Shown in pieces: positions 1-64,000 of a DNA stretch of 64,000 nt. Source of the DNA: Naegleria gruberi (Eukaryota); the NCBI GenBank assembly GCA_000004985.1, contig GG738907.1; one strand, given 5' to 3'. Below the pieces are notes generated by a model. The model made no database searches, had not been told where the DNA came from, and saw only the letters and a program-made list of their open reading frames with translations. The position numbers and the translations under genes are program-made. Numbering within the stretch: the stretch's first letter is position 1; each line of letters begins with the position of its first letter.

Positions 1-754
1 TATAGTCTTTGAACTTATTGGAAAGGTCAATAAGGAAGGAAACACTCCAGTCACCTTACAATTCTTTGTAGATGAAGAATTGGGTAATCAAATCAAGAAT
101 GCCACTTTCAAAAACCCACTCATGTTTGATAAAAACAGACATGAGCTCCCTGATGAAGTAAGAAATGCAGTAGAAACTTGGATCGCTATTCGAAAGAAGG
201 CATGTGATGAAAATGCAGAGATGAGCTCCATAAAAATCACGACAACCAAATTGGCAGCCTATGCAAGTAATACATTTGTGAAATGCTCAAAATCAGGTGG
301 ACCAACTTATTGTTTGGTTGGTGATGCAGCCTTTGGGATGCCCTTTTTTAGAAGTTTGAATAATGGCATGTTATGTGGAACTGAACTAGCTCAAGCAATT
401 TCACTTGACTTTGCTGGAATGAAAAAGAAAGAGTCAATTTTCAAATCATTAGGAACAAAGATTTCAGGTGTTGTTTCTCAACAAATTGGTGGAAGAACTT
501 CACCTTCCGAAGGTCCCGTTTCTGATACTATGGTTGAATATGCAAATTATGTACGAATGTTGGAACAGAAAGAGTATAATTTAGCAAAAATCAAGAGCTC
601 AGGTCTAGTTGCATTTAGAATGTTCACTCGTGTGAGCTCTAAAGTGCCATGGCAAACGAACAAATTTTCACAGGAAGAAATAGATGAAATCAATAAGTGT
701 AAGAATTCGTATAGTGATGATAATCGAGTTAGCTCGTTGATGGACTCTCTTTAA
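1..754 (+). CDS. FAD-dependent monooxygenase-like protein, 5'-truncated by the window edge (C-terminal part only)
   Basis: The reading frame is open from nt 2. The tool's start at 80 is a TTG, and the frame runs upstream as IVFELIGKVNKEGNTPVTLQFFVDEELGNQ. The motif CLVGDAAFGMPFFRSLNNGMLCGTELAQ resembles the GDAAH..P..GQG.N.G..DA substrate/FAD motif of flavin aromatic hydroxylases, with H>F and a degenerate GQG. Stop at 752-754. Confidence 0.45.
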   Translation, partial: IVFELIGKVNKEGNTPVTLQFFVDEELGNQIKNATFKNPLMFDKNRHELPDEVRNAVETWIAIRKKACDENAEMSSIKITTTKLAAYASNTFVKCSKSGGPTYCLVGDAAFGMPFFRSLNNGMLCGTELAQAISLDFAGMKKKESIFKSLGTKISGVVSQQIGGRTSPSEGPVSDTMVEYANYVRMLEQKEYNLAKIKSSGLVAFRMFTRVSSKVPWQTNKFSQEEIDEINKCKNSYSDDNRVSSLMDSL

Positions 755-1073
755 CAACATAAACATGTAACACACAGTAAACAGCTACCGTAGTTTTTCG
801 CTTTGTACATGTTGTGTTTCTCATTAATTCGCGAATGGTCCAAGTTGGGGTGGCACTAATTGCGTGCAAATTAGCGCCCGCAAAATATCTTCTGTTTTCT
901 CACTGGTCCTAGCATTTCATATCTTTTGTAATCTCTTTGAACATTTCACACAAGCATTTTAAGGCAAATTTTAGATACTTTACTCTACTCCGAACTAAAC
1001 TCCTTTATAAGCATGTCTAAATCAATAAATAGTCAACTTACCACCAACGTTCGTATAAACGATTAGAAAAAAT

Positions 1074-2063
1074 ATGAAAACCTCATTGATTGCATTAATT
1101 GCCTTCATTCTTTCTTGCCAACTAGCTTTAGTAACCTGCGCATGCCCACCAGGCATGTACATTGCTAATTCTCAATGTAAGCCTTGCTCACCAGGAAACT
1201 ATTGTTTAAATGATGAATCCAAGCCATGTCCTGCAGGAACCATCAATACTGATGTTGGACAAACCACATGTCAAGCATGTCCAAAAAATTACATTACCAA
1301 CCAACAACATACTGCATGCATTCCATGTCATTACAGAACCAATGAAGATTTGACATTCTGTCTCTTGCCAAACACCCCAATGAATGCTTTGGAGATTACT
1401 AAAGTAGAAAATCATTTGACTAATATCACTGAAGGAGAATCTAACTACTTTTTCAAAAAAATCAAATTTGGAAATGGTCAAGCAACTGAACTAGTCACTG
1501 TTCAAGAAACTTTCTCCCTTCTCGTCAATAAGAGATTGATGATTTTTGCAAGCAAGTTGACAGGAATGCCAGGTAAAGATAATTACCAATATGTTGGAAG
1601 TGGAGTGAATACAACTTTGGGAATTGTTGGAAAGGCTGGAACTGAAGAAATGTACTATTTCAATGTTATTTTAATGGAAAGTATTCCAAGATTTGCAAAC
1701 GAATTGTTTATCCAAGACTTTACAACAGTTATTCAAGCAGAGCGTCCATTAATGGGCATGGGTAAAAATATAGTTTCACTTTCTGAGCATGTTGAAACCA
1801 TCATTGAATTTAAGAATACCATTTATATGAATGATCCATTGAATTTCAATTTGGAATTCAGTGATCCATCAGTTGAAGTTTACTATTCCACAAATCCTGA
1901 TATTCAATTTCCAAATCCAAATAATTCCTTCTTTGTTTCTTATAATTCAAAGTCTGTTTCATTCCAAGTTAGAAATCCTCCTACTGGTATGATACGTGTT
2001 GCTATCTATAAAAAGGTAAATAATGGCAAAGCAATTGTAACCATTTCACCAATCAAGAAATAA
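1074..2063 (+). CDS. Secreted cysteine-rich protein: signal peptide, then CxxC/CPxG repeats (TNFR / ephrin-receptor-like Cys repeats), then a ~230-aa C-terminal domain of unknown function
   Basis: ATG at 1074 in an A-rich context. The hydrophobic N-terminus MKTSLIALIAFILSCQLALVTC is followed by CPPGMYIANSQCKPCSPGNYCLNDESKPCPAGT...CQACPKNY...CIPC. Confidence 0.5.
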   Translation: MKTSLIALIAFILSCQLALVTCACPPGMYIANSQCKPCSPGNYCLNDESKPCPAGTINTDVGQTTCQACPKNYITNQQHTACIPCHYRTNEDLTFCLLPNTPMNALEITKVENHLTNITEGESNYFFKKIKFGNGQATELVTVQETFSLLVNKRLMIFASKLTGMPGKDNYQYVGSGVNTTLGIVGKAGTEEMYYFNVILMESIPRFANELFIQDFTTVIQAERPLMGMGKNIVSLSEHVETIIEFKNTIYMNDPLNFNLEFSDPSVEVYYSTNPDIQFPNPNNSFFVSYNSKSVSFQVRNPPTGMIRVAIYKKVNNGKAIVTISPIKK

Positions 2064-2180
2064 AGGTAATACTTGGCATGTCCAATTCTATTTGTTTCGT
2101 TGTGGAGGTGATTGAGAAATAAAATCTTGAATGTAGGAGGAGTTAGACAACTTTATGTTGAAGGTTAAAAAGTGCGTGCC

Positions 2181-2465
2181 TCATAAAGAGGAGTAGGGAA
2201 ACCAATACGGAAAATGATGTGGGTTTTGCTGCTTGATATCATCCCAAGAGAATTCAGGTAGTAAATTCCCACTATTTATGTCCCTGTAAATCTTTTTGAA
2301 TTCCTCATCTACTGGCATGTATTCAACTGTTTGAAGATTTTTGCAGTCTTTGAAAGGATTGCACGAGAAAAAAGCAATTGATAATTTCAATTGCTTTAGT
2401 TTGGTAAGGGATTTAATCATCTCGGCAAATTCATCATCATGGAATGAATTATTTCCAATTTCCAA
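2181..2465 (-). pseudogene. In-frame continuation (LRR-like tail) of the TPR/F-box gene, lying downstream of a single TAG stop. This is either a disrupted gene, stop-codon readthrough or a sequence error
   Basis: It is in the same frame as 2475..4013 and is separated from it only by the TAG at 2475-2477 and three codons. The tail translates as LEFLEIGNNSFHDDEFAEMIKSLTKLKQLKLS..CKNLQTVEYMP, which is LRR-like. Confidence 0.3.
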
Positions 2466-2474
2466 AAACTCTAG

Positions 2475-4013
2475 CTATGGGTTATTTGTAGGAATAGTTC
2501 TTAACAAAGTAGTATGATAATTGTGAAATACCAATCTCTTTAAATTTTTGAATTTGGTAATTACTACGTGTTCAAGGTATCTGTCGTAGCCATAGTCGTG
2601 TAGCATAGAAAATTCTGAAGAATCATAAATAATTAAGTTCTTTGCATTTTCTTGCAAAAGAGGAATATTTAGCACATTAAGCATCATTTCTCTCTTGTTA
2701 GGGGTTTCTTCTTTTGGAAGGAATAAATTCTTAACAAGAGATGTAATAGCTTTCTTATCTGTTGTGATCAAGGAAGCACAACTAATATGAATATCATTCT
2801 CCTGTAAGTATTTCTTGATAAACATTCTTGTATACTTGTTAAGTGAAGATACAACCAATAATTGCTTGGTTTGAAGGAAGGACATGATGTGAGATAACGC
2901 ATCCTCATTCAATAATCTAAGATGGAATAATGGTAATGGTTTAGCAAATGGATTGAGGAGTTTTGCCTTATGTTCATCGCTCTTCTTTTCAGTCTCCAAT
3001 CCCAATCGTCCATAGGAAACAGCTCTCATTGTGTATACTATATCTCTTTGCTTGAGGAGAGGCATCAAAGAAATAGACTTGGTAAAGTCATTGATAGCAA
3101 GTTGTAACTCTCCTAAATAATAATAGCATAATCCTCTATTGTAATAGGAAGATTCAACATATTCAGAATGATAACTTTCTCCCAATTCAATAGCTTGATT
3201 AAAGTATGGAATTGCATCCAGATAGTAAGTGCCAGAGTAATAAGCTACGCCAGCTCTAATGTACAATAATTCCAATGTAATGTATGTATTTGGTTTAGTC
3301 TTGAGTACTGGCTTATCAGTACCAAGCATCAAGCTGTGATTGTAATAATTCTTTGCTTGATTTGTAAAATTGGTTACACTAGTGGAATAGTAGGACCAAT
3401 TTCTCGACCAGGAAGCAGCAATTTTCTCAATTGGTTTCTTGGCTTCCAATTGCATTGAAAAGAATTTCTCTTCTAAATCTAGCAATGATTGTTCAGCATT
3501 TTGATTTTCAACCAATTCAGTTTCAAGAGAAATTCTGTGATCAATTGATTTTTGGAAATAATTAGCAGCTTCCTTATATTCTCCATTTCCATAACAACAA
3601 ATTCCAAGTAAATATTCAAGTAAATAGAACTTGGAGTCACCATTATTAACAACATTCATCAATGAGAGAGCTTCGTGTAAATCCTCTTTTGCCAAATCAA
3701 AGTCATTCCCTTCCAATCTAGCAACACATCGTTGAACCAACAATGTGGCCAACTTATCCTTATCGTCATCACTCATACCTTCCGATTGTTTTTTAATTTC
3801 TGTGATGGATATTGTCGATCGCTTCTCAACTTGATTAGAGGCTGCTTGATCAATTTGTTGCTTCTTCCTCTTGAAGAGGTCGAACATCTTTAAATTATTA
3901 GCCTTGATTGCTTCATCCATTGCCTTGATTCCACTGCCAATTTCTTGAACGCCTTTAATCAAAAAGATCACTGGTAAAAGGAATAAAGGGGGTGCATAGG
4001 CTCCTCCACACAT
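2475..4013 (-). CDS. TPR-repeat protein with N-terminal hydrophobic segment and a C-terminal F-box-like motif; the ORF is interrupted by an in-frame TAG (see next feature)
   Basis: ATG (rc) at 4011-4013. TPR-like repeats such as YYNRGLCYYYLGELQLAINDFTKSISL and NGEYKEAANYFQKSIDH. F-box-like LNEDALSHIMSFLQTKQLLVVSSLNKYTRMF. The TAG stop lies at 2475-2477. Confidence 0.5.
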   Translation of the reverse strand: MCGGAYAPPLFLLPVIFLIKGVQEIGSGIKAMDEAIKANNLKMFDLFKRKKQQIDQAASNQVEKRSTISITEIKKQSEGMSDDDKDKLATLLVQRCVARLEGNDFDLAKEDLHEALSLMNVVNNGDSKFYLLEYLLGICCYGNGEYKEAANYFQKSIDHRISLETELVENQNAEQSLLDLEEKFFSMQLEAKKPIEKIAASWSRNWSYYSTSVTNFTNQAKNYYNHSLMLGTDKPVLKTKPNTYITLELLYIRAGVAYYSGTYYLDAIPYFNQAIELGESYHSEYVESSYYNRGLCYYYLGELQLAINDFTKSISLMPLLKQRDIVYTMRAVSYGRLGLETEKKSDEHKAKLLNPFAKPLPLFHLRLLNEDALSHIMSFLQTKQLLVVSSLNKYTRMFIKKYLQENDIHISCASLITTDKKAITSLVKNLFLPKEETPNKREMMLNVLNIPLLQENAKNLIIYDSSEFSMLHDYGYDRYLEHVVITKFKNLKRLVFHNYHTTLLRTIPTNNP

Positions 4014-4631
4014 CTTGTTTTTGCTGTTTTAATTTGTAATTATTATTTAAATAATATTATTGTATGAATAATAATAATATGCAAAAGGAGCTATGATGGC
4101 TTTTTTTCTCTTGTTGATGACGAGTAGAGAGATGAAATGTTAAAAAGCAGGATAAACACATGGATAGGTTGTGATTTTGATGTCGAAATGTGATTTGTTG
4201 ATCAGAGAGAAGTAATAGAACATTAAAAGTTAGGAATACCTCGACCTGAGTACTATCCAAAGTTCATCAATATTCTTCTCTGAAATTACAATCAAAGTCT
4301 TCCATATCGTAATAATATTACATGAACAATATTTAACTTGATGTTTCTTAATTTTTAAATTTTTTTTTAATAAATTATTTCGATTTTAATTTTTTTTCAA
4401 TAAAGATTTTCCTAGTGATAAATTTAAATGGCTACACTTTCATTAGGAACACAGGATTGAGTATTTAACCACCTCTTTGGCATTATCTAATCAGAAATAC
4501 ACCTTAAATTCATGTTTAGACAATTGAATCAGTTCCCAAAAAGGAAACATAATTAATTGGTTTGATTTTAAGCAATCGATTACGATCTATTAAAACTGTG
4601 TTCTCTTTTCTAACTTTCCATCACAAAAAAA

Positions 4632-5432
4632 ATGAAAAAACACAGATCAACACTTTTTGGCATAGCTCTGTTAATTACCATCATCTTGACATTGTTGATT
4701 ATTGACAGAACAACTGCATCCACAAGTACATGTAATCGACCAGCTGATCCTTCTGTATCAGGTATCAAACGAGGTGTAGTTGCCAATGTATTGGAATATG
4801 ATAACGTTGAAGACAATGATGATTATGATGAAGTTTCGTCTCCAAAAGTTGTGATCGAAGGAGATGATGACGATAACTCAACTTTGCCTCTTGTAATGGA
4901 TACACCTGGTAGTTCAATTGATACAATGGGTGTTTTACGTGAAATTCCTTCATATGTTCAAGAAATTATTGACAAGCAACCTGAAATTTTCAATAATGTG
5001 ACAGGTGCCACTAATAAGAATTTGAAACATAGAAAAGAATTTATTGGAAAGAAGAGAACGCATTGCGTTGCATGTCGATTAAATTGTATGAATTTGGGAG
5101 TTTTTGCTGCATGTGAAAGAAAGTAAGTTTATGCTGATCTTTCGAATAATTGTATTAAAACTGAATATGAAAGGTATCATTTCTATGGTTGTAAATTCAT
5201 CTCTCCATGCATCACTGAAGTAACTGCCACAAAGGAAACCATCAAAGCTGCAGTAGGAATATGTATCGATAGAAATGGATGTATACTCAAGAAACTCAAA
5301 AACATATTCGAATATAAACTAATCAAAAATCAAGATGGGCAAGTAATCAAGCACAGAGTCAAGATAGTTCCACGTTTACCAAGAGTGTACAAGAAGGTAA
5401 AGAGATTGGCGCACAACATTTCTGATGAATAA
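4632..5432 (+). CDS. Small secreted acidic/Cys-containing protein, probably two exons: join(4632..5122,5174..5432)
   Basis: ATG at 4632 (aaaaaATG) followed by a signal peptide. Exon 1 ends ...AGAAA|GTAAGT (donor at 5123). A 51-nt intron ends ...tgaaag at 5173. Exon 2 stays open in the matching phase for 86 codons, to the TAA at 5430-5432. The exon-2 continuation is inferred, not proven. Confidence 0.35.
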
Positions 5433-5694
5433 ACTGTAGAAATATTCTAAAGCAAATACTAAAGAACTCCAATTAAGGAAAGATTCGATTCAATCGCTAT
5501 TTGATGATTTACACTACTTTTTATTAAGTTTTGGTGCAATCACAAGTTGTGTTTCTCAAATTCAACATGCATGGAACCTTTTTCTATATATATTTGAGTT
5601 TTGTAATCATGTTTCAATTCTCCTAACAATTTCCATTCACCAAACACAAGAATTTTCCTAAAATCTCACTAATTTCATTTATCACTTCTCTGAT

Positions 5695-6837
5695 TTACAC
5701 TTGCTGATTCTTCACAAAATTATAAAAATCAATCGTGAATATTGAAATTCTCCATGCATGCTTTCGTTCTGATTGAGATCGATGAGTATTCTCTCTAAAT
5801 AATTGTTTGTACTCTTCACTGGAGAGAACTACTTTACAATTCTTGTCAGGAAACTGACTCTGATATAATGGAACGAAATAATTCATGATTTGAGTTCGAT
5901 TTTTGAAAACATCCACCAGCACATAATTTTCTCCTTTCCATTTGACTGAAAATTGCTCAATTCCTCCAAGAACTGGAGCTTCTTCAATATCAACTGGTTG
6001 CTTACTAGCTCCTGATTCATCAACTAATGAAAACGTTGTTTGAGTAGTAAGTAAATTATTCGAAAGTTGTTCATTAGAAACAGGTGAAGTTTTCCTCTTT
6101 TTCTGTGCTTTCTTTTTCCTTGGTTCGTTTTGATTTTGCAATTCAGAATTTTCTCGTTTGTTAGGTGCAGTTTTTAATTCATAATTTTCTCTCTGCAATT
6201 CAGTAATTGTTTTGTGTTGAGTTTCTAATTCTCTTTCCAATAGATGGATTCTTTCTCTTAGTTGGTTGATTAAATGTTGTTGAGAATCTGCTGCATGTAC
6301 TTCATGTTGAATGTGGTGATTGTAGGGAGAATTTGTTGAGAGAATGTTTGTTGGTGAAGAAGTGGAAGAATTGAAATCTTTCGTCTGGTTTCCAATAGAT
6401 GCATATCCATAACTGCTTGATGTACAAGATGATGTTCTGTTGAAGAGGTTTCGTTCTGTTGTTGGAGGATACTGTACATGCCCTTCCTCATGCCACATGT
6501 GTTGTGATGGCATGGAAGCGGATGGCAAACTGCAAGACACATTATTAGAAAGATTATTAGAAAGGTGGAGGACATGATTGTTTGGTAATGTTGATCCTTG
6601 GAAGTTATCTTGGAATAAATCTCTCAAGTTTGGTAATGGCATGGGTTTCGTAGTCCAATTATCTGAAACATTTACTTGCCGAGAGTCTTCGAAAGTAGAC
6701 GAAACTTGTCGTATTCTTGTTGGTGGTGAAACAGATGAAGAATAAACCTCTTGTGATGATGATGAAACTGGATAATTGGATGAAGCAAAGAAATTGGCCG
6801 AATTTGCACTTCTTTGATTTGGATAGTTAGGAGACAT
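5695..6837 (-). CDS. Paralog family member A: low-complexity S/N-rich N-terminus with LPNLRDLF motif, leucine-zipper-like coiled coil, basic patch (PRKKKAQKKRK), conserved ~85-aa C-terminal domain of unknown function
   Basis: ATG (rc) at 6835-6837. The C-terminal block WKGENYVLVDVFKNRTQIMNYFVPLYQSQFPDKNCKVVLSSEEYKQLFRENTHRSQSERKHAWRISIFTIDFYNFVKN is shared with the genes at 8283, 9746, 11509 and 36266. Confidence 0.6.
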   Translation of the reverse strand: MSPNYPNQRSANSANFFASSNYPVSSSSQEVYSSSVSPPTRIRQVSSTFEDSRQVNVSDNWTTKPMPLPNLRDLFQDNFQGSTLPNNHVLHLSNNLSNNVSCSLPSASMPSQHMWHEEGHVQYPPTTERNLFNRTSSCTSSSYGYASIGNQTKDFNSSTSSPTNILSTNSPYNHHIQHEVHAADSQQHLINQLRERIHLLERELETQHKTITELQRENYELKTAPNKRENSELQNQNEPRKKKAQKKRKTSPVSNEQLSNNLLTTQTTFSLVDESGASKQPVDIEEAPVLGGIEQFSVKWKGENYVLVDVFKNRTQIMNYFVPLYQSQFPDKNCKVVLSSEEYKQLFRENTHRSQSERKHAWRISIFTIDFYNFVKNQQV

Positions 6838-8282
6838 TTGTTTAGTTTTTTTTCGAATAGATTAAACAATTCAGTGGTAAAGTCTGCGTCTAAAACAAAG
6901 TAAACAACACACTTTGATAAAGGAAATATCGGATGAGTCTTGATAACGAAACAATTCTAATGATTTTCACAAGATGAAACCTCGTTTCGAATAAGCTTGT
7001 TTAAGTCTTAAGAATTTGCACAAATTAGACAGGTGTCACAACTTACAACTTGAAATGCTGAGGTTTCCTCGCAAGATTCCTCTTGTTCATGTAAAGGAAA
7101 CAAGTGTCCCTATTTAACTCAATTGATTTGCAAAGAAAACTGAAAGATTTATAAGGAACTTTGTGCGATGAGATCATTAATCCGTAAACGATAGTCCAAT
7201 AACACGATGTATCAGATTGCATCCAATGTTTCAAGTGTAATTGTGTCTTCTTTTTCTTTCGTACAAATAGCTGTTATCATGCAAAGCCAACCGATATTAC
7301 CAAAAGTGGAAATGACATCCTAGTATAAAATTGTGTTGTTTCCAAAGGTCTGATAAAGGACTCCATTGTCTTGTCTTTATTATATTCATTTCATGTTCTC
7401 TTATAATAATGGTTAACTTTAGGCAAGTTTCGTCAAGGATTCATTTGATTGCAAATTATGATAATCCACACAGGTATATATATTGGATCTCCTATTCTTT
7501 TCATTTTACCCGAAAGAATTTCACCTCATTCTATAATTTGTTTCCAAGTGGCCACGAATGCTAACCTCAATATTTATAAGGTATTACCCTTTCTATCATA
7601 TGATCTAGAGTTGGCAACTGAATGTATCAAATGTACCAAGAAGAGAAGGTCTCGCAAAACACTTTTGTTTGTAACTATGGAATTATTTTCACCATTTCCA
7701 ACCAATGTTGAATTCACTGACAGTGAAGATGATACGCCACGATGATGATTGCACTTGTTGTTGAAGTCCTCCTCCATAAGCATCCGCTCCAAATATTGAG
7801 AATGCGAATGACAAGGTCTAACAACATTAGAAAATTTCAGTAAATGATAAGTTTTGTAATAAGGTTCTTCATTTTAAATTGTAAATTTTCAAGTCCTTAT
7901 ATTGTTGGAGATGAAGCTCTTTGTGTATAGTATTTTGGAATGAATGACATGATTCAACAATGTATTTCTATAATTTGATCATGAACATTCCAAACGAGTT
8001 TAAAAAGGACATTAGGTGATTGAAATATGTGTTCGAATTGTTGGATTAGATCCAAAATCAATTTTTCTCGTTTAGGTTAATAAGAGATCTCCCAAGATTG
8101 GAAAATTGAGTAAATTTGCTGATATATTAAGTCTTTCACTTCTGGTTAGATCTCTGTCAATTGATTCAAATCCACCAAGTATTTGGCTGTCTGAGAATGA
8201 ATCATTGAGATTCGTCATGTTTCTGATTGTAATTATTCTTGATCAATCTCTTCGTATTTAATTATTTCTGTCAAATTACATT

Positions 8283-9215
8283 TCATTTATTTTGACGTTT
8301 CACAAACTCATAAAATTCAATAGAAAATATGGTTATTCTCCAAGCTCTCTTTCTCTCACTTTCTTTAACATGTGGATTCGTACTAAACAGTTTCTTATAT
8401 TCCTCTCTTTCTAATACCATTTTCGAAACCTTATCTGGATTATTCGATTGGTAGAGTGGATAATAATAGTTTACAATATCTGATTTGTTACTGAACGCAT
8501 CGATCAAGACGAATTGTTCTCCATTCCAGTCAACTGTGTAATTTTCAAGGTTTTTGACTTGATTGTTGGCTTTTTGTTGACTCTTCTCAAATTCATCAAT
8601 CACGAGGAAGAGCTTTCTATCCTTTCGTTTGGTTTCGGTGAAATCTAGAGTTTCGTCTCGTTTCTTTAGAATTTCATCATGCTTTCTCTTCTTTTCTTTC
8701 ATTTTCTGGTTTTCATTCTCGAGAATGGAAATTGTGCTGTCTTGTTTCTTGACATCACTTTCAAGTTTTTGAATTCTTTCGTATAGTTTTTCGATAAGGC
8801 CATCCATGGTTCGTCCCATTTCGTCTCGAATTGCAGAGTGAAAAGGTATCTTGTCATGTCCCTTTGGAGATGTAGAGACACTACTCGTAAAGTATGGTTG
8901 TGACATTTGTTTCTTCTCCCAATATTCGAAACTATTTCCCCATGTAAATGTACTTTTCCTTGTTGAATTACATGTTTCGTCTCTACTTTCGAAAGGTTTC
9001 GAGACGAAAGTATCTCTTAGAAATTCATTGAAATTTGGCAATGCTGCCACTTCATCTTCTTCACCACAACTTCTTTCATTATTTCCTGGGCCCACAACTG
9101 CATCATTTCCTTTCGAATAATTTCTACCGAAAGGTAGGCTAAATAATGAACTATTCATTTGTCTTGTTTTTTTGTTTGTTATCCTTCCAAGCGACCAACC
9201 AACACACAACTCCAT
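8283..9215 (-). CDS. Paralog family member B (same architecture). The true start may be the downstream ATG at 9158 (MNSSLF...)
   Basis: C-terminal block WNGEQFVLIDAFSNKSDIVNYYYPLYQSNNPDKVSKMVLEREEYKKLFSTNPHVKESERKRAWRITIFSIEFYEFVKRQNK. N-motif LPNFNEFLRDTFV. Coiled coil LIEKLYERIQKLESDVKKQDSTISILENENQKMKEKKRK. Confidence 0.6.
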   Translation of the reverse strand: MELCVGWSLGRITNKKTRQMNSSLFSLPFGRNYSKGNDAVVGPGNNERSCGEEDEVAALPNFNEFLRDTFVSKPFESRDETCNSTRKSTFTWGNSFEYWEKKQMSQPYFTSSVSTSPKGHDKIPFHSAIRDEMGRTMDGLIEKLYERIQKLESDVKKQDSTISILENENQKMKEKKRKHDEILKKRDETLDFTETKRKDRKLFLVIDEFEKSQQKANNQVKNLENYTVDWNGEQFVLIDAFSNKSDIVNYYYPLYQSNNPDKVSKMVLEREEYKKLFSTNPHVKESERKRAWRITIFSIEFYEFVKRQNK

Positions 9216-9745
9216 TTAACACAAACACATCGATTCGTTCATAGGTTTAGTTTGCCTCCTTAACCTATCTGTTTCCAATAGTGGTTTCTTCTCAGTCCTT
9301 TCTAAAGTGATTAACCTCCCGATTTGTAAACTTTAAATCAAGATCTTTGTGTGATCTTTAATTTTCCGCCCAATTAAGATGCCACCTAAGGATTGACTTA
9401 CTCATTAATTAAAGAGATTCAAATAAAGGTTTCTAATAGTGGTGTGAAAAATGATAGAATTTGACGGCAAGTGTCCGAGATGGTGCACATTAAACATAAA
9501 TACTTTTAAAGTGAAATGCCAAGTTGTGCAGTAACATGAGCAATGTGGCTATGGATTTCTTTATTTGGGAAATGACAGTTGTGATGGACACGACTCTTAT
9601 ATCAATGGCTATAAAGCACAACATTGAGAGAACATGACATTTAAAAGTTTCTAATGTAATATGAGGAGGATCAAATCATCTCTGGTCGGGGTAGCAACAG
9701 TTTCGAATAAGATACACGAATGTGTGATAATGTTTACAGATTTTC

Positions 9746-10603
9746 TCAAACTCTTATATGGTTCTTAACAAAATTATAAAAATCGATTGTAAAGATTGAA
9801 ATTCTCCAAGCTTGCTTCTTTTCTGATGTCTTGATGTGCTGATTCTCTTTGAATAGTTTCTTATATTCATCACATTGCACAACTAATTTAAATTCCTTAT
9901 TTGGAAATGTGGTTTGATAGAGTGGACAATAATAATTCATAATTTCATCTCTATTCTTAAAAACGTTGATAATGACATATTGATTTCCTCTCCAATTGAC
10001 TAAATATTGATTTAAATCACCAACTCCTGATTCCAAATTTTCAATAAATGATGTTTCTTGGACAAGTGTCATTTGTTTTGATTGGTTGGTGAGTTTTTTT
10101 CTACATGCAGTTGGTTTTCCAATTTTTCTTGTTTTCAGTGATTGATTTTCTTTCAAGAGATTTGAAATTACTTGAGATTGTTCATAAATTCTTCTTTCCA
10201 TTTCTTCTATTTTCTGAATCAGAGACGAAACTTGAATCGAACTATCATTTTGTAAATCAACATGTTGACCATCACATGATAAAGATGAGCTCGATTGTGA
10301 AATTGCTTCAAATCTTGGATTATCCACTTGATGTGTTTGTTGCCCTTCAAATTTCACCTGACAAAATTCTTGATTATTAAAATTCTGTAAAGATGAAGAA
10401 GAAGGAGATGATGGAGAACACATGGATTGTGAAAGGAATTCTCTGAAATTTGGTAAAGCATGTTGTGGAGTTTCTTCCTGCTTGATTATTGCGTATTGAA
10501 GATGTTGATTCATTTTAGTCAACTGTGAGAATGTTAGTGGAATTGATTGTGTTTGTTTTTTAAAGTTTGTTGTTGCCAGATGCTTATCATCTGATGTTTG
10601 CAT
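9746..10603 (-). CDS. Paralog family member C (same architecture)
   Basis: C-terminal block WRGNQYVIINVFKNRDEIMNYYCPLYQTTFPNKEFKLVVQCDEYKKLFKENQHIKTSEKKQAWRISIFTIDFYNFVKN. N-motif LPNFREFLSQS. Coiled coil LIQKIEEMERRIYEQSQVISNLLKENQSLKTRK. Confidence 0.6.
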   Translation of the reverse strand: MQTSDDKHLATTNFKKQTQSIPLTFSQLTKMNQHLQYAIIKQEETPQHALPNFREFLSQSMCSPSSPSSSSLQNFNNQEFCQVKFEGQQTHQVDNPRFEAISQSSSSLSCDGQHVDLQNDSSIQVSSLIQKIEEMERRIYEQSQVISNLLKENQSLKTRKIGKPTACRKKLTNQSKQMTLVQETSFIENLESGVGDLNQYLVNWRGNQYVIINVFKNRDEIMNYYCPLYQTTFPNKEFKLVVQCDEYKKLFKENQHIKTSEKKQAWRISIFTIDFYNFVKNHIRV

Positions 10604-11508
10604 TCAAAATTGCGCAGCAAGAAGATGTGTAAGCAGAAAGGATGAGGTTTATTCTACTTTCGGATGATCAAACACCCGCTGTTATGAGCAAACCTCCTCG
10701 AATGTTTCTTGTCTGGAAGGCAGATTATTGTTATGGTGTTTGATAGCGGGGCGGTCAGTTGGCTGTACTACACTATGCGATATGTCTTTGTCCATCTATT
10801 GATGCGAATTTGAATGGTGAAACAAGTTTATTAGAAACTAATCTTTTGAAGTTGTTCAATAGAGTAAGTTTAAAATTCGAAAACATACATATTATCCAAT
10901 GAAAATCAAAGTGTTTATTCCAATTCTAAAGAAAGGTTTCGAATATTAAATAAAGCAACATGCCATGTTAAATAATCTCCAAAACCTTGAAACTAATGGT
11001 AAACTGAGTTCATAAGTTGCCCATCAATTTAAGATGACACAAAGATATAAATGTCAAAGAATAATGAATAATACCATGTCGCCTCCTCAATTTCAACTAC
11101 AGTTTTATGTCAATAATCACAATTGACATTAGATTGGCAACTTTCCTTTTATTAATACAACAAAATGTTACAAGTTAGAAATAGTAGCTAACAAGTTGGA
11201 ATGTGTTTAAAATTCTCCTGAGTAGAGCCACTACCAACTCATCTCGAGCTTATCAATCTTTATCCTGTTGATAGTGTGTTACAATTGATCAATTCATATG
11301 ATTCATTCAATTGTAGATGATAATAATTGATAGAAATTTATTAGAGATGATCTGCAGACACTTGAATGGTTTGTGTTTACTGTCTTTTTCGTTATTCAAT
11401 TACTATCTGGTTCTCACGAGTTTGTTTTCATTCTGATCTTTGGAATATTCTCTGTTCGTTTGTACAACACATGTAGTTTGCAAACATGTGTGGAGAAACA
11501 AGTAGACT

Positions 11509-12444
11509 CTAATTGTTGCCATTCTGATTGCATTCTCTTACAAAGTTTACAAATTCCATTGTAAAAAGTGAAACTCTCCATGCACGTTTTTTGAAAAGTG
11601 GAATAATGTGTGGATTCTCGCTCAATAATTGACGATATTCATTCTTCTCAACAACCAATTTGTAATCCTTCTTTGGATAGAATGATTCAAACTTTGGACA
11701 ATAGAAATGAGAAACATCATCCTTATTAGTGAAAATATTCGAAATGACATAAGTGGCTCCATTCCAAACAACAGAATAGTCATTGACATTGCTCATCACA
11801 ATATCTTGCTTGTTATGACTCAGTGATGATTCTGCTATAACAGTAAACTCAATTGGTGAACTGCTGGCTCTACTAGAAGTATGACTTGGTTGTGGACTAT
11901 TTGTTGGTTGAGTGCTGTTTGATTGAGTATCTACCTTTCTCTTCTTCCTTTTGAGAAGTACGTTCTCTTGCACAAGACGAGAAATTTCAGATTGTTGTCT
12001 CTCAATTTCTGCATTTAGCCGGTTAAACTCATCAACAGGGGATGTTCTCTTCAATGATTGTTTCATCTGGCCAACTGATGTTTGCTCAGTGACAGAAGAT
12101 GGTATGTATAATTGTCTGTTACTGCTTGTTGATACTGCTGCTGTAGCTGGATTAACATGTGTGAATCCCGGTTGGTTATTATTTTGGTGGTGATATAAAA
12201 CAGTTGGGTTGACCAAATTATTTGCAAAGGTGTTTTGGATAAATTCATCAAAACTTGGCAAGGTATTGTTTAATGGCATGGTGATTATTGACATTATCGA
12301 ATAGATAACAACAATTGATGAAGGTTGTTCGTTTGTTTTTTTCTCTGTGTATGAGAAATTCTCCAAGCAGCTTGCTGGGCTTAAAGATATTGTTCCCAAG
12401 AAAAGTGACCATTTCAGGATTCTAGGAAGGACCGATACCACCAT
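11509..12444 (-). CDS. Paralog family member D (same architecture). The likely true start is the ATG at 12294 (MSIITMPLNNTLPSFDEF...)
   Basis: C-terminal block WNGATYVISNIFTNKDDVSHFYCPKFESFYPKKDYKLVVEKNEYRQLLSENPHIIPLFKKRAWRVSLFTMEFVNFVRE. Coiled coil EFNRLNAEIERQQSEISRLVQENVLLKRKKRK. Confidence 0.55.
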   Translation of the reverse strand: MVVSVLPRILKWSLFLGTISLSPASCLENFSYTEKKTNEQPSSIVVIYSIMSIITMPLNNTLPSFDEFIQNTFANNLVNPTVLYHHQNNNQPGFTHVNPATAAVSTSSNRQLYIPSSVTEQTSVGQMKQSLKRTSPVDEFNRLNAEIERQQSEISRLVQENVLLKRKKRKVDTQSNSTQPTNSPQPSHTSSRASSSPIEFTVIAESSLSHNKQDIVMSNVNDYSVVWNGATYVISNIFTNKDDVSHFYCPKFESFYPKKDYKLVVEKNEYRQLLSENPHIIPLFKKRAWRVSLFTMEFVNFVRECNQNGNN

Positions 12445-12966
12445 TCTTCCACCACAGATTTACAGAGCTTTTCAAGAAACTGGTTTAAACATGTTACATT
12501 GTGAGTGCTTGTACGGATCAGTACTTGCCAACTTCAAATGTCAATATAATTACCCTGAAATCTAGTTTGGACTTGTGTTTAGAGACGTTGATGACCAATA
12601 CATTGAACAAGGAAGGATATCAGCTTTGATTAAAAAGTATTTATTGTGATGTGAGTAGGTACATTTTGCTTTAAACTTATCATTCTATCCAATTAATGCA
12701 TTCCCTTACGACTATTGTTTAAAATGATAGGTTACCTAATTGAGAAGTGGATTGCATACTTGGAGTTTGGAATGCAGTTTACAAAGGTTGTATTAACAAT
12801 TCTCATCACATTTCTAATGTTTTCATTGTTTGCCATACAGTTAGTTGGACACCATAGATGAATTAAGAAGAAATGAATCAATTGACTTACATTTAAAATA
12901 CTAGGATTTATTCATCTTAGTTGTATTGATTAGTTGGTAGTTGACCAGCTATTCCACATAATTTGC

Positions 12967-14759
12967 TTAGAAAATATAGTTAGGGGATGGAATGTTCATT
13001 CCGAGACTGTTATTAATCTTTTCAATAACTTCTTCCTTAATCTTACTCTTATCCTTAATGTGCAATGGATTCAAAGCAAAGTGATCAGCAACAACGTTAA
13101 TGTTGGCAGCAACCTTACCACGAGTAATGGCCTTGACTTCATCACCCATAAAAGTAATACAGAGATATTTGCTTCTCTTTACATTATCTAATTCACATGC
13201 AATAACACGCAAAAGAATATGGTAGGCCTTATCTGGCAACAAGAGTGAACAACATTCATCGAATGAGGTACCCTTCTTGAACAATTTGAGGAGTTTCTTA
13301 TCCTTTTCATCATATTCAATAATAGCATAACTAATATCAGATTGTTCATCTCTCAATTCATTGTAAGCAGCTCCGATAGCTTCTTCAAATTTGATACCAG
13401 TGGATGTTGTGGCGACGAATGGTTTGGCAGATGGTGAAGCAACCTTCTTTTCAATAGTTTCTTCAGCCTTCAATTCTTCGAACTTTGAAATAGTATCATT
13501 GATCTTCTTTGGAGTGGATGGAGCAATTGTCTTTTCTTCAACAACAGGTGTGACCTTTTCGATAGCAATTGGTTCAACCTTCTTTTCGACAACAGGTTCT
13601 GGTTTCTTTTCTTCAACTTTTGGTTGTTCAATCTTCTTTTCAACAACAGGTTCAGGCTTCTTTTCTTCGACAATTGGTTCAGGTTTCTTTTCTTCAACAA
13701 TTTGAACTGGTTCAGGCTTCTTTTCTTCAACCTTTGGTTCTTCTACTTTCTTTTCAACAACAGGTTCTGGTTTCTTTTCTTCAACAACTGGAGTTGGTTC
13801 AACCTTCTTTTCTGCAACAACTGGTTCTGGTTTCTTTTCCTCAACTACTACAGGTTCTGGTTTCTTTTCTTCAACTTTTGGTTCTTCAACCTTCTTTTCT
13901 ACTACAGGTTCAGGCTTCTTTTCTTCAACAACTTGAACTGGTTCAGGTTTCTTTTCTTCAACAATTGGTTCAGGTTTCTTTTCTTCGACAACTTGAACTG
14001 GTTCCGGTTTCTTTTCCTCAACTACTACAGGCTCTGGCTTCTTTTCTTCAACTTTTGGTTGTTCAACCTTCTTTTCTACTACAGGTTCTGGTTTCTTTTC
14101 TTCAACAACTTGAACTGGTTCAGGTTTCTTTTCTTCAACCTTTGGTTCTTCTTGTTTCTTTTCAGCAACAGGTTCCTTCTTTTCTTTCTTCTTTTCAGCA
14201 ACAACAGGCTTTTGTTCAACAGGAGTTACAGTACTAGTTGTGGCAGCAGCCTTCTTTTCCTTCTTTTGAGTTGAAGGTGTTGATGGAGTGGATGGTGAAG
14301 ATGAGGCTTCTGGAGTAGCTGGAGTTGTAGCAACTTGTGGAGTACCAGCAGATTCTTGTTTCTTCTTCTTCAAGTCTTCCTTAGAGAAGCCATCCTTTTG
14401 TTGTTTCTTGACCTTCTTTTCTTGTTCCTTACGCTTCTTATCTTCTCTCTTCTTTTCTTCATTCTTCAAATCTATTTTCCATCATCACCAAATTATTTAA
14501 TAATAATAATAATCATCATCCAATTTTATCAATATAAATAATATCATCAACATCATCATTTGGTAATTTTATAAACGACAATGTGAACGGTTCATCATCA
14601 AACCATTTTTTTCATCATCATTATGAAATCGTAAATTTGTATTTTGGCGGGAAATGTTCATCCTTTAGCAAAAATTCATGTACAAAACATACCATTGAGA
14701 ATTTGGTCAATATCTTCTTCAGACTTGGTAGTGGTGGTGTTCTTCCTTGCTTTTGTCAT
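12967..14759 (-). CDS. ADF-H (cofilin/coactosin-like) domain protein with a long K/E/P/V-rich tandem-repeat region, in two exons: join(12967..14471,14693..14759)
   Basis: The long ORF begins on TTG, so I looked for an upstream ATG exon. It reads ATG (rc) at 14757-14759 ... CTCAATG|GTATGT, with the donor at 14692. A 221-nt AT-rich intron ends ...aaaatag at 14472. The junction then reads in frame as MTKARKNTTTTKSEEDIDQILND|LKNEEKK... The C-terminal ~140 aa (IKFEEAIGAAYNELRDEQSDISYAIIEYDEKDKKLL...ITFMGDEVKAITRGKVAANINVVADHF) match an ADF-H fold. Confidence 0.5.
13480..14200. repeat. Coding tandem repeats (degenerate units encoding EKKPEPVVEKKVEEPKVE-type peptides, with higher-order copies)
   Basis: The DNA shows reiterated ggttc(a/t)ggtttcttttcttcaacaa-type units. 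They create spurious long antisense ORFs on the + strand. Confidence 0.7.
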
Positions 14760-15341
14760 CTTGTTGGTGGCAATGTGTTAATTTTTTTTTCGACTTTTGA
14801 CGTGAGTCATTTTGTTAATTGGGTGTGAAAGGTTCAGCGTCAACAGTTTGCACCTTGTTACGAATAAGTAGAATAGATTTCGTCTTGCAAAAAATCGGTC
14901 AACCTGTGTAGTAATAAGAAGCATTAATGGTGTTGTTGCTTTGCTTTTGTCAGATGGTTTAGATGAAGGAGATACAATTGTTATTCGAAAGGTTTCGTTT
15001 TTAGTGTGTGATGAAGAGACTTTTGGATCTATTCCATTACAAAAAATGAAGCATCAGGAAACTTCCGATGTTCCACCATTCAAATTCCTAGAGGTCTTGT
15101 TCCATCTTTCGAATATTAAATAATTTAATTTTCTTCTCTCACTTTCGAATATCAAAAACAATGAGAAAAATAACACACAAACAATTTACAAATATAGCCA
15201 GTACTGTGAATTAACCATATAAAGCCCATCCATCACCATAACAATCATGATGACGTGTGCGACGAATTATTGTAAACAAAGATGCAATAATTTAACTATT
15301 TAACAATTTCAAAAAATCTTTAAAAAATCTTTAAAAAAAAA

Positions 15342-16010
15342 ATGTCAACAACACACCAACAAGAAGAATCCAACAAAATTGTCCAATACTTTGTGAAAAA
15401 GTACAAATTGTTGCCTCACGTTGAAGGCGGATATTATTCGGAGATTTTCAGAAACCCACTTTCTGTGAATATTCAAAATTCTTCAACATCTTCTGATTCT
15501 ACTATTAGTAGTGCCAGTAGTGAAAATTCTGTTGAAAATCAACGTAGTTTATCAACGAGTATTTTCTACTTGTTGGGTGGAGGTGATTTTTCATGTTTTC
15601 ACTCGATTAAATCCTTTGAACAGTGGCATTATTATACGGGAAGTTGTAATTTGATAATTCACGTATTGGATCCTCAAACAAAGAGATATGGAAAGTTTGT
15701 GTTGAATAATAGACCGAATGTGGAGAGTGATTTGTCATTGCAACAAGAGGATTTGTTGACACCTCATTGGGGAAGTGAAAAAGTTGAATTGACAAATTTG
15801 TCGTGTTTCATTCCTGAAAATTGGTGGTTTGCTGCTGAATTGGAGGATAAATCACCAGAAAATTATGTTATGGCAGGTTGTACTGTTTCATTTGGATTTG
15901 ATTTTAGAGATTTTGCTAAGGCTAAAAGAGATAATTTACTTGCAGAGTTCTGTAAGGATGGAAATGATAAGGAATTGGAGGAATTAATTAAAAGATTAAC
16001 GAGGGATTAA
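15342..16010 (+). CDS. Cupin-fold protein of the DUF985 / YML079w-like family
   Basis: ATG at 15342 (aaaaaaaaATG). Signature LLPHVEGGYYSEIFRNP...SIFYLLGGGDFSCFHSIKSFEQWHYYTG. Confidence 0.5.
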   Translation: MSTTHQQEESNKIVQYFVKKYKLLPHVEGGYYSEIFRNPLSVNIQNSSTSSDSTISSASSENSVENQRSLSTSIFYLLGGGDFSCFHSIKSFEQWHYYTGSCNLIIHVLDPQTKRYGKFVLNNRPNVESDLSLQQEDLLTPHWGSEKVELTNLSCFIPENWWFAAELEDKSPENYVMAGCTVSFGFDFRDFAKAKRDNLLAEFCKDGNDKELEELIKRLTRD

Positions 16011-16169
16011 TTTTTATTAGAAATTTTGAAAATGTTGAAATTATTTGAACTCAAACCATACATCCAAAATATTCATTCTCTTTTCAATTCTTGATTATAT
16101 TTACATTTTTCTTAATATCAATCGTTTGAACTTCTGAATTATTTTCTTAATCAATGAATATAATTTTTC

Positions 16170-17318
16170 TTACTGAACTTGACAATGCTTCTTCTTTTCA
16201 GAATTATCATTGTATGAATGTAATGCAGCTAAGGCTTTCACACAAACAGGCATAAAATCCTCCAATCCAATCTTTTTCAAAGAAGATGTTTCAATATAAG
16301 TGATACAACCAGTATTTCTTGCAATAGCTTCACCTTCCTCAAACGATATTGGGGTTTTCAGAGATTTGAGTGATTCTTTTGAGAATTTTAGCTCTCTGTC
16401 ATCAATCTTGCATCCAATCAGAATAATTGGAGTAGAAAATCCCTTATGTAGTCTTATTTCTGGAATGTAACAAGAAATTGCCATTTCCAATGACTCTTTC
16501 GAACAAACAGAGAAACAAACACAACTCAAATGAGAAATAGTGTAACCGTGAGGTCGGAGCCGTTCAAATCCTGGATGACATCCTAAATCCCACAACTCTA
16601 AACACACTTTCTTTTTTTCCAATTGATAGAATAGTTCAAAATTTTCGTAAACTCCTGGAATGTATTCTGGAAACTCTCCATATCCCAATGTGAAAATCAT
16701 TGAAGTTCTTCCACTTCCTGGTAAACCAAGCATTGTGCAATTGAATTTCAAATCTTTTGAGATGTTTTTCAATTTGTTTGTGAGTGGAGCTGCATCTTGA
16801 TGAATATTTTCCAAATTTTTCAATTCTTCCTTTGGAATAAACAATGTCTTTTGATGGTATGGACTAATAAAATTTGGAACTAGTATGTTTTTAGTCATTT
16901 CCATATAGTCCATCTTTTCATTCATCACTCGATTGTCAATTTCATGAAATAGTTCAACCAATTTTTCTCTGAATTTTTCTCTAATTATCAATTCAACTTG
17001 TGGCATTCCATTCGTTTTGTTTGATTCAACATGGAAATAATTTTCATAAATTGGATGATGCAAATAATCGGTGGGATAGGAGGTTTCTTGAGCATAGAAA
17101 GGTTCACTGACAAGCAGTGCCAATGCATTTAATTTAGTTTCCACTCTTAGTTTCCACAAATCATCTTCCAGCAGGAGATATCTAGAGAATGGACAAGTGT
17201 TCATGGAGGTGAGTAGAAGATTTCCGAGAGAGTAAATATCAAGGAAACGAAAAATTTCTCGCCACATGTCATCGTTTAATAGACAAAATGGCATTGTTTT
17301 ATGATCTTGAGATGACAT
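16170..17318 (-). CDS. F-box-like N-terminus fused to a degenerate Rho-family small-GTPase domain (predicted pseudo-GTPase)
   Basis: ATG (rc) at 17316-17318. The N-terminus MPFCLLNDDMWREIFRFLDIYSLGNLL is F-box-like. The C-terminal half aligns to Rho: FPEYIPGVYENF (Rho FPEVYVPTVFENY); LELWDLGCHPGFERLRP (Rho LALWDTAGQEDYDRLRP); IILIGCKIDDR (Rho IILVGNKKDLR). The P-loop is GLPGSGRTS instead of GxxxxGKT. Confidence 0.65.
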   Translation of the reverse strand: MSSQDHKTMPFCLLNDDMWREIFRFLDIYSLGNLLLTSMNTCPFSRYLLLEDDLWKLRVETKLNALALLVSEPFYAQETSYPTDYLHHPIYENYFHVESNKTNGMPQVELIIREKFREKLVELFHEIDNRVMNEKMDYMEMTKNILVPNFISPYHQKTLFIPKEELKNLENIHQDAAPLTNKLKNISKDLKFNCTMLGLPGSGRTSMIFTLGYGEFPEYIPGVYENFELFYQLEKKKVCLELWDLGCHPGFERLRPHGYTISHLSCVCFSVCSKESLEMAISCYIPEIRLHKGFSTPIILIGCKIDDRELKFSKESLKSLKTPISFEEGEAIARNTGCITYIETSSLKKIGLEDFMPVCVKALAALHSYNDNSEKKKHCQVQ

Positions 17319-17608
17319 TTTTTTTCATTGTAAACAAATTAATTCAAGAAGTGATTTGGACACATGGTAATCTCTCTTGCAAGGTTATCTTTAACAGCTA
17401 GAACCATATTACTAGCCAATCTTTCAGTACGAATCTAAATTCAATATTTGTAAATTACATTCAATAATAATACTAAATACACACGGAGTGATGATGTCCT
17501 TCAAGTCAAACCAACCAAACAATATTGTTAAATATTATCTTGTGTGGGGCATGCACAAAATTGGGAGGAATTTTATTTTTAACTAACATTTTTTGATATA
17601 TAACGTAA

Positions 17609-17680
17609 AGCAAATTGGCGCAGCGGAAGCGCGATGGGCTCATAACCCATAGGTCCTAGGATCGAAACCTAGATTTGCTA
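17609..17680 (+). tRNA. Initiator tRNA-Met (anticodon CAT), eukaryotic cytoplasmic type
   Basis: AGCAAATTGGCGCAGCGGAAGCGCGATGGGCTCATAACCCATAGGTCCTAGGATCGAAACCTAGATTTGCTA. The 7-bp acceptor stem pairs perfectly with an A1:U72 pair. The T-loop is ATCGAAA (A54/A60), which is the eukaryotic initiator signature. Confidence 0.9.
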
Positions 17681-17750
17681 TGACTTTTTGGCTGATAGTC
17701 AATGGTATTGGTATAGTAATATAAGTAAAACTAATTTTGGTACAGTCAAT

Positions 17751-19302
17751 CTAGAGTGTTATTTTCAATGATTTTAATGTGGAAAGCTGATTCTCCATTC
17801 TTACTGTAATATCATAATTTTCCCGCAAGTCTAGTTCTGTTAATTGTTTCATTAAAAGAATGGATTTAACTCCTTCATCACTCAACTCATTCTTTCTAAT
17901 GTGGAGGATTCGTAATTGTGTCAATTCACTGATTAATTTTGCACCCTTATTTCCAATTTGATTTTCACTAATGTAAAGGGTTCTTAATTGTTTTAGTTGA
18001 TTGATAAATTGAGCTCCTTTGTGACTAATATTGTTTCCACCAATGTCAAGAAATGTTAATTGTTTCAATTGGATTATCGATTTTACACCCTCGTTGCCGA
18101 TTTGATTGAAATCAGCCTTGAGTTTTGTTAAATGTTTCAATCTACATAGTGATTTTAGTCCTTCATCATTGATTCGATTGCTTCCAATTGAAAGCTTGGT
18201 TAATTTATCAAGTTTGCTGATCAAAATAGCTCCTCTAGCACCAATTTGATTGCTACTAATTTTGAGTCTTGTTAATTGAGACAATTGACTGATGGTCTCG
18301 ACTCCCTCAATGCCTATATGATTTTCACTAATAGAGAGGTTTGTTAATTGTTTCATTTGAGAAATAAATTGGGAACTTCCCACATTAATATGATTATTAT
18401 GAACACTCAATTTTGTTAAATGTTTCATTCCACTTATTACTTTCATTCCTTCATCACCAATATTATTGTAACTAATATTAAGCTTTGTCAATTGATGCAA
18501 TTCGCCTATAGAACTTGCACCCTGTGAGTTGATATCGTTATATCTCACATAAAGTTTGGTTAATTCTTTCATTTGACTAATATATTTAGCTCCTATATCT
18601 CCAATATCATTCGCAGTTATATCAAGTTCTTTCAATTGGTTCAATTCGCTCACTGCCTTTGCTCCCTCTATTCCAATTCCATTACAACTAATATCAAGAC
18701 ATAACAATTGATTAAATTGACTGATAGTTTGTAATCCATTCTGTCCAATTTGATTTCTATGAAAGTTGATCTTTTTTAATTGTTTCAATTCAGCAATTGC
18801 TTTTAAACCGTTTGTTACAATGTAATTGTGATTATAGCTCAATTCATTTGTCGTAGTGGAAAAATCAAGAGATTGTAAATTTTTCATCTGAATAAGAGAT
18901 TTCAAAACACCAGAATTGTATCTTGATAACACTTCCCCAGTCAAATTCACAACATTATCCAAAAATGGACTGAGTAATAATTGTTTGATTGTTTCATCGT
19001 TATTTGAAAATTTAAATGAAAGTTTTCCTCTTTGCTTGATGACAGTGAAAAATTGTTTAGAAATTAGCAAACAACGACTCAGAACAAATCTAGAATTTAG
19101 AAATGACAAAATTTCAAAGCAAATATCATCGGGAAATACCTCATCTATATATTGATCAAAATAAATTTCGAAAATAATCGCTGTCAAAGCATTGTAATTA
19201 CTTACTGTCACTTTCTAGAACACACTTTTTACTTGCTCGGATGCAATTCTGATCATACTCTGTGTTGCTGTTGTGATCTCTAACGCGTTTGTTTGTTGTC
19301 AT
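17751..19302 (-). CDS. F-box / leucine-rich-repeat (RNI-like LRR) protein; the 5' end is uncertain
   Basis: There are about 16 repeats of the type LxxLxISxNxIGxEGxxxISxLxxLT. The long ORF starts on GTG at 19211 with no in-frame ATG. One possible model is join(17751..19144,19233..19302): ATG (rc) at 19300-19302, donor GTAAAA at 19232, an 88-nt intron ending tatatag at 19145, and an in-frame junction MTTNKRVRDHNSNTEYDQNCIRA|NEVFPDDICFEILSFL (F-box-like). Confidence 0.55.
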
Positions 19303-19331
19303 TTTTTTGAGGGTTCCCAAAGATTTCTTCC

Positions 19332-19445
19332 AGATTCAAATCGAATTAAGAGGTAAAGGGTTTGTGTTTAATGCGTTTGGTTGTTGTCAGATTCAAATCG
19401 AATTAAGAGGTAAGAGATTTGTGAGATTTAATTTGTTTTGTTTCT
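19332..19445. repeat. Intergenic tandem duplication of ~57 nt (cagattcaaatcgaattaagaggtaa(a/g)g...)
   Basis: Two adjacent near-identical copies lie between the F-box/LRR gene start and the P450 3' end. Confidence 0.6.
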
Positions 19446-20987
19446 CAAGGTAGCTTTGATTTTGAGGTTTGTTGGTCTGATTGTAACTGCAACAGCTTTT
19501 CCAATTGGATCAACACTTTCATCATTCAATAACTCCAATTTGTATTTTCTGACAAGCTTGGTAAAGATTGCATTCAGTTCAATTAATGCAAACTTGTAAC
19601 CAATACACTTTCTGTTGGCCATTGAGAATGGCATCCAAGAAAATGAGTGTTGATATCTCAATTGTGTTTCAGCATCAGGGAAACGATCAGGATTGAATTC
19701 TGTTGGATTTTCCCAATTTTTGTCTGAATTACAGGCTTGTGCAAGACTCAATAATATACTGGTATTCTTTGGTATTTTGAATTCTCCTAATTCGACATCC
19801 TTCTTTGCAACCTTAATAATTCCACCAACAGGTCCATGCACTCTAAGAGTTTCCATAATAAAAGCATTAACATAGGTGAGCTTTTCATAATCATCAAAAG
19901 TTGGTTCTCTATCACCCAAAACGTTTTGAATATTATCATAGAGCTTTTGTTGAATATCTGGACGTTTAGCTAAAACGTAAGAAGCCCATTGGGATAAACT
20001 GCTACTAGTATCATTTCCGGCAAGCGAAAAAATAAATGAATTACTCTTAATTTCGTCTTTGGTCAAACCACCATGTTCAGACTTGGTATTGTCGAGTTGA
20101 GATTCAGTTAGTGAAGAGTTGGTTTCAATCATCATGGTTAACAAATCATTGTGTTCAGTACCTTCCAACTTGTCATTTTCGTAAATTTCCTTCTTTTCTT
20201 GAATGATTTTGTCCAACTTGGTGCTAACCAACTCGAGTGCTTTATCAACTCCAAAGTAGCTCATTACGTATGGATACAAATATTTGAGAATTGGAGTTTC
20301 TGACAAGAATCTCTTGAATAAAATACCCTTTGTTAGCAAGATTTCCAATGACTTTCTAAAGTTGGATTCATTCTTGGTTGGATCGTCAGAGAATAAACCA
20401 AAATCCAATCCGAAAATAGATCTTCCCAAAACCTGTAATGTTAAATCAGAATAATCATCAATAGGCAAGATGAATGATCCATTTGCATCTGGCAATTTTT
20501 CCCATCTATGAGCTACCATCTCATCGAATGATTCACAAGTTACCTTTGTGACAAACTTTAAATTATTTGAAGAGAATGCAGGAGAACAAATTCGATGGTG
20601 TGGCTTCCACGTGTCAGCTTCCAACATGGACAAGATATTGTCTCCAAATATTTTAAATGCTTCATAGGAAGGTGGATACTTCTTGAAGAACTTTTCCTTA
20701 GTCAACAAGAGCTCCTTAATATGATCCTTGTGACTAACAATGACAATGTTTCTTCCGAGCATTGACATTCTAACAATACCAGTCTTTTTATCACCAAACT
20801 TTTCAACCATTTCTGGAACGTGCTCTGTACCAAAGTAAATGTAGGGAGCAATGAAAGGAATTCTGAAAGGAGCGAAGGCAATTTGCCAAGAACCAGGAAT
20901 ATGCTTCACTGCACTATATCTTGAATAGATTGACCATGTCAAAACAGTCAATCCAATAATTATCAATGCAACAATCCACTCTAACAT
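19428..20987 (-). CDS. Cytochrome P450 monooxygenase
   Basis: ATG (rc) at 20985-20987. N-terminal membrane anchor. Heme-binding FxxGxRxCxG motif FSMANRKCIGYKFALIE. ETLR-type K-helix motif (AFIMETLRVHGP). PxRF-like PERF region (NPDRF). Confidence 0.8.
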   Translation of the reverse strand: MLEWIVALIIIGLTVLTWSIYSRYSAVKHIPGSWQIAFAPFRIPFIAPYIYFGTEHVPEMVEKFGDKKTGIVRMSMLGRNIVIVSHKDHIKELLLTKEKFFKKYPPSYEAFKIFGDNILSMLEADTWKPHHRICSPAFSSNNLKFVTKVTCESFDEMVAHRWEKLPDANGSFILPIDDYSDLTLQVLGRSIFGLDFGLFSDDPTKNESNFRKSLEILLTKGILFKRFLSETPILKYLYPYVMSYFGVDKALELVSTKLDKIIQEKKEIYENDKLEGTEHNDLLTMMIETNSSLTESQLDNTKSEHGGLTKDEIKSNSFIFSLAGNDTSSSLSQWASYVLAKRPDIQQKLYDNIQNVLGDREPTFDDYEKLTYVNAFIMETLRVHGPVGGIIKVAKKDVELGEFKIPKNTSILLSLAQACNSDKNWENPTEFNPDRFPDAETQLRYQHSFSWMPFSMANRKCIGYKFALIELNAIFTKLVRKYKLELLNDESVDPIGKAVAVTIRPTNLKIKATLRNKTN

Positions 20988-21566
20988 TTCCGAACGATGA
21001 AAATCTTTGTTACTATTTAACTATTTAATAAATCAATCACTAATTCTCTATATAAAGTACTTGATATTAATTCTATCAGTAGTTATTATGTTTCAATTTT
21101 TTTATCAGTGTTTGGAGATGGAATTCATCAATTCATGGAGTTTTTATTCATCATCACAAGGTGCGTCGAAGAGTTCAACTAAAGTGCGTCAGACAACATG
21201 AAGGCTATTTTTTAGAGATGGACAAATAGGCTTTGATTGAGTCTGCCAAGAACAAGGCAACGCAACAAAGACATTTATGGAACATGTGTGCGTTTTTTTA
21301 AGGCGCACCAGCAATGATTCAATACTTAATAATGTCATAGGTTGATGGAGTAATGGTGGAGTATTGACTTATTTAATAGTATATTATTCAAATTGTAATA
21401 ATTAATAGGATGACTTGTTCAATTTCAATTTTTACAAAAATTCATTCTCCAGTTTGATATTGATGTTCCAGCATGAACATTGATCATCATTAAAAAAAAA
21501 GATTCAAGTCATCACACACTGATTTATTTATTAATAATTATCATCACCACATAGAATATTTGAAGA

Positions 21567-24215
21567 ATGGTCAGATTTTCATCTTCCGAATTGTTTTCAG
21601 CCTTTTCTTCTGATGAAGAAAGTCAGGTTGCCGATCCTGCAGCACTTGACTTGATAGAGGGTGAATTGTCTGATGATGAAGAGGTAATACAAAATGCTTT
21701 TGATCAACATGCAATTCCTGTTCAATTCAAATCACAAAAGAAGAAGAAAATTAAAAGAAAACAAAAGACTGTAAAAAAGGAAAAGCAAATTATTTATGAA
21801 TTTGAAGAACAAGTATCAGCTCCAAAGGTTGTCAAGTCAACTGTGGAAAAACAAAATAATCAACAAGAGAAGGGATTGTTGGATGAGGTTAGGTTCAATT
21901 TTCCGATATGCTTTTCTAAAAATTTGTGGAAAGACGTAGTTCCAGAACAGATTACAACTTATCAAGTTGATTCAAATTATATTTCAGATGTTATGGACAT
22001 TTCATTTAATTATCATAGATTGAGCGAGGCCAGAAGTAAGATATTTAAAGAACCTTTCAAGAATTTCACAGAAGCTGTTGAAGAGCTAGTTAGAATTCCT
22101 CGATTTAGAGAAAGAACAACTTCCAGAAAGCTCAATTCCTCCTCCACAAATCTCCTTTCACAATCCAGAAGTATTGAAAGGAAGATTTTCAGTTGTGTGG
22201 CTCACAACTTTTCTTACATTTTAGAAAAGAAAGAGAATACCTTGCATTTTCTTATTTATGATAGCGCAAGAAATACTCTAGTAGATTATTTGAATTTTGA
22301 AAAGTTGTTTTTCCTCAAAGGAAAGCACAGTATGATCAAACTTGATTTGGAATTTAATTCTGATTACAAAATCGCAAAGTTCGCTGATAATATACTCATA
22401 TTTTGTGGAGATCATTCACTTACCGAGTCCGAATATTTAGAACAAGGAGAGGTTGAAAATGCACACTTTAGTGCTCATGATAGGGTTCAATTTCGTAATA
22501 TCAAGGCCGATGAAATGATAATTTATAAGATTATCAAGGTCGACACACCAAAGGAGATTGCAATTGTCCCATGTTTTTCAATTAATAAGGACGGCGATAA
22601 CTGTATCACCAAGAGAAGCGACTACTCGGTCAATTCTACTAATGGCTCTTTCATATACGTCTTTGGAGGTGTAGAAAAGAATGGAAAATTATCTAATGCT
22701 CTCTTTATGCTTACTAGAAGTACCACTCATAATGGAAGACTTGACAGCCGTCTTCAAAACAATGAATGTGCTCCTTGCCCAAGATACAAACACTCCTCTT
22801 GTATGATTATCTCTGATTTGTTTATTTATGGAGGTATTGGAGAGAATGGAAAAGTATTGAATGACTTGTACAGATTCAAGGATGGAAAATGGGTTGAAAT
22901 TATTGTTGATTCTCTACTTCCTTCTCCTACTGCAGATTGTTCTCTATTTTCAGATTCGAGAAACGTGTACCTATTCCAGAAGAATTCTGACAGCTATTGT
23001 ATTGAGGTTAATGAAAAAAACCCAAGTTGGAAAATTCTTAATGGTTTGATTAAAGAGAAGAGAGATGGGCAACCTCCAATCAAAATAGATGCAACCAGTA
23101 GTATTTTTGAGTTGAGTGATGAAGGGTTACACTTTTGTCCAAAGTATCTTTTTGATTTCCGTTCTCAAAGAACTTCCCTTCCACAATTCTTGATGGAAAA
23201 GAGAAATGAATACTATATGGTAGATATGGCTTTCAAATTGGAAGACTCTCTCAATGATTTGTCTGATTACATTCTCGCCCACAAATGTGTCATACTTGCT
23301 AGATGTCCTGGTTTGTATAAATACATTGAAGAAACAAATCAAGAATTAGAGAAGGAAGAATTTATTGGAGTAATTTTCCCAAATGATGATAAGGCAACAA
23401 TTCCACTTGTAAGAGTATTACCAGGTTATGAACCTGTTTTCAAAACATATTTGGACTTTTTGTATTGTGGAGAAATTATTGTCACTGAAGCAAAGAATGT
23501 GCCTCTCTTGTTAGATTTAGCAAGAATTCTCTCTCCAGAGAGCCATTATCCATTCTTTTTGAAGCTTTTCAATAAGAGCACCAAGATTGATATGTCGTTG
23601 TGTAGAGAATCAATAAGAGAATATGAGAAGAATTTTGAAAATCTCTTCAAAAATAACACTGGCTCAGATTTAGCACTAGTATTTCCAGATAGTCATCCAA
23701 ATATTGAACTCGATGACTGTGGAATGGTTGCTGATCAAGAAAAAATTCCTACAGGAGCACTCAATGTTCACAGACTATTCCTCTCCAGAAGTCCATATCT
23801 TTCCAGAGTATTCGTTACAAGTAGAATGTCTGAAGCAATGTCCAATGTTGTCTATATGGAGGAGTATTCATATGATGCCTTTAAAAAGATGGTCGAATTT
23901 TTCTATACAGACAAAATTCAGTTGGATGGCCAGAATTGTCTTGCAACCTTAATTTATTCTTCCTTGTTTGAATGTGAGGATTTACTTTCTTGTTCTAGAT
24001 CTGTTGCCACAGAATTGATCGATACTGCTACCGTCTGGGCTGTCATGGGTATTGCTCTACATTATCAAGATCCAGGCCTTCAAATTGCATGTGAGGATTA
24101 TATTATTAAGAACAACTCTCTAATGGATACAAGAGATTTTCATGAACTTCCAAAAGATGCCAAAAGAAGAATCAAGGAACAATTCAAAAAGAAAAAGCCA
24201 AACAAAAAGAAATAA
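21567..24215 (+). CDS. Kelch-repeat + two BTB/POZ domain protein
   Basis: ATG at 21567. Kelch-like blades YVFGGVEKNGKLSNALFML and LFIYGGIGENGKVLNDLYRFKDGKWVEI. BTB 1 reads DYILAHKCVILARCPGLYKYI. BTB 2 reads LNVHRLFLSRSPYLSRVFVT...FKKMVEFFYTDKIQL. Confidence 0.6.
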   Translation: MVRFSSSELFSAFSSDEESQVADPAALDLIEGELSDDEEVIQNAFDQHAIPVQFKSQKKKKIKRKQKTVKKEKQIIYEFEEQVSAPKVVKSTVEKQNNQQEKGLLDEVRFNFPICFSKNLWKDVVPEQITTYQVDSNYISDVMDISFNYHRLSEARSKIFKEPFKNFTEAVEELVRIPRFRERTTSRKLNSSSTNLLSQSRSIERKIFSCVAHNFSYILEKKENTLHFLIYDSARNTLVDYLNFEKLFFLKGKHSMIKLDLEFNSDYKIAKFADNILIFCGDHSLTESEYLEQGEVENAHFSAHDRVQFRNIKADEMIIYKIIKVDTPKEIAIVPCFSINKDGDNCITKRSDYSVNSTNGSFIYVFGGVEKNGKLSNALFMLTRSTTHNGRLDSRLQNNECAPCPRYKHSSCMIISDLFIYGGIGENGKVLNDLYRFKDGKWVEIIVDSLLPSPTADCSLFSDSRNVYLFQKNSDSYCIEVNEKNPSWKILNGLIKEKRDGQPPIKIDATSSIFELSDEGLHFCPKYLFDFRSQRTSLPQFLMEKRNEYYMVDMAFKLEDSLNDLSDYILAHKCVILARCPGLYKYIEETNQELEKEEFIGVIFPNDDKATIPLVRVLPGYEPVFKTYLDFLYCGEIIVTEAKNVPLLLDLARILSPESHYPFFLKLFNKSTKIDMSLCRESIREYEKNFENLFKNNTGSDLALVFPDSHPNIELDDCGMVADQEKIPTGALNVHRLFLSRSPYLSRVFVTSRMSEAMSNVVYMEEYSYDAFKKMVEFFYTDKIQLDGQNCLATLIYSSLFECEDLLSCSRSVATELIDTATVWAVMGIALHYQDPGLQIACEDYIIKNNSLMDTRDFHELPKDAKRRIKEQFKKKKPNKKK

Positions 24216-24281
24216 ATCACTGAAACCTCCTGTCACACTCAAACGATTTATTAACAACATTATCTTGGAACAACTTGAATC

Positions 24282-24512
24282 TCATCCACCTCTCAAACTC
24301 AAAATCAAGGAAATGGTACTATCCTGTTTCATTTCATAATCTTGAATTGTTTTTCCATCTTCAAGTTTTTTGCCATTTAAAATCATTCGTTGACTTGGTG
24401 GTGGGATTCCCAGTTTTTCGTTCACCAGTTCTTTAATTTTTTCGATAGTGTCTGTGCATTCTACTTCGATAGGTACGGAATGACCTGATAGGGTCTTGAT
24501 AAATAGTTGCAT
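24282..24512 (-). CDS. 76-aa ubiquitin-like protein ending exactly in ...LRGG-stop
   Basis: ATG (rc) at 24510-24512. MQLFIKTLSGHSVPIEVECTDTIEKIKELVNEKLGIPPPSQRMILNGKKLEDGKTIQDYEMKQDSTISLILSLRGG. It has a beta-grasp ubiquitin pattern but is clearly not ubiquitin itself. Confidence 0.55.
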   Translation of the reverse strand: MQLFIKTLSGHSVPIEVECTDTIEKIKELVNEKLGIPPPSQRMILNGKKLEDGKTIQDYEMKQDSTISLILSLRGG

Positions 24513-24597
24513 TTTTTATCGTGTTTTAATAGGATAATAATAAACATGAACTTTGTTCAGAAAAAAGAAACTAAACCCTTAAAAATTAAAACGGAAA

Positions 24598-24670
24598 CCC
24601 CCACCGTGGGGGTCGAACCCACGACCACAAGGTTAAGAGCCTTGCGCTCTACCGACTGAGCTAGACGGGC
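24598..24670 (-). tRNA. tRNA-Lys (anticodon CTT)
   Basis: The reverse complement is GCCCGTCTAGCTCAGTCGGTAGAGCGCAAGGCTCTTAACCTTGTGGTCGTGGGTTCGACCCCCACGGTGGGGG. The cloverleaf is canonical (D-loop AGTCGGTA, T-loop TTCGACC, anticodon loop CTCTTAA), and a T-run follows. Position 1:72 is a G:G mismatch. Confidence 0.8.
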
Positions 24671-24771
24671 TACATTGTATGATAATAAGAAAAAGAATAA
24701 GTAATCATAAGTCTGTCTGAATACTGTTAAACTCATTTTTTAAAAATTAATAAAAAAATAAATTCAAAAAA

Positions 24772-26133
24772 ATGTTTCCAACGGCCCACAACAATAATGC
24801 TGGTGGTAACATGATGCAAACGAACAATAATCCAGGAGCATCATCATCAGTGGCCACTAATGGAGCATCCAATCAACTACCACCACCGGAACAAGGTTAT
24901 CTTTCTCAACCTAATATGCCTATGGGCATAAACTATCCTATCCCACAACACCCTAATTATCATAGTACCAACTCGTATCAAACACCACTGATGTCCCACA
25001 ATAATCCACCAACACCATCCAAGTCGAATACATCACAGGGAATGATTAATCCTTCTACTGGACAACAAACTATGGAAAATCAAACTTCAGTTCCTCCTCA
25101 TCAACCATATCAACCACAACCATTGGTGCACAATTCACCAGGAAAGGCAGGATATTATTCTGCTCCAAATGCTGGTATTGCATCATCAAGTAATCAAAAT
25201 ATACCTCCTCAATATGTTGTAGATAATCATCAACATGGTTACACTGTTGTGGATCATCAAAATGTTGCTCCAACTTCTGTTAATCAAGTGGAAGCAACAA
25301 TTGAGGAACCTAGGACAAGAGCAAGTGATGAACCACAACTTGTATTTTCTTGTAAACATTGCCGAACAATATTTATTGATAGTAATGCTCTATTTTTCAA
25401 TGGTGAGGAACATGGAATTATTACATTCTTGAAAGTACACAAGGTGGAAGTAAGAGAAAATGTACAAATTGCACCAAATGATAGATTTGATGCTGGAAGT
25501 AATTACTATCCATTATTTTGTAAACAATGTCAAACACTTGTTGGAAGAAAATATTTAATGAGTGACAAGTCACCAATTGTAGATATTATTGGATATTACA
25601 CTTTGGATATTGATGCATTATCTCTGTATGAAATGTGGACTGCTGAACAAGAAACTGGAGAAATTCAAGGAGGTCACATCGATAACATTAAATCAATTCC
25701 AACCAACAGATCAATCATGAAAGAAATTACGTTATTGAAAAATGCTCTATTAATGTTACAACACAATCAATCATCTCAAGGTAAAGAAATACATCTCCTC
25801 AAACAAGAAATTAATGGAACTGTGGATAAGAATGATAGTGTTAAAAAGATACCTGAATTAATTCAAAAAATGGCACGCATTGAAAAGGAACTGAACATAT
25901 CCCAAGAGGAACAAAAGAAAATTTCACACATAAACAGAAGATTAAATAATGAAGTTGGGCATATCAAGAAGGAAACCGGCATCACTCCCTTGGGAACAGA
26001 ACCTATTAAGCCACCACCACCAACCAACCAACCATCAAACAAAAAGAGAGCTAGTATGGGCAGCACAACAGCAGCCATTGAAAGTTCTCACACACCAGAA
26101 ACCACCAACTCTAAGAAAAAGAAGACTAAATAA
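24772..26133 (+). CDS. Protein with Q/N/P-rich N-terminus, a Yippee/Mis18-type zinc-binding domain (CxxC...CxxC) and a C-terminal coiled coil
   Basis: ATG at 24772. FSCKHCRTIFIDSNALFFNGEEHGIITF...LFCKQCQTLVGRKYL matches the Yippee-like pattern. The C-terminal heptads are ITLLKNALLMLQHNQSSQGKEIHLLKQEIN. Confidence 0.4.
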   Translation: MFPTAHNNNAGGNMMQTNNNPGASSSVATNGASNQLPPPEQGYLSQPNMPMGINYPIPQHPNYHSTNSYQTPLMSHNNPPTPSKSNTSQGMINPSTGQQTMENQTSVPPHQPYQPQPLVHNSPGKAGYYSAPNAGIASSSNQNIPPQYVVDNHQHGYTVVDHQNVAPTSVNQVEATIEEPRTRASDEPQLVFSCKHCRTIFIDSNALFFNGEEHGIITFLKVHKVEVRENVQIAPNDRFDAGSNYYPLFCKQCQTLVGRKYLMSDKSPIVDIIGYYTLDIDALSLYEMWTAEQETGEIQGGHIDNIKSIPTNRSIMKEITLLKNALLMLQHNQSSQGKEIHLLKQEINGTVDKNDSVKKIPELIQKMARIEKELNISQEEQKKISHINRRLNNEVGHIKKETGITPLGTEPIKPPPPTNQPSNKKRASMGSTTAAIESSHTPETTNSKKKKTK

Positions 26134-26251
26134 ATTTTCACTAGTGTAAATCCTCCAATAACATATATTCTTTTAAAACTTTTCAAATTTCAAGTCATTT
26201 TACAATTAATTCTTAAATTTCAAAAAAATCAAATTTAATAATTAAAAAAAA

Positions 26252-27214
26252 ATGTTCAAACAAGCAATCAAGCAAACCTCATCACTTTCATCATCATTTG
26301 CTTTCCGTAATAGCTTCCTCCTCTCCGTAAAGAGATGTTTCTCAACATCTTCCCTCCAGGATTGTATCCTCAAATTACCAGATCCTGTTACTAATCCTTC
26401 CGTAGCTGTTCTCTCATTCAATAGACAACAACAACGTAATGCATTGGGAGTTAATATGGTCAATGAATTGCTCTCTTGTTTGGAATTTATTAAATTTAAT
26501 CATACTGAACAAGGAATTCGTTGTTTGATTATTAATAGTGCTGTCAAGGGAACTTTCTGTGCTGGAGCCGATTTAAAGGAACGATCACAAATGACACAAA
26601 CACAAACTAGTCAATTTGTTACAAAACTTAGAAATTTGATGAATGATATTGAAAATTTACCAATTCCAACCATTGCTGCTATTAATGGTTATTGTTTAGG
26701 AGGTGGAATGGAATTGTCACTTGCTTGTGACTTTAGAGTTGGTGTTCAAAATAAGGATGTGGAATTGGAAAAATTACCAGGATATTATGGATTAGTTGAA
26801 ACTGCATTGGCTATTATTCCAGGTGCTGGTGGTACTCAAAGATTGCCAAGATTGATTGGTGTTCCAAAAGCTAAGGAATTGATTTATACTGCCAAGAAGA
26901 TTAACGTCCAAGAAGCTTATGAAAAGTATGGAATTTTGAATGATGTTTTAATTGTTGATTCTTCAAATGTTGCCAATGAAGATCAATTACTCATCGATTT
27001 TTGTGTTGAAAAGTATGGTAAACCAATTTCACAAAATGGCCCAATTGCTGTCAAGATGGCCAAGCAATCAATTCAACAAGGAATTCAACTTGATCTTGCC
27101 AATGCCATGAAAACTGAAGAACTCTGTTATGCTCAAGTTATTCCAACAAAGGATCGTATTGAAGGTTTGACTGCTTTCAGAGAAAAGAGAAAGCCAGTTT
27201 ACAAGGGAGAATAA
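26252..27214 (+). CDS. Enoyl-CoA hydratase/isomerase (crotonase) family protein, probably mitochondrial (methylglutaconyl-CoA hydratase-like)
   Basis: ATG at 26252. Crotonase signature GTFCAGADLKER...AAINGYCLGGGMELSLACDFRV...ALAIIPGAGGTQRLPRLIG. The N-terminal presequence is targeting-like. Confidence 0.8.
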   Translation: MFKQAIKQTSSLSSSFAFRNSFLLSVKRCFSTSSLQDCILKLPDPVTNPSVAVLSFNRQQQRNALGVNMVNELLSCLEFIKFNHTEQGIRCLIINSAVKGTFCAGADLKERSQMTQTQTSQFVTKLRNLMNDIENLPIPTIAAINGYCLGGGMELSLACDFRVGVQNKDVELEKLPGYYGLVETALAIIPGAGGTQRLPRLIGVPKAKELIYTAKKINVQEAYEKYGILNDVLIVDSSNVANEDQLLIDFCVEKYGKPISQNGPIAVKMAKQSIQQGIQLDLANAMKTEELCYAQVIPTKDRIEGLTAFREKRKPVYKGE

Positions 27215-27215
27215 A

Positions 27216-30200
27216 TTATTTATTTTGTGGAAGTTTGGATTTTTCGTCGTTTGTCAAATTTTGAGTGTCAACAAGTAATTCAGTAAGGTGAGTATTGCTT
27301 TGAGCAGCAGAAACAATGGTACTGAGTCCAGAAGCAGTAAATCCAGTTCCAGTCAAATCCAAAGTCTTGAGAGCAACATTATTCTTTACGAGTTCAACAA
27401 CAAGAGGTGCACTTTCATCAGTGATGAGTGGATTGTTTGACAAGTCCAACTTGGAAATGTGGCTGTTTGGTTTGACATTTTGTAAAACAACTCTAGCAAC
27501 ATCATCGTCACAACCCTTATTCTTCAATGAAACAGACTTTAAAGTTGTTGCATATTCAAGAAGGTAGCCAAAGTCTTGTAATTGTTCTCTATCTAAATAT
27601 CTCAATTCGAGGATAATTCCATCAAAGTCCATATCTGGAGTTTCACCATTTTCAGCAGCATCCAAAATATCATCAAATTCTACAAGATTGACATATGACT
27701 TGGTTGAGCTAGTTTCACTGACAGCAGCTGGAGAAAGGTCTTCGTTAGAAGTTTGTTCTATCATCTTTTCCTCCGATTCATTCTGTTGTTGGAAAATAGT
27801 TTCCTGTAATTTGGTTTGAGTCTCAAGAGATGAGATTTGAGTCAACATTGCTGACTTTTCCTTTTCAAATTCAATTTGAGTTTCGCTTAATTGTTGAGAG
27901 GAAATTTCAACTTGTTTGGCCAAATGTTCAACCCTTTGTTGCATTTCATTCAATTCTGATTCCTTACCGTTCAAGGTAGTATTCAATTCATCCAAGGATT
28001 GTTTGAGCTTGTTGTTTTCATCAACTTGGTTATCCAAAGAGTGTTGATTTGACTTTGTTTCTTCAGAGGCCTTTTCAACTTGTTGAGTCAACTCAGCAAT
28101 CTTTTCATTCAAAGTCTTGAGGTTATTTTCAGATTGGTTAATTTCATCTTCCTTCTTCTTGAGTGATTCCTTCAATTCAGTAACAGTATTAGAAAGATCA
28201 GAAGCAGATGATTCCTTTTCCTTGTTCAAGACATCAATTTGTTGTTTGAGAGTTTCAGCAGTCTTCTTTTCATTGGAGAGCTCTTCAGTGAGAGATTTGA
28301 CAGATTCAACCGTATTCTTCAATTCAGTGCCATTCTTTTCCAATTCAGAGGCCTTTTCCTCGAGTTGCTTCTTGATAGATTGCAATTCTTGTTCGAGAGT
28401 CTTGCTTTGAGTTTCAAGAGCAGATTCTTGCTTCTTGGAGGATTCCAATTGAGTAGTGATTTCTTCAACTTGCTTCTTGTATTCATCGATCTTAGCATTG
28501 GTAGTCTTGAGTGTTGATTGACTTTCTTCGAGTTGCTTTTCAACTTGTTGCAATTGACTCTTCAAAGTTTCAACTTGTTCATTGGATGAGGAGCTGGTAG
28601 TCTTGAGAGATTCTTCAAGCTTGGCAAACTTTTCACTTTGTTCTGTGAGTTGTTGAGTGAGAGCTTGAACTTGAGAAGTCTTGGATTGAGTTTCTTCTTC
28701 CAAACTCTTCTTCAATTCTTGAATGTGAGATTCCAATTCTTGGCTCTTCTTAGTGGCAGCATTCAATGCTTCAACAGTTTCAGTGGATGTCTTCTTTTCA
28801 GCATCGAGTTGAGTCTTGACATTATTCAAATCGGTTTGAGAAGTTTCAACTTGTTGAGCGAGTTCCTTCAATTGCTTTTCCTTTTCGGCAATATCTTGTT
28901 CGAGCTTGGTTGCCTTATCAGCGAGTGAGTTCTTTTCTGATTGGAGAGTTTCCAATGAAGATGAAACCTCAGAGTGATTCTTGAGTTGGGATTCAAGGGT
29001 GGAAATTTGAGATTGAAGCTTGGTCAAGTCGGTTTCCTTTTCCTTTTGAGCATTTTCCAATTGTGATTGCAAATCTTGAACCTTTTGAGAGAGTTCAGAA
29101 TTTTGAGTGGCAGCTTGTTGACTCTTGTTTGATGATTCAGCAAGATCTTCCTTCAACTTGTCAGCTTGCTTTTGTAATTCAGCCTTTTCAGAGTTGGCAG
29201 TTTCCAATTTCTTGGAAAGTTCTTCCTTCTCATTTTCAATGGTTTTAACAGCAGATGAAGCATTTTCCTTTGATTCTTCAATGGTCTTTTGAAGAGTTTG
29301 CAAGGTAGATAAAGTAGCTTCATTTTCACTCTTAATCTTGTTCAAATCATCGGCCAACTTGTTCTTTTCATTTTCCAAAGATTGCTTGGTTTGATTGATT
29401 TCTTCTTCCTTTTGCTTGATACTTTCCAAGAGTTTGGAATTATCTGTAGAAAGATTGGAAACTTGTTCTTCGAGAGATTTGGCCTTGGAAACTTGAGATT
29501 CCTTTTCTTGAGTGAGAGTTTGAGAGTTGGCATTCAAGGTGGCAATTTGTTCCTTCAATAAGGTAATTTCCTTTTCCAATGATTCCTTTTCCTTTTGAGT
29601 GGATTCAGAGGATTGGGAGCTAGAATGGATAGTCTTTTCCAATGATTTGATTGTTTCCAAGGATTCATTATATTGAATCTTGACCTTTTCCAATTCAGCA
29701 ATTGACTTTTCAAGGTCACTAACTTGTTTTTCCTTTTCGGAGAGTGAAGCAGCATGTTGAGTGGATTGAGTATTGGCTTGTTCCAATTCTGTCTTGAGAG
29801 TTGAGGACAAGGTTTCAGCTTGAGTAAGCTTTCCATTCAAAGTATTGATATTTTGAGTCAATTCTTCAATTTGAGTCTTGAGAGTGGCAATTTGCTTTTC
29901 ACTTTCAGAGATTGATTCACTGGCATTCTTTTCCTTAGATTGCAAGGATTGGTTCAATTCATCCAATTGCTTTCTCAATGATTCAGCATCTTGTTCCAAC
30001 TTGGCATGAGAAACCTTACTTTCACTCAATTGCTTTTGTAAATCAGATTCGGATTGTTTAGTCTTGTTCAAATCTTCATTGAGCTTTTGAATGTCTTGTT
30101 CCAATGAAGAACCACTTTGTTTGGCATCTTGTTCCAACTTTTTGATTTGAGAATTCAACTTTTCTTCACTTTGCTTTGATTCAGAAAGAGTCAACTTGAG

Positions 30201-30929
30201 TTGTTCAACATTCTTTTCCAATTGTGAAATGGTAGCAGTGTAAGTTTCAACATTGATAGATTGCAATTTCTTTTCTTGCTCTTCGACTTTCTTGTTCAAA
30301 TCTTGAACTACCTTTGAATGGGAATCTTCAACTTGTTTCTTTTCCTTGTTGAGTTTTTGAACAATTTGTTCGGATTCTTCTAATTTCTTCTTCAAATCTT
30401 GAGAAGTTTGATCCAAAGAAGATTTTGCCTTCTTGAGTTGCTCATTCAATTCTTCAATCTTCTTTTCGGAAATTTGAGCTTCCTTCTTCTTGTCATTCAA
30501 AATCTTGTTCTTTTCCTCATCAAGTTTAGTTTGGAATTTCTTTTCCAAATCGGATTCACTCTTCTTTAATGATTCAGTCTCCTTGGAGAGTGTCTTGTTA
30601 AGTTGTTGTTCCTTTACCAATTGTTCATTCAATTCTTGATTTTGCTTTTCCAACAATTTAACAGAATCTTGTTGAGTTTTCAAAGTTTCGACTTGTTTCT
30701 CAACCTTTTCACTTTCTTCTTGAATTTTCTTCTTTTCAGAGTTGACTTTCTCAACTTCCTTTGTTAAAGTTTGGTTTTGTTCAGTCAATTTCGAAACTTT
30801 CTCTTCTAATTTTCCAACTTTATCTTCATCTGGATTTTCTTTCTTTTTATTCTTGGAGAGGAGGAATAAATTTCCAAGACCAACAAGTATTAAAGTAGCC
30901 AACAAAGCAAGAATAGTTGTATCAGCCAT
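27216..30929 (-). CDS. Giant coiled-coil protein with an N-terminal transmembrane anchor and a C-terminal RNI-like LRR module
   Basis: The tool's ORF extends on TTG to 31043. The likely ATG (rc) is at 30927-30929 (MADTTILALLATLILVGLGNLFL, a signal anchor). It is followed by about 1000 aa of E/K/Q/L-rich heptad sequence. The C-terminus reads LKNKGCDDDVARVVLQNV...LDLSNNPLITDESAPLVVELVKNNVALKTLDLTGTGF. Confidence 0.55.
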   Translation of the reverse strand: MADTTILALLATLILVGLGNLFLLSKNKKKENPDEDKVGKLEEKVSKLTEQNQTLTKEVEKVNSEKKKIQEESEKVEKQVETLKTQQDSVKLLEKQNQELNEQLVKEQQLNKTLSKETESLKKSESDLEKKFQTKLDEEKNKILNDKKKEAQISEKKIEELNEQLKKAKSSLDQTSQDLKKKLEESEQIVQKLNKEKKQVEDSHSKVVQDLNKKVEEQEKKLQSINVETYTATISQLEKNVEQLKLTLSESKQSEEKLNSQIKKLEQDAKQSGSSLEQDIQKLNEDLNKTKQSESDLQKQLSESKVSHAKLEQDAESLRKQLDELNQSLQSKEKNASESISESEKQIATLKTQIEELTQNINTLNGKLTQAETLSSTLKTELEQANTQSTQHAASLSEKEKQVSDLEKSIAELEKVKIQYNESLETIKSLEKTIHSSSQSSESTQKEKESLEKEITLLKEQIATLNANSQTLTQEKESQVSKAKSLEEQVSNLSTDNSKLLESIKQKEEEINQTKQSLENEKNKLADDLNKIKSENEATLSTLQTLQKTIEESKENASSAVKTIENEKEELSKKLETANSEKAELQKQADKLKEDLAESSNKSQQAATQNSELSQKVQDLQSQLENAQKEKETDLTKLQSQISTLESQLKNHSEVSSSLETLQSEKNSLADKATKLEQDIAEKEKQLKELAQQVETSQTDLNNVKTQLDAEKKTSTETVEALNAATKKSQELESHIQELKKSLEEETQSKTSQVQALTQQLTEQSEKFAKLEESLKTTSSSSNEQVETLKSQLQQVEKQLEESQSTLKTTNAKIDEYKKQVEEITTQLESSKKQESALETQSKTLEQELQSIKKQLEEKASELEKNGTELKNTVESVKSLTEELSNEKKTAETLKQQIDVLNKEKESSASDLSNTVTELKESLKKKEDEINQSENNLKTLNEKIAELTQQVEKASEETKSNQHSLDNQVDENNKLKQSLDELNTTLNGKESELNEMQQRVEHLAKQVEISSQQLSETQIEFEKEKSAMLTQISSLETQTKLQETIFQQQNESEEKMIEQTSNEDLSPAAVSETSSTKSYVNLVEFDDILDAAENGETPDMDFDGIILELRYLDREQLQDFGYLLEYATTLKSVSLKNKGCDDDVARVVLQNVKPNSHISKLDLSNNPLITDESAPLVVELVKNNVALKTLDLTGTGFTASGLSTIVSAAQSNTHLTELLVDTQNLTNDEKSKLPQNK

Positions 30930-32167
30930 ATTGACAATTGATGATGAAAATTTCTTCGGTTGTTGATGATGACAGGTTTTCTCACTGAAGTGTGAAATTT
31001 TTTTTTGAGCGGTCAAAGTTTGCCTGTTGATTGGAGATAACAAATAGTCGTCAATTTATTGTGTGATGGTAATGAAAAAGGATATTATGAATGTAGAATA
31101 GATTACTTTTTATTGTATCCTAATGTCCTTCTTTATTTTCAAAAAGCCAGTGGAATGATGGCTTGGAATTTTCCCTCCAAAATTTAAAAATATTTTAAAA
31201 AAATTGGCAACCATAAGCAAGAAAATAATCAGAAGAAAATGGCCAGAGTGATGGTGGGTTTGTTAAGTTAGCTTGTTATGTTTTTCAACCCAGAGAATAT
31301 GTTGTGATGGTTATTGGATCATTGCAGTGGTATTGCTCACTCGGGTGAAGTTCTCCATGATTAAAGTTCTTGTTTCACAAGTTATCCCTATCTGTAAGAA
31401 AATGTGAAGATAAACAATATGGTAAAAATTGGATGAGCAAATTTTAATATTTGAATTGTTTTTATTCTATTATGAGATTATTATTGTAATATTCACAATA
31501 CAGACAGGTTCATGATTACAAGGATCTAAGTTTGTTCTTAATTCATGATGTTAAACATGTTGTGACGACAATAGCTGTTTTTGATACATTTGACTAATAA
31601 CGTACCTTTTGTGGTCGCCTATTCCACTTGAGGGGTTCACAATCAAGGCAACAAATCACTCATCAGCGATTACAATTGTATGAACTATTGAAAATGCTTT
31701 GTGTGGGTATTACCAATAAGAATCAATGTTCAATTAAACTCTGTTGATGATGAGCAACGGTCGCGAATAATTATTATTAAATTCTCAAACAAAAAACCAT
31801 CTCTCAATATTCCCACTCTTGTGTGTGACATTTATTTGTTCATCATCAACAGCATCAACAACACTTTAATAATATTTTAACAAACTTGATCGGTATCAAA
31901 ATATTGTCAACAACTCAACAACAACCCTTGTAGAGTTCATTATCATCATCTTATCCATACAAAGTCTGTGAGAGCATAGGCCTAGATTCTATTCTTCTAA
32001 CACAATTTATACATCACTACCTTTTTATCATCACCACAAGTATTTTTGACCATTATTGCAATACAGCTCTCTATTGTAAAGTATATTATCTCTTCCTCAT
32101 CAAGAACCAATAGTAAAAAACGTGCTAAGAATATTTAGAGTAAATAATAATATATTTAATTTAAAAA

Positions 32168-34324
32168 ATGATAAGTGGAGGAAGCGCATCTAATTCCAAT
32201 GTTGTTGGTCCAATTTCATCTTCCCTCCATACAACAACAACAACATCCAACTCAAGTGCTTCTAATGATAATAATAATAATAATAATACACAGATCCTTC
32301 CACAACAACAGCAACATCAACAAGAAGCAAGTAGTTTGACCTCTTTCTTAACTTCACAACAAGGAGTAGGTAATAACAACAACAACAATAACAACACTAC
32401 TCCAATAACAACAACAACAATATTAGCATCAGGAGGAGGGGAACAAATTTCCCAGCAACAATCTTCTCATCATGCTATTGTTATTGGTGGTGCAAATACT
32501 AATACCTCACTTTTACCACCATTGGCTAAATCCACTCCAATCATGACTACAACAACACTTAATGGTACTAGCGCTGCTAATCAACCAAGTTCATCATCAA
32601 CAACATCACAATTTGTGCCTATTGCCCCAGCAACGAGTAATCCACACAATAATTCACTAAGTGTACAACCAGCTCATTCCTCAGATCATGTAGCTGAACA
32701 TCATACAAAGAGTGTTCCGTCAAATTCCTCCGTGAATGTATCCAATAACAATGTGCCATCTAATGTTTCTTCCTCACAACAAGCTAGAAGACCCAAACCT
32801 GTTCAAATTGGTTTTATGCCACCAGTATCCTTGTGTGTTTTGATGGAACAAATGGCCTCTAAGATTCATCAACACTATCAACCTCAAAAACCACCTAGTT
32901 CATCTAAGAAATCAGAATTATCCTCTCAAAAAAAGGATGTAGCAGGGGAATCATCTTCCACCCTTAATTCCAACAGTAGTGAAGATGCTAAGAAAACAGA
33001 AACAATGTTAACTGATGATAAGACTAACAATCAATCTAACGAAACAAATGCTAATGTAATATCTACTTCTAGGAATGTTTCATCAACTAGTCAAGGAAGA
33101 TCCAAGTCACCAGGGTCAACTCCATCTCTCTACGATATTTTAAATGAGGAATATCATTCCAACTATTCCAATTATCAAGAATTGATTCATGCAACAAATT
33201 TGATTGTTGAATTTTTATATGGAAATACTGATCTTAAAGAGAGATACCATCCATTTCATTCACAGTTTGCTAGTCAACAACATCCATCCTTTTCTTGGGT
33301 TTATATGGTACCACCTGACCAAACTCCTCCAGTTATGTACCCTAGTGCACCATCAACAATAGGTTCATCATCTTCACATTCTGGAGTTGCAATTCCAATT
33401 TCTACTCCTGTAAAATCTGGAAGAGGCACAAGATCTGACATTACGCCAACTTCTAATTTCAAATCTGCTTCAACGGGCAGTAGTTCAGCAGCAAGTTCAC
33501 ATGATACATTGGAAATTCCTCCTCCAGTTTTTGCCATGCCAAAACCAAATAATGGCAGTTCAGAGGCTTCAACTCCAATGAGAGTAAGAATTGCACCAAA
33601 TACTGGTGGCGGTACTGCCATGCTACCAATACCTGAACATCAACATATTTCACCATTCCCAATACGGGCCAAGGAAGAAGATTTGATGGAAGAAGATAAA
33701 AGAAAGAGAAGAATCAGCAAGAAACCAGAAACTGGAGAAGGAACAACTGGAAGTGATGAACAAGAGAATAAGTTCGTTTGTTATATTTGTGACAAATCTG
33801 TTATTGATAAGAGTACCAAATATACACTCACCTCAAGTAATTTTTCATCATTCCATGAAGTTTTCCCTCATTTAAAGACTCCACTTTTGGGTGAATCAAA
33901 GAGAATTTGTGCTAATTGCTATCACAAAAAGTATAGAAATTCTAGAAAAAAGAAGGCTGACGATAAGAAGGATGTAATTAGTCAAGGTTCTTCCAATGTC
34001 ATGTCAGTTGATGCACAATCTGAAAGTTATGAACCAACTTACTGTTGTTGTGTTTGTAAAAAGAATGGAAGTGATGAATTTACTGAAACTAACTTTGTAA
34101 ATGTACAAAATTATAGATCATATCTTACCTACTTCCCATTCATATCGGATACTCCAACTGCAGATAGACAAATACCTGTTTGTGATGCCTGTCATGCAAC
34201 ATATTTACAAGCAGAAAATCAAGAAAAGAAGAGAAAGTTCATGCATATGCCAAATATTCCAAATGCTGTTGACACCCTTGAATCCCTCAATAAGAAACTG
34301 AAACCAGATACAAGCCATCTGTAA
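32168..34324 (+). CDS. Low-complexity (N/S/T/Q-rich) protein with C-terminal CxxC...CxxC zinc-finger-like clusters
   Basis: ATG at 32168. Poly-N and poly-T runs are present. The C-terminus contains FVCYICDKS...ICANCYHKKYRN and CCCVCKKNG...PVCDACHATYLQ. Confidence 0.4.
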   Translation: MISGGSASNSNVVGPISSSLHTTTTTSNSSASNDNNNNNNTQILPQQQQHQQEASSLTSFLTSQQGVGNNNNNNNNTTPITTTTILASGGGEQISQQQSSHHAIVIGGANTNTSLLPPLAKSTPIMTTTTLNGTSAANQPSSSSTTSQFVPIAPATSNPHNNSLSVQPAHSSDHVAEHHTKSVPSNSSVNVSNNNVPSNVSSSQQARRPKPVQIGFMPPVSLCVLMEQMASKIHQHYQPQKPPSSSKKSELSSQKKDVAGESSSTLNSNSSEDAKKTETMLTDDKTNNQSNETNANVISTSRNVSSTSQGRSKSPGSTPSLYDILNEEYHSNYSNYQELIHATNLIVEFLYGNTDLKERYHPFHSQFASQQHPSFSWVYMVPPDQTPPVMYPSAPSTIGSSSSHSGVAIPISTPVKSGRGTRSDITPTSNFKSASTGSSSAASSHDTLEIPPPVFAMPKPNNGSSEASTPMRVRIAPNTGGGTAMLPIPEHQHISPFPIRAKEEDLMEEDKRKRRISKKPETGEGTTGSDEQENKFVCYICDKSVIDKSTKYTLTSSNFSSFHEVFPHLKTPLLGESKRICANCYHKKYRNSRKKKADDKKDVISQGSSNVMSVDAQSESYEPTYCCCVCKKNGSDEFTETNFVNVQNYRSYLTYFPFISDTPTADRQIPVCDACHATYLQAENQEKKRKFMHMPNIPNAVDTLESLNKKLKPDTSHL

Positions 34325-36265
34325 TTGTAATAAATAACTGTAGACTAGTTTTGTAAAATATTATCTTTTAAACAGTTACTCAGGAGTGCTGCAGAATACC
34401 CAACAACTAATTTTGATGACTCAACATCCTCTTACGGACTGAAATTAGGCGAAATCAATCCTCACACAAAGGAGTGTTAACAAACATGTACGAGGAATTG
34501 CAAACAATCATGCATTTCTCAGTCTTTGAATACAATAAAGTGTGAGAACAGTTACAATCTTCCAAAATCATTACCATGTCATGATGGAATGGTTTCTAAC
34601 TTGCTAATGAGAAGGAAACAGTTCTATTTCATAGATTTTTAACTTTGATGCCCAAATCCAAGCAACCACTTAATTACTTAAGATTGTTATTAGCAGACAT
34701 TGTTAATAAATTCAAGTGCAAACCATTAAAATTGTTGACAATTGACGCTTTAACTGAAAACTAACCATGTTTATGCTCCGCCCACAGCCATGAAGAGAAA
34801 ATGTGGCAAGTGTAGCTTGTTTCGTTTTTGATTGTTTGGGAGATTTAATTTTCCACATCACTTTATCTGAGCAAGGTGGAAATCCTCACACAAACGCAAC
34901 TTCTACAAAGAGCAAGCACGTTTCTTCCACGGAAACACACAGCAAATAACAATGTAATCTTGATGAAGATAACAACAGTATTATGTTAGGACCACACCAA
35001 CTGTAACACTTTGTTAATATAATCAATGACATGCAGCTCTCTTGTGGAGGTAAACTGCACGAAACTTCAAACGAAAGAGAACGATCACGTGTGGAGATTG
35101 AATATCCTCCACAACCAAAATAAAATTCCCCACAACAGGCTATTTCTAAACAATTACTATCTTACAAAAAAACTCAAAGAACTCTGCGTCTCATCATCGT
35201 TTCTGACTCAATTAGAAAGGAAGACACACAAGCAACAGCTGCAGATATTTTCATCCTTCATCACCATTATCAAATAACCAACAAGAATCAACATCATCAC
35301 CCACACAGAAACAATATATTGTCCATTTCTTGAACAAATATATTCATCGTGGTGCACTTGCAAAAAAGACATAATAACAATTACAGTAGACACATTGCGA
35401 TCTTGTTATTAGGTTTTAAAAACATTGTTATAGAAGTGGAAGCGAAATTCTTCTTGCTGATTTTTCTCTATCTCTCTCTTGCTTACCAAGTAAGTTTTTC
35501 AAACTGTCTTGAATGTGCTAATACCCAAAAATGATTGCCAATTTTTACATGTGTACATATTTTACATACATCGTAATGTATTGGATCGATTTAATGTTCC
35601 ATCATTGAATCTACTTGCAAATTCCCAAATGTAATCATGTGTGTGTAATGATGTGGCTACTCGGTTTCATCCAAAATTATATTGTATGCTTGCTCTATTG
35701 ACTTTAAATGTTAACTTTTTGTTCAGCCTTAAACGAACATATTCATCAGAATAAGGTAGTACAGCACCAAAATAATTCGACTGGTCAATAACAAAAGAAC
35801 CGCTTAACTCTTTAAGGCATTTATTCAGCCTTATTTGAAGAACTTTAAGAAGCGAAATTCTTGGTTCCTTATTTTTAACTTGTTGCCCTTATTTTACTTT
35901 AACCTGTAGATTTCAAGTCAGCAAGAAAAACATTGTTTGACTCATTTCGCGAAACACTCTTTTCCAGAGAGAGAATTAGTATTTATTTCACGCTTAGATT
36001 CCTGCAGCAATACCTCAAGAGTTCGCGTTCCTCCTTAGAGAAGGGTCATCATCATCTCTCGCACTTTTTACCAAACTAAAATTCGAAGAGCCTCTTACCG
36101 CTGTAAACAGAGTTAGAAACACAGAACAACAAGAACTACCAAAACATCTTAAGAGGGATAAGTTTCAATCATTCAGAAACATTCCTTCGCCATATTCTTC
36201 AATAACACTCTCAAAAAAATTGCCTCTGCCTTAATAGAGTTCTCAGAACAGGTCATTAATAACTT

Positions 36266-38197
36266 ATGAATAGTCATCATCAAATTTTTGGTGCTGCTTC
36301 CTCTCATCATCAGATGCAACCACAACAGAAACCATTATCACCTACATCATTGTTAGCAGCCACCACTGCTAATACATCTACTCATACAAATATTGCAAAT
36401 AATACTACATCCAGTCATACTATGAATTCACAACAATTAAAACCTCTAAACATGGTTGTCCCACCAACAACACACTATAGTGAAATGAAATCTTCCATAT
36501 CCTCCTACCCTTTTAATCAACCATATTCCATGCCATCATCGACGACGACGACCACCAATAATTCAACATCCCCAAATCCAACTTTGCAATCATCCACTAA
36601 GATGTACAATAATTCAGATTCCTATCATGGTAGCAATTATCAGACTTCCCTTTATTCGAGTGCAGTTCAATCCAATAACCATCCATCATATACATCCAAT
36701 GCTACTGTCTCCAATGCTGCTAATACATATACATCCTCCATGTTACCTCAAAACACTAATCCATATCAACAAACCTACTATACATCTTCATCATTCCAAT
36801 CCTCTCCTCCTTCATCACACCACCACTATACTTCCTCTCAAGCACATGTGCCAAGTAATCCAAGCAGTAGACATAGCCCAAATAGTTATTCTACAAATCT
36901 TCAATCTACACCTTCCGTAACAGTAGCTACATCATCTTCTGTTCATTCCATGTGGTCTTCAGCACAGCAGCAACAAGAGAAACTTCCCAACATGAAGGAT
37001 ATATTTGGTAGTCCAAATAGTACATGGTCACCATCAACATCGAAACAACAATTACCAAGTTTTATGGATGAGTCAAAGAAGAGTGAATTACCATCCTACA
37101 ATAATTTTAATAATCAAAATTCTCATTCATCATCCACTTCAACTACGCATGTGTCTCCTATAAATTCTTCGGAACATGTTGCTACTGCATTCATGGAGGA
37201 ATTGCAACAAAAGTTGAGACACCAAGATGCAATCATTAAGAGATTGGAAAAGGAAAATATTAGATTGAAAAATGAATTGGATTCTTTCAATAGAAGTATT
37301 AATCAATATAGTAGTAGTGGTAATTCAAATAATATGAAAGCATCCTCTCCAAAGAAGAGAAAGATTGCAACAGATGCAACTGCTGGGACTTTGGAAATGA
37401 AATCACAATCATCTCATTCCTCAATCTCTTCTGACCAATATTCGAATAGTAATGAAGACATGAGTGATGCATTGGATGATGAAGACGATGCAGATGAATT
37501 TGAGGATGGAACAGATGGTAAATCCAAGAAGAGAAAACAACCATCCAATCTAGTTCGTTCTAAAAAAGCAAAGGATGAAATCAAGAAACAAAAGCCCTCC
37601 TCTTCAAGGAGTAGTGGCAGAAGAGATGCTACAGTTGGAGATTTGGAAAAGTATACAGTAACATGGAAGGGAGAAACCTATGTCTTGGTGAATGCATTCA
37701 AGAATAGAACTCAAATATTGAACTATTATGTTCCACTCTATCAGAATAATTTCCCAGAAAAGACATGTAAATTAGTATTATGCAATGACGAATATAAGGT
37801 TCTCTCTTCGGAAAATCCAAACACTGTTGAAAAGAAGAAGCATGCTTGGAGAGTTTCTGTCTTTACTATGGATTTTTATAACTTTGTTAAGAACTTTGAT
37901 AAGAGAACATTGAAGATTATTAATTCATCCTCTGGTTTCATTCCAAATGTAAACTTTGAAGGTGGATCAGTATCCTCTCCTTCTGTTCCAACATCCTCTC
38001 GTTCCAATCCAACTCAGAATGCACCTCCTTCATCAATGAACACTTCCAGTTCTACACCACTATTAATTGACAATAGACGTCCTTCTCTCCCTAATTTGCA
38101 ACCAACACTTTTGCCACCACCAATCCTTTCCTCTTCAACAGATGTAAATGCATTGGACATGGCACCAAAACCAATTTCTACCATTCACAATAAATAA
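36266..38197 (+). CDS. Paralog family member E (same CC + basic + C-terminal domain architecture, with an additional ~110-aa S/P-rich tail)
   Basis: ATG at 36266. WKGETYVLVNAFKNRTQILNYYVPLYQNNFPEKTCKLVLCNDEYKVLSSENPNTVEKKKHAWRVSVFTMDFYNFVKN. Coiled coil FMEELQQKLRHQDAIIKRLEKENIRLKNELD. Basic patch KSKKRKQPSNLVRSKKAK. Confidence 0.6.
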   Translation: MNSHHQIFGAASSHHQMQPQQKPLSPTSLLAATTANTSTHTNIANNTTSSHTMNSQQLKPLNMVVPPTTHYSEMKSSISSYPFNQPYSMPSSTTTTTNNSTSPNPTLQSSTKMYNNSDSYHGSNYQTSLYSSAVQSNNHPSYTSNATVSNAANTYTSSMLPQNTNPYQQTYYTSSSFQSSPPSSHHHYTSSQAHVPSNPSSRHSPNSYSTNLQSTPSVTVATSSSVHSMWSSAQQQQEKLPNMKDIFGSPNSTWSPSTSKQQLPSFMDESKKSELPSYNNFNNQNSHSSSTSTTHVSPINSSEHVATAFMEELQQKLRHQDAIIKRLEKENIRLKNELDSFNRSINQYSSSGNSNNMKASSPKKRKIATDATAGTLEMKSQSSHSSISSDQYSNSNEDMSDALDDEDDADEFEDGTDGKSKKRKQPSNLVRSKKAKDEIKKQKPSSSRSSGRRDATVGDLEKYTVTWKGETYVLVNAFKNRTQILNYYVPLYQNNFPEKTCKLVLCNDEYKVLSSENPNTVEKKKHAWRVSVFTMDFYNFVKNFDKRTLKIINSSSGFIPNVNFEGGSVSSPSVPTSSRSNPTQNAPPSSMNTSSSTPLLIDNRRPSLPNLQPTLLPPPILSSSTDVNALDMAPKPISTIHNK

Positions 38198-38938
38198 CTC
38201 TTAATCCTTTAAAGTATGTTATTAAGGCAAGTAAAGTTTTGACTCTTGGAGATTAAATTGGTTAGCCATATAAATAAATTTTACAGCTTAGCTCTAGTGT
38301 CTTTTATGGAAAAAATCATGGTACCTGACTAATAAGAGTTTTGTACTTATCTCAGCTTATTTAAACATGTTTGCAGTTCAAATTACTTGATATTACAATA
38401 AAAATCATTTTCTACATGTATGTAGCGGTTATTCCTTATCAAGATTTAAGGAATAATCATCACAAACATGCAGCAATTCCTTTCAATTCCAATCTTAAAT
38501 ATACAACTATTGTTTTCCAGTCCAATTAATATCTCTTCAATCTTATTGAATAATTACTGAAACTCATCTTAATATTTTTTGATTATTGAAAAGTATCAAT
38601 CAGCCAATTACCCTTGCAAGTCCAAAAACAAACCATTAACACTCGATATTGAGATGGAGAATCATGTCATGCATGGTTCATAATAATAATCATTATAAAT
38701 AATTGTAATCCCGAATGATAATGAAAATTTCATTTTCCCAACTGCGAAAAAAACCAATCATCATTCAGCAAAGAAAAGAGGGTTGTGTGTTTTTCGGATA
38801 ACCGCCACAAGAAGAGATTTTCATCATCATCATTAATAAATTGTGTGTGATTGGAAGGACGGGATTATCTGTTACTACTACTTTGCTTTGATTTAATAAT
38901 ATATTCATTCTAACTTTTACATATTTATATAAAAGATC

Positions 38939-41238
38939 ATGAGTAATATTGCACTTCGTTTAACGGATTATAAAATTGAGTATGATTCACAGCTGACGAA
39001 TAACAAACCACTCTATGTAAATTACTTTATTCGATGCTCGTACAAGGCTAAAACTTCATCATTATCCAATGAACAATCCTACACGGTGATAAAGAGGTAT
39101 TCCGAAATATTAGAGTTACACAAAAAGATTTTGAAACAATTGGGAAAGAGGCTAACATCAAATAATGAGAAAAAGTCGAATAGTAATATTGAGGAGGGAC
39201 TTAAATTTCCTGGAAAATTGTTATTTGGTAATTTTAAGGTAAATTAATTTTACATTAATTCATCATAAATTAATTACATAACATTTTACGTATTAATATC
39301 ACTTAATTGTATCATATATATATTTGATAATTTAAATAGGATGAAAATATAATGAAGAGAAAGGATGAATTGCAAAAGTATTTTGATCAAATTACCTCAA
39401 TGCCAATGATTACTCAGGATCCATTGGCTTGTCAAATTATTTATGCATTCTTCAGAAGAAGTTTGCAACGCATTTCACCAAGGAGTGTATTTGGAGATTA
39501 TTATGACAGAGTTTTGGAAAAGGTCAAGAAAATGTCTGTTACATCCGATGAGGATTTGAACATGTTCAATTCTGTTACTTCACAAGCTTCAAAAGGTACT
39601 TCTGATGTTGTTTTCCAAACCATCGATCAAATTAAGGGGTTGGATCAACTAGTTTACTTGAACATGGATGTTCCAAGTGTGAGTACTACTCACATGAAAA
39701 ATGAAGAAGATGACTTGGATGATTTGTATTATATTGTAAATAATTCACCAAAGGATAATTTCAATGAGGACAGAAGTGGAAATCATGGTAAAAAGAAGAA
39801 GAATACTCGAGAATTGAAATCAATGTGGTGCAACATGTTAATGGAAGATTGTATTCCAGCATTTGTATCTGAAGATTTGGATGTGTTAAATAATTTGGAT
39901 ACATCATCAGTTTTCAGCTTGGATTGGAATGGAATGATTACCAATCTGTGTCAAGTGATGAATAATTACAACAAGGCCATTCAATATCCTAGAATGATGA
40001 TGTATAAGGAATGTTGTGAAGTTTATGAAAAGTTAAAGCAAGAACGTGAGATTGCCCTCATTCTGATCTACAATAGAATGAAGAAACTGTTCGAAGATGA
40101 TAAGAAAAATCCAAGAACTACTGAACAAGGAAAGGCAGCCAAGAACTGTCTCTCCGCTTTGGCCCAAAACTGTGTCGATATGGCAGTAACTTTTGAAGAA
40201 ATTTCAGAGAGTTTTTCCTTATTGAAAAAGTACTTTTCTGAGCTTGCTAGTAATAATCCAATCACTCAAAGAGAGGAATTTATTTGTACTCTTGGCTATT
40301 TGAATGAAATTTTAACCATCCTAATTGAACAAGTCAAGAAGGGGCATCAAAAGAATGTTACACTCCGTCAAATTCTCAAGACCATGTTTGTTGTTTTTGA
40401 AGATATTGCCACAAGTAGAATGAAGCTATTCAAACAAAGTCAAACCTCTCAAACATCAAATAGTTCTGATGAAGAAAGCAAATCTAAAACATCTGAAAAT
40501 GAAGATCCAGACACTGATACCTATAATGTTCATTGCAGAGAATACTTGGAACATTTCTTGCTTCCATTTGCTTCTATCGGTTTCCTTTCAGAGTTGACTT
40601 TTATGGTTCCAGACTCGATGAAATATTTCATCATGTATAATTGTGCCTTAAAAGAAAAGAGAATCAAGGCAATCATTTCACAAAAATCAGAAAATGACAA
40701 TAATGTTGATATCCAAATGAGACAGTATGCTGAAAAATTCTTCACAGAGAAGATGCCACACTCAGATGAGACAAGAGAGGCCTTGGCTAGAGCATTCCAA
40801 TCTGAACTTCAAAGTTTAAGCAATAACGATATTGTCAATCCAGACAATTTGCTTTTTTGTATTCCCGAACCATTGCACAGAACATGTACATTATACTGTA
40901 TGCGTTTCTTGAGCTTTGTCAATGAATTACCAGAGATGGAAGGTATTCAATTTTGTAAATTAGTTCACCAACAATATTCCAGAACAACAATGCAAGAAAT
41001 TGATCAGTGGAATGTAATGATTCATGTATGTGAAAAGACACTGAACATTGTCAATCAGGTACACAAGAGCTACTTGCAAAATAATTCAGTAGATATTGCC
41101 AGTACTTCTGACTCGGTCAAGATTTCCATAACATACGAAACCAAATCCAGATTAGATTTAATTTCCAAACAATTTTCAGGCTATTCAGATAGATTACATT
41201 TCTATAATAACGAATCTAAACGTCTCAGATTACTTTAA
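38939..41238 (+). CDS. PX (phox-homology) domain protein in two exons: join(38939..39238,39340..41238)
   Basis: ATG at 38939. Exon 1 ends ...AATTTTAAG|GTAAAT. A 101-nt AT-rich intron ends aaatag at 39339. The phase-0 junction gives ...FPGKLLFGNFK|DENIMKRKDELQKYFDQI, which completes the PX consensus (RYSEILELHKKIL ... FPGK ... RKDELQKYF). Confidence 0.6.
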
Positions 41239-41621
41239 CTTTGTTAATTTATTAAAATAATCAATTCTAACAGGGTAAAAATTGTTCATGAAATCTTATT
41301 CTTCATATCCATATATTTCAATTCCGATCATGAACAATTTTAACAGTAAACTTTCAAAGTTTTATAATGTAATGACATCGTTGTTTTGGTGAATAATTGT
41401 TTTTCAATAAAATTAAAATTAACCTCCTTACCAAAAAAGACAAACAAAGATATTACATGAAGCATATGAAAATTCTGCATCCCATCATAATATTGTTAGT
41501 GGATTCAAAGAAGCTTGTGTTGTACCACTTGATACAAAGTCAGCACTTGCCAAAATTCAACATTCCAAAAATAGTAATCAAGAAATTTGGAAATTTATTA
41601 TCGGAATTAAATTATTTTGCC

Positions 41622-42377
41622 CTATTTACACATTTTACAACAACAAACACAACAGCAAACCAAGATTAAGATTATAAATCCTAAAATCATAGCTCCTCCA
41701 ACAACAACACCAGCAACAATTCCACTTGAGGCACTTCCAGGTGATTTGTAAACAAGTGCCAAATTGGTAACACCACTACTTGATTTCTGGCATGAAGGTG
41801 TGAAATTATCAACTGAGGAACACAAGATAAAATCAGAGGTGAATGCAATTTCACCTTCCTTAATATTGAAACAAATTGGAACACTATCGGAATTGTACTT
41901 TAGAATGGCATTGTACAAATTACTTAATGGTCTCTTAACAATAGTTCCAATTGAATAGGTAAACTTGACAATGTTATGAGAAACTTCAATACTGCTCGGT
42001 GTTGAATTCAACATGGTGAGTGGAATCATTTGTTGATTGCAATTTTCATCGTACAAGGTTAAATCACCTAATAACCAAGTTCCGGATGGGATTGTTGAGG
42101 ATTGACGAGTGTGTTTGTTGTTACTTTCGAGTTGGTTGATAAAGTTTTGGCGAGCTTCTTGGCTGTATCTTGTCTTGGCTGTTTGGATGAACGAGTTTAG
42201 TTTGGTTTCGACTTGGTTGAGCTTTTTGTTCCATGATGATCGGAAAGGATTGTCAATACAGTGGACACTGTTTACCATGAGCAAAGCTGCAAGAGAAAGC
42301 AATAGGAGAATTGGGAGAAGGAAATTTCTTCTCTTGTTAATGTTGCGAATTGTGTTATTCGAAACTTGTGACGACAT
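41622..42377 (-). CDS. Type-I membrane/secreted protein with C-terminal TM helix and poly-cysteine tail (CCCVCCCKMCK); paralog of 42698..43504
   Basis: ATG (rc) at 42375-42377. Signal peptide MSSQVSNNTIRNINKRRNFLLPILLLLSLAALLMVNS. The C-terminus reads GVVVGGAMILGFIILILVCCCVCCCKMCK. Confidence 0.5.
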   Translation of the reverse strand: MSSQVSNNTIRNINKRRNFLLPILLLLSLAALLMVNSVHCIDNPFRSSWNKKLNQVETKLNSFIQTAKTRYSQEARQNFINQLESNNKHTRQSSTIPSGTWLLGDLTLYDENCNQQMIPLTMLNSTPSSIEVSHNIVKFTYSIGTIVKRPLSNLYNAILKYNSDSVPICFNIKEGEIAFTSDFILCSSVDNFTPSCQKSSSGVTNLALVYKSPGSASSGIVAGVVVGGAMILGFIILILVCCCVCCCKMCK

Positions 42378-42697
42378 TTTTTTATCTTGTTAGAAGAGAA
42401 TCATGTAATTCATCTCCTTCCTTTTATTCTCCTTTCTCAATTAGTTTTTTTGGAATGGCCCTCTCACGCATTTCCTTACCACTTTGAATTGGCAACGATT
42501 CATCACCCAACGTCAGTTTCGACAAGTTTCTATCATTGATTTTTTCACACAAACATTCTAAAAGGAAAAGTCAACTACAGTATTCCATCTCATTCTCCTA
42601 AAATATTGAAACTCTTGTCAATTTTATTAATAGCGAACACTTGTTGTGGTAGTAGTATTGGGAACCGAACCATTGTGCGAGATGAGAAGAGTTTCGT

Positions 42698-43504
42698 TCA
42701 TTGAACCCATAGCCATTCTGTTTCTTCTTCTTCTTCTTCGGCCATGCAACAGCAACAACAGACACAACAAGCAATACAGAAAACAATTACCAAGACAATG
42801 ACAATGACAACACCAGCAATGGAAGCTGAAGTAATTGTTCCTGGACTATTGTAAGTAATTGTAACGGCATCTAATACGGATGAACAAGTTGGTTTTTCAT
42901 TCACTGAGCTACACAATAAGAAATCAGTTGATAATGATAAGGCACCATTCTTGAGATCGAAACAGACTGGAGCTGAATCCTTTTGGTAAGTTAAGACACC
43001 ATTATAGAGAGTGCTAAAAGGTCTTTGAACTACACTGTCAATTGTCAATAAGGAAACTCCAACAACTGAAACAGTAATGGAAGATCCAGTTGATTTCATT
43101 TGAATGAATGGATAGGTTTTAGTTTCACATCCTCCACCACCACCAGATTTGGCAGTATAGACAGACATATCACCTGTATACCAAGATCCAACTAACAGAG
43201 TTGTATCAAGAGCCTTTCTCTTAATGGATTCCCGAGCTAGTTGTGATGAAAAATCAACTCTCATCTCCTCTGAATACATTTCCTTAGATTTCTTAATCAA
43301 TTCTTCAATGGCTTGATAATTATTTTCGGAAGAGCCATAGGATGACCATTGCTTAATTCTATTATTTACAGTTTGATCTTGGACCGCTTGTTCCGAAACC
43401 CTCAATGATGATGATCCCTCCACTGCTACCTTCATCATTATCATCATCACAAAAACAAGCAACAATCCAAGCTTACTTGAGAGAGAAAAATTAACGTTCA
43501 TCAT
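42698..43504 (-). CDS. Paralogous type-I membrane protein with poly-cysteine tail followed by an acidic E-run (CIACCVCCCCCMAEEEEEE)
   Basis: ATG (rc) at 43502-43504. Signal peptide MMNVNFSLSSKLGLLLVFVMMIMMKVAVEG. It shares with the upstream neighbour the ectodomain blocks ...ARQNFINQLESNNKH / ...EMRVDFSSQLARESIKRK and LLCSSV. Confidence 0.5.
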   Translation of the reverse strand: MMNVNFSLSSKLGLLLVFVMMIMMKVAVEGSSSLRVSEQAVQDQTVNNRIKQWSSYGSSENNYQAIEELIKKSKEMYSEEMRVDFSSQLARESIKRKALDTTLLVGSWYTGDMSVYTAKSGGGGGCETKTYPFIQMKSTGSSITVSVVGVSLLTIDSVVQRPFSTLYNGVLTYQKDSAPVCFDLKNGALSLSTDFLLCSSVNEKPTCSSVLDAVTITYNSPGTITSASIAGVVIVIVLVIVFCIACCVCCCCCMAEEEEEETEWLWVQ

Positions 43505-43653
43505 TTAAGATTTTTTTTTAAGGTTCAAATTTTCCGTGTTTTTGAGGAAATTTCCTGGATCATCCACAATTGGGAAGGATTATTGGATGTTGAGATGAAA
43601 TTTTGTTTATTTGGGAAGAATTGAGTTATATTGAGGAGAAAAATTGGCACATT

Positions 43654-44469
43654 TTATATGGAAATGAGTGGAACAGAAGGATCTCTATAATAATTCTTAT
43701 CAATTACTCTTTCAGAGAGGAAGGTAGTATCAATCTTTGTCCACAATGATCTGTTTGAGGAGAGATGTTCATGAATATCGACGTTTGGTGGTCGATTTGC
43801 AACTTTTTCCTTTTCAATGCAATGAATTCCACCACTTACATACTCCTCAATGCAATAACACTTGGAATCGGTCATGAGATATGGATTCACAACGTCATTA
43901 TTGCCAATTGGACAGTAGACAGCTTGAATTGGTTCATTAACTGTGAATTTTACAATACAAATTCCAAAGAACCAACATTCATTGGCAGATTGTGGAAATC
44001 TGAGTAATACACATGCTCCATTGTAATCTCCATTTTTAGAAGCATATGCTTCTCCATATTCTTCTCTAGTAGTATCAACTCCAATATAAATTTCGAATGG
44101 AGTTTCGTCTGCATTAAATTCCTTGATAAATGCCTTGAAATATGATTCAGATTCAATAATTGGATCTCTGTAATACATGCCATCACGAGAAATGACAGTT
44201 CCATTGTCCAATTCCATATCCTGATGGACCATGCACTCGGAAGTTTCCCTTCTTGCTTGCTTGTTAAAAGTATCTTCGAATATTTTCACAACTTTCTTAT
44301 CCTTTCGAACAAGAAAAACGAAAGAACGACCACCATTATCATGAGTAGCATAACAATCATAATCAGCAAATGATTGTTCGGTAAGATCGGTTTCCTTGAA
44401 GGAAGTAATTTGTGGTACGGTTGTTTGTGTTTGACATTTTTTTGAAGTATTTATTCTGTCAGCAGTCAA
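43654..44469 (-). CDS. Hypothetical protein; start unresolved (the tool's start is TTG, and the first in-frame ATG is far internal)
   Basis: A long ORF of 271 codons with a coding-like composition. An upstream exon is likely. Confidence 0.3.
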   Translation of the reverse strand: MTADRINTSKKCQTQTTVPQITSFKETDLTEQSFADYDCYATHDNGGRSFVFLVRKDKKVVKIFEDTFNKQARRETSECMVHQDMELDNGTVISRDGMYYRDPIIESESYFKAFIKEFNADETPFEIYIGVDTTREEYGEAYASKNGDYNGACVLLRFPQSANECWFFGICIVKFTVNEPIQAVYCPIGNNDVVNPYLMTDSKCYCIEEYVSGGIHCIEKEKVANRPPNVDIHEHLSSNRSLWTKIDTTFLSERVIDKNYYRDPSVPLISI

Positions 44470-44664
44470 ATTTTTGTTTAAATTGCCGGTAAAGAATGTT
44501 ACTGTTTGGATTTTGAGACTGTTTCTAAAGAAAATTGAAAATAGTAACCTTCAGAAGGGTAATACTGTAAATTTTAAGTTACAAAATATTATGATCGTTG
44601 TTTCAACTTTTCTTCGAATGAACTAACACCCTTAGATGAACTTGATTTCCCATTACAAAAAAAA

Positions 44665-45483
44665 ATGCCGTTATCATCATCCTCATGGTTTGGGATGTCC
44701 CAATGCAATGATAGTGCAAATTCAGATGTTGATGAATTCTCCACCGAGAACCAACATGAAAGCAATCTCTTTTCCGATCAATTATCATCGGAAATTGTAA
44801 TTTTAATTGCCTCCTATTTGGATTTACGATCCTTGTATTGTTTTGCTAGAATTGATTCGTTCATGATTAAATTATTATTCAATATGGACAGGAATAGAGT
44901 GATGAAATTGGGTTATTTGAAAACTGTTATAAAAAAGCAGAAAAAGCAAGTGACACAGAATGAATTGATTCAATCAGATTCATTGATTGAGGAATACTCA
45001 AAAGAGGAAGATTGTAATTTTACAATGACACAAGAACAAGTTTGGAAAAATCTCGTCTGTTATTATTTTCCTCAATTTAAAAAGGATTTGACTGTAAAGA
45101 ATTGGATGCATATTATGAGGAGAAGAGTAGCTCATTTGAAATTATACGCTCCTGAACATTTACCTTTGGGAAATAGTATTCCAAGAGAGGTTTTCTCATT
45201 GGATTCTAAAAAGACGAGTAGAAATTTCATTGAGGGATGTGAATTTAATTACAAATGTCCACTTACGATTGAAATGACTGATAGTACGTATGATTGTACA
45301 GTTTGTAATAAGATTGTGTATTATGTTGACAATGAGATTTCATTCAAGACTCATGCTTCTCAAGGTCATTGTATCTATTATAAGAATATTGAAAACAATA
45401 TTGAATTTATGGGTGATATTTATGTACCTCCGGTTACTGGGCGTACCACTGGCATTAGCAATTTTTTTAATTTCCTAAATTAA
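44665..45483 (+). CDS. F-box-like protein
   Basis: ATG at 44665 (aaaaaaaATG). LSSEIVILIASYLDLRSLYCFARIDSFMIKLLFN. Confidence 0.4.
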   Translation: MPLSSSSWFGMSQCNDSANSDVDEFSTENQHESNLFSDQLSSEIVILIASYLDLRSLYCFARIDSFMIKLLFNMDRNRVMKLGYLKTVIKKQKKQVTQNELIQSDSLIEEYSKEEDCNFTMTQEQVWKNLVCYYFPQFKKDLTVKNWMHIMRRRVAHLKLYAPEHLPLGNSIPREVFSLDSKKTSRNFIEGCEFNYKCPLTIEMTDSTYDCTVCNKIVYYVDNEISFKTHASQGHCIYYKNIENNIEFMGDIYVPPVTGRTTGISNFFNFLN

Positions 45484-45519
45484 AACTAAGGAATTGAAAA
45501 TAGGTTACAAAAATTTAAG

Positions 45520-46480
45520 TTACAAAACATTGTGTAATTTTGAATCGTTGAATAATTTTCTTCCAAGTCTGATATTCATCTTGACCATTTCACTCTCCAA
45601 TTTTGATTCTGCACTCACAATTACCATAATAAAAGTATTCATTGTAAATTCCTCAAAGAATGCAGAAAAATCACTTTTCACTAGTTCCATACTTGAGAGT
45701 TGGGAATGAGCTTTGGAGCAGCTCAGTTTGAATTGTTTGGTAATGTTGGCAATCTTTTCAAATCTGTGATCATCTTGGGTGACTTTCTCATTGGACCATT
45801 GAGAAATTAGGAGAAAGGTAGATCTTTCGAATAGGACAACTTCTTCAGCTCCACAAATTTTTGCAAATTCTTCGAGTTTGGATTTGATTTCATTAATTTG
45901 AGGAATCAATGTATTGAGAATTGATCCCCAAGCTCTATACAATGACTCATCCCAAATTGAAGTCCTAAAACAAGTCAAATCAGTCAATTCAGCCACAGCC
46001 ATAATTTCCTTTTCCTTCCTTTGTAAAATCTTTTCTCTCTCACTTGGAATTAACACATCAGTCTTATGCAGCAAACAGAATACCTTTGTATTTGATGAAT
46101 TTTCCCCAAGAGCTTGCAAACTTTCATGAAAATCCCTCAAAACTTCCTCATCTCCATCCGTAGAAACATCAAACACATAGACAAGTGCATTCACTTGTGA
46201 AAATATCGATTCTCTCCGATTTTTGAAATAATTCAACATCATATTTTGCTGTCCTCCACAATCCCACAAATTAACCTTCATATTTTCCATCAATTTAATC
46301 GGAATGTATTCCACATCAATTGTCGGAGCTAATTTTCTGCACTCCATCGGAGATGTCATTGCAAATAATATGGAACGCATTGAAGTCTTTCCAGAGCCAT
46401 TCTATTAATTATTTTAATATTCATCAAATCTCTCTTTACACAATTAATTATCATACCTTTCCCATTAACAATAGTTTCAT
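45520..46480 (-). CDS. RagA/B (Gtr1)-type Ras-related GTP-binding protein; exon 2 is 45520..46401, plus a short 5' exon starting at ATG (rc) 46478-46480
   Basis: Exon 1 reads ATGAAACTATTGTTAATGGGAAAAG|GTATGA (MKLLLMGK). An intron of about 55 nt ends aattaatag at 46402. Exon 2 reads (N)[14 protein letters not shown]...TIDVEY...LWDCGGQ...HKTD...FRTSIWDESLYRAWGSI..., which matches RagA ([26 protein letters not shown]...). The exact junction phase does not fit canonical GT-AG without a 1-nt shift. Confidence 0.7.
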
Positions 46481-46570
46481 TTTTTTTAAAATGTGTAAAT
46501 TTAGAAAATGCACTTTATTGTAAAGTTATTTACAATGAATTTTGTAAAGGTTCAACCTTTGTCTCACTAA

Positions 46571-48076
46571 TTATTGATTAGTAAGACCTTCAATAGAATG
46601 TGTTGGGAAGGCAGAGTAGGAAATCAATCCAATGGCTATGAAAATTAGTAAATACGAAATGGCTATCAGAATCTTTTCTGCCAATTTAGTTCCTCTCAAT
46701 TCCAAGAAACACAATCCACAAATAATCGATGTCAAAATGGCAAAGAATGCATGAATGATAATTGGGAAATTACTTCTCCCTCCATATAAATGTTCTGCCA
46801 AGATTAACAGTAAAATGCTGCCATACCAAAATAATCCTTGGAAAATTGAGACAATGAGTCCTAAAATTCTGAAAACTCTGACATTCATACCACCTCCCAT
46901 GCAGACAAATCCACCAGAGCACAGGGCCATCTTTTTGATTGTTCTATTGTAGAGCAACAAGACGAAACATCCCATAAATACGAAAGGATACGAAATTGGG
47001 AATGAAATGCCAATAATAAAAACTCTAGCTCTAAAGAAATCAAATGGAGTATTAGCCAAATTATTTGGATCTACAGTTCTTTGTAACTTGTCAACCAAAG
47101 ATCCTGAACTGGTTGTCACCTTTGCAAGAAATGCAACTTCAAATAGGAAAAAGACAATCCCTGCCAAAGCTCCCAAAAACAATCCAATATAATACTTGAA
47201 GAGAACTCTCATTTTCAATGTTCGTGAAACATTTTTCTGACGTTCTGTCTCCTTCTTTACAACCTCAGTCCAATTAATTGTTTTTTCCATGTGTTCTCCT
47301 TCAGTTCGAGAAACAGTTTCGTCCTCCATTCTCTTCTCTCTCGTATTCTTCTCCACGAAAAAGTATCCCAGACACAGAAACAAAACTCCGAACACTATAA
47401 ATGGTAATGCCACACAAAACACAATTCCCTTCGAATTGGTAAAGATGTATTGAAGTGGATAGGCATAAATGGAAGAATTTGCACCATTCTCATAATCAAC
47501 ATCCTTTCCAGCAACCCAATATGTCATTATATTGAAGAATGAAGCAACTCCATAGACCATTATTCCACTCCATCCGAATCCAATGTATTCACTCGAGAGA
47601 GCCCACATTGAAAAGCCAAACACGACCCAAACAACGTGAGCTACCACCACACCAATCCAATCCTCGACTAGAAATAATCTAGACGAATCTAAACCATCCG
47701 AAACTTGTGAAAGATAGGTCGAATTAGTCGACGATTGATGAAAGTAATATTCCAGTGATGAGATTGGAACTAAACCCTGACAGAATAGCCCTACCAGTGG
47801 CCAAAACACCAAACCAAAGAACATACTAATCAACCAACTATTCTCAAATCTCCACAAAGTTTTCCTGTGAATTAGTTTAGTAAAGACTGGAGTGGGAACT
47901 AGGAAGAGAATGGAAAATATGCCACCAAATGCAGCACACAAGACACCTAGACCTGCGTTTTGTGCTGAGATAATGTCACTGGTAGATGTAGAGTTGGTGA
48001 TGGTGTCATTGACAAGTGACGTTGTGTTGTCTAGTAGTTGATAGATAAAGACATCATAAGATGATAAACTGGACAT
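46571..48076 (-). CDS. Polytopic membrane protein (about 10-12 predicted TM helices), function unknown
   Basis: The likely start is the ATG (rc) at 48074-48076 (aaaaaaaATGTCCAGTTTATCATC...). The tool's ORF extends further on a non-ATG start. There are many long hydrophobic segments. Confidence 0.45.
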   Translation of the reverse strand: MSSLSSYDVFIYQLLDNTTSLVNDTITNSTSTSDIISAQNAGLGVLCAAFGGIFSILFLVPTPVFTKLIHRKTLWRFENSWLISMFFGLVFWPLVGLFCQGLVPISSLEYYFHQSSTNSTYLSQVSDGLDSSRLFLVEDWIGVVVAHVVWVVFGFSMWALSSEYIGFGWSGIMVYGVASFFNIMTYWVAGKDVDYENGANSSIYAYPLQYIFTNSKGIVFCVALPFIVFGVLFLCLGYFFVEKNTREKRMEDETVSRTEGEHMEKTINWTEVVKKETERQKNVSRTLKMRVLFKYYIGLFLGALAGIVFFLFEVAFLAKVTTSSGSLVDKLQRTVDPNNLANTPFDFFRARVFIIGISFPISYPFVFMGCFVLLLYNRTIKKMALCSGGFVCMGGGMNVRVFRILGLIVSIFQGLFWYGSILLLILAEHLYGGRSNFPIIIHAFFAILTSIICGLCFLELRGTKLAEKILIAISYLLIFIAIGLISYSAFPTHSIEGLTNQ

Positions 48077-48445
48077 TTTTTTTGTGTTGGTTATTTGGAC
48101 ATTTTGCAGTGACAATGTTGTGATGAATTTTTGCCAATAACGTTGATGGCTGACATATGGTGTCAAGTTTTTTCAAACATCATTAAAATTTAGGATGTAG
48201 GTGGCATTTTGGGAATTTCTTTGAGTTTCAGTGAATGTATTTAGGGTGAAGGCCTGTTTTTGTAATAAGGAAGTGATTCAAGTCAATTATTTTTCACACA
48301 AAGTTTACTTGAAAACTGTTAGAAAGTTCTTTAGAATTCAGTGATAATTCTTCAGTCATTCACATTCAAATATTCAAATATTTGTTGCTTTAGAGAATAT
48401 TACCTGATTATCTAACTCAATTCACTTTTTGTAAAGTTTTTATTT

Positions 48446-49237
48446 TCAACGATTGTTACACATGACAGCAATTATGATGATTCCTGTCAAGAAAGCAAAG
48501 AAGAATAGAACGGAGAAAACAATGCTAGCTGCTCCCCATCCAAGTAAATTCTTGTATAAATAGCTATATCTATTAGAAAAGAGAGTTTCTCCATTCGAAT
48601 TCGTATAACAATTCATATAGTCTCCTACTTGTTCTTGTTTCGAAACTTGAACCTTGTCGCTTACCTGCGATCTGAGTACTTTCTCTATCATTGTTAGAGA
48701 AAGTGAACTATTAAACGATGCTAAATTTGGATAATTTGAGCTTGTGAAAGAATTGGTCAACTCTGAATTTGTTCCATTTACAACATATTCAACCATAGCT
48801 CTACAATTAAAATCCAACCACAAATTTCTAGGATAATCCTCAGAGTAATATTCATATAAACTAACATTATTTGGATTAAAATAAAAAGGTGCATTAATTT
48901 CTTCTCTCTTTTCATATTTTTGCGTATCTGTTGTGAGTTTGTAATAAGCAGAATTCGATTTTTGAACTATTTCGATCAGATTTTGTAAATTTGATGGATA
49001 TTTGACAGTAGCTCTGCAAAATGTTGTTCCCCTGCTGCTCGTCTCACAATTTTGTAACGATGTAATTTGACAACAGTTGACCATCTTGAATTTCACAGCA
49101 TCAGGATCATTTACATAGTAATAATCAATATTAATACAGACAAAGGTAACGATAGTACTAATTAAAAAGAGTGCCATTCCAATAAATCCTCCAATCAAAC
49201 AGGAACTTCCCAATATTTTGTAAAATCCAAAAGACAT
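48446..49237 (-). CDS. Two-TM membrane protein with Cys-containing extracytoplasmic loop, function unknown
   Basis: The likely start is the ATG (rc) at 49235-49237 (MSFGFYKILGSSCLIGGFIGMALFL...). A C-terminal TM reads LLGWGAASIVFSVLFFFAFLTGIIIIAV. Confidence 0.4.
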   Translation of the reverse strand: MSFGFYKILGSSCLIGGFIGMALFLISTIVTFVCINIDYYYVNDPDAVKFKMVNCCQITSLQNCETSSRGTTFCRATVKYPSNLQNLIEIVQKSNSAYYKLTTDTQKYEKREEINAPFYFNPNNVSLYEYYSEDYPRNLWLDFNCRAMVEYVVNGTNSELTNSFTSSNYPNLASFNSSLSLTMIEKVLRSQVSDKVQVSKQEQVGDYMNCYTNSNGETLFSNRYSYLYKNLLGWGAASIVFSVLFFFAFLTGIIIIAVMCNNR

Positions 49238-50592
49238 GTTGTATTTATAATGGTAATAACTGAAAAAAGATGGTTGTGTGTGTTTTCTTTTTGTTTTGAA
49301 TTTTAATGTGGGGACTGGTGATTTTGATGCTGTTGTTGCTGGATGCAATTTCAGTGACTCACAGATGGGTGTGTTGGTTGAGATGTTGCGATGGTTTTAG
49401 AAACAGTTAACAAACAAGGCAATTAGATGGGATCATGAAACTTTTTGAGCTATGGGTCTTCTCATGGCCAGATGGAAGATAAGTTCAATGGGACTTGAGT
49501 AACTTTACCTTCCTAACCGAGTTCTTGGATTCTTGGCTAATGAAAAGCTGGTATCTTGGACTATTAGAAATGTTCAACCAGGTTTGTGCTCAAAAGTCAA
49601 CAAAGCTAATTGGAAGTAAACTATTCGTTTCGAATAATCTGTATTATTTATTTTTGAGTCTTTTCTCAAGATCTTCTGCATCAGATGACATTACAGCATG
49701 CCAAGCAAATTTCAATAAATCCTTTCCATAATTCACAACAATATAATAAATGAGGAGAAGTTTCAAAATTAGTAAAATTGCAAAACGCAGGGCTGAAGAA
49801 AAGATTTCCTCCATCAATCCAGAGATAATTTCACGAATGTTTCCGATAAATGACAATTTTTCTTCTTTTTCTTCTTTTTCTTTAGGAATTTCTTTCTCTT
49901 GATCTGCTGGAATTTTCTTTTTGAAAAATTGGCGGGAAATTACATTATTTAATTGAAAATTATTTGTAGATTTAATTAATTGACCATGTGATGATGGCGA
50001 TGATAGGGGAAGCACTGATTTTGTAAATTTGCAATTCCACAACGGTTTTGTGTTAATGGAGGTAATAACTCGTTTCAACATTTTTTTTCTGAGCGGGAAT
50101 GAAATTTCAGCCAACTGGAAGGTTGCCACATAAAGGTCAATGGAGGATCTTGTTAAGTGTGAGAACACAAGACATAAAAAGAACAAAAAATGATATTGAT
50201 TTGTAGAAATGATGAGTTTAAGAGAGGATGTTTAGAAAGTTGAGAATTCCCAACTCTATTTGATATTGATTCAATCCCTTCAAATCAAATTCTTGGTATT
50301 TTGTAAAGTACAGAGAATCAAGACGCCATTTCGCTCGATTTATCTCTTAAATTACTGGTCATCTTTTAAAAATCACAAATTGGTTTATTTCAGATTTCAA
50401 TAATTAAATACAACTTTCACTCCATTTCATTGTATTATGAATTGTATATTTTGAATAGTGTTTCTTCAAAGTATTGTTGTTATTATTTTGGCGGGTTGTA
50501 GTTTTCAAAAATACACCATGTGTCACTTGACATTTAGAAAATTCCTTAAATACTGAACTGTTTTCGAGAAATGATTGAATCAAAACAAAAAA

Positions 50593-52473
50593 ATGAATCA
50601 AAACAATAGATTCCTAGTGTTTGCGCTTCTAGGTCTTACTTGCTTGATTAGCTTCATTCTTACTAGCTCTGTAGTTGAAGGTAGAAGAGCTGCAGTTGTG
50701 CGTAAAGTTGCAGCTGTCAAGAAGCAATTGACCTACAAGAAATGTGAATCTGTTGGTGACCCTCATTATCTTTCTTTCACTGGTCAACGTTTCGATCACA
50801 TGGGATTAGGTGATTATGTTCTTGCTCAATCATCTGACAATCAATTCACAGTCCATGTTAGAACTAGTAAGTGGGGAGGTGCTGCAGCTGTCAATTCCAA
50901 TGTTGCTGTCAGATTAGGTAAAGGCGAGGATGATACTTTCGAATATGATGTCGAACAAGATGTTTTTTACCTTTCTGGTGTTAAGGCAAGTTTGGGTGTC
51001 AATCAAAAGGTTTCTCTTGGAACTGGTGATGTTCAAAGAATCAACACAAACACTGCTGTAGTTTCTGGCTCAAATGGTATCAAGATGACCATGTCTTGGT
51101 ATCGTCATGCTGCTTGGAAGCAACAATTGGGTTCTGTTGGTTATATTTCAGTTGTCATTGATGCTCCAAGTGATATTACTTTCAATAAGGGTATGTGTCT
51201 TGGTGCTTCCGAAGCTTCTCAACAAGCCATTGATATTCTCCACAACCATGTCCAAAGAAGAATTGCTAGAAAGGCTGAACTCAAGAAGGCTACTCCAAAG
51301 AGATCTAGATCTGCTAGAAAGGTCTGTAAGAAGGCTGGTTTGAATAAGAAGCAAAATCCATTCGCTTGGAAGTCTTGTGTCAAGGATGCTATTCAATCTG
51401 GATCCAAGATTGGTTTGAAGATTGGTCAAAACATCAAGAAGGTCAAAGTTGCTGAAAAGAAGGTTTTGAAGAAGGAAATCAAGAAGAAGGCTAAGAAGAT
51501 TGTTCGTAAGGAAAAGAAGGCTATTGAAAAGGCAAAGAAGGAAGCTGACTTGTTGAAGAAGAAGGCCGATCAAGCTCAAAAGAAGGCAACTCAAAAGAGA
51601 GCCAAGTGTGCTAAACGTGCTTCAAGAAAGGCCAGACGTGCTGCTAGAAGAGCAAGACGTGCTGCCAAAAGACTTGCCAAGAAGAAGCAAATTCTCAAAA
51701 AGGTCAAGAAAACCATTAAGAGATCTGTTCGTACCAAGATTACTATTGTCAAGAACTGGAAGAAAATCATCAAGAAGGTTTTGAATGATAGAAAGAAGGC
51801 CCTCAGAGCTGCTAAGAAGGCAAGACAAGCTGCTAAGAAAGCTATTAAAGAAGCTTCAAGAAAGGCCAGAAAAATTGCTGAAGAAAAGAAGAGACAAGCT
51901 GAAGAATTGGCCAGAAAGCTCCAAAGAGATGCTGAAGCTGCTGCTAAGAAATTGAGAGATGCTGTTGAAGCTGCTGCTAGAAAGGCAAGAGAAGCTGCTG
52001 AAAGAGCTAGACAACAAGCTGAAAATGCTAAATTGGAAGCAACTCGTCGTGCTAGAGTAAAAGCTGCAAGATTGGCCAAGTTAGCTAGAGAAGCTGCTGA
52101 AAGAGCTGCCAAGCAACAAAGAGCTATCCTTGAACAAATCCAAAAGCTTGCTAAATTGGCTGCTATCAAAAAGGCTCAACAAGAAGCTGAAGCAAAGAAG
52201 AGAGCTGCTGAAGCATTGAGACTTGTTGAAGAAGCCAAGAGAAAGGCTGCTGAAGCTCTTGAACGTGCTAAGGCTGAAGCAACCAGAAGAGCCATTGAAA
52301 TTGCTGACAGATTAAGAAAGGCTGCTGAAAAGGCTGCTGAAGAAGCTGCTAAAAGAGTCAAGATGGTTGAAGAATTGAAGAAGAAAGCCCTTAAGGATGT
52401 TGAAAAGCAAGCTAGAAAGCTCCTTAATGGTGGTGTTTCCAAGGGAAAGACTGTATGTTTCAGACTTCCTTAA
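50593..52473 (+). CDS. Secreted VWD (von Willebrand type D) domain protein with a ~400-aa K/A/R/E-rich highly basic helical C-terminal region
   Basis: ATG at 50593, followed by a signal peptide. The VWD start CESVGDPHYLSFTGQRFDHMGLGDYVLAQ runs to ...KGMCLGASE. After that comes extreme low-complexity sequence, KKAKKIVRKEKKAIEKAKKEADLLKKKADQAQKKATQKRAKCAKRASRKARRAARRARRAAKR... Confidence 0.55.
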   Translation: MNQNNRFLVFALLGLTCLISFILTSSVVEGRRAAVVRKVAAVKKQLTYKKCESVGDPHYLSFTGQRFDHMGLGDYVLAQSSDNQFTVHVRTSKWGGAAAVNSNVAVRLGKGEDDTFEYDVEQDVFYLSGVKASLGVNQKVSLGTGDVQRINTNTAVVSGSNGIKMTMSWYRHAAWKQQLGSVGYISVVIDAPSDITFNKGMCLGASEASQQAIDILHNHVQRRIARKAELKKATPKRSRSARKVCKKAGLNKKQNPFAWKSCVKDAIQSGSKIGLKIGQNIKKVKVAEKKVLKKEIKKKAKKIVRKEKKAIEKAKKEADLLKKKADQAQKKATQKRAKCAKRASRKARRAARRARRAAKRLAKKKQILKKVKKTIKRSVRTKITIVKNWKKIIKKVLNDRKKALRAAKKARQAAKKAIKEASRKARKIAEEKKRQAEELARKLQRDAEAAAKKLRDAVEAAARKAREAAERARQQAENAKLEATRRARVKAARLAKLAREAAERAAKQQRAILEQIQKLAKLAAIKKAQQEAEAKKRAAEALRLVEEAKRKAAEALERAKAEATRRAIEIADRLRKAAEKAAEEAAKRVKMVEELKKKALKDVEKQARKLLNGGVSKGKTVCFRLP

Positions 52474-52858
52474 TTGAAAGTTCTAAAACATTCCGAATGT
52501 TGGAAATGTAAATATTCAATTATTGTAAAATAAAATCATCTATAAAAATTAATGTAAAAAACAGTGAGTGAATAGGAAGTGTAAATATTAATAGAGTAGT
52601 GTATTTAAAATAATTAAATTGAATGAAATTTAAACAACATTTTTTTAACGATGGTCCAGTTAATAGTATTTTAAACAACAATTTTAAAAACAAAAAATTG
52701 GGCGGGAAATAGTTTTAAAAAATAAGGTGACATGAAACTCTCACAACACATCATCAACAATTAAAATACATCATTCTCAATTAATTTAAAATTAGTTGAA
52801 TCCGATTGTATAATGGATCCCGCCATTACATATTGTTTCCATTCATTAATCATAAAAA

Positions 52859-54378
52859 ATGTCTTTGAATATCAATAGTCATTCAGGATCAAGAAATCAC
52901 TCGCGTAATCCCTCACCAATGGTGCCACCAACTTCGATATTGAAGAAGGCTGTGATTCCTCCGAATAATTCGGCACAGAATAGTGTCACAATTAATATGT
53001 CAAAGAATGAAACAAAGAGTACAAGTTTTAAATGTTGTTGGTGCATGGATATTTTGAAAGAACCTATTCAATTATCGAGCACGTGTTCTCATTATGGATG
53101 TGCCAGATGTATCAATCTGTTATTGAATTTTGAAAAGTTGAAACGTTGTTGTGATAAATAGTTGAGAATAGGAAACCTTATGAGATACCATGTCCTTGTT
53201 GTCCCAATAGATTGTCATTGTTGTATGATAAGGTACATTCAGATCCTTCGGTATTTGAGCAGAACCAGGAGGGCTATTATTCTACATTTAACAGTGCTCG
53301 ATCAGATGGATTTGGCGGTGAAAAGATTAATCCTTACCTATTTACTCTTATTGATGAAGAGTTTAAATCACTCGCAGATGAGTATGGTAATACAGAATTG
53401 GAAGGTAGAATGTGTGCCAATTGCGAGACTACTCTAGCTACTTGCCAATGTGAAACATGTAAATTTATTCTTTGTGGTGAGTGTTTTGCCTCCATTCATG
53501 ACCAAAAGTTATTGAGCTCACACAAAAAGGCTGATCTAAGGCCTGGAAATTATATTCCTATTAATGAAAAATGTATGAAACATGGAAAGGATTTGGATTT
53601 ATTTTGTATGAACGATAATGAGAAAGTTTGCAGTTTATGTGCCATATCTGAAACTCACAAAAATCATCAGTGTATTCCTGTAAACGAGCATATTTCACAC
53701 TTACACGATGATTTGAGGGTTCAAGCTGAACATCTATTTGCAGATGATGATTCAGCCATTCATAATGAAATTAGTAATATTACCAGTTTTTTACAACATG
53801 CAAATGATTACTATGTACAGTCTAAGAATTTTATTGAGGAAAACTTTGGAAAAATTGAAGCAGCACTAAAAAAGAGAAAGGAAGGCTTGTTGAACACAGC
53901 TTTAAAAACTTACAAAAATCCCAACATGGAAGAAAAGGTTAAATTGCTGAAAACATTCTCCTTCTCTGGTTGGAGAGATTCTATTGCACGATTTTCACGA
54001 AAGCTCAATGAAGAAGACAAGATTAATCAAACATCTAAACGATTGGAATTCATTGAAAATCATCTCACCATTGATCACATGTTGAACTCGGGAGATATCA
54101 TACCTGGTAATAATTTGGAATCTAGTCAAGAAGATAATGCTTATTCCAGATCTCAAACACCAATGTTGGAGGATGGTATTGTTTCAGATATTATCAATAT
54201 GATTGAAATGATTACGATATCAAAAGATGAACATGCTCAAAATCAAGAAAATATCAAACATGATAAGAAATTCAAATCAATAATCGGAGACATGATGCAC
54301 CAAAATGAAAATTCAATACGAAAGTCCATTTCCATCACTTGTTTGAGCTCTAAAAAACGATTAGGATCTACGCAATAA
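52859..54378 (+). CDS. TRIM-like protein: RING finger, two B-box zinc fingers, coiled coil. The frame changes near 53150-53175 (intron or frameshift unresolved)
   Basis: ATG at 52859. RING CCWCMDILKEPIQLSSTCSHYGCARCI ... (next frame) PCPCCPNRL. B-box1 CANCETTLATCQCETCKFILCGECFASIHDQKLLSSH. B-box2 CMKHGKDLDLFCMNDNEKVCSLCAISETHKNH (CHC3H2). These are followed by coiled-coil segments. Confidence 0.5.
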
Positions 54379-54486
54379 TCTCATTCAATCATTATTTGCA
54401 TTCTTTCAATAAAGTATAATATTAGGGATGTAAATTGATCTCCGATCCTTTATTTACAGAGATATCACAATAGTGATTCAAATTTT

Positions 54487-55196
54487 CTAATAAAAGTTTT
54501 GATCGATTTGAGTTCCACAAATGTTTGTTGTTCCTTGGAATTGCTTAATGCTTGGGTGACTAAAAGATTTGAATTGTAAAAATACGAATTAAATAAAAAG
54601 AATACTTACCTCCATCCTCCAAAAGATTGGAAGTTATCAAATGATGCATTGTTATCATAGTAAGCCCACCATAATTGCAAATTGGAGAAGGCAGTAGAAC
54701 CACAAGTAATTGGTTGCCATTGAGAATGAGAAGAATAGATGTGAACTGGATAACCTGTAGCTCTACCAGCATTAACCATTCTAGAGATAAAGTTAACATT
54801 GGTTTGACAATTATTAGTCCAGTATTGAGGACCTTCAATATCGAGCCAAATTTGACCAAAGGTTGCACCATTACTCTTGATAAAGTTGACAGTATTTTGA
54901 ACTTGAGCAGCAGCATCTTCATTAATATTTGGGAAGATGTAAATATCAACATATTTAATACCAGCAGCCTTGGCACGATTGATGTCATTAGCAACATATG
55001 GATTGACACGTCCAGTTGATAATTGAGCTTGAATAATAGCAAATTCACGTCCAGATTGCTTTAAACAATTCCAAGAACTTTGAGAAACATCTCCTTGGAA
55101 ATACGACAAATCAAGACCCAATGTAGCATTGGCAACAGAGGCAGCAAATGCCATCATCAAAACCAAACCAACAATCACAGAGCAGTATCTCTTCAT
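54487..55196 (-). CDS. Secreted GH25 (Chalaropsis-type) lysozyme/muramidase in two exons: join(54487..54559,54610..55196)
   Basis: ATG (rc) at 55194-55196, followed by a signal peptide. The GH25 signature reads LGLDLSYFQGDVSQSSWNCLKQSGREFAIIQA...GIKYVDIYIF...IWLDIEGP. Donor AG|GTAAGTA at 54609. A 50-nt intron ends ttttag at 54560. A short 3' exon encodes SHPSIKQFQGTTNICGTQIDQNFY. Confidence 0.75.
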
Positions 55197-55791
55197 TTTT
55201 TTTAATTGTTAGTTGTTTGATTTGTAACATCAGATGATTGCTTTATTGCTTTTCATAAGATGATTGCAATCATGTTATCTTCCTGATGAAGATCAGCTGG
55301 CTGCCTCCAACAGACAAAAATTCAACTCATTGGACAACGATGATGATCATAAAAGTTTAATGTGGCTTGTTTTGTGTGGCGTTTAATGTCCTATCGGAAT
55401 GAATCCATTTGGTAGACAATTATTTTCGTTATAGTAATCAGGAATGATGGTTCCTTTCTCTTTACAAAGTTGCTGTTGTTAGCAAAGAAATAGGATTGTT
55501 CAATTCATTGTTTGGAAATTTCCAAGTTGTATTATTAAACGTTTTTGTTCATGTAATTAGCGCCATATTGACCGTTACATATTTTTTAAATATTCAAATT
55601 TTTTTAAAAAAACAATTTCAAACAAATAGGATGAAAAGGAATAATTGTATTATTGGCAATTTTGGCGGATGATAATAGTGCATACCCGTGATACTTTTCA
55701 GGTCCATACAACAAGTGGTGCAAAATTGGTTTAGATAGTGAATAAGTGGTAAAGTAATGGCAAAAAATTGGTGGAATTTTCAGAAAACAAA

Positions 55792-58700
55792 ATGTTCAAA
55801 GGCTCATACTACGAGAAGGTTCTTGATGAAGAGGAGAGTTTCAAACCAACAACAACACCATCATCACCATCAGAACAACATGAAGATGTAGATAGTACTT
55901 CTTCGGAGGAAAATAATATACTTCCACCAATGATATCATCTCCAATGGAAAAGAAGGAAAATATAACGGTTGATCGAATGGAAACAAAGGCTTGTTCGAA
56001 GGCTTGTTGTTCTTCATCATCATCATCGAAGGCTGGTTGCTCAGAGGAAGAAGAACAACACGAACATTCGGCAGTTAATAGTACTCACAAACATAGTAAA
56101 AGAGGAACGAAATCAAAGTTGATGTATGGAAAGAAGAAGATCAAAATTAGTCAACTGCAACATTTGACAAAACAACATGATGAACATCATCACGAAGAAG
56201 AAACGACGTCAGAAACAACAAACATTTGCGAGAAGTCAAGCTCTTCTAATTGTTGTTCTTATGGTTCTTGCTCAAAGGAAAAACAAAAAGAACCAAACAA
56301 TGCAATTGTTTCAGATTGCTGTTCTTCAGGTTCCTGTTCCAAGAAAAGCAATGTTCCAGTTGAGAAGAAATCAACATGTACTTCTGGTTGTTGCCAGTCA
56401 GTATCAACTTCCACTGAGAGCAGAACAGAATTGAAATTGGATAATTTACTTCCTAATCACAAGTCTCTGCATTTGACTGTGAGAAATTTGCATTGTGCTG
56501 ATTGTGCCAATATGGTTGAGGGAGTTTTAATTAAGAAGAATGGTATTCTGAATGCCAGAGTGAATAGTATGACAGATTCAGCTCATGTAGTATATGACGA
56601 ATTAATTATACAAGAAACATTAATTGTAAAATCAATTCAAGACCTTGGATTTCCAACTAGTGTCTCTCTATTGAAAAACATTTCAAATTCTGATCAGGAA
56701 ACTCTTACAACCATGTTCGAATTCAAACAGGAGTTACAAACACACAAAGTAGATGAATTAGTTAAGAGCATTGAAAAAGGGGATGGCATTATTCATACGG
56801 CCTATGATACATCGAGTTGTCTCCTCCAAGTGGCTTACAATCCTGATATTACAGGTACAAGAGATATTAAGAAAATGATTGAAACCATCGATTCGAGCCA
56901 TATGTTTACAATTATGAGTGGTAGTAAAGCTAACGAGATTACCGATCAGAACAATAAGAATGAAATCAAAATATGGAGGAGAAACCTTATTGTTTCCTTC
57001 ATTCTTAGTATTCCAGTCATATTTACAGCATTCATCTTTCCAATGATCAAACCAGTTGATGAATTTTTGAAGAAGGAATTCTTACAAGGCCTCAATAGTT
57101 ATATTCTTATTGGATTTATTTTCTCAACACCAATCCAATTTTATTTTGGAAGACCATTGTACATGTCAGCTTACAGAGCTCTACGATATGCAAAAAAGCC
57201 AAACATGGATACACTTGTAATGCTGTCAACTACCACTGCTTATGTTTACTCGTTAGTGAGTACAATAATTGCAATGTTTGTTGAGACTTACAAGGCCGAA
57301 GCATTCTTTGAAACTTCGGCACTCTTGTTGACATTTATCATTTTGGGAAGGTAGGTTTTCTTACTTGTTATTAATTTTATTTATAATTACTATTAAGGTT
57401 TTTGGAAATACTTGCCAAAGGACAAACTTCGAGCATACTTACTTCCATTTTGAAACTCAGATGCACCAAAGCTTTTTTGATATTCAGAGGAAACTATGAA
57501 AGAATAACATGTCAAACCGAACTTGTAAATAATTCACATGCTGTAGAGGAAGAGGAGATTGATACTGATCTTGTTCAAAGAGGCGACATTTTAAAATGCC
57601 TTCCAGGTTCAAAAATTCCAACTGATGGAGTAGTGTTTTATGGCACTACATCGATTGATGAATCAATGATTAGGTAAGTTTTGAACCATAATTTAATTTG
57701 ACATTATTCAACCATAATAGTGGTGAATCTATTCCAGTTAACAAGGATGTTGGAGATTTTGTTTATGGCAGTACAATCAATCAATTTGGAACAATCTATA
57801 TCCGTGTAACAAAAACTAGTTCTGAAAATACTCTTTCTTCAATTGACAAATTAATTCACGAATCTCAAAATGCTAAAGTACCCATTCAAAGAATTGCTGA
57901 TAATGTTAGTGCAGTGTTTGTACCTGTAATTATTGGTATTTCCTTATTGGCTTTTATTATTTGGATCAGTTTGTGTTATGCTGGAGTTTTGGAAACTGAC
58001 CTGCATCCAATCACCTTTGCTTTACAGTTCTCTCTTGCAATTTTGGTAATTAGTTGTCCTTGTGCTATTAGTTTGGCAGCTCCAACAGCTGTGATGGTCG
58101 GTATCGCCAAAGGTGTTGAGTATGGTGTACTATTCAAGAATGGTGCTGTAATTGAGATGTGCCACAAGGTTAACACAGTCATATTTGACAAGACTGGTAC
58201 CTTAACCAATGGAAAACCAGTTGTTACAGACGTGTTGCTTTTTGAGGGAGATGATTTGAAGCAATTCAAAGCAATTATAGGTTCTGCAGAGTTGGGAAGT
58301 GAACACGTTATTGGAAAGGCTATTTCAACACACGTAGAAAAGGAGGGAATAGCTATAGAACAACCTGTTGATTATCAAGCAGTTCCAGGAAAAGGATTAA
58401 AATGTACAGTCTATGGAAAACAAGTGATTGCAGGTAATTGCACTTGGATGAAGGACAATTCAATTGAAATTTCAGAAACACAACAAGAACAAATTTTAAC
58501 TTTGGAGAATCAAGGAAAGACAATTGTTCACGTTGCAATCGATGGTTCTTTACATGGAATTGTTGCCCTCTCTGATACTCTCAAGGTGGAATCCAAACGA
58601 GTTATTGATGAATTGAAGAAGAAGAATGTGGAAATTTGGGTGGTTAGTGGAGACAACCAAGTCACAACTAGATATATCGCCAACCAATTAGGCATTGAGA

Positions 58701-59155
58701 ATGTAATGGCCAATGTCCTTCCAGCCTACAAGAGAGAAAAAGTGCTTGAATTGCAACAAGGTAAAACTTCCAATGGTAAAAAGAGAGTTGTTGCAATGAT
58801 TGGAGATGGTATCAATGATTCACCATCTCTAGCCCAAGCAGATGTTGGTTTTGCAATTGGATGTGGTTCAGATATTGCCTTAGAAACTGCGGATATCATT
58901 TTGGTAAAGAGTGATTTGAGAGATGTGCTTGTGGCTTTGGATTTGTCAAGGACTACTTTCAGAAGAATCAAACTCAACTTTTTATGGGCCTTCCTTTATA
59001 ATGCTGTTGGTATTCCATTATCTGCTGGAGCATTCTATCCAATCCTTGGTATTGCAATTCCACCAGCTATTGCAGGATTATCTGAGATTTTCTCTTCCAT
59101 TCCTGTAATTCTCTTCTCCTTACTTTTGAAATTCTACAAACCAAAGATTTATTAA
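55792..59155 (+). CDS. P1B-type heavy-metal (Cu+-type) transporting ATPase in three exons: join(55792..57350,57398..57673,57721..59155)
   Basis: ATG at 55792. Two 47-nt introns (GTAGGT...ttaag and GTAAGT...ataatag) join in frame to give LGR|FLEILAKGQTS and MIR->TGESIPV. Motifs found: CPC (SCPCAISLAAPTAV), DKTGTLT, GDGINDSPSLAQADVGFAIG, and TGESIPV. The N-terminus has Cys-rich metal-binding-like clusters and an HMA-like fold carrying CADC instead of CxxC. Confidence 0.85.
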
Positions 59156-59306
59156 CAAAGAAATACAACACTTTTATTGTAAACTCACTGTCTGTTAAAG
59201 AGAATTGATCGCGCTAGGCTTAGTTGAGCTCAACTAACCTTTCTATTTTGATTGTAGTAATCTTGCGGTCCTGACATTGACTATTTGAAACGAAAAAAAC
59301 TAAACA

Positions 59307-60619
59307 ATGACCTCCACTATTTGTGAAGAAGAAACTAACCAAACGAATGTGGAGCAACAACTTTCAACTAGTAGTAGTATCAACAATACACCATTATCGG
59401 ATACTGTGGAAACAAATCAGGGTGCTAATATAGGAGAAACCAAAAAGATGGGAGAAACTAATCATGCAAACAAACGCAAGTCTCAAAATCAGCACAAAAG
59501 AGAAGAAACTCCAATAATATACAAGGTGAAAACACCGGAAATTATATTATTCAACTCTCCCAAGATGGTGCTGGAAAGGATGAAAGTAGATGGTATTCGA
59601 AAGTCCAAGCTAACGGTTGACCAAATAATAATCCTCTCCTTGTTTGCTGGTTTATTCATCGGATTGGCTTGTGCTATGGCCATATTGATTGGAGGAAACG
59701 TTCCAGACCTAGAAGAAAAAAACCCAGGTCTCCAGAAACTTCTCTCCGGTGCGTAAGTTTTTCACACTTTCATTTTCATTTCACACACGAGATTCGAATA
59801 GTGTTTTTCCTATTGGATTGATTCTTATAGCCATGACTGGTTCTGAATTGTTTACTGGTAACGTTTTGGTCTTGTTAGTTGCCTTGTTTTCAAGAAAATG
59901 GAGAGCCAAAAAGTTTCTTCTTCAGTAAGTGAAATAGTTTGAAATTAATAATTGAAATTTTCAAAGATATACACAATTTTCAAAGAATTTGTTCGTGAGC
60001 TACTTGTTCAATTGCTTGGGAGCATTTCTATTTGCCTACTTTTTCGTGTATTTACCACAACCTTGCTGCTCTGCTTATTGGATTAAATACATACAGAACA
60101 TGTCAGTTGCCAAAACGACAAAAACTTTTGGAAATTTAGTGTTATTGGCAATTATTTGTAACATGTTAGTGACTGTTTCTGTATTCTGCTGTAATGCAGC
60201 AACTACATTGGGAGGAAAATTTCTTGGCATTTGGTTTCCATTAATGACATTTGTTTGTTTAGGATTTGAACATAGCATTGCAAATGCTTTTTACATTCCT
60301 CTTGGCATGCTTGTAAGTAATTTTTCAATTAATTTATGAAAATTTATTGTAAACTCAATGTTAGTATGGAGCTAATGTAACAGGATATGATTTTCTTATT
60401 GGAAACTTACTACCTGTCACTATTGGAAATATAATTGGAGGAGCAATTATTAATGGATGTTTATTATATTATGTACATGATTTTAGAGTGAGACATCATA
60501 GAGCCATATTCAATTTTGCAGAGAAAATATGGGAAAAGATAAAGAAGAGGAAGGAAAATACAGAATCAAACACATCTTCATCTATTGAACTATCCGAAAG
60601 TAAAGAGAATATGGTCTAA
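59307..60619 (+). CDS. Formate/nitrite transporter (FNT) family channel in four exons: join(59307..59752,59802..59924,59967..60312,60365..60619)
   Basis: ATG at 59307. Introns of 49, 42 and 52 nt begin GTAAGT and end AG, and all junctions are phase-consistent. FNT signatures: AMTGSELFTGN, GFEHSIANAF, LLPVTIGNIIGG. Confidence 0.75.
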
Positions 60620-60831
60620 ATATTTGTACAATTTTGATTACAACAAGATTTTCAATTTTCATATGAAAGTTATTCAATAAACTTATCAATTTTGTCCACT
60701 AAATCTCTTATTTCAATTAAATCATTGAATATCTTCGAACAATCTATTGAATTCTTCAATGCCAAAATGTAAACTTCAACATTTGATCAACAATTTCAAT
60801 AAGCGATTTCGAATAACTTTTTCAAAAAAAA

Positions 60832-63273
60832 ATGTTACCTCCTCATCTCTTCAAATCTTCTGTTAATATCAAACCTGATCGTTCCAATTTTACATTGGAA
60901 AGGAATTATGATCTGATTCAGGAATCTCTGATGGAAAAACGTGAAATTTTAATTCCTGGCGAGGAAATTGAAATTGATTCACATGTTTATTGTGTTAATT
61001 TGTTTAAAGTAGCAAATTCGGGTGATGAAAATAAAGTAGTGGAAACAGTTGATGAAAAGATGAATTCGGGTGATGGAAAGGAATTGATTCGAAATAAGGA
61101 TCATTTGTTCTTGGTTGACCATTTGTTGCATCAGGAAGAGTGTAAAGAAATATTAAAGAAGGAAGAATCGTTGGGTTTCGAATCAATTACTTCTGAATAT
61201 CCGGTTGAGTATAGAAATAGCAAGAGAATTCTTTACAATGACAAGGAATTGGCTGCCAAGTTATGGAAAAGATTGAAAAAGTACATGATTGATTGTAATT
61301 TTATGAAACCTTATGGTTTAGACAGTGAAGGTTATTGGATTCCAATATCTGTAAACGAATGTATGAGATTGAGCAAGTATGAACCTGGAAATTATTTCAA
61401 ACCTCATACTGATGGTCAATTTGTGAGAAATGATGATGAGAGAAGTATTTACACATTGATCATCTATTTGAATGATGGATTTGTTGGTGGCGAAACTAAA
61501 TTCATGAGAAGAGTTGATCCTCTCGCTGAAAATGAAATGAAATTCAAGAATTTATGTGAAATTAGTCCCAAGATGGGAAGTGCATCTGTGTTTAATCATG
61601 ATTTGTATCATCAGGGATGTCTAGTAACAGAGGGTGTGAAATACATTTTAAGAACTGAAATAATGTTCAAGAGAATTGACTCAGCTGAGCAATTAGTGAC
61701 TAAACAAGATAATGATGAGATCTATAACAAAGTTATGGATCTTTTGCATGAAAGCGACCAACTGGAAAGGAAGGGGGACACTTACCAAGCAACCAAACGT
61801 TATATAAGTGCACAGGAATTATTGATCAAAAGTGGACATTCAACTTCAATGTTAATGAATCCAAAATTTCTTTCTAAAAGGAAAACTCTCAATGCTGAGA
61901 ATTATTCAATGAAGAGCTCAATTTCTCGATTACCAGATGAGATTATCTCACATATTTGCAAATTTTTGAATGACTGGGAAATTTGCAAGCTCATTCTTCC
62001 ACTCGACAGATATTTCAATGATATTGGACGAAACTCACCATTATGGGAATGGATGTATATGAAAAAATGGGGACATTCTATCACTAATTTACTGAAACAA
62101 TTTCACTCAAGAAATATTGAGGAGCTTAGAAATCTCAATTCACAAGACAATACAAGCTCACTTGAAGAAACACCAACTGAGGAGCAGGATTGGTTCCATA
62201 TTTATATCATGAAACGATATTTTGAAAAGGAGTTTGAACCAATTTGTGTGGATTTTGGTCCTGATATGTATTCCTTTACATATTTTGCAACCATTAATGG
62301 AGATATCGAAAGAGTTGTAACTAGACCCATAAAAGGGGCCACCAGACAGTAAGTAGAATATTTGTGAAACTTTCCAAGATCTTTTTGAAAATAGTGCAAC
62401 CATCACTAAATTTTGCAGTTATATCTTACCAGATTATCATAATCAAAACTCTCGATCTCTGGCTGGAGCAGTTAAAATTCATGATTTAAATAATGGTGGC
62501 TATTCGAAATATGTTCAACCATTCGTCAACTTGCTTTACAAAAAATTGAACAAGAGTTGTCAAAGGAATCCGATTATTATCAGTTGTGGATCGAGTGAAT
62601 TTATGAATTTCAATTCTTGGAAAGAAGTATTATTGGATTACATGGTAAGTATTTCACATTAGTTCATCAAATATATTCTGAAATCGTCTAGTTCAAGATT
62701 AAGATCCCAGCTGTTTGCGTGCTCCCAAGATGTTATCTATTAGCAATTTACTTTAATCTACCAACATGTCTAGTTATTGATGTTTTAAGTAATGCAGTTT
62801 ATGTACATGCCATCATTCAAAATGACAAGGATCAAATTAGAACTGTCTATAAACCCATCACATCTAACAGGAACGTGTATCCTATAAGGCCAGCAGAGGA
62901 TAAAAACTCATTCGAGGGGCCAATAATTAATGCCATTGACACCCTCTTGGATCAATTTTCAGATAATGCCAATCTGAAATCTCATTTAATGGAAAATATT
63001 ATACTTTCTGGAATTATTGTTGAAAATTCTTACGAATTTAATTTCAGAAATCTTGGTGAAGAACCAAAATCAAAAAGAAAAGATTTGGAACGTAACGATA
63101 TTCTCGAGGTATTCAACTCTCCAAATTCCAAATATCAAGTCAAATATCAAGCTAGTGGCGAAGAGGCCATTAAGGGAGCTCAACAATTTTCTAAAATTCC
63201 AAACTTTAAGGATTATTGCACTTATTGGTTCGATTGTGAGAAGTTTGTCAAGCAATTCGATGCATTTGAGTAA
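60832..63273 (+). CDS. Composite protein: prolyl-4-hydroxylase-like 2OG-Fe(II) oxygenase domain, F-box-like motif and a divergent truncated actin-fold domain. Model join(60832..62348,62419..62644,62704..63273)
   Basis: ATG at 60832. 2OG oxygenase motifs: PHTDGQF (HxD), IYLNDGFVGGETKF, NHDLYHQGCLVTEGVKYILRTEIMF. F-box-like RLPDEIISHICKFLNDWEICKLI. Introns of 70 and 59 nt (GTAAGT...AG) are in phase. The actin-like blocks are ICVDFGPDMYSF...VVTRPIKG, QRNPIIISC, and EVLLDYMIPAVCVLPRCYLLAIYFNLPTCLVIDVLSNAVYVHAI (compare actin [39 protein letters not shown]). Confidence 0.5.
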
Positions 63274-63297
63274 ATGATGAATTCATTAGTAAGGTAT

Positions 63298-64000
63298 TTA
63301 CACTTTATCGTCATGCTGCTGCTGCTGTGGTTGTGGAGGTGCTTGTGGTGAGGGAATATATATTGTGGTTGGTGCCTCATTATCACATGTTGATTTTCTA
63401 TAATTCATTGAGTATTGAATGGATTCGTTTGATTCGAATTGTTGATTGGAAATATTTGGATTGACCATTCCATGATTATTCGTCATTGCTAATTCAGATT
63501 CGTTGTGATTGTAATATTGTAAACTTGCATCTGATGTGTTGTTGGTACCAGCAACAATATTACTTTGAAAATTATTGTAATAGATGGGCTGTTGTTGATT
63601 AGGTGGAATGACAGTTGCATTATTTGGAGGATATTGATAATAATTCATCATCATTGGATTCGGTTGACTAAAATAATAACGGTTTACAAAACCTGTATTT
63701 TCAATAATCATAGGATGTTGCTGCACTGTTTCGCCTGTTTCTAATTGCATCACAGAAACATTTGCCAAACCAATTTCACTTCCAGTATTCATTGCAGCCA
63801 TCTTTCTTCTCTGAATAATCATTCGAATAGACAATAGAATAAACAAAACACCCATCACCAACAAAATACCAGCTGATGCACCCAGAGGAATCATAATCGA
63901 ATCATAAACTGGACAATTATCTTGTTTCGGTTGCTTTACACAAGTTGCCATCAAGACTCCCAACACCAAACATGCAATCAACTCTGCAATTGCAATCAAA
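63298..64000 (-). CDS. Membrane protein with Q/N/P/Y-rich cytoplasmic tail, 5'-truncated by the window edge
   Basis: The ORF runs off the window end, and the tool's start is TTG at the edge. It has two hydrophobic helices followed by an N/Q/P/Y-rich low-complexity region. Confidence 0.35.
   Translation of the reverse strand, partial: LIAIAELIACLVLGVLMATCVKQPKQDNCPVYDSIMIPLGASAGILLVMGVLFILLSIRMIIQRRKMAAMNTGSEIGLANVSVMQLETGETVQQHPMIIENTGFVNRYYFSQPNPMMMNYYQYPPNNATVIPPNQQQPIYYNNFQSNIVAGTNNTSDASLQYYNHNESELAMTNNHGMVNPNISNQQFESNESIQYSMNYRKSTCDNEAPTTIYIPSPQAPPQPQQQQHDDKV

What the first reader, a model, noticed from the sequence alone, without database searches (positions are those of the whole stretch)
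60832..63273. Single ORF joining a P4H-like 2OG oxygenase, an F-box-like motif and a divergent, truncated actin-fold domain
Exon 1 is an uninterrupted 506-codon ORF. It contains a prolyl-4-hydroxylase-type double-stranded beta-helix with HxD...H and KY..R motifs, then an F-box-like LPDEIISHICKFL motif, and then it runs directly into sequence that aligns to actin subdomains 1-2. That actin-like sequence continues across two in-phase short introns. It retains the hydrophobic core pattern of actin (MIPAVCVLPRCYLLAIYFNLPTCLVIDVLSNAVYVHAI against [35 protein letters not shown]) but lacks the DSGDG phosphate-2 motif, and it terminates about 100 aa early. A hydroxylase/F-box/actin-like composite is not an architecture I know.
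Basis: partly seen in the sequence, partly recalled or inferred. Interest (0 to 1): 0.65.

Follow-up and report, generated by a model that had tools for sequence, protein, structure and literature searches.

The report
Hydroxylase–F-box–actin-like fusion gene, conserved family
This is a real three-exon gene of a Naegleria-like amoeba that joins a prolyl-4-hydroxylase, an F-box and a stripped-down actin-like domain that has probably lost ATP binding, and it belongs to a widespread protist protein family that I could not find described in any paper.

Summary
Window 60832-63273 (+) is one gene of three exons. Exon 1 is a single 506-codon ORF that already carries three things: a P4H-type 2OG oxygenase with an intact catalytic set (H192, D194, H260, K270), an F-box, and the first ~40 residues of an actin fold. 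The C-terminal region is actin-like: a family profile against human beta-actin gives 99.6% probability, and AlphaFold models hit only actins and Arps.

- **Correction 1.** The domain does not end early. It reaches actin residue ~360 of 375. It is short because subdomain 4 is nearly deleted.
- **Correction 2.** Intron 2 most likely ends at 62691, not 62703. This adds FKIK and gives 774 aa.

The ATP-contacting residues are mostly replaced, so the domain is probably a pseudo-ATPase.

The architecture is not unique to this window. Full-length relatives occur in Heterolobosea, many Amoebozoa, chytrids, a choanoflagellate and a centrohelid. Many come from transcriptomes as single ORFs. All are annotated as hypothetical, and I found no paper on them.

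Most likely function (inferred): a Skp1-docking F-box protein with an active prolyl hydroxylase, whose actin-like domain is a non-polymerising binding module. Interest 0.6.

The parts
60832..63273 (+). Whole gene: ATG at 60832, stop TAA at 63271-63273. The revised model gives 774 aa.
60832..62348 (+). Exon 1. It holds 505 codons plus 2 nt, and read-through gives the 506-codon ORF. It encodes the P4H domain, a helical linker, the F-box, an acidic linker and the start of the actin fold.
61096..61683 (+). Prolyl-4-hydroxylase-type 2OG/Fe(II) oxygenase domain (residues ~89-284). Catalytic residues: H192 (61405-61407), D194 (61411-61413), H260 (61609-61611) and the 2OG-binding K270 (61639-61641).
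   Evidence: Pfam PF13640 at E 2e-10. PDB hits are P4Hs only: B. anthracis 1.2e-9, Cr-P4H 3.8e-6, P4H-TM 7e-4. The residues are invariant in A1 and A7.
61684..61905 (+). Conserved helical linker between the oxygenase and the F-box (residues 285-358; motif LE+xGxxxxATxxYxxAQxL).
   Evidence: Alignments. The P0003 model has helices 312-329 and 333-350 at high pLDDT.
61906..62070 (+). F-box (residues 359-413; LPDEIISHICKFL...SPLWEWMYMKKW).
   Evidence: Pfam is sub-threshold for the window but above the cutoff in homologs at the same columns. Profile A8 against PDB hits FBXL5 at 1.1e-5, FBXO4, KDM2B, Cdc4 and Skp2.
62188..62235 (+). Conserved helix DWFHIYIMKRYFEKEF that leads into the actin-like domain (residues 453-468).
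   Evidence: The W is nearly invariant across 52 sequences. It corresponds to helix 453-466 in the P0003 model.
62230..63240 (+). Actin-like (Arp-like) domain, residues 467-764, interrupted by the two introns. It aligns to human beta-actin residues 4-360.
   Evidence: hhalign 99.6%, E 8e-24. Profile A3 against PDB hits only actin and Arp4. Foldseek on the models hits actins and Arps.
62248..62268 (+). Degenerate phosphate-1 loop VDFGPDM. Actin D11 and G13 are kept; S14 becomes P and G15 becomes D. The downstream K18 becomes S.
62349..62418 (+). Intron 1, 70 nt, GTAAGT...TTTTGCAG. It splits a His codon after 2 nt.
   Evidence: Same position and phase in the N. lovaniensis model (70 nt) and in L003 (44 nt). 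N. gruberi model P0002 is truncated exactly here.
62419..62644 (+). Exon 2 (residues 506-581): subdomain 2 and part of subdomain 1 of the actin fold.
   Evidence: An in-frame 3-nt indel relative to the 99%-identical contig L001 fits coding sequence.
62645..62691 (+). Intron 2, revised to 47 nt, GTAAGT...TCTAG, phase 0.
   Evidence: The N. lovaniensis intron lies 4 codons upstream of IPA. L003 has ATAG|TTC AGA ATT CGT ATT CCA (FRIR-IPAVC) and no AG directly before IPA. The revised model matches actin spacing without a gap.
62692..63273 (+). Exon 3 (residues 582-774 plus stop): subdomain 3, a remnant of subdomain 4, and the C-terminal helices of the actin fold.
   Evidence: AF2 model pLDDT 79, pTM 0.75. 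Foldseek top hits are almost all actin-family: Arp1 at 3.6e-4, then actin, Arp4 and Arp2/3.
62776..62793 (+). Degenerate phosphate-2 loop IDVLSN. Actin D154 is kept; G156 becomes L, D157 becomes S and G158 becomes N. Nearby, H161 becomes Y and Q137 becomes R.
62830..62922 (+). Remnant of subdomain 4. Roughly 30-45 residues stand where actin has about 100-120 (roughly residues 176-273).
   Evidence: hhalign gap pattern. Low-confidence coil at positions 56-74 of the exon-3 model. The P0003 model has only about 20 residues here.
63001..63093 (+). ILSGII motif (actin LSGGTT, with the second Gly lost), followed by a ~23-residue predicted-disordered insertion.

Best explanation
The locus is one protein-coding gene of 3 exons and 774 aa in a heterolobosean (Naegleria-like) amoeba. 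It belongs to a conserved, undescribed family with a fixed domain order.

**Domain order**
- An N-terminal collagen/P4H-TM-type prolyl 4-hydroxylase with an intact Fe(II)/2OG site.
- A helical linker.
- An F-box.
- A C-terminal actin-related domain.

**Proposed mechanism (inferred, not shown)**
- The F-box docks the protein on Skp1, placing it in or next to an SCF ubiquitin ligase.
- The actin-like domain has lost subdomain 4 and most ATP-contacting residues. It therefore cannot behave as a polymerising ATPase. It serves instead as a rigid protein-binding module, in the position where F-box proteins carry their substrate receptor.
- The hydroxylase uses O2 and 2-oxoglutarate to hydroxylate a proline in a bound partner. 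This would link oxygen or metabolite status to the fate of that partner.

**What is shown and what is not**
- Shown here: gene structure, domain identities, conservation of the catalytic residues, purifying selection, and the family's distribution.
- Inferred: Skp1 binding, enzyme activity, the substrate, and the role of the actin-like domain.
For: **One gene**
- The oxygenase, the F-box and the first strands of the actin fold lie in one uninterrupted ORF.
- Intron positions are conserved in N. lovaniensis and L003.
- Full-length single-ORF relatives exist, including Trinity/transcript-derived ones from Physarum, Arcella, Soliformovum and Choanoeca.

**Domains**
- Oxygenase: Pfam and PDB hits.
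- F-box.
- Actin fold.
- The P0003 model has pLDDT 86 and pTM 0.82, which suggests a defined inter-domain arrangement.

**Likely active enzyme**
- H, D, H and K are at least 90% conserved across 52 family members.

**Not a relic**
- dN/dS against L003 is 0.28 overall and 0.34 in the actin-like part.

**Pseudo-ATPase**
- Substitutions: S14P, G15D, K18S, Q137R, G156L, D157S, G158N, H161Y, G302I.

**Precedent**
- Dictyostelium JcdI is a dioxygenase that is also a Skp1-binding F-box protein (PMC9485057).
Against: - No transcript data exist for this locus.
- The window's own F-box is below the Pfam cutoff, and Skp1 binding is untested.
- No substrate is known.
- For JcdI, the F-box was dispensable for the oxygen-sensitisation effect of overexpressing the protein and may only control its turnover (PMC9485057). 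The same could hold here.
Fold evidence therefore comes from exon 3 alone plus a 33%-identical homolog.
- I had no model coordinates, so I could not check whether the active site faces the actin-like domain.
Confidence: 0.5

Rival explanations
1. The F-box is only a degron or regulatory handle. The protein is a hydroxylase that works on cytoskeletal or other targets through its actin-like domain, independently of ubiquitination. Skp1/SCF merely controls its abundance.
For: This is what was proposed for the Dictyostelium F-box dioxygenase JcdI, where the F-box was not needed for the oxygen-sensitisation effect of overexpression (PMC9485057). The same paper notes that many F-box proteins lack classical receptor domains.
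Against: The rigid, conserved F-box, linker helix and C-terminal domain arrangement (pTM 0.82) resembles receptor-type F-box proteins. The F-box and linker are the most strongly constrained part compared (dN/dS 0.16).
Confidence: 0.2
2. The F-box tethers the hydroxylase to Skp1 so that Skp1 itself, or another SCF subunit, is the proline-hydroxylation target. This would be a built-in analogue of the PhyA-Skp1 oxygen-sensing pathway.
For: Skp1 prolyl hydroxylation by a cytoplasmic P4H is established in Dictyostelium and Toxoplasma (PMC9485057, PMC3515798, PMC11570480). Fusing a P4H to an F-box places the enzyme next to Skp1.
Against: The oxygenase profile hits collagen-type, algal and P4H-TM enzymes, with no PHD2- or PhyA-type structure at E<=0.01. 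This idea also leaves the conserved actin-like domain unexplained. I found no paper linking this pathway to Naegleria.
Confidence: 0.15
3. The actin-like part is a decaying relic with no function of its own, or the whole gene is a pseudogene. It would be left over from an ancestral fusion to a real Arp.
For: Subdomain 4 is lost and most nucleotide-contacting residues are replaced. No Pfam actin hit appears for the window protein. This part has a higher dN/dS than the F-box part (0.34 against 0.16).
Against: The frame stays open over ~300 codons in the window, L001, L003, N. lovaniensis and N. fowleri. dN/dS is well below 1. The models are confidently folded. Lineage-specific motifs such as LPTC and PNF+xxCT(Y/F)W are conserved.
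Confidence: 0.08
4. There are two separate genes: a P4H/F-box gene ending in exon 1, and an independent short actin-like gene downstream, wrongly joined by the reader.
For: Gene callers split it this way. P0001 is the 506-aa ORF, and the N. gruberi model P0002 stops at the intron-1 donor.
Against: The actin fold starts about 40 codons before the end of exon 1, in the same ORF as the F-box. Exon 2 has no plausible start of its own. Intron positions and phases are conserved. Transcript-derived relatives carry all three domains in one ORF.
Confidence: 0.03

Closest known systems
Dictyostelium JcdI/Fbxo13 (F-box plus JmjC dioxygenase), and from my own knowledge human KDM2A/KDM2B (FBXL11/FBXL10: JmjC, F-box, LRR)
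   Same: A non-haem Fe(II)/2OG dioxygenase and an F-box sit in one polypeptide. JcdI binds Skp1 through its F-box and is O2-dependent (PMC9485057). The KDM2A/B F-boxes are among the PDB hits of this family's F-box profile.
   Different: The oxygenase here is P4H-type (PF13640), not JmjC. It lies N-terminal to the F-box. The C-terminal partner is an actin-fold domain rather than LRRs or nothing.
Collagen-type, algal and transmembrane prolyl 4-hydroxylases (B. anthracis P4H 3itq/5hv0, Chlamydomonas Cr-P4H-1 2jig, human P4H-TM 6tp5, PBCV-1 P4H 5c5t)
   Same: These are the best and only PDB sequence matches of the oxygenase domain. The HxD...H triad and the Lys at +10 are the same.
   Different: Those enzymes are secreted, ER-resident or stand-alone. 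None carries an F-box or an actin-like domain. No signal peptide or transmembrane segment is apparent in the sequence here (by eye, not tested).
Actin-related proteins (Arp1-Arp11, orphan Arps) and actin fusions such as Dictyostelium filactin
   Same: Actin fold with subdomains 1, 2 and 3 and the C-terminal helices. Actin, Arp1, Arp3 and Arp4 are the top structural and profile hits. Filactin shows that actin domains can carry long N-terminal extensions (PMC2441452).
   Different: Subdomain 4 is nearly absent and the ATP-site residues are replaced. The domain is fused behind an F-box. It is not in the Dictyostelium 'actinome' inventory. It has not been placed in any Arp class.
PhyA-Skp1 and PHD-HIF-VHL oxygen-sensing logic
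   Same: Prolyl hydroxylation is coupled to a cullin-RING ubiquitin ligase.
   Different: In those systems the hydroxylase and the ligase receptor are separate proteins. The hydroxylases there are PHD/PhyA-type, which this domain did not match.

Membership tests
2OG-Fe(II) oxygenase, prolyl-4-hydroxylase type (Pfam PF13640) | Profile match above the curated cutoff | tested here: met
   41.8 bits against a 27 cutoff, E 2e-10, residues 179-273. The family profile hits only P4Hs in PDB.
2OG-Fe(II) oxygenase, prolyl-4-hydroxylase type (Pfam PF13640) | HxD...H iron triad, and a basic residue that binds 2OG ten residues after the distal His | tested here: met
   H192, D194, H260 and K270. These are invariant or nearly invariant in A1, A5 and A7.
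2OG-Fe(II) oxygenase, prolyl-4-hydroxylase type (Pfam PF13640) | Catalyses proline hydroxylation | not testable with these tools
   Needs an enzyme assay.
HIF-PHD / Skp1 hydroxylase PhyA subfamily | Closest similarity to PHD2/PhyA-type structures | tested here: not met
   No PHD2 or PhyA chain at E<=0.01. The hits are collagen-type, algal, P4H-TM and viral P4Hs.
F-box proteins | F-box profile match (~45 aa, LPxE...LW) | tested here: inconclusive
   The window protein alone scores 16.5 bits against a 24.3 cutoff, covering half the profile. Homologs pass at the aligned columns: P0003 35.9, P0011 44.0, P0020 45.7 bits. Subfamily profile A8, which includes the window, hits solved F-box proteins, best FBXL5 at 1.1e-5.
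F-box proteins | Binds Skp1 and assembles into SCF | not testable with these tools
   Needs co-IP or co-expression. AF-multimer was not available.
Actin / Arp superfamily (Pfam PF00022) | Sequence-profile homology to actin | tested here: met
   Pfam finds nothing for the window protein alone, and BLASTP is not significant. With the window as master sequence, the family profile against ACTB gives 99.6%, E 8e-24, over actin residues 4-360. The three-sequence subfamily profile hits only actin and Arps in PDB. Relatives pass Pfam, with E down to 9e-36.
Actin / Arp superfamily (Pfam PF00022) | Actin fold in three dimensions | tested here: met
   P0003 model: the top 50 PDB hits are all actin or Arp3, E ~4e-14, TM ~0.6. 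Window exon-3 model: Arp1, actin and Arp4, E ~4e-4, probability 1.0.
Actin / Arp superfamily (Pfam PF00022) | All four subdomains present | tested here: not met
   Subdomain 4 is reduced to a short remnant.
Actin / Arp superfamily (Pfam PF00022) | Nucleotide-binding loops (DNGSG, DSGDG, LSGG) and catalytic Q137/H161 | tested here: not met
   The window has DFGPD, DVLSN, LSGI, Q137R and H161Y.
Defined Arp classes (Arp1-Arp11) | Phylogenetic placement within a class | not tested
   No Arp reference set or tree was built.

The most novel reading that the evidence does not exclude
The family is an ancient eukaryotic device that joins oxygen/2OG-dependent prolyl hydroxylation and SCF ubiquitin ligation on the actin system. 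The subdomain-4-less, ATP-blind actin mimic would recruit actin-binding proteins or G-actin. Candidates include regulators with proline-rich tracts, which are the kind of substrate collagen-type P4Hs accept. The fused hydroxylase would modify them and the SCF would then act on them. The patchy distribution seen here would fit a role tied to amoeboid or crawling cell behaviour: Heterolobosea, Amoebozoa, chytrids, a choanoflagellate and a centrohelid, with none of the named relatives from animals, plants or higher fungi. This is my inference; nothing here tests it.
Probability: 0.15. Interest if true: 0.85.

Novelty: new variant of a known kind. Interest (0 to 1): 0.6.

Why it matters
F-box proteins that carry an enzyme are rare, and the few known ones (KDM2A/B, JcdI) are tied to oxygen and chromatin signalling. 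An actin-fold domain used as the C-terminal module of an F-box protein has, as far as I could find, not been described.

The same three-part design is conserved, often in several paralogs per genome, across distant protist lineages including the pathogen N. fowleri. It therefore probably does something important that current annotation hides. At least one published gene model (N. gruberi) is cut off at the first intron and loses the actin-like part.

The family gives cytoskeleton, ubiquitin and oxygen-sensing researchers a concrete and testable candidate. It also adds a natural example of an actin fold stripped of subdomain 4 and of ATP binding.

Tried and rejected
- **Direct BLASTP of the C-terminal region against beta-actin.** Not significant, and the best-scoring segments were in the wrong register.
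- **Pfam on the window protein.** It shows no actin hit.
- **Submitting the spliced protein to the representative search.** I worked around this with exon-wise rows and homolog P0003.
- **afdb50 fold search.** The library was not installed.
- **Fetching N. gruberi loci for P0002 and P0005.** Neither was on record.
- **Alternative acceptor for intron 1 at 62394.** It is in frame and would add ATITKFCS. I rejected it because it breaks the family motif H-[YF]-x-L-P that directly follows the split His.
Rejected in favour of 62691 on comparative grounds.
- **Giant-virus origin.** BFVD has only single-domain matches: a Yasminevirus oxygenase and a Hokovirus viractin. There is no tri-domain protein.
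- **Eight literature searches** for the architecture, locus tags and Naegleria Skp1 hydroxylation. None found a description. The supplement of PMC9485057 held nothing relevant.
- **Taxonomic placement from a conserved neighbour gene.** I ran no further search on this. The Naegleria-like assignment rests on best hits, GC content and intron style.
Full report
**1. What is at the coordinates**

The window is AT-rich (34% GC) and eukaryotic, with short GTAAGT...AG introns. Window 60832-62352 is an uninterrupted 506-codon ORF. It ends at a TAA that is created by reading through a GTAAGT donor at 62349.

Splicing 62349-62418 (70 nt) and a second short intron restores a long frame that ends at TAA 63271-63273.

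The flanks are ordinary:
- Upstream lie a heavy-metal P-type ATPase and a formate/nitrite transporter.
- Downstream, a convergent ORF ends 24 bp after the stop.

**2. Gene model**

*Intron 1 is secure.*
- In the annotated N. lovaniensis homolog (L002), a 70-nt intron splits the same His codon after two bases: RIGG|H|YSF against the window's GATR|H|YIL.
- A second metagenomic relative, L003, does the same with a 44-nt intron.
- The N. gruberi model P0002 ends ...KFSQ plus read-through. It was truncated at this donor.
- An in-frame alternative acceptor at 62394 would break the family motif H-[YF]-x-L-P, so I rejected it.

*Intron 2 needs revision.*
- Three in-frame AG acceptors exist, at 62691, 62697 and 62703.
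- N. lovaniensis has its intron four codons upstream of the IPA motif.
- L003 reads ATAG|TTC AGA ATT CGT ATT CCA, giving FRIR-IPAVC, and has no AG directly before IPA.
- With the 62691 acceptor the window reads FKIK-IPAVC. This matches L003 conservatively and matches actin spacing without a gap.
- I therefore place intron 2 at 62645-62691, which gives 774 aa.

*Supporting details.*
- A 99%-identical metagenome contig (L001) differs by SNPs and by one in-frame 3-nt indel in exon 2.
- Against L003 the Nei-Gojobori dN/dS is 0.28 overall, 0.16 for the F-box and linker, and 0.34 for the actin-like part. dS is about 1.2-1.4, which is near saturation, so these values are rough.
- No RNA data were available.

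**3. Domain identities**

*Oxygenase.*
- Pfam 2OG-FeII_Oxy_3 matches above the cutoff.
- phmmer and a family profile hit only prolyl 4-hydroxylases in PDB: B. anthracis at 1.2e-9, Chlamydomonas Cr-P4H-1 at 3.8e-6, human P4H-TM at 7e-4, and PBCV-1 at 4e-3. No PHD2- or PhyA-type chain appears.
- H192, D194, H260 and K270 (the distal His plus ten) are conserved across the family.

*F-box.*
- The window's own Pfam score is below threshold.
- Homologs pass at the aligned columns.
- A profile of the heterolobosean subfamily that includes the window hits FBXL5, FBXW and FBXO proteins, KDM2A/B, Cdc4 and Skp2 over the whole F-box.

*Actin-like domain.*

| Test | Result |
|---|---|
| Pairwise BLASTP to beta-actin | Not significant |
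| Pfam on the window protein | No actin hit |
| Window C-terminus against P0014 residues 475-654 and P0013 residues 523-700 | 3.5e-8 and 6.7e-7 at Z=1e6 |
| Pfam actin on P0014 and P0013 | 1.5e-13 and 3.2e-17; the P0014 hit covers the same region, the P0013 hit partly overlaps |
| Three-sequence profile (window, N. lovaniensis, N. fowleri) against PDB | Only actin and Arps, in the correct register |
| 49-sequence C-terminal alignment (window as master) against human beta-actin | 99.6%, E 8e-24, window 467-764 to actin 4-360 |
| AlphaFold2 model of N. lovaniensis homolog P0003 (33% identical, same short form) | pLDDT 86.4, pTM 0.82 |
| Foldseek on the P0003 model | Top 50 PDB hits all actin or Arp3, E ~4e-14 |
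| AlphaFold2 model of the window's own exon-3 product | pLDDT 79, pTM 0.75 |
| Foldseek on the exon-3 model | Arp1, actin, Arp4 and Arp2/3, E ~4e-4, probability 1.0 |

**4.

The domain does not stop 100 residues early.
- Its end (GAQQFSKIPNFKDYCTYW) aligns to actin GGSILASLSTFQQMW.
- The missing length is internal. Actin residues ~176-273 (subdomain 4) are reduced to a short, partly low-confidence stretch.
- A ~23-residue disordered insertion follows the LSG motif.

The nucleotide-site residues are largely replaced:
- DNGSG becomes DFGPD, and K18 becomes S.
- Q137 becomes R.
- DSGDG becomes DVLSN, and H161 becomes Y.
- LSGG becomes LSGI.

Across the family, D11, G13, K18, G156 and G301 are mostly kept, while Q137, D154, D157, G158 and H161 are not. 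So ATPase chemistry appears lost family-wide, and the window protein is among the more degenerate members.

**5. The architecture is a family, not a one-off**

- A profile of the full-length alignment found 11,885 representatives at E<=1e-3 and 1,316 at E<=1e-30. The top 150 all score at least 219 bits, and many are 700-1000 aa and cover the whole profile.
- Of 30 relatives scanned with Pfam, most show oxygenase, F-box and actin in that order.
- A few carry extra NADAR, WWE or ankyrin modules.

Named sources:
- Heterolobosea: Naegleria gruberi, N. fowleri and N. lovaniensis (at least four paralogs), Willaertia and Acrasis.
- Amoebozoa: Dictyostelium, Tieghemostelium, Physarum, Arcella, Pyxidicula, Soliformovum, Stenamoeba and Dracoamoeba.
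- Chytrid fungi: Rhizophlyctis and Nowakowskiella.
- Others: the choanoflagellate Choanoeca flexa and the centrohelid Pterocystis.

Several of these are transcriptome ORFs. In relatives, then, the three domains are demonstrably on one mRNA.

All are labelled hypothetical, 'F-box domain-containing', 'Fe2OG dioxygenase domain-containing' or, for Acrasis, 'actin'. Eight full-text searches and a look at the Dictyostelium actinome and Skp1-interactome papers found no description.

**6. How it most likely works (inference)**

- The layout matches receptor-type F-box proteins: F-box, then a rigid conserved helix, then the C-terminal domain. The high pTM of the model suggests fixed inter-domain geometry.
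- The oxygenase looks active.
- The actin-like domain looks unable to bind ATP normally. Without subdomain 4 it cannot make actin's longitudinal filament contacts (established actin structure knowledge).
- I therefore favour a Skp1-docked prolyl hydroxylase whose actin-like domain is a binding module for a partner that gets hydroxylated, ubiquitinated, or both.
- The nearest precedent is JcdI, a Skp1-binding F-box dioxygenase of protists (PMC9485057).
- The rivals are: an F-box that acts only as a turnover handle; Skp1 itself as the substrate; a relic domain; and two separate genes. They are weighed in the rival section. The last is nearly excluded.

**7. Limits**

- There is no expression data for this locus.
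- The whole spliced actin-like domain could not be submitted for modelling.
- No Arp phylogeny was built.
- The organism assignment (Naegleria-like) rests on best hits only.

**8. Verdict**

This is a real and correctly spotted composite gene, with two corrections: the cause of the short actin domain and the end of intron 2. It is a member of a broad, conserved and apparently undescribed protist family. I rate the novelty as a new variant of known kinds (enzyme-bearing F-box proteins and orphan Arps). Interest is 0.6.

Noticed in passing
L003 1-1435 (metagenome ERZ929261, contig k127_489854): A second, 55%-identical relative of the gene occurs in the same metagenome that also holds a 99%-identical copy of the window gene (L001). 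It is either a paralog or a sister species. It keeps a Gly at the actin G156 position (VVDIGKYD), which the window protein has lost.
   Followed up: partly
P0002 (N. gruberi predicted protein, 576 aa): The published N. gruberi gene model for the closest named relative ends by reading through the intron-1 donor (...KFSQYVHFYIRHH). The actin-like part is therefore missing from the database entry. This looks like an annotation error.
   Followed up: partly
P0023 (Pyxidicula), P0102 (Logan contig), P0031 (JGI contig): Some family members carry extra domains: NADAR at the N-terminus, WWE at the C-terminus, or ankyrin repeats. NADAR and WWE are linked to ADP-ribose biology. No reason for this link is known here.
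   Followed up: no
BFVD hits to model m169807bed917: A giant-virus protein (Yasminevirus Fe2OG dioxygenase, 333 aa) matches the oxygenase-plus-linker part at E 2.7e-21 with 23% identity. A Hokovirus 'actin-related protein' matches the C-terminal part at 1.9e-9. No viral protein has all three domains.
   Followed up: no
window 55768-59155 (+) and 59307-60619 (+): The upstream neighbours are a heavy-metal (HMA-domain) P-type ATPase split over at least two ORFs, and a formate/nitrite transporter with short GTAAGT introns. Both are ordinary genes.
   Followed up: partly
window 63298-63999 (-): A convergent ORF of at least 233 aa, rich in Q, N and P with hydrophobic stretches and no Pfam match, ends 24 bp from the stop codon of the gene. 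It runs off the window end.
   Followed up: no
family alignment, subdomain-2 region (window residues ~500-530): Most family members share a strongly conserved motif, HPHF(Y)xxxGxGxDDxxxGD, where actin has its DNase-I-binding loop region ([22 protein letters not shown]). The intron-1-split His of the window lies in it. Its role is unknown.
   Followed up: no
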